Shown here one piece after another: positions 1-20,000 of a DNA stretch of 20,000 nucleotides. The stretch is from IMG/VR virus record IMGVR_UViG_3300029258_004309; one strand, given 5' to 3'. The position numbers and the translations under genes are program-made. Every line of letters starts with the position of its first letter. Within the stretch, counting starts at the first letter, position 1. This DNA comes from an uncultured virus (IMG/VR IMGVR_UViG_3300029258_004309). Lineage: Duplodnaviria > Heunggongvirae > Uroviricota > Caudoviricetes. The notes beneath the pieces are model-generated. The model did not search any database. It was not told the origin of the DNA and was given only the letters and a program-made list of their open reading frames with translations.

Positions 1-1
1 G

Positions 2-244
2 CGCACGCTCAAGCTGCCCATCGTCGGGTCGCTGCACACCGCCGCGTTCTTCGAGTACGGAGATCGGCTCGAGTCAGAGTCCCCCCTGCCGGCTGGGCGC
101 AAGAGCGCGTACGAGCGCAAGACCTCGAATCAGGCTGCGGGGTGCAGGGGCGTCAAAGGCCGGACCACGGTCATCGAGATGAGCGAGCCCTTGGAGAGCT
201 ACCCGATCCCGCGACATCGCCCGGCTACGGAGATCGACGCATGA
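2..244 (+). CDS. 3' end of a hypothetical protein (5'-partial; ...RTLKLPIVGSLHTAAFFEYG...PATEIDA*)
   Basis: Frame 2 is open from the window start to TGA 242-244, which overlaps the next ATG (ATGA); GC3-rich codons. Confidence 0.7.
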   Translation, partial: RTLKLPIVGSLHTAAFFEYGDRLESESPLPAGRKSAYERKTSNQAAGCRGVKGRTTVIEMSEPLESYPIPRHRPATEIDA

Positions 245-699
245 GCACAGAGAGGTCGCTACGCGACGTGCTCGAGGGCAGGGGCGAGCTGCGCAAGCCC
301 AAGAGGGCGGGCTTCTGGGCCGATAACCCACCGAAAGAAGATGGCAAGTCTCAGGGCCTCATGCAGTACCTGCGCATGGAGCATGAGAAGTCGATGCAGG
401 AGTACCCGATTGCACAGCAGCATGTAGACCCGCAGTGGGCTATCGACAGCCCGGTAGAATGGGCGGCAGTAGTGACGCACCTTCGCGCCGGCAAGGAGAA
501 GGACTGGTACAAGGGCTCGTCGAGCTGCCGGTTGTGCGGGTGCACCGACGGATCGGCGGACATGACGGACGGTGAGTGGGTGTGGCCCCAGGGTCTCCTG
601 CACTACATCATCGTGCACGACGTCAAGCCTCCGAACCAGGAGTTCATCGACCACTGCGTGCGGGAGCTCAAGAGGCGCTTCGCCTTCAAGGACGGTTGA
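241..699 (+). CDS. Hypothetical protein with probable metal site (CxxC ... WVWPQGLLHYIIVH.V.PP..EF)
   Basis: ATG 241 is coupled to the upstream stop; CRLCG plus HY..H resembles a widespread uncharacterised family. Confidence 0.8.
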   Translation: MSTERSLRDVLEGRGELRKPKRAGFWADNPPKEDGKSQGLMQYLRMEHEKSMQEYPIAQQHVDPQWAIDSPVEWAAVVTHLRAGKEKDWYKGSSSCRLCGCTDGSADMTDGEWVWPQGLLHYIIVHDVKPPNQEFIDHCVRELKRRFAFKDG

Positions 700-730
700 G
701 TCGTCCGCCGCTCACCTGTACTCTACCGTC

Positions 731-1276
731 ATGGAAGAGCGACTTGTAGAAGAAGAACCGAAGGAAGAGCAGAGCAAGCCGCACGAGCGGATCGCGGAGC
801 TCGAGGTGGAGCTGGCAGCGGCCAAGGCCAAGAAGGCCGACGCAGAAGCCCGCGCGGCCAACCAGAAGGCCTTCGGGGACAAGGCGCGGGCTTGGAGGGA
901 GTGGGTGCAGCTCGGCCTGCTCATTCTCGGCCCGGCGCTAGGCGGCTACGCCGTGCTCACGAAGGCCTCGTCCGAGAAGGTGGAGAAGAATTACGATCGG
1001 ACCAGGGAGGCCATCGAACGGCTTGACGAGAACGTACAGGAGCAGCACAAGGCCACGAAAGATGCGGTCGACTTCACAGAGAAGGCGACCAAGGCCGTGG
1101 CGAGTGCTCTGCCCGTCCCCGCAACCTCCGCGGCTCCCTCAGCGGCAGGGGGCACGGGTGGGGGCACCCACCACGCGGCGAGCGACGAGCCCCCTCAGCC
1201 GGACATCCCCGATCCCCCGAAGCTGTCCGAACCAAAACCTCCAGTTGCGCTGCCCCCTGCCTCTGCCGCATTCTGA
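731..1276 (+). CDS. Single-pass membrane protein with coiled coils and a Pro-rich C-terminus
   Basis: Hydrophobic segment WVQLGLLILGPALGGYAVL flanked by charged helical stretches; ATG 731 is preceded by -10-like TACTCT and has no SD. Confidence 0.75.
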   Translation: MEERLVEEEPKEEQSKPHERIAELEVELAAAKAKKADAEARAANQKAFGDKARAWREWVQLGLLILGPALGGYAVLTKASSEKVEKNYDRTREAIERLDENVQEQHKATKDAVDFTEKATKAVASALPVPATSAAPSAAGGTGGGTHHAASDEPPQPDIPDPPKLSEPKPPVALPPASAAF

Positions 1277-1282
1277 GAGCCC

Positions 1283-2491
1283 ATGGGTCGCTACTTCCCC
1301 AACCGAACCACTGAGATTCTGCAGGCCAGCGTCATCAACATCGACATGGTCCAGTGGACCGTGGACGTGTACTCCAAGAAGGTGGGTCGGTGGTTCCCGA
1401 ATGTGCAGGTCGGCAACATGTACTTGCACCACGCCGCCGGCGAGGGCGTCTACGCCGTGCCGGACCTGGGCGCCACGTGCATGATCTGCCTACCCACGGA
1501 CCTGTCTCCGCCCTTCATCCTGTCGTACGTCGCGCCGCCCGAGGTGATCAGCGGCGACGAGGTGGACAACCCCGACGAGGAGCTGGCCGAGGAGCTGGCC
1601 AAGGACGGCGATGCGCTGGACCAGGCCGACAGCTCCTCGAGGACGCGTCCTCTCGGCTTCACGTTCGGGTTGCGGCGTGGGCGCGCCAAGCCGGGCGACA
1701 TCGTCATGCGGGGCAGGGACGGCAACTTCGTCATCCTGCACCGAGGCGGGGTGCTCCAGCTCGGCGCCAGCGAACTCGCTCAGCGCATCTATCTGCCCCT
1801 GCGCAACCTCATCATGGACATGGCCGAGCGTTACCGCATGACGACGGCTGCCGGCACCATCCGTTGGGGGATGCAGGAGCTCGACTACGAGAAGCGTGAG
1901 ACCGAATGGATGCAGACGCTTCGCGTGTTCGCCGATGACGCCTACGCGGACCTTCGGATCGTTTGCGGGCACGTGAACAACCCCGTGCGCCTGCCCGAGG
2001 GGGACGACGACAAGGACATCCTCGACCAGATGCAGTTTGCCGTGAACGCCCCGGTCGTCTACGAGGTCACGCTGCTGCCGGGGGGCAAAGACAGCGGCTT
2101 CAACGCTGAGAGCGGCGAGGTCTACAAGAAGAGCTACAACCAGATGAAGCTCCAGTGGAAGTTCGACCGTGACGGCAAGGCGTACGGAAGGTTCGATGGT
2201 GACGCGTTCCTGAGCTGTCAGAAGAACCTGTTCGTGCGCGTCAAAGGGAACCTGGACATTCAGTCCAAGGGCGTGGTCAATCTGACGGGCGACGGCAATG
2301 CGACGCTCGGGGGCAAGGGCACCACCAAGGTCAAGGGGCAGGAAGTCATCTTGGCCGATGGGGCCTTGGGCGTGGCGCGGATGGCCGACCAGGTTGCAAT
2401 CGTCCTGCCCCCTAGCCTGGCGGGGCAGGCGGGGCTGCCTGTGCTGTACGGATCGATCATCACCTCGAGCGCCAAGGTCAAGGTGCCCTGA
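1283..2491 (+). CDS. Phage baseplate central spike / GpV(gp45)-like protein
   Basis: N-terminal OB-fold-like region (TVDV...VQV...GVYAVPDLGATCMI), PGDIVMRGRDGNFVIL segment, C-terminal beta-helix-like repeats (VKGNLDIQSKGVVNLTGDGNATLGGKG) and VARMAD...GSIITSSAKVKV end. Confidence 0.65.
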   Translation: MGRYFPNRTTEILQASVINIDMVQWTVDVYSKKVGRWFPNVQVGNMYLHHAAGEGVYAVPDLGATCMICLPTDLSPPFILSYVAPPEVISGDEVDNPDEELAEELAKDGDALDQADSSSRTRPLGFTFGLRRGRAKPGDIVMRGRDGNFVILHRGGVLQLGASELAQRIYLPLRNLIMDMAERYRMTTAAGTIRWGMQELDYEKRETEWMQTLRVFADDAYADLRIVCGHVNNPVRLPEGDDDKDILDQMQFAVNAPVVYEVTLLPGGKDSGFNAESGEVYKKSYNQMKLQWKFDRDGKAYGRFDGDAFLSCQKNLFVRVKGNLDIQSKGVVNLTGDGNATLGGKGTTKVKGQEVILADGALGVARMADQVAIVLPPSLAGQAGLPVLYGSIITSSAKVKVP

Positions 2492-3099
2492 TGTTCGACG
2501 TGCCGCTTACCGACTATCAGCTGGTTGACGTCAACGTGGGGCTGGCCGCGGCCCTGAGCGTCATCAACCCCTTGGCCTTGTCGCTGGAGGCTTCGCTGTT
2601 CGGGGCCTTCGGCCTCGGCCCGTTGCAACTCGACTTCCAGGCCCGGCTCGACGCAGCGTTGTCGGTGAGCCTGAACTGGAACCCTTCGGCGCAGATCCAG
2701 GCGCTGGGAGAGTTGGCCGGTGCCATCAGCGCCGGGCTCGTCCTGCCGCTCCCAGCGGTCAACGCCAGTGCCGACGCTGCCGCGGACCTCCAGCTCAAGA
2801 TTGGCGGCATCCAGATCCTGCTCGACGCCGGCCTTGCCCTCATTCTACCCAGCCTCGATGCGGTGGCGGCCGGACAGGCAGCGCTGAGCGCGAGTCTCGG
2901 GTACTTGGTTTGGCACGGTTCAGGCGCCCAATTGGCCGCCGAGCTGTACCCGGCTATCACGGCCAAGTACGGTACTGCGGGAGGGGTCTACGCCCTCTGC
3001 CTGTTCTTTGACGCTGCTGCTTTCGCCACCATCAGCGGCAACATCTTCGTGGGCATCCCGGGCGTGCCAAACGCCGCCATGTTCAAGACGACCCCGTAG
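2491..3099 (+). CDS. Very hydrophobic Ala/Leu/Gly-rich protein, probably baseplate/tail-associated
   Basis: TGATG overlap with the spike-like gene; 202 aa with few charged residues. Confidence 0.7.
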   Translation: MFDVPLTDYQLVDVNVGLAAALSVINPLALSLEASLFGAFGLGPLQLDFQARLDAALSVSLNWNPSAQIQALGELAGAISAGLVLPLPAVNASADAAADLQLKIGGIQILLDAGLALILPSLDAVAAGQAALSASLGYLVWHGSGAQLAAELYPAITAKYGTAGGVYALCLFFDAAAFATISGNIFVGIPGVPNAAMFKTTP

Positions 3100-3100
3100 C

Positions 3101-3129
3101 GTATTCCGGCATCATCCCGGTCATAAGAC
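3101..3129 (+). promoter_or_regulatory. Putative phage promoter, degenerate copy (GTATT-N13-GGTCATAAGAC)
   Basis: Same spacing as the copies at 7217, 9360, 10842 and 12917; lies at the start of the accessory block. Confidence 0.45.
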
Positions 3130-3163
3130 CGTCGAAGATAGTCTCAGCTACAGGAGGAAACAG

Positions 3164-4588
3164 ATGGGAAGAGCACTGAGCGACGCCGAGCTCATCATCG
3201 GCCATTGGTATCTGGTGGGGGGCCTGAGCGGCCCCCGCTTCTACTGCGTGACCGGCATGCACGACGGCCTGGTGATGCTCGCTGACGGGCTCACCGAGGC
3301 GCAGAGTGACCGCAAGAGCTTCAAGGAGATGGCCGCGCCATTGCGGCGCTTCAGCTACCCCAACGGGACCATCGTAGCCGTCTTCCACGAGTGCGTTCGC
3401 AAGGGCGTCGTGGTCGGCATGGGGTCCTTGCAGGGCCGGCGCATCGTGCAGCTGGTTTTGGGGGACGGCTCGTGGGCGGAGAAGGTGGAGGTCGACACGA
3501 AGTGCATCTGCGAGCTCCGAGACGTCGGGTGGGCCGAGGATAAGCAGCTCAAGCCCACGAACCACGGAGACTGGGTGGAGTACGGCAGCATGCCCGTGCT
3601 CGTGAGCAGGTTCCAAGAGGACACCTGCCAGATCCTCCGCTGTCACGTGGCGCCGGACTGGCTGGAGTTCAAGCGCGATCTGCAGCCGGTGGAGACCCGC
3701 TACCTTCGCCCGTGGCGTCTACCCAAGCGCATGATCATCGGACAGAGGGTGATGACCCCGGCGGGCACGGGGGTGCTCGGTCAGCCCTCCGTCAACCTCA
3801 ACGTGTGGGAGGTCGTCGTGGAGTCCGACCATCGTCATCTTCTCTTCACGGAGAGGATGCTCATGCCCGTCGAGATCTTCACGAGGTTGCACGAGATTCA
3901 GGGCAAGGAAGAGCTCCCCGACTACCCGCAGACCATCACCAGTCCTGGGGTGCGTCTTGCGTGCAGGAACATGGTCGACCAGGAGCGGGGCGGCGAGTTC
4001 GGTCCTTCTCCGCTCAGCCACCTGTTCCAGTACTGGGCCGCTCGGGAGATGGCGCACGATACCGTCCTCGACTCTTTGAACATCGCCAAGGCGGCAACGC
4101 CCATGCGCAAAGAGCCCCCGTGGCCAACGTTCGAGAAGGACGCCAAGGGCATCGGACCCGGGGGCATGGTGACGCGCGACGGCAGGCCCATTGGCCGGGT
4201 GATGCTGCTGTCCTCGACGCACGACTACCTCGACATCCTCTTTTGGCGCGAAGAGTTCAAGAAGCTGGCCCAAGAGGAGGCGCACGCCCCCATCCGGTCG
4301 AAGATGGAGGGCGTGAAGGTTGACTTCTCGCGGCAGGGGGAGATGGGCGTCGCCTCTCTTCGGGATGCCGCCGCACGCTGGGCGAACTTCGATCCTACGA
4401 CCGTGACCGACAAACAGCTCATCGCCGAGCTCAAGGGCGAGACCGCAAACAGAAAGAAGACCGAGCAGGAACTGCGCGGCACCATCGCTGAGCTCCACGC
4501 CGAGGTGGAGCAGCTTCGTCAGAAGCTCATGCTTCACGGCGACCGCGCGCAGACGTGGTGGGATTCCCTCACGAGAAAGAAGGAATGA
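3164..4588 (+). CDS. Hypothetical protein with several small beta-rich (SH3/KOW-like) modules and a C-terminal coiled coil
   Basis: AGGAGG SD before ATG 3164; recurring G-x-x-V...G-x-V strand patterns; heptad-like C-terminus. Confidence 0.8.
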   Translation: MGRALSDAELIIGHWYLVGGLSGPRFYCVTGMHDGLVMLADGLTEAQSDRKSFKEMAAPLRRFSYPNGTIVAVFHECVRKGVVVGMGSLQGRRIVQLVLGDGSWAEKVEVDTKCICELRDVGWAEDKQLKPTNHGDWVEYGSMPVLVSRFQEDTCQILRCHVAPDWLEFKRDLQPVETRYLRPWRLPKRMIIGQRVMTPAGTGVLGQPSVNLNVWEVVVESDHRHLLFTERMLMPVEIFTRLHEIQGKEELPDYPQTITSPGVRLACRNMVDQERGGEFGPSPLSHLFQYWAAREMAHDTVLDSLNIAKAATPMRKEPPWPTFEKDAKGIGPGGMVTRDGRPIGRVMLLSSTHDYLDILFWREEFKKLAQEEAHAPIRSKMEGVKVDFSRQGEMGVASLRDAAARWANFDPTTVTDKQLIAELKGETANRKKTEQELRGTIAELHAEVEQLRQKLMLHGDRAQTWWDSLTRKKE

Positions 4589-4926
4589 TGGACGAAGAGC
4601 TACTGGCCCGTACGGAGGAGGCCTTGAAGAAGGTCGACCCTCTCACCGAACCGCTCTGCAGACTCATCCAAGCAAACATCGAAGGCGACACCGACACGGC
4701 AGGGGCGGCGCTCGAGGCCCTCAGCGTGGACCTCACCCCGTTCGAGATCGCCCTGCTGCTGTCCCAAGCCTCGGCAGCCATGGTCGCCATCATCAGCGTC
4801 GACACCGGCACCGGGCCCTTGGGGGTGAGCACCCTGACGCAAGTACTCAGCGTGGTCCACAGCTCGTATGCAGAGGACATCTACAAGGGAATGGCAGGAG
4901 GTAGCCATGAAGACAGTGGAAGATAG
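4585..4926 (+). CDS. Hypothetical helical protein
   Basis: ATGA overlap with the upstream stop; GC3-rich codons. Confidence 0.75.
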   Translation: MMDEELLARTEEALKKVDPLTEPLCRLIQANIEGDTDTAGAALEALSVDLTPFEIALLLSQASAAMVAIISVDTGTGPLGVSTLTQVLSVVHSSYAEDIYKGMAGGSHEDSGR

Positions 4927-5998
4927 GGTCGTCGCGCACCTCAACGAATGGGCGAAGCTGAATGAGAGGGACGGCATCGACGAGAATCTCGTGCGCGGTC
5001 TGACCGCGCTTGCACGGAAGCTGCTGCCTCCCGTTCTTCGGAACGAGGTAGCCTTTCTTGCGGATCTCGTGGAGAGCGTCGTCGATGCCCCCACGAACAA
5101 CCCATACTTCCACCTGACCGTCATGATCTTCTCCCACTACGTGGAGAAGTGCGAGCTGCCTGAGCCCCCGGACCCGGGCGAGTCCAACGGTCCTGGCGAT
5201 GAGGTTCTCGCCCACATGTGGATGCAGGGCGCCAAGGCCCTGGCCGACGCCTACCAGGGTAAGTCCGTGCTGTACCCTCGAGGCGTGTCGGCCTTCGCCC
5301 TCGATGGGTTTTTGCGTGATATCGCCGTGGAGACGGCGAAGGACAGGGGAGCCGCCACCAAGGACGCGGAGGAGGCCATCAACGCCTGGGTCATGCAGGC
5401 GCACGCCTACATGAACTTCGCCGTGGCGCTCGATGGTCTCCGCACGGCGGCTGAAGAGATGAGCGAAAAGGACCACGCAGCGAACCGCCGGAAGCTGAAG
5501 CAGAAGCTCGCGGAGGTCGACAAGGTTCGGCTCACTTACGTCATCCCGCCCAAGAAGATGCCGAAGACAGAGGCGCAGAAGAACTTCAAGCCTCCGCCTT
5601 TCGACAGCCCTGAGCTGATCGTGCGGGACATGAACGACGCGCCCAAGAGGATGTCTTCGCTACGCCCGGCGGACTGGACGTTCGTCTACCGAATCAGGGC
5701 CCTGCTGGCCAACGCGCCGAAGCCTCGGGTCATCGTCAAGAACCGAGAGCAGAGGGGGCGCTGGGTCCCCATCGAGCTCAAGACGCGCACCGGCAAGCAG
5801 CAGTTCGTCTGCACCTACTGCGGCCGCGTGTCCATCTACCCTGACAAGGAGTGCCCGATCCCGGGCTACGTTCGGGAGGAGCAGGAACGAGTCGACGGCA
5901 AGGCCCTCATATACTGGGGGGACTGGTTGCCGTGCCACGAACAGGAAGAAGAAGAAGGCAGGAGGGAGGCACATGGAGTACGAGATTCAGCAGGATGA
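4907..5998 (+). CDS. Hypothetical protein with C-terminal Zn-finger-like motif (CTYCG...ECP...CH)
   Basis: AGGAGGT SD before ATG 4907; long open frame. Confidence 0.8.
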   Translation: MKTVEDRVVAHLNEWAKLNERDGIDENLVRGLTALARKLLPPVLRNEVAFLADLVESVVDAPTNNPYFHLTVMIFSHYVEKCELPEPPDPGESNGPGDEVLAHMWMQGAKALADAYQGKSVLYPRGVSAFALDGFLRDIAVETAKDRGAATKDAEEAINAWVMQAHAYMNFAVALDGLRTAAEEMSEKDHAANRRKLKQKLAEVDKVRLTYVIPPKKMPKTEAQKNFKPPPFDSPELIVRDMNDAPKRMSSLRPADWTFVYRIRALLANAPKPRVIVKNREQRGRWVPIELKTRTGKQQFVCTYCGRVSIYPDKECPIPGYVREEQERVDGKALIYWGDWLPCHEQEEEEGRREAHGVRDSAG

Positions 5999-6530
5999 CG
6001 CTGCCGAGAACCCGCGGGCCGAGTTCGACCATCTCGGTACGATACTGTACACGTCGCATCGGTACCTCTTGGGTGACCGGAAGACTGAAGTGGGAGAGAT
6101 TCATCAGGTGGAGCGCGACGGCAACAACATCGTTCTGCCTGTCTACGCCTACATCCACAGTGGCGTCACACTTTCGACCAACTCGTTCGGCTGCCCGTGG
6201 GACAGCGGACAGTGCGGCATCATCTACGCGACCAAAGAGGACGCCCTCAAGTGGTTCGGCAAGGACGAGATGACGCCTGAACTCGGCAAGTTGGTGGAGG
6301 AGACACTGAAGAAGGAGGTGGAAGAGTTCAGCCTGTACCTCTCGGGTGGGGTGCTGGCGTGGGTAGTGCGGGACAGCGCCGGCGACATCCTCGAGAGCGT
6401 GGGCGGCTACTACGATCGAGAGTGTGCGGAGGCCGACGCGAAGGCGGCGTTGGAGGGCTACTTGCACAAGCGAGGCAGAAAGAACGAGATCGAGGTCACG
6501 TGCCTCGGGGAGCCGGAGGGAGCAGCATGA
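5973..6530 (+). CDS. Conserved phage/mobile-element hypothetical protein (LPVYAYIHSG...CPWDSGQCGIIY family)
   Basis: GGAGG SD; matches the remembered LPLYLYDHSG...WDSGQVG signature of an uncharacterised family. Confidence 0.85.
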   Translation: MEYEIQQDDAAENPRAEFDHLGTILYTSHRYLLGDRKTEVGEIHQVERDGNNIVLPVYAYIHSGVTLSTNSFGCPWDSGQCGIIYATKEDALKWFGKDEMTPELGKLVEETLKKEVEEFSLYLSGGVLAWVVRDSAGDILESVGGYYDRECAEADAKAALEGYLHKRGRKNEIEVTCLGEPEGAA

Positions 6531-6961
6531 AGGAGAACAACAGCATGGCGTGGGCCGAAGGACAGGCCCAAGGCAGTCAACACCCTCGGGAGGACTTGGC
6601 CATCGCCTTGGCCAATCAACAGGTCCTGTCCGCCGAGAAGGGCAAGGCCCTCATTCAGCTGCAAGATGCCAAGGAGCGCATCCGCAAGCTCGAGGCCCAG
6701 CTCACGGCGCCGCGCCGTCCCTTGGCCGACTTCGTGGCCTTGATGGAGTGCCGCCTCAGAGACAACGACCACAAGGGAGAGCAGGGTTGGAGGAGCGACC
6801 TGCCTGCGGAGCTGTACCAGCACCTGCTCAAGGAAGTCGTCGAGCTGCACGCCGCCATCCTCGATGGCCGCGGCGTCCCCAAGGAAGCGGCGGACGTCGC
6901 GAACATGGCGATGATGATCGCCGACGAGTGGAACGATGGCACCGGCTTCGGGCGAGGGTGA
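6527..6961 (+). CDS. MazG-like (all-alpha NTP pyrophosphohydrolase) protein with N-terminal coiled coil
   Basis: ME.RLR.NDHKG..GW...LLKEVVEL...KEAADVANMAMMIAD gives the ExxE...ExxD pattern; ATGA overlap. Confidence 0.7.
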   Translation: MKENNSMAWAEGQAQGSQHPREDLAIALANQQVLSAEKGKALIQLQDAKERIRKLEAQLTAPRRPLADFVALMECRLRDNDHKGEQGWRSDLPAELYQHLLKEVVELHAAILDGRGVPKEAADVANMAMMIADEWNDGTGFGRG

Positions 6962-7160
6962 CGGCACCGTCCTGCGTTTTCCGGCGTTCATTGGGATACG
7001 GCAGGACACCCCTGACGGCCCCATTCTCGGCACCATCGATCTCGACCTGCAGGTTGCCCATCTGCCCAAGCACGTTCAGAGGCACGTGGCTCGGGCTCTT
7101 CAGGGCAGCGGTTTGGCCATCGTGATGTCGAAGGCGGAGTACGAGGGTACCCGCACCTGA
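6936..7160 (+). CDS. Small hypothetical protein
   Basis: 74-aa ORF that fills the gap up to a terminator; start uncertain. Confidence 0.5.
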   Translation: MAPASGEGDGTVLRFPAFIGIRQDTPDGPILGTIDLDLQVAHLPKHVQRHVARALQGSGLAIVMSKAEYEGTRT

Positions 7161-7181
7161 AGCCCCGGCGTTCTGTCGGGC

Positions 7182-7212
7182 AAGACGCGGCAGCCAGCTC
7201 GCGTCTTTCTAC
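7182..7212 (+). terminator. Hairpin terminator candidate
   Basis: AAGACGCG...CGCGTCTT stem running into TTTCTAC. Confidence 0.55.
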
Positions 7213-7216
7213 CCAC

Positions 7217-7245
7217 CAACTTCCCTCCCTTCCAGGGAATAAGAG
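7217..7245 (+). promoter_or_regulatory. Putative phage promoter (CAACT-N13-GGGAATAAGAG)
   Basis: Repeated bipartite motif, immediately downstream of a terminator and upstream of an operon. Confidence 0.6.
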
Positions 7246-7284
7246 CGATGCTAGCCATCCAGTAGACACAGAAGGGAGACCACT

Positions 7285-7662
7285 ATGACAGAGCGCAACT
7301 GGTACGAGATCGTCGAGTGCAACCAATGCCGGCAGCACAGCAACCGGGGAACGGAGATCAGCAGCGGGCATGGGTCCATCACGTTCAAGAGTGTCGAGGA
7401 AAGGGCCCCGCAGGTCCACCTGCGCCTCGACTCGGAGGACTACGACTTGTTCGTGCGGCAGGTCAGCAGCAAGAGCTGCGCTCTGCCCGCGAACATGGTC
7501 CTGAGGTTCCAGGTGCAGGAGCTGCTCTGCAAGCACGGAGATGACCCTTGGACAGTCGTCATGCGCCCGCACGACGGCGACAGGTTCGAGTTCGACGTGT
7601 CCATGGAAGAGGGCCTCATCCTCATGCGCGAGATGCTCGAGGACATGGAGGACAACTACTGA
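7285..7662 (+). CDS. Hypothetical protein (N-terminal CxxC)
   Basis: GGGAG SD; GC3-rich codons; TGATG coupling to the next gene. Confidence 0.8.
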   Translation: MTERNWYEIVECNQCRQHSNRGTEISSGHGSITFKSVEERAPQVHLRLDSEDYDLFVRQVSSKSCALPANMVLRFQVQELLCKHGDDPWTVVMRPHDGDRFEFDVSMEEGLILMREMLEDMEDNY

Positions 7663-7889
7663 TGCCCATCACGTACGACGACGCCGTGCGGGCGTGCTTG
7701 GGCGACCCTGCGTTTCTCGAGGAGTACGACCGGCTGCGGGGCACCACCTTCAGCCAGCGCGGCTCCATCAAGAACCTCATCGACCAGGCCACTGGCAAGT
7801 ACGACGCGGATGCCAAGGAGCTCGCCTTCTTCATCCGCGACCACATCTGGCGCCCGGCCGTCGAGCTGGAGAGGAGAGCAGATGAGTGA
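7662..7889 (+). CDS. Small hypothetical protein (MPITYDDAVRACLG...)
   Basis: GGAGG SD and TGATG overlap. Confidence 0.8.
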   Translation: MPITYDDAVRACLGDPAFLEEYDRLRGTTFSQRGSIKNLIDQATGKYDADAKELAFFIRDHIWRPAVELERRADE

Positions 7890-8175
7890 CATGAAGAAGG
7901 TAACAGAAGAACAGTTCATGACGTTGACGGGTACCGAGATGCTCGGCCACCCCGCCCTGCACGACAACCAGGAGTTCTACGCCGGCGACAGGGCGTGGTG
8001 CATCCTCGTGCGTGACCGGGTCGACAACGACTTCGGCTTCGTCATCTTCGAGCGTACCCGGGACGGCGTCGAGCCGAGCGAGGTCGCCACGTCCATCGAC
8101 GACAAGGACAAGGCGCGCGAGCTCATGCTCGAGCGCGCGGGCAAGCAGAACAAGAAGTACGAGGACCTGAACTAG
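7882..8175 (+). CDS. Small hypothetical protein (MSDMKKVTEEQF...)
   Basis: GAGGAG SD; 8-bp overlap with the upstream gene. Confidence 0.8.
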   Translation: MSDMKKVTEEQFMTLTGTEMLGHPALHDNQEFYAGDRAWCILVRDRVDNDFGFVIFERTRDGVEPSEVATSIDDKDKARELMLERAGKQNKKYEDLN

Positions 8176-8183
8176 GAGGGCCT

Positions 8184-8627
8184 ATGAAAGTCGAGTGCAA
8201 GTACATCATCTGGCAAGAGAAGACCGACCAGCTCCTGCTCATGGCCACCGGCAACAAGAGCTGGCGCGGCGTCCTGTCCTTCGAAGGCGCCACGCCGACG
8301 CGCTTCGACGGCACCAGCGAGCAGGACGTGCTCGACCGCATGAAGAGCTACGTTCGCAAGACCATCGACGACGTGCTCGGTGGGGTCATCGAAGGCACCC
8401 TCAGGCAGGGCTCGTTCGTTCACGACCACGAGGTGGAGGAAGCGCCCCGTCTCGGTTGCACCGTGACCATCCGGGGGATCGATGTGGACGAGGCGTACTG
8501 GGGCACGGACCTGTCGCGCAGCCACGTCCACGACAACAAGGCCCTCGTCGCCGAGCTTCGTCGTTTGGCCGACGTGCTCGATGATGACGAGGTCGGGAGC
8601 GCCGACGTCATCATCATCCGGAGGTAG
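8184..8627 (+). CDS. Hypothetical protein
   Basis: AGGAGG SD; GC3-rich codons. Confidence 0.8.
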   Translation: MKVECKYIIWQEKTDQLLLMATGNKSWRGVLSFEGATPTRFDGTSEQDVLDRMKSYVRKTIDDVLGGVIEGTLRQGSFVHDHEVEEAPRLGCTVTIRGIDVDEAYWGTDLSRSHVHDNKALVAELRRLADVLDDDEVGSADVIIIRR

Positions 8628-8629
8628 CC

Positions 8630-8936
8630 ATGGACGTCAAACAGAAGATAGCAGACCTGCGTGCCTGCGGCGCCTCGAGGAGAACGCCGCTGAGGACTAC
8701 ATCCGCTACCACGGCAGAGAGACGGGCGTTGCGGAGGCGTAGCCGAGGGAGATGAGGACATATGGATGGCCCTGCACCTCTTGCAAGAGCTGCACTACAA
8801 AGACTCTCTCAAGTCGCTCCCAGTTACGACACGTGTCAGGCCTTCAGGTCGTATGCGGGGCGTAGTTCAAAACAAGCCCGACGCTTTTCGGCTGATCTCC
8901 GGAGGGCTGACGCGCGGGTACCCGTATAGAGAGTGA
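8630..8936 (+). pseudogene. Possible frameshifted gene remnant
   Basis: Strong GGAGGT SD plus ATG, but protein-like sequence is split across three frames. Confidence 0.3.
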
Positions 8937-8958
8937 ACTGACAGTGGAGGTAGATTGA

Positions 8959-9177
8959 ATGGGTAGAAAGACACAAGAACACACGTTCTACGAGAAGTAC
9001 TACGCGGCGCTCAAGGGCGCCACCATCGTGGGCACGCGGGTCGAGCTGCAAGACGGACAGTGCTGGCCTGTGATCAAGGTGAGGATGGACAACGGCGACG
9101 AGCTCGAGCTCGAGGTCTCCCGCGACTCCGAGGGCAACGGGCCGGGCTTCCTCTTCGGACTTCCGAGGCCAGCATGA
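8959..9177 (+). CDS. Small phage hypothetical protein (EVSRDSEGNGPGFLF motif)
   Basis: GGAGGT SD; the D.EGNGPG motif is recalled from small phage proteins. Confidence 0.8.
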   Translation: MGRKTQEHTFYEKYYAALKGATIVGTRVELQDGQCWPVIKVRMDNGDELELEVSRDSEGNGPGFLFGLPRPA

Positions 9178-9356
9178 GCAGTGAGGCGAAAGAGATCATC
9201 AAGAGCTGGCCGACCATCATGCAGACCTCAGGCGGCCTCGAGCTCAAGTACGAGGACAAGGAGAAGATCCGCGTCTGGTACAGCGAGTACGACGACGAAG
9301 TCAGCATCGAGGTGCTCGACCCCGAGCAGAGAGGGGGTAGGTGGCTCGAGCTGTAG
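9174..9356 (+). CDS. Small acidic hypothetical protein
   Basis: ATGA overlap; GC3-rich codons. Confidence 0.75.
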   Translation: MSSEAKEIIKSWPTIMQTSGGLELKYEDKEKIRVWYSEYDDEVSIEVLDPEQRGGRWLEL

Positions 9357-9359
9357 GCT

Positions 9360-9388
9360 CAATTCTCAGCGAAAGCGGAGGTCAAGTG
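9360..9388 (+). promoter_or_regulatory. Putative phage promoter variant (CAATT-N13-GAGGTCAAGTG)
   Basis: Shares CTCAATTnnCAGyGAAAGCGG with the 10840 copy; followed by a GAGGGCC/GGCCCTC hairpin at 9388-9406. Confidence 0.5.
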
Positions 9389-9434
9389 AGGGCCCAAGCG
9401 GCCCTCTTCACTCTCACTAGCAGATAGGTAACAG

Positions 9435-9995
9435 ATGTACAAAAAGCTAACAGTAGACAGAATGATCGAGCAGGTGAGGGCGGGACGCTATGCCTCGCAC
9501 GAGTCTGTTCGCAAAGCCGTAGGGCGTTGCGATCTTGCAGAAGAAGAGAAAGAGAAAGTGCGCATGGCCAGCCTTGCCCACTTCAACCCCACCCCCCTCC
9601 AGGCGTTTCTTACTCGGCTGGAGGATGGCAAGTTTCGCAGCCACGGGAGCGCCCTAGCCGCCCTTTCCAAGATCCAGCACAAGTGCGACGCCACGGCGGA
9701 GCAGATCGCCAGTGCACGTGCTGCGGTCTACCGGTTCTATGGGAAGAAGACCTCTGCGGCTCCTGAGGTCGTGACTCCTGCGCCGGCGAAGCCCTCGCCC
9801 GGCGAGGCGAACAAGGATGCGTTGATTCAAACGCTGCTCAGGGCGCTGCTAGACAAGGAACTGCACAACGCGCTCATCGAGGTCTACCCCCTGTACCGTC
9901 GGTACAACGGGACTACCGAGCGCGCCCTCTCCGTGCTCAGAAGCCTCGACAACGCCGGCGTCTCCCTCGATCAGCTCACGTCCCCAAAAGCGTAA
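9435..9995 (+). CDS. Basic helical protein with two tandem ~50-aa repeats
   Basis: AGGT SD; G[RK][YF].SH.S...A.....CD...E.....R.A pattern occurs twice. Confidence 0.8.
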   Translation: MYKKLTVDRMIEQVRAGRYASHESVRKAVGRCDLAEEEKEKVRMASLAHFNPTPLQAFLTRLEDGKFRSHGSALAALSKIQHKCDATAEQIASARAAVYRFYGKKTSAAPEVVTPAPAKPSPGEANKDALIQTLLRALLDKELHNALIEVYPLYRRYNGTTERALSVLRSLDNAGVSLDQLTSPKA

Positions 9996-10030
9996 GGCAC
10001 GCAGCTCTGTGCACAGACGGGGCGCCGGCC

Positions 10031-10765
10031 ATGTCCCAGTCCGGTTGGTGTGACCGGATCTGGCAGCTGGTGGTCGGGTGCTCTTACGTGTCTGAGGGGT
10101 GCAAGCACTGCTACAGCGCCCGCAAGATACACAACGTCTACAGAGACCAGGAATGGGCAAAGGAGCTGACGTGCCTGAACCGAGATGGCGTCCCAGGCTG
10201 GACCGGTAAGGTAGTGCAGCGCCCCGAGCAACTGTTCAAGCTGGATGCTTGGAGTTGCCCCAGCTACGTGCTGGTCGGGGACAGGGGTGATCTTCTTCAT
10301 CCAAAAGTCCCTGACGAGTTCATAGAACGAGCGCTGATCGCCATTGAAAACAATCCCAAGAACATCTACTTGCTGTTGACCAAGAGGTCCAAGCGCATGG
10401 CTTCTTTCTTCGGAAGGAGGAAACTGCCCGACAACTTGTGGCTTGGAGTCAGCGTAGAGAAGGCGAAGTACTTGCATCGAGCCGACGACCTGCACAGGAC
10501 CGGAGCCAAGAAGAAGTTCCTGTCCCTCCAACCGCTGCTCGGTCCTGTGCCCGTGCCTGACGTCGACTGGGTCATCGTGGGTGGGCAGCAAGGCGGGCAG
10601 CAAACAGCTACCAAGCTCGAGTGGGTCGAGCAGGTGGTCGAGCAGGTCAAGGCCAAGGGCATCCCCCTGTACGTGAACTACTTGCCTGGCTACAAGAAGC
10701 TGGGGTTCACCACCCGGGACTGGCCCGAGCACCTTCAGGTGTGGGAGAGGCCGGGATCTGGGTAG
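10031..10765 (+). CDS. DUF5131 (phage Gp37/Gp68, radical-SAM-like) protein, divergent
   Basis: WCD..W....GCSYVSEGCKHCY, WTGKV, LLTKR..RM, NLWLGVSVE, FLSLQPLLG, DWVIVGG. Confidence 0.88.
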   Translation: MSQSGWCDRIWQLVVGCSYVSEGCKHCYSARKIHNVYRDQEWAKELTCLNRDGVPGWTGKVVQRPEQLFKLDAWSCPSYVLVGDRGDLLHPKVPDEFIERALIAIENNPKNIYLLLTKRSKRMASFFGRRKLPDNLWLGVSVEKAKYLHRADDLHRTGAKKKFLSLQPLLGPVPVPDVDWVIVGGQQGGQQTATKLEWVEQVVEQVKAKGIPLYVNYLPGYKKLGFTTRDWPEHLQVWERPGSG

Positions 10766-10810
10766 GCAAGGCACCACGTCATCAAACGGTTGAAGAGGAG
10801 GTAACCGGGA

Positions 10811-10840
10811 GGGGGCGTGCAGGCGCCCTTTTCTATCTAC
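10811..10840 (+). terminator. Hairpin terminator candidate
   Basis: GGGCG/CGCCC stem followed by TTTTCTATCTAC. Confidence 0.55.
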
Positions 10841-10841
10841 T

Positions 10842-10870
10842 CAATTACCAGTGAAAGCGGGGCACAATAG
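10842..10870 (+). promoter_or_regulatory. Putative phage promoter (CAATT-N13-GGGCACAATAG)
   Basis: Repeated bipartite motif directly after a terminator. Confidence 0.6.
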
Positions 10871-10905
10871 TATTGAGAAGCATAGAACCAACAGGAGACA
10901 GTTCA

Positions 10906-11340
10906 ATGATCACACGTATCCTGACTGCAGCAGTTCGCCCCGCCTTTGAAACCCTTCGCCATGAAGAGGAGGTGCGACGTGCGCCCTGGACTCTGGTCAA
11001 GTCCTACGGGACCATTGGTCTCGTCTCGTACTTGGTGCTCAGCCACTTCTCCAACAAGGAGACGGCAGAGAAGACCACCAAGCACGCTGAGGAGTTGGCC
11101 TACTTCGACAAGCGCATCGCCAATGCCAACGAGCGCATCGCCGAGCTCGAGGACCGTCTCCACGACTACGAGGCACTCGCCGGGGTGCTCGAGATCGAGA
11201 AGGAGAAGATTCGGCAGCGGCGCCGAGTCGAGGAGGCGCGGGCCATCGTGAGGCGTTACGAGGAGGCCAAGGCTATCGTGGTCGAGGCCGACGCGCCCAA
11301 GGGCAACGGCGCACATCAGTATGACGGCGTCGGCACGTGA
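10906..11340 (+). CDS. Coiled-coil protein with a possible membrane anchor
   Basis: AGGAG SD before ATG 10906; YGTIGLVSYLVL followed by long heptad repeats. Confidence 0.8.
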   Translation: MITRILTAAVRPAFETLRHEEEVRRAPWTLVKSYGTIGLVSYLVLSHFSNKETAEKTTKHAEELAYFDKRIANANERIAELEDRLHDYEALAGVLEIEKEKIRQRRRVEEARAIVRRYEEAKAIVVEADAPKGNGAHQYDGVGT

Positions 11341-11417
11341 CGGACTGAGATCCCAACCCAGTGACGGGCTCCACAGCGGAGTAAACCGAACACCTGGGGC
11401 GGGTCGACAGATCATAC

Positions 11418-11443
11418 GGGGGGACCTCCCCTCTTTTTACTAC
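11418..11443 (+). terminator. Hairpin terminator candidate
   Basis: GGGGGG-ACCT-CCCCTC followed by TTTTTACTAC. Confidence 0.5.
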
Positions 11444-11453
11444 TGGAGGAACC

Positions 11454-11660
11454 ATGAACAGTGACAAGATGAAGGACCTGGCCCAGAGGCTCCGAGCCAG
11501 GTTGGAAGAAGAGCAGAGGGATGAGGATGAGGACGAGCCCGAGCCCGTGTTCGAGCTCAAGCCTACGGGCGAGCCCCCGACGCTCGACGAGCTGCTGCCG
11601 CTTGCGATGCGTGCGACCGTTGCTTCTCTGCCCAGGAGGAAAGAGAAGAAAGAGTCCTGA
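11454..11660 (+). CDS. Small charged hypothetical protein
   Basis: GGAGG SD; TGATG coupling. Confidence 0.8.
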   Translation: MNSDKMKDLAQRLRARLEEEQRDEDEDEPEPVFELKPTGEPPTLDELLPLAMRATVASLPRRKEKKES

Positions 11661-11848
11661 TGAGCAACCCGTACCGCAAGCCGTGGCTTCCAGCGAAGAA
11701 GTGCCCACCGCAGTGCGACGACGACTACCGCATGTGCGAGCACTGCCCGGACAACCCAGGGCTGCACCCGGACCCGTGCCCGGTGTGCGGCGCCAGATGG
11801 GACCAACCTTGCGACAAGAGCAAGCACGGAGAGGGAGAAGACAGATGA
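11660..11848 (+). CDS. Small Cys/His-rich (Zn-finger-like) protein
   Basis: CPPQC, CEHC, CPVC, C...H within 62 aa; coupled at both ends. Confidence 0.75.
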   Translation: MSNPYRKPWLPAKKCPPQCDDDYRMCEHCPDNPGLHPDPCPVCGARWDQPCDKSKHGEGEDR

Positions 11849-12597
11849 GCAGATCGGATGTGCAGCCGAGTACCGAAGAGGTGCTCTGCAGACAGATCGA
11901 CCAGTGTGTGGAGCAGGAGAAGGAGTCCCTGGCCATGCTCAAACGGCTCGAGTGGATCGAGCTAAGCGAGGAGTCGGAAGACTGCCAGGGCTACCCCACC
12001 GACATCACGCTCGGCCCCAGGTGCCCGGTGTGCGGGATGAGCGAGAAGCACATGGCCGACTGCGAGCTCGCGGGCCTGATCAAGAAGCTCGGCGGCGGCG
12101 TCGAGCAGTACGGGCCGGGCGAGCTCGAGGAGGAGAACCGCCTGAGGGAGGAGAAGCACAAGAAGATGCGGTGGTTGGCGGACGTGCGGCGAGTGGCGTT
12201 CATCTTCCAACAGATCGAGCACGTCCTGAGGACCTGCGAGAGATACCGGATCGATACGAGTGCGGGCACGCCCACGGTGCTGGAAGAAGTGCCGGTCATC
12301 TACGGCGTCAGGGACGGCCTCGACTGTGACCCCATCCACAGAAACGGGGTCGTCAGCGTGTGCGCCTACGACGCCGAGACGAGGGACCGCATCGAGGACA
12401 ACTGGTTGCTCATCGACGACCCCATCAAGCCAACGGCCAAAGTGCTGAAGATGACCAAGCCGCTGGGCGAGCGCTTCGAGAACTGGACGATACATCACGT
12501 TCGCATGGTCGGGGCGCAGCTCGGCCTGTTCAGGGTCAACGCCTGCTGCGCCCATGGCCCCATCAAGTACGTGGGCGGCGTGGCCGTACTCGCATGA
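11845..12597 (+). CDS. Hypothetical protein with a CPVCG...H..DC.L motif
   Basis: GGGAG SD; ATGA overlap. Confidence 0.8.
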   Translation: MSRSDVQPSTEEVLCRQIDQCVEQEKESLAMLKRLEWIELSEESEDCQGYPTDITLGPRCPVCGMSEKHMADCELAGLIKKLGGGVEQYGPGELEEENRLREEKHKKMRWLADVRRVAFIFQQIEHVLRTCERYRIDTSAGTPTVLEEVPVIYGVRDGLDCDPIHRNGVVSVCAYDAETRDRIEDNWLLIDDPIKPTAKVLKMTKPLGERFENWTIHHVRMVGAQLGLFRVNACCAHGPIKYVGGVAVLA

Positions 12598-12610
12598 GAG
12601 GAGGTAGAAG

Positions 12611-12814
12611 ATGCTGGTCTACAGAACAGTAACGAAGCTCACAGACCACGGGCAGCTGGCGATTGCACTTGAGGAGCCGAGGCCCCCACAGGGGCCGTAC
12701 GTCCTTGACCACTGGCACCTGGTCAGCATGAAGGAGGACTCGTACGAGTGGGAGGGGACCGGGGAGAAGCGCATCGAGATCACGGCGTGGTGGCTGCCCA
12801 TCTTCAGTGGATAG
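12611..12814 (+). CDS. Small hypothetical protein
   Basis: GGAGGT SD. Confidence 0.75.
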   Translation: MLVYRTVTKLTDHGQLAIALEEPRPPQGPYVLDHWHLVSMKEDSYEWEGTGEKRIEITAWWLPIFSG

Positions 12815-12832
12815 GAGAAGACAGATGTGGTC

Positions 12833-12877
12833 AGGGAGCTGGTCGTCGAGGATTGGCTCCCCTCTTTTTTACCTACT
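12833..12877 (+). terminator. Hairpin terminator candidate
   Basis: GGAGCTGGTC/GATTGGCTCC stem (with G-U pairs) followed by CTTTTTTACCTACT. Confidence 0.65.
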
Positions 12878-12916
12878 CAGTCAGAAGTAGGTAGACCAGA
12901 GCGTCTTCTAGTTGCT

Positions 12917-12945
12917 CAATTCTTTCTACTGATCGGGTACAAGAG
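12917..12945 (+). promoter_or_regulatory. Putative phage promoter (CAATT-N13-GGGTACAAGAG)
   Basis: Repeated bipartite motif; the ATG follows 5 nt later. Confidence 0.6.
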
Positions 12946-12950
12946 TAGTG

Positions 12951-12984
12951 ATGAAGAACACCATGAAGAACACCATGAACCACC
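12951..12984 (+). repeat. 12-bp tandem repeat ATGAAGAACACC x2 plus a partial third copy
   Basis: Read directly; encodes MKNT-MKNT-MNH. Confidence 0.9.
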
Positions 12985-13544
12985 ACCTTCGCCCGGTCGT
13001 CAAAGACCGGCTTGACCGCATGAAGCGGTTGGCGACCTTCGCCCCCTTCCTTCCCGGGGAAGGACCGGTGGAGGCTGCCCGACGGGCATGGAGCTACCGA
13101 TGGATAATCTCGGGGGATGTGCAGCTTCGGTCGTTCATCGACCTCGACTCGCTCCCGTCGGTGCCCCAGGTGCACGACATCGAGTGTCGGCAGGCGCGAC
13201 GCCGCTGGGCAAAGAGGGAGGAGGCGAGGCCGGAGGAGCGAAAGGCTCTCCGGCGCCAGCTCTTCTCGATGATGCCCGTTTCCCAGCGGGTCTACTTCGC
13301 CAAGGGGTGCTGCTCCGTGCAGTCCCCACCCGGGGCCGTCGCGCGAATCGGTGGGAGCGAGAGCTCCTACTGCTGGTTCCTCGACCGCTTCGGGCGGGTC
13401 ATCGAGGGGTGGCGCGCCCGCTCCTCAGGTCCCGACACCTGGCCCGAGCCCGCGCCGTTCGTGCCGGATCTGCAGAGCGGGCAGTGGCCGATCACCCCCC
13501 TCGGCCGATCCTTCCGGGACTGGCTTTTCGGGGTGGCGTCATGA
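12951..13544 (+). CDS. Arg/Trp-rich hypothetical protein
   Basis: Open frame downstream of the promoter motif; start ambiguous (12951, 12963 or 12975). Confidence 0.7.
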   Translation: MKNTMKNTMNHHLRPVVKDRLDRMKRLATFAPFLPGEGPVEAARRAWSYRWIISGDVQLRSFIDLDSLPSVPQVHDIECRQARRRWAKREEARPEERKALRRQLFSMMPVSQRVYFAKGCCSVQSPPGAVARIGGSESSYCWFLDRFGRVIEGWRARSSGPDTWPEPAPFVPDLQSGQWPITPLGRSFRDWLFGVAS

Positions 13545-13621
13545 CGACTTTCGTCGTGGAGCATTGGACGGCCGCCCCCTCGTCAGAGCACGTGGGGTAC
13601 TACTGCATGTGCCGAGACTGA
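13541..13621 (+). CDS. Possible 26-aa peptide MTTFVVEHWTAAPSSEHVGYYCMCRD
   Basis: ATGA overlap with the upstream stop, GGGGTGG upstream, ends just before a terminator. Confidence 0.35.
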   Translation: MTTFVVEHWTAAPSSEHVGYYCMCRD

Positions 13622-13635
13622 CCGTTCTGGTCAGC

Positions 13636-13669
13636 CGCGTCCCCTTCCCGGGGGCGCGCTTTCTTTAGC
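13636..13669 (+). terminator. Hairpin terminator ending the accessory block
   Basis: CGCGTCCCC-TTCCC-GGGGGCGCG followed by CTTTCTTTAGC. Confidence 0.65.
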
Positions 13670-13784
13670 CCCGTGTTGGCGTAATAGTTCGCGGCCATGA
13701 TGGTAACACCTGCCCGGGTGTTACCGTTTCGTCTCTTTTCGGTTGACTCGTCCCGGCACCCAGATGCCCCAACTGTTGACCTCG

Positions 13785-13793
13785 TGGTATAAC
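13785..13793 (+). promoter_or_regulatory. Extended -10-like element TGGTATAAC
   Basis: 20 nt upstream of ATG 13814, ahead of an AAGGAG SD. Confidence 0.4.
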
Positions 13794-13813
13794 GGGCGAG
13801 AAGGAGCGAAGAC

Positions 13814-16345
13814 ATGCCCGGACTGTTTCTCGACCACAAGAAGGTACGCTTCGAGTTCGAAAAGCTCGGCTCGGAGACGATGCTTCCTGAAGACCCGAAC
13901 GTTTGGCCCAACGAGATCCTGCAAGAGCTGTACAAGCAGGTGAGCTACATCGCCGACTTCACGCCGAAGGTCGTTCCGGCCATCATCGACGGCGAGAAGG
14001 GCTACGGCTTCGGCCACATCGAGGTCACCAGCAAGACGGGTGCGCAGAACCCGACGCCGGCGCAAGAGGAGGCAGCGGGTATCCGCCACGTGCGCATCCC
14101 GTTCCTCATCAAGGATCGGAAGCTGATGCCCCTCGACCTCCTGCTCACCGACAGCTCCAAGCTGATGCCCTTGACCGAGACTCGGATGCGGCAAGCGCTG
14201 TTCCGCCCTCAGTCGTTCGACGTCACGAGCAAGACCCCTGGCGACGCCTCCTTGATCGGGCAGCTGTACCCGCCGTATCGCCAGAACTACGGCTTCGGCG
14301 GAGGCGGTGGTGTCGTGAACATCGGCATGGGCAAGATGGGCGAGGCCGACAAGAGCGTCGGGGACACTGCTCGCCACATGCTCCTTCACGGCATCTACCG
14401 GGGCGACGTCGGTCAGGCGCGCAAGGGGCGCGCGGCTCTCGTCAAGCAGAAGGGTACGGCAGCCGACATCGCCGCGCACGACCGGTACATCGCCAAGATG
14501 GGCGAGGCCGACACCTTCATGGGCTGGCTCGCTGAAGAGTACCAGTCCAAGGAAGCCAGCGACGTCGAGGAACTCGCGCGCACCCTCAAGGAGCGGATCA
14601 AGAAGACTCGCAAGGACCCCGCAGCCACGCTCGACGAGATGGCCACGCTGTCGGGACTCAAGAGCGCCAGCGCGCAGGACCCCAGGCTGCCTGGAGAAGA
14701 CCGCCGGCTCACGGGTCCGAGCCCCGAGTACATGGGCCTCAAGAGCCCGACCAACAAGATCGAGAAGAAGGCCAGCAAGGCCGACAAGGCGATCTTGTGG
14801 GCCATGGAGAAGACGAAGGGCACACCGGAGAGTGCCCGAGCTTTCGAAAAAGCGCGTCCCAACATCGAGCGAGCCATCTGGGGTGCGGGTATTGGTCTTG
14901 GCACTGGTGCCGGTATGGGCATTGGCTACCACGAGGGCAGCAAGGGCCGGCCGGGCCGCGAGGCAGCGTCTGGCAAGTACCGAACCAAGAAGTCCTCCAT
15001 CCTGCCGTCCATCCTTCGTACCATCAACGAGACCGACTTCCAGAGGCTCGCTACGCTCATCGACGAGCCTGAGGTGAAACTTGCCTTCTTGCAGAACGAG
15101 GACGCTTCCAAGGCTCTGGCTCCGCTTGGAAGCTACCGACCCGTGCCCGCCGAGAAGCGTGCTGAGGCTTTCGTGCGAGCCATCCCAAGTGATGTCGCCC
15201 AGATCCGACGGCTTGGGGACGGTACGTACGAAGTCAAGGTGGCATCCCATCGGTTCTGGGCTCCCCGCACTTCCAGGGTGGACCGCGGGCAACTGGTGGA
15301 TCTCGTGGGGACCAAGTTGGCCATGGACGTGGATACCAATGAGTCGGTGACCATGGCCGACGGCGCCCAGGTCGACATGCCGAGCCCCGAGCAGGACAAG
15401 CTCGCCCCCATCGTGGACTTCGGGCTGTACCGGTACGCCATGCAGGCCGACATCGCTGGTGTGCGTGCCGGCGAAGGCATGGCCATCCCCGAGGGCGACC
15501 CTCACGGGCACGGTGCGTTCTTCCGGGTGCTGCCCAACGGCAAGGCCGAGGCGACGGTGCCGATGACCATCAAGGGGCAAGTCGAGGGCGGCTACATGGT
15601 CGAGGCCTTCGACGGAGCTCCCGTCACCGTGATGCCGCAGGCAGGCATTGAGGGCTTCGCTCTTGCGGGCGACACGCTGCTCGTACCCCAGGACGTCAGG
15701 TGGCTCGACCTCGACCAGGCCCAAGAGGTCCAGCTCGTCGAGCAGCCCGGTGAGCCCGGTCAGAAGGAAGCGATGGCCCGCGCCATCAGCGTCGACATCC
15801 GCTCTTCCGGCCCCAACACCTTCAGCATCGACGGGCCGCCCGTGAGCAAGCTGGCGTATGCGCAGAAGCAGATGCTCAGCTTCGACGACGCCTCCTTCCT
15901 GCTGGCGGGCTTGGGCGTGCAGCCCCCGTTCGCCATGCACAAGCTCAGCGAGGCCGTGTTCGCGGGCAAGCCCGTGACCGTACCCACGTGCCGCGTCATC
16001 AAGACCGCCGGCGAGCGGATGCACGACGGTCTTCTCAGGGCCCGGGACAAGATCGCATCGAGGCCGGTGCCCAAGGTCGGCTTCCTCGTCAAAGAGGCGG
16101 CGATGATCCCGGATACCACCAGCGTCGACGTCGTCCTGTCCCTCGGCTTCCTCAACGAGGAGAACATCAACGAGTTCCTGAAGTCGCTGCCCGTGCTCGA
16201 GGACGCGCAGCTGCGGATGAGCGAGCTGCTGTACGCGAGCCGCGTGGGCCTGCAGGACGTCCCCGACCAGGCCCTCGAGCGCGCCATTCGGGCCGTCGAG
16301 AAGGTCATCGAAGGTCTCAAGGTCCTGGCGTTTACAGAGAACTGA
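13814..16345 (+). CDS. 843-aa protein, probably virion/morphogenesis-related, rich in K-x-A/S/G motifs
   Basis: AAGGAG SD; strong codon bias; no recognisable catalytic motif, so the function is inferred. Confidence 0.85.
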   Translation: MPGLFLDHKKVRFEFEKLGSETMLPEDPNVWPNEILQELYKQVSYIADFTPKVVPAIIDGEKGYGFGHIEVTSKTGAQNPTPAQEEAAGIRHVRIPFLIKDRKLMPLDLLLTDSSKLMPLTETRMRQALFRPQSFDVTSKTPGDASLIGQLYPPYRQNYGFGGGGGVVNIGMGKMGEADKSVGDTARHMLLHGIYRGDVGQARKGRAALVKQKGTAADIAAHDRYIAKMGEADTFMGWLAEEYQSKEASDVEELARTLKERIKKTRKDPAATLDEMATLSGLKSASAQDPRLPGEDRRLTGPSPEYMGLKSPTNKIEKKASKADKAILWAMEKTKGTPESARAFEKARPNIERAIWGAGIGLGTGAGMGIGYHEGSKGRPGREAASGKYRTKKSSILPSILRTINETDFQRLATLIDEPEVKLAFLQNEDASKALAPLGSYRPVPAEKRAEAFVRAIPSDVAQIRRLGDGTYEVKVASHRFWAPRTSRVDRGQLVDLVGTKLAMDVDTNESVTMADGAQVDMPSPEQDKLAPIVDFGLYRYAMQADIAGVRAGEGMAIPEGDPHGHGAFFRVLPNGKAEATVPMTIKGQVEGGYMVEAFDGAPVTVMPQAGIEGFALAGDTLLVPQDVRWLDLDQAQEVQLVEQPGEPGQKEAMARAISVDIRSSGPNTFSIDGPPVSKLAYAQKQMLSFDDASFLLAGLGVQPPFAMHKLSEAVFAGKPVTVPTCRVIKTAGERMHDGLLRARDKIASRPVPKVGFLVKEAAMIPDTTSVDVVLSLGFLNEENINEFLKSLPVLEDAQLRMSELLYASRVGLQDVPDQALERAIRAVEKVIEGLKVLAFTEN
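14332..14513 (+). repeat. 20-bp perfect direct repeat CAAGATGGGCGAGGCCGACA (14332-14351 and 14494-14513)
   Basis: Read directly; in frame, 162 bp apart, encodes KMGEAD twice. Confidence 0.9.
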
Positions 16346-16416
16346 GCGCTCCGTGGGGAGCCCCCAACAATCTTTTGACTTCCCTCGGCCCCTGACGGAA
16401 GTATGATCAGGGCACC

Positions 16417-17295
16417 ATGGAGCGGTGGAGTGTATCGGCAAACTACGCAAAGTTCCTACTTTGCCAGGACTTGAGGGCCGATGCGCGCCGCACCCAGACG
16501 CGGATCTTCCGACTTGGCATGTTCCCGCCGTCGACAGACACGATAGAGTTCCTACGAGAAGAGCTCCGCTCCGTCCGGTTCCTGAAGCAAGAGGGCATCT
16601 ACGGCCTCTTCCACCCCGACAAGTACGACCGTCAAGCCTTGGCCCTGCTGCACAAGTCGGTGGTCAAGGAAGCCGCCGAAGCATGGCTTCTCACTGGCGC
16701 CCCGTACGCCGGCGCCGCCGAGTTCCTCAAGAACACCTTCGGGGAGGCGTTCGACCCAATCGCCATTGAGCGCTACGTCTGGTACTGCTTCAACCTCCAC
16801 AAGATACAGCCCTCGGAGTGGCCGGGCATCTTCCGGCGCTACCATTCTCAGTGGGGGGAGGGCGACGTGGAGGACGACATCCGCTGGCGGGCTGTGTCGG
16901 GGTCGAACGACAAGGCCACCCGCATCATGCTGCGCACCTACTACGGCAAGAAGGTGGCCAACACCGACTTCGACGAGGCCATCCGAGACGGGGCGACCAC
17001 GATCGCCAACGCCATCGCTGCCAAGTCGCAGGACCCACGCGTCACCATGCAGGATCTCAACATCGGCGCCCAGGGCATGAGGCACATCAAGGAAGCCTAC
17101 GAGATGTCCCGCTCGGTCGACGCCGACTGGTTGGCGAACGTGGAGCGCGCCAAGCTCAAGCAGCATGACGACAAGATCGTGATGGTCCACGAGCTCAGCC
17201 AGGGAAACCACAGCACCGAGCTCGTCAATCAGGAAGAGGAGAGTCGAGTTGTCGTCCCAATCGACGCTGAGTTCATCGATGACGGCGACGAGTGA
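16417..17295 (+). CDS. Hypothetical helical protein with acidic C-terminus
   Basis: 292-aa ORF with GC3 bias; TATGAT 9 nt upstream and no clear SD. Confidence 0.8.
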   Translation: MERWSVSANYAKFLLCQDLRADARRTQTRIFRLGMFPPSTDTIEFLREELRSVRFLKQEGIYGLFHPDKYDRQALALLHKSVVKEAAEAWLLTGAPYAGAAEFLKNTFGEAFDPIAIERYVWYCFNLHKIQPSEWPGIFRRYHSQWGEGDVEDDIRWRAVSGSNDKATRIMLRTYYGKKVANTDFDEAIRDGATTIANAIAAKSQDPRVTMQDLNIGAQGMRHIKEAYEMSRSVDADWLANVERAKLKQHDDKIVMVHELSQGNHSTELVNQEEESRVVVPIDAEFIDDGDE

Positions 17296-17674
17296 CCCAT
17301 TCGTCATCGTCTACCAGCGCCCCACGACTACCGCCGACTACTGGAACGGGCCGTGGGACATCGAGTGTCCTGCTTTCGGCAACACCATCGAGATAGACCC
17401 TCTCGTTCTGGAGTTCGTCGAGGCCATGCGCAGGCATGAGGAGTGGGTGAAGACCCGGCGTCTGCGTTCCCTCATGGGTGCGCCCCCGCCCCGCCCGCTC
17501 AAGTCCCTCTGCTCTGTCGGTTGCCGCCCGCCCCGCACTCGTGGGAAAGTGTCGTTCAGGCCCAGCGTACTTTCCAGGGCCGCCCGGAACCCCGATGAAC
17601 GTCTGCCCAAAGTGCGGGGGCAAGGTCGTGCCCACCAGAAAGCCCGGTCGCACCATGCGGTACCGGGGCACTGA
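17279..17674 (+). CDS. Hypothetical protein with a basic low-complexity tail
   Basis: N-terminal half is protein-like; overlaps both neighbours. Confidence 0.5.
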   Translation: MTATSDPFVIVYQRPTTTADYWNGPWDIECPAFGNTIEIDPLVLEFVEAMRRHEEWVKTRRLRSLMGAPPPRPLKSLCSVGCRPPRTRGKVSFRPSVLSRAARNPDERLPKVRGQGRAHQKARSHHAVPGH

Positions 17675-17789
17675 GTACCGCATCCCGGCCAACTACGTCA
17701 TCCCCACGTGCAAGAAGTGCGGGGCGCAGTGGACTTCGACTGAGCAGCTGCTCGAGCTCGGCGCCTGGTTGGAGAAGAAGAATGGCTGA
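17595..17789 (+). CDS. YgiT-type / MqsA-N-terminal-like zinc finger
   Basis: CPKCGG...TMRYRG...IP....IPTCKKCG.QW pattern; no HTH. Confidence 0.7.
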   Translation: MNVCPKCGGKVVPTRKPGRTMRYRGTEYRIPANYVIPTCKKCGAQWTSTEQLLELGAWLEKKNG

Positions 17790-20000
17790 GCAGAGCATCT
17801 CCCTCGGCTACGCCTCCGCAACGCTGGTTCCGGAAGGTGAAGACGGCGTCCGCATCGAGAAGCTGTGGGTCGACCCTGAACATCGGGGCAAGGGAGATGC
17901 GCGTCGGCTCTTGCGCAAGATCAAGAAGGACTTCGCCGACAAGAAGTTGTGGATGCGGCCCCGCGGCTTCGGGGACATCCCCATGGGCGTGGACGAGCTC
18001 AGGAAGTTCTACGAGAGCGAGGGCTTCAAGACCATGGACAAGCTCGACAACATGCTCTTCGACAAGACGGCTGAAGTCGTCGAGCTCACCACGCCCGGGC
18101 AGCGTCAAGAAGCCGCCAGTCTCGAACGACGTGTCTTCTCTCCGGGCAGCAAGTACCAGAACCCGAGGCCCCCTTCCGCCAAGAGGTTCACCTCGTACGG
18201 CGTCTACGACGACGGAAAACTCGTGGGGGTCACCAGGGTGGACAAAGACCCTCTCAAGGCATGGGCCAAGGACAAGGAAGGGCTGAAGGCGCTGAAGGTC
18301 CTCGGGCCGGAGGTGTGGATAGAGGCTACGGCGGTAGACCCGGAGCATCGTGGTAAGGGCGTGGCCAAGGCTCTTCGAGGGCACGTGCAGAGCCAGTACA
18401 GCAGCGTGCTCACAGGGACTGGTCCGAAGTCCGACCCGGCCATGAAGCACTTGAACGAGTCGCAAGGGTTCAAGCCCGTTCTGCAACGAGGAAAGAACAT
18501 GCAATACCATTGGGCGAAGACCGCCGAGCTTGCCGAGGACGGGGAGCACAAGCTGCAAGGGCGCCGCAACTTTCAAGGGCTGTCGATCGCTATCGAGAAC
18601 CGCAAGGGCTCGGTGCGCAAGGGCACGGGTAAGGACGGCAAGGAATGGCGCACGAAGATGAAGGCGCCGTACGGCTACATCGAGGCGCCGGCCAACGGGC
18701 GGGATGGGGAATCCATTGACGCGTACATCGGTCCCGACAAGAAGGCCCCCGACGCCTTCGTCGTTCACCAGCACAAGGAGAACGGCAAGGGGCACGATGA
18801 GGACAAGGTCATCCTGGGCGTGCGCTCGATCGCCGAGGCCAAGCGCCTGTACCTTCAGCACTACGACAGCCCCAAGTTCCTGGGGCCTGTCTCAAGGGTT
18901 CCCATGGAACGTCTGAAAGAGCTCGTGCAGCAGGACAAGAAGATCTCGAAGCTGTCTTCCGCCGATGAGCACCTTCTGCTTTCCGTGCTCGGGCGGGCGG
19001 GCGTGAAGGTCTCTTCGATGCAGGAACCGGGAGTTCGGAAGAAGGACAAGACCGGCCCGAGAGGTAAGAAGGGCAAGTGCGAGGGCCCGGGGCCGAGGCT
19101 TCGCCAATTCGGCGGCGTGAAGCTGGCTGCTGGCGACGCTGTAGTCAGCGCTGATGACCATCCTGCCGTTGCAGTAGGTAAGGTGCTGAGCAACAGGCTC
19201 GACAAGGTCAACCCGAACCGGCCGCGCTATGCCTCGCTCAAGGACTTCATCTTGCGCCGACCGGATCCTCGCTACGATCCCAGCATCTCTCGAGAGGAAC
19301 AGCTCCGGCGTCACTACTCAGGCAAGCCGCCAGTCAGGATGCGCCGCGTCGGGCAGGGCATTGAGCATGAGATTGCTCCTGGGGTCACTGCCGTCATGCG
19401 CATCAAGACGCCGGGGGACGAAGAGCGTGGACGGCAGTACGCCAAGAAGGTCATGGACGACTACTACAAGGAGTCCGCAGATCCTCGTGAGCGCATTCTG
19501 CTCGGCATCCTCAAACAGGCCGGCATCCCCGAGCTCAAGCGACTTCCGACTGATGTCGACTTGGCGAAAGAGAAGATGCTCAAGGCGATCGAGCGCAGCA
19601 AGGACAGGAGCTGGTCGCATCCGCAGATCTCGATTCCGCACAACAAGATCGACCTCGAGCGGTTCGGCTTCGAGCCCACGCGCATCGCCATCCCCATGCC
19701 TTGGGAGAAGCCGCTCGAGACGAGTTGGCGTGCGGGGCGTCTGCACGCTCACAAGATGGGTGACCGGTACATGGTGCACGCCGACGCAGCGTCTCCGGAC
19801 AGCTTCTACGGCAAGGTCAAGCACCTGATCGAAGACGTACCGCCGGCGGTAGCCAAGCGCATCGGCATGAACAAGACGGCCATCAGTGCCCAGCCCTTGG
19901 GCACTCTCGGCAAGGTGCTCATGCAGGGCATCAAGTCCCCGGGGGCTGCTCGCAACGTCGCTAAAGACGTGAAGATGATGGGCAAGGTCAGGGCGCCGTC
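17782..20000 (+). CDS. Polyvalent multidomain protein (3'-partial, >739 aa): GNAT, GNAT, inorganic-pyrophosphatase-like, unknown, His-rich domain
   Basis: Hand translation from ATG 17782 (GGAG upstream) finds no stop before the window end. Two VDPEHRGKG acetyl-CoA motif A copies with FYESEGF/LNESQGF; IAIENRKGSVRKG, YGYI, DGESID and DEDKVILG. Confidence 0.9.
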   Translation, partial: MAEQSISLGYASATLVPEGEDGVRIEKLWVDPEHRGKGDARRLLRKIKKDFADKKLWMRPRGFGDIPMGVDELRKFYESEGFKTMDKLDNMLFDKTAEVVELTTPGQRQEAASLERRVFSPGSKYQNPRPPSAKRFTSYGVYDDGKLVGVTRVDKDPLKAWAKDKEGLKALKVLGPEVWIEATAVDPEHRGKGVAKALRGHVQSQYSSVLTGTGPKSDPAMKHLNESQGFKPVLQRGKNMQYHWAKTAELAEDGEHKLQGRRNFQGLSIAIENRKGSVRKGTGKDGKEWRTKMKAPYGYIEAPANGRDGESIDAYIGPDKKAPDAFVVHQHKENGKGHDEDKVILGVRSIAEAKRLYLQHYDSPKFLGPVSRVPMERLKELVQQDKKISKLSSADEHLLLSVLGRAGVKVSSMQEPGVRKKDKTGPRGKKGKCEGPGPRLRQFGGVKLAAGDAVVSADDHPAVAVGKVLSNRLDKVNPNRPRYASLKDFILRRPDPRYDPSISREEQLRRHYSGKPPVRMRRVGQGIEHEIAPGVTAVMRIKTPGDEERGRQYAKKVMDDYYKESADPRERILLGILKQAGIPELKRLPTDVDLAKEKMLKAIERSKDRSWSHPQISIPHNKIDLERFGFEPTRIAIPMPWEKPLETSWRAGRLHAHKMGDRYMVHADAASPDSFYGKVKHLIEDVPPAVAKRIGMNKTAISAQPLGTLGKVLMQGIKSPGAARNVAKDVKMMGKVRAP

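Follow-up and report, generated by a model that had tools for sequence, protein, structure and literature searches.

Polyvalent proteins, in which unrelated enzyme domains share one polypeptide, are thought to be the first weapons injected by a phage. For most of them, we know of no route by which such a chain gives rise to active proteins. The question is raised here by a long open reading frame (ORF) at the end of the window, by which we mean the whole 20,000-nucleotide stretch analysed from an uncultured member of the Caudoviricetes (IMG/VR IMGVR_UViG_3300029258_004309). Its modules are bordered by short K-x-[AS] motifs, which the original prediction read as protease sites in a packaged cargo polyprotein. 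Our sequence comparisons suggest that the ORF encodes a chain of swappable modules. Since the junction signal also crowds the head-scaffold proteins, this chain probably enters the capsid and is there divided into individual enzymes.

The ORF (17782-19998, + strand) stays open to the end of the window and covers 739 amino acids within it. In the near-identical viral record G002, the same ORF is complete at 1,031 amino acids (L006:462-3557, with a TAG stop at L006:3555-3557), and a public protein collection contains an identical 1,031-aa protein. The source phage is myovirus-like, with a genome of ~176 kb, and contig genes include TerL, an HK97-fold major capsid protein (MCP), tail sheath, baseplate, DNA polymerase and RNA polymerase. 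Some 21 kb separate the polyvalent gene from the head module, and the genes next to it have no assigned family. Pfam and a check of the ORF confirmed the single open frame with two GNATs and a pyrophosphatase-like domain that had originally been proposed. Two stretches match the acetyltransferase profiles PF13508 (Acetyltransf_7; 55.5 bits, cut-off 27) and PF00583 (55.6 bits, cut-off 20.7), and residues 252-382 match the InPase profile PF18823 (126.8 bits, cut-off 26.8) over model positions 5-134 of 135. As expected of a polyvalent protein, it is phage-encoded and carries at least two domains of disparate activity, the GNATs and InPase all scoring over their Pfam cut-offs. The order along the full chain is GNAT, GNAT, InPase, four modules without a family and a Pro/Ala-rich tail. 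The features within the window are as follows.

17782..20000, + strand: polyvalent protein ORF, first 739 of 1,031 codons, running beyond the window
17782..18063, + strand: module 1, short GNAT acetyltransferase, residues 1-94 (Pfam)
18064..18072, + strand: junction KTA95-97, F at -2, E after
18073..18516, + strand: module 2, full-size GNAT, residues 98-245 (Pfam)
18517..18525, + strand: junction KTA246-248, W at -2, E after
18535..18927, + strand: module 3, InPase PF18823, residues 252-382 (Pfam)
18940..18957, + strand: double junction KIS387-389 / KLS390-392, end of the InPase C-terminal segment
18958..19128, + strand: linker peptide 393-408, KVS409-411, basic 35-residue peptide, KLA447-449
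19129..19476, + strand: module 4, residues 450-562, no family, ends in KES563-565
19477..19521, + strand: second linker peptide, residues 566-577, ends in KQA578-580
19522..19881, + strand: module 5, His-rich, residues 581-697, no family, ends in KTA698-700
19882..20000, + strand: start of the C-terminal third, residues 701-1031, a Pro/Ala-rich spacer and a conserved C-terminal domain
13814..16345, + strand: unassigned neighbour, 843 aa, EFEKLG peptide at the N-terminus, 17 K-x-[AS]

Residues 8-92 of module 1 align to positions 58-142 of a 148-residue acetyltransferase in the PDB; as the module is only ~95 residues long, it appears to be a truncated or minimal GNAT. Residues 383-1031 yielded no family from Pfam, PHROGs, NCBIfam, PDB or Atlas, the His-rich module 5 had no match in Atlas, and no peptidase family was matched within the 1,031-aa protein in Pfam, PHROGs or NCBIfam. 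We found no paralogs of the protein elsewhere in the genome, and no similarity between its C-terminal third and the scaffold-like protein described below. Homologs bring in further domains (SNF2 helicase, SET, C39 peptidase, DNA ligase and M23). The main text of Iyer et al. 2017 (PMC5512222) lists both GNAT and InPase as domains of the polyvalent proteins of phages and conjugative elements, and describes InPase as occurring mainly in (pro)phage proteins that are likely packaged in the virion. Processing is predicted there through peptidases within the chain, either zincin-like (MPTase) or assemblin-like and always C-terminal; that main text names no junction motif and uses the word "linker" 0 times. 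The protein studied here likewise joins several unrelated enzyme domains in one phage polypeptide, and differs in having no detectable peptidase.

The motif positions of the original prediction (KTA 18064, KTA 18517, KLS 18949, KVS 19006, KLA 19120, KES 19468, KQA 19513 and KTA 19873) all proved exact, and three sites had been missed: KGS 18604-18612 and KKA 18739-18747, both within InPase, and KIS 18940. With 11 K-x-[AS] against 13.9 ± 3.2 in shuffled sequences, the motif is no more frequent in the polyvalent protein than composition would give, an outcome that the prediction had named as speaking against it. Taken alone, the threefold occurrence of KTA is unusual (0.29 expected, P 0.0018). 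The signal is the placement of the sites, rather than their number. The claim that they delimit the modules held in part: homologs swap modules at K-x-[AS], but two of the 11 lie inside the InPase fold, a location that the prediction had likewise named as speaking against it. These two internal sites lack the extended motif context, and they score lowest under a context matrix trained on the scaffold-like proteins, which separates junction sites (0.22) from generic sites (-2.90; p 0.0075). The motif is better written as phi-x-K-[TLIVM]-[AS], where phi is hydrophobic. The C-terminal third has zero K-x-[AS].

Exchange of modules at the motif was examined among 17 homologs. Of 146 clusters of homology breaks, 63 lay no more than 6 residues from a K-x-[AS], against 23.8 ± 4.5 for random placement (z 8.6), and 83 had none nearby. 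The control motifs R-x-[AS], [AS]-x-K, K-x-[GT] and K-x-[LV] were at chance level. When junctions within 25 aa of InPase were excluded, the ratio was still 32 of 90 (10.2 ± 3.0 expected). Sorted by the sequence on both sides, the 67 junction sites give 59 different contexts, and the most permissive merging still leaves 38 groups. In an alignment of the homologs P0002, P0003 and P0004, K-x-[AS] bounds each insertion, deletion or swap; the junction sites are kept while the middle residue drifts (KTA/KSA, KLS/KIA, KES/KEA/KRS and KTA/KEA), and KQA578-580 is invariant.

Among individual events, an extra module is inserted exactly at KTA95-97 in P0003 and in contigs of metagenome runs X5 and X6. 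Module 2 is preceded by K-x-[AS] in five of six different architectures, and its end coincides with the terminus of P0055; five homologs with differing upstream modules have alignments that begin at residue 246. At the KIS/KLS double junction, runs X1 and X3 show a minor contig that is longer by ~260 letters, and P0004 lacks the entire unit 18958..19128 (linker, KVS, basic peptide and KLA). P0003 and the contigs of runs X5 and X6 have an unrelated module in place of module 4, and module 5 recurs in P0106, where it ends in VAKTA and is followed by a second, divergent InPase. Across public metagenome contigs, three of four module-level breakpoints coincided with a site (distance 0) and the fourth was 2 residues away, an outcome with a chance of 2.5e-5. 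By contrast, neighbouring genes contain two in-frame indels that are away from the motif. The sequencing runs listed for this DNA included no RNA run.

The flanks of InPase could be followed more widely, among representatives with mutual identity of ≤50%. The N-flank motif was present in 108 of 130 (random 30.3) and the C-flank motif in 120 of 134 (random 21.4), with the former lying 0 to about 10 residues from the InPase core. The flanks were kept in 21 cases by proteins in which InPase stands alone or is the first module, and 9 of 155 proteins end within 3 residues of the C-flank motif; the motif could therefore be part of the domain or a docking element. The annotations of PHROG families containing InPase read minor head, virion structural or DarB-like.

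Outside the polyvalent protein, the motif is concentrated in one part of the genome. The head module, found on G002 at 100% identity, comprises six proteins that carry 56 K-x-[AS] against 30.3 expected (p 1.9e-5), with control motifs flat; seven other genome regions show no excess. The extended motif phi-x-K-[TLIVM]-[AS] occurs 12 times in the head module (2.0 expected) and 32 times elsewhere (26.5 expected). In the scaffold-like family, all 109 of 109 homologs exceed expectation for K-x-[AS] (1,639 vs 973), the extended motif is found 343 times against 44.4, and the ratio for the reversed motif is 0.74. Sites in this family occupy conserved positions with a free middle residue. In the MCP, which has 1,913 relatives at E ≤ 1e-5, K24-x-A26 is kept in 119 of 119 clade members and lies N-terminal to the HK97-fold core. 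MCP residues 1-17 are conserved about as well as the remainder of the protein (0.80 vs 0.86). For phage E217, MCP residues 1-65 are reported as not visible. A short motif is thus common to cargo, scaffold-like protein and MCP. Neither the code nor head-protein enrichment was detected in the cultured phages PHB04 and Rb1 (P1-like, from Xanthomonas), both of which have InPase cargo, suggesting that the code is lineage-specific. The flanked InPase subtype was absent from F8, PHB04, Rb1, douglas 12A4, RHph_TM3_14A, PBC5 and LE1.

Together, these comparisons lead us, with moderate confidence, to regard the K-x-[AS] junctions most likely as sites of a head-maturation protease that would make separate enzymes from a packaged polyvalent protein. 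The modules (two GNATs, the InPase-type pyrophosphatase and at least two further domains) are linked by hydrophobic-x-Lys-[T/L/I/V/M]-[Ala/Ser] peptides. The chain would enter the procapsid, where one protease would act on scaffold, capsid protein and junctions alike, degrading the first, trimming the second and cutting the third. The released modules would leave the capsid together with the DNA and serve early in the takeover of the host. As each module has its own site, insertion, deletion and exchange could occur with no loss of processing, which would explain the cassette-like evolution.

A candidate for the enzyme was sought in several ways. Pfam S78, S78_2 and S77 had no match in G002 at E ≤ 10, and searches of the PDB by sequence, or by BLASTP against the phage F8 protease, returned nothing usable as a head protease. 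At the same Pfam threshold, neither the two extein halves of a 964-aa protein nor the 293- and 432-aa proteins had a protease match. In an Atlas protease search, the nearest named clusters contained S78 in 12% and S77 in 60% of members, with a score of 0.78 that is at chance level. A resemblance of the 964-aa extein to the HK97/XkdF proteases found no support in the profile, PDB, BLASTP and Atlas searches. The phage does encode a C1 peptidase (Pfam PF00112, E 8.8e-13) containing QGALGSC, GRHAM and RNSWG, which we take to be the papain catalytic motifs; its gene is in a small opposite-strand cluster away from the head genes. The cargo-polyprotein reading of the original prediction is therefore supported in part. 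Swapping at the motif in homologs and natural populations, conservation of the sites with a drifting middle residue and enrichment in head-module proteins were found as it had anticipated; a head protease and a raised motif frequency in the protein itself were not.

Capsid-maturation proteases with short recognition motifs provide the closest comparisons. Herpesvirus assemblin, which also cuts scaffold, recognises (V/L)-x-A followed by S, and the head protease of phiKZ and SPN3US recognises A/S/G-x-E. Sites in the scaffold-like family, K-x-A followed by S or E, have the same shape as the assemblin sites, with Lys in place of Val/Leu two residues ahead of Ala; no assemblin-fold protein was identified here. 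phiKZ and SPN3US resemble this phage as large myoviruses, with many head and ejection proteins described as substrates of a single prohead protease with a short consensus (PMC5694885, PMC10052503, PMC7411985). They differ in motif, show no detected homology, and the cargo here is modular and cassette-like. In T4, according to the sections consulted of two papers (PMC12991175, PMC9024508), prohead protease gp21 cuts internal proteins and the scaffold core at I/L-x-E, leaders end in the cut site and cargo is ejected with the DNA. As in T4, one short motif occurs in scaffold, capsid protein and cargo. Unlike in T4, the motif combines Lys with Ala/Ser (phi-x-K-x-[AS]), a single chain of many modules bearing sites within it takes the place of separate small cargo proteins, and Pfam S77 has no match in this phage. 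A further parallel is P1 DarB, a polyvalent protein of 250 kDa whose first 30 residues direct it to the capsid. As proposed for the protein studied here, DarB is packaged, acts against the host and is addressed by a peptide signal; the sections consulted of the same source (PMC9024508) define no cleavage site for the Dar proteins, report N-terminal sequencing of DarA without a clear signal, and give no consensus targeting sequence for Dar N-termini. In phi24B virions, a polyvalent protein is abundant. Our literature search found no description of such a motif, of such a junction peptide or of a Lys/Ala head-protease motif.

An alternative that we consider unlikely, yet worth serious attention, is that the junctions stay uncut and form short amphipathic helices ending in K-phi-[A/S/G]. 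These would either attach modules to the scaffold or to the inside of the capsid, as a capsid-targeting tag, or simply insulate adjacent folds, the chain being packaged and ejected whole. Peptides of the form phi-F-D-E-L-x-K-phi-[AGS] occur in other phages 56 times outside InPase (4.3 expected), and at least 21 of 71 copies begin in the first 15 residues, as a leader tag would. Stand-alone InPase proteins keep both flanks, P1 DarB and T4 internal proteins have N-terminal targeting peptides (PMC9024508, PMC12991175, as far as consulted), and the main text of PMC5512222 describes polyvalent proteins of the N4 vRNAP type as packaged unprocessed. However, T4 shows that one peptide can be both tag and cut site, its targeting peptide being taken off by the protease, and the dense, directional motif load throughout the scaffold-like family (109/109) resembles that of a degraded scaffold. 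In this phage, moreover, a strict leader pattern was not enriched (9 vs 5.0 ± 2.2, controls 10, 10 and 6), and a matrix for FFDELxKIA-type leaders built from other phages gave 5 matches in the proteome (1.7 expected), none of them in the polyvalent protein. Cutting of the junctions by another enzyme or at another time, either by the phage's papain-like C1 peptidase or by a host protease after ejection, appears improbable. Papain-type enzymes favour hydrophobic residues at P2, and K-[TLIVM]-[AS] would place one there if the cut follows A/S; such a peptidase is encoded in the genome (PF00112), and no assemblin/HK97-type protease was found with Pfam S78, S78_2 and S77. Against this, only head-module proteins are enriched in the motif, as would suit an enzyme at work inside the procapsid, and the C1 gene is on the opposite strand and distant from the head genes.

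The sites might also have no common function: K-x-[AS] would belong to the conserved ends of a small set of mobile domains, InPase foremost, and be passed on by descent, and the rest would be selective reading. InPase bears the motif on both flanks almost universally, the polyvalent protein has no excess of it, three sites had escaped the original prediction, and in the InPase subtype AQ-x-EA-GNYKKG of cultured phages "KEA" is a domain motif with a variable Lys. We nevertheless disfavour this explanation as very improbable: enrichment at breakpoints persists without InPase-adjacent junctions (32/90 vs 10.2) and spans at least 38 unrelated contexts, the offset of the N-flank motif from the InPase core varies, and the enrichment in the head module and scaffold family would be left unexplained. 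Precise swapping of cassettes at the sites could also reflect a DNA-level recombination signal promoting their exchange. The eleven sites, however, use differing codons within unrelated nucleotide flanks, which indicates that the constraint acts on protein; the middle residue is free, and the motif is conserved among representatives ≤50% identical and across viral contigs of 30-63% G+C. We disfavour such a signal, which is barely credible on this evidence.

Returning to cleavage by a head-maturation protease, a broader version can be put forward tentatively. In a very large uncultured clade of ~175-200-kb phages, to which the 1,913 MCP relatives point, the lineage-specific phi-x-K-x-[A/S] may serve as a universal address-and-cut label, such that any cassette flanked by it would be loaded, cut free and injected. 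This would call for a head protease of new specificity and possibly of a new family, perhaps the intein-split 964-aa head protein, and for plug-and-play exchange of cassettes at the code, seen as polymorphism within single metagenomes. If cleavage at the junctions is correct, it would offer a concrete processing mechanism that needs no peptidase in the chain, and would add a new specificity to those of capsid-maturation proteases. The packaged and injected proteome of a large uncultured phage clade would become predictable from sequence alone, and the free exchange of effector cassettes, as within single samples here, would be explained. Foreign proteins might also be brought into capsids by means of the motif, a use to which the targeting signals of T4 and P1 have already been put.

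Some smaller observations can be added. K-x-[AS]-rich neighbours in the uncultured contigs L021, L024 and L026 obtained no assignment, a 29-mer occurred in no other viral contig, and an Rfam search of the gap gave no match. The N-terminal EFEKLG of the 843-aa neighbour is not counted as evidence, because controls for the strict leader were equally high. That protein has 17 K-x-[AS], with 8.8 expected for its 878-aa version in G001, and could be a further cargo or head protein.

The reading frame from window position 17782 (+) is open to the window end (739 aa), as the original prediction had it, and the motif coordinates given there were all exact. A 92-kb viral record of the same phage (G002), which matches the ORF part of the window at 100%, extends the ORF to its full length of 1,031 aa; a 176,459-bp contig, G001:C1, comes from the same phage and has both ends within this polyvalent gene. 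Pfam recognises two GNAT stretches and an InPase domain (residues 252-382, 126.8 bits), and the residues after 382 matched no family in Pfam, PHROGs, NCBIfam, PDB sequences or Atlas. Contrary to what a motif frequent beyond composition would give, K-x-[AS] is not in excess within the protein (11 sites against 13.9 ± 3.2 in shuffles); what stands out is KTA, found three times where 0.29 would be expected (P = 0.0018). Three sites had been omitted from the prediction: KGS at 18604 and KKA at 18739, both inside the InPase domain, and KIS at 18940. Position −2 is hydrophobic at six of the junction sites but at neither of the InPase-internal ones.

A search of 5.8 billion proteins found 17 relatives whose module sets overlap only in part; among the differing modules are SNF2 helicase, SET, C39 peptidase and ligase. 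The homologue P0003, 96% identical in its best local alignment (45% of the query), carries a whole additional module directly after KTA97, the insert terminating in KKS, and has residues 450-565 replaced between KL[AS] and KE[SA]. P0004 lacks residues 393-449, the gap lying exactly between K[LI][SA] and KLA, and has another module instead of GNAT2, between KEA and KSA. The predicted swapping of modules at the motif is thus seen in homologues, and the sites are conserved: in the alignment they persist while their middle residue drifts. With breakpoints defined independently, as clustered ends of BLASTP HSPs, and the motif counted within 6 residues, K-x-[AS] was present at 63 of 146 clusters (random 23.8 ± 4.5). 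The control motifs R-x-[AS], reversed ([AS]-x-K), K-x-[GT] and K-x-[LV] were at chance level, and E-x-[AS] was weakly raised (z = 3.1). The remaining 83 clusters had no motif nearby, many HSP ends being simply fuzzy. Enrichment stayed after removal of junctions ≤25 aa from InPase (32/90 against 10.2 ± 3.0). The 67 junction sites represent 59 two-sided contexts, or 38 groups by the loosest merging; HSP starts pile up at the lysine and at the position just after Ala/Ser. Since codons and flanks vary between sites, the constraint acts on the protein. Against the prediction, 2 of the 11 sites lie inside the InPase fold. In the relative P0005 (around residues 606-640), a truncated InPase fragment ends in ENRKTA, after which an unrelated module begins; the junction corresponds to the InPase-internal KGS site of the query.

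The full ORF was also compared with contigs, rather than reads, from four public metagenome runs, two of which may include the source sample. In a wetland contig (run X6), the letters directly after KTA97 translate to the start of the additional module of P0003; at the same place, ~350 additional letters are present in a 16.6-kb relative (X5). In both, window 19124-19480 (355 nt), the module between KLA449 and KES565, is swapped for 256 other letters. Runs X1 and X3 each contain a minor contig (depth 5-7 against 18-21) with ~260 additional letters at the KIS/KLS junction. Measured to the nearest site, the distances of these four breakpoints at module level are 0, 0, 0 and 2 residues (chance 2.5e-5). 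The other six joint ends, near-equal-length replacements within GNAT2 or InPase and 11-38 residues from any site, are ordinary divergence. Apart from two clean in-frame deletions in neighbouring genes, neither bounded by K-x-[AS], the window matches G001:C1 at 100% identity. The deletions are 35 aa at ~15432 (843/878-aa protein, ORF 13814-16345) and 14 aa at ~16569 (292/306-aa protein, ORF 16417-17295).

An exhaustive search returned 8,864 relatives at E ≤ 0.001, and the best 150 representatives (mutual identity ≤50%) were almost all InPase proteins. In flank counts that leave out P0002 and P0003, K-x-[AS] occurred ≤14 residues upstream of an internal InPase core in 108/130 cases (random 30.3 ± 4.8), at a variable offset of 0 to ~10 residues, and ≤10 residues downstream in 120/134 (random 21.4 ± 4.1); arginine and reversed controls were at chance or below. 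Beyond InPase and its flanks the plain motif was barely enriched (z = 2.1), and a longer peptide, E-φ-x-K-φ-[AGS] (φ, hydrophobic), was found 56 times against 4.3 expected. The looser pattern [ED]-φ-x-K-φ-[AGS] has 71 copies, at least 21 of which begin in the first 15 residues of a protein. When InPase is the first module (21 proteins), it mostly has a short leader ending in K-φ-A, and 9/155 proteins terminate ≤3 residues from the C-flank motif. The leader evidence points both ways: given that InPase-first proteins mostly keep the leader and that some proteins stop at the C-flank motif, the motif could act as a leader or propeptide, serve as a docking tag, or simply belong to the domain. This phage shows no enrichment of the strict leader. 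InPase proteins at two viral loci (L021:3689-4657 and L023:3011-4696) have leader and flank motifs, and Gly-rich, membrane-like C-terminal tails (GxxxG-type runs). A third locus, L031, encodes a 1,695-aa polyvalent protein whose InPase is apparently interrupted by an intein-like insert.

From 159 gene calls on G001:C1, 150 of them run against PHROGs, the phage is myovirus-like, with tail sheath, baseplate, DNA polymerase, helicase, primase, UvsX-like recombinase, ligase and TerL genes and a fused RNA polymerase of 2,217 aa. Its polyvalent gene lies ~21 kb from the head module, among family-less genes. The relevant features, the head module being ordered by gene calls and PHROGs, are:

Head module, in order: TerL, 432 aa, 964 aa, 293 aa, 513 aa, 179 aa, 374 aa
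G001:C1:146866-149760 (-), equivalent to L008:8942-11836 (+), outside the window: 964-aa head-module protein containing a LAGLIDADG intein
513-aa head-module protein: Pro/Ala-rich, scaffold-like (a label from position and composition alone)
374-aa head-module protein: HK97-fold capsid protein
G001:C1:127667-128542 (+), outside the window: C1 papain-family peptidase gene (PF00112, E 8.8e-13)

Across the whole proteome K-x-[AS] is not enriched (387 against 353, the reversed motif being equally high). The expected enrichment in structural proteins was borne out in the six head-module proteins (56 against 30.3, p = 1.9e-5), a region chosen after inspection of the per-protein list, yet a natural block running from the 432-aa gene beside TerL through the capsid gene. 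Reversed and arginine controls there were flat, and seven other genome regions, including tail and baseplate, had no excess (p 0.21-0.69). Among 109 homologues of the scaffold-like protein, mostly 30-50% identical, all 109 exceed the composition expectation (1,639 against 973), K-φ-[AGS] reaches 945 against 324, and controls are low (ratio 0.74 for the reversed motif, 0.89 for R-x-[AS]). Site positions are conserved, the middle residue is free and the next residue is S, E, M or A; K-x-A followed by S or E resembles herpesvirus assemblin sites. The best-fitting description among those compared, φ-x-K-[TLIVM]-[AS], occurs 343 times in the scaffold family against 44.4 expected, at 22 junction clusters against 3.6 random (z = 10.8), and in the proteome 12 times in the head module against 2.0 and 32 times elsewhere against 26.5; small residues are under-represented immediately after the Lys (ratio 0.81; z = −0.1). 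With a context matrix trained solely on the scaffold family, the nine junction sites averaged 0.22 and 321 non-head-protein sites −2.90 (p = 0.0075), the lowest scores belonging to the two InPase-internal sites. The major capsid protein retains K24-x-A26, with E as the next residue, in 119/119 clade members; this site precedes the HK97-fold core. K15-x-[AS] persists in just 43/119, and conservation over residues 1-17 matches that of the remaining protein. Capsid relatives number 1,913 at E ≤ 1e-5; those listed, 120 in all, share 74-100% identity with it and lie on contigs of up to ~200 kb. The phage belongs to a large uncultured clade.

The head protease that the prediction called for was not found: three Pfam prohead protease models had no match, though G002 contains the head module, and searches with the extein halves of the 964-aa protein and via PDB, BLASTP and Atlas gave nothing usable. 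The 964-aa protein, a candidate portal or protease, has an intein (Pfam LAGLIDADG_3 and Hint_2; NCBIfam intein C-terminal region over cut-off), an extein matching no family, and a K-x-[AS] cluster at residues 663-733. A second candidate for the cutting enzyme is the papain-like C1 peptidase, unusual in a phage, with QGALGSC, GRHAM and RNSWG, which we take to be the papain catalytic motifs; nothing was found connecting it to the head. The simplest account is that the polyvalent chain would be a capsid cargo polyprotein, its junctions cut by the same enzyme that degrades the scaffold; packaging, cleavage, scissile bond and protease are all proposed here. We lean slightly towards head-protease processing of the chain. 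Of the tests put forward with the prediction, four were run and three favour it; its observation of modules and motifs in one frame is confirmed, and its cargo-polyprotein interpretation is partly supported.

Polyvalent proteins and head-protease cargo processing are known kinds. T4 gp21 is described as cutting at I/L-x-E, with targeting leaders removed, and as in T4 one head enzyme would here cut both scaffold and cargo; the proposal also parallels P1 DarB, whose N-terminus is described as addressing the protein to the capsid. It fits the processing of polyvalent proteins predicted in 2017 (PMC5512222) and the reported 2,811-aa polyvalent protein in phi24B virions. The word 'linker' occurs 0 times in the main text of PMC5512222, and no paper found in the literature searched describes the leader peptide or a Lys/Ala-type junction or head-protease motif. 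The K-x-[AS] code is lineage-specific: the cultured phages PHB04 and Rb1, with InPase cargo beside head genes, have no such code, and the InPase forms of five other cultured phages examined have no K-I-S-type C-flank motif. Bordetella phage PHB04 (NC_047861.1) is a clear case of cargo genes within a head module without the code, with two phosphatases, a stand-alone InPase, a 2,097-aa 'methyltransferase', a Ulx-like anti-restriction protein and a 1,518-aa helicase between portal and head-maturation protease (21098-37431).

Assemblies break within the polyvalent gene: G001:C1 starts and ends in it (1-722 and 176022-176459), and the main contigs of X1 and X3 stop near the InPase end (L006 ~1565-1683) with the minor variant alongside, the pattern that coexisting strains differing in their modules would be expected to give. 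The only other window gene with a Pfam family is a DUF5131 gene at 10031-10765 (+) (PF07505, E 1.7e-50; phrog_2045). TTA codons are nearly lacking in G001:C1 (5/46,948, in 4 genes), and the polyvalent ORF is free of them. An exact inverted repeat of 29 nt (window 17796-17824 (+) and, as the inverted copy, 8726-8754; roughly 1e-9 by chance per 20-kb window) ties codons 5-14 of the ORF to a gap, apparently non-coding, that lies 9 kb upstream. The 29-mer was in no other viral contig and an Rfam search of the gap was empty; the pair is also present in G001 and G002, and RNA from the gap, if transcribed on the + strand, would be complementary to the polyvalent mRNA at its 5′ end and pair with it.
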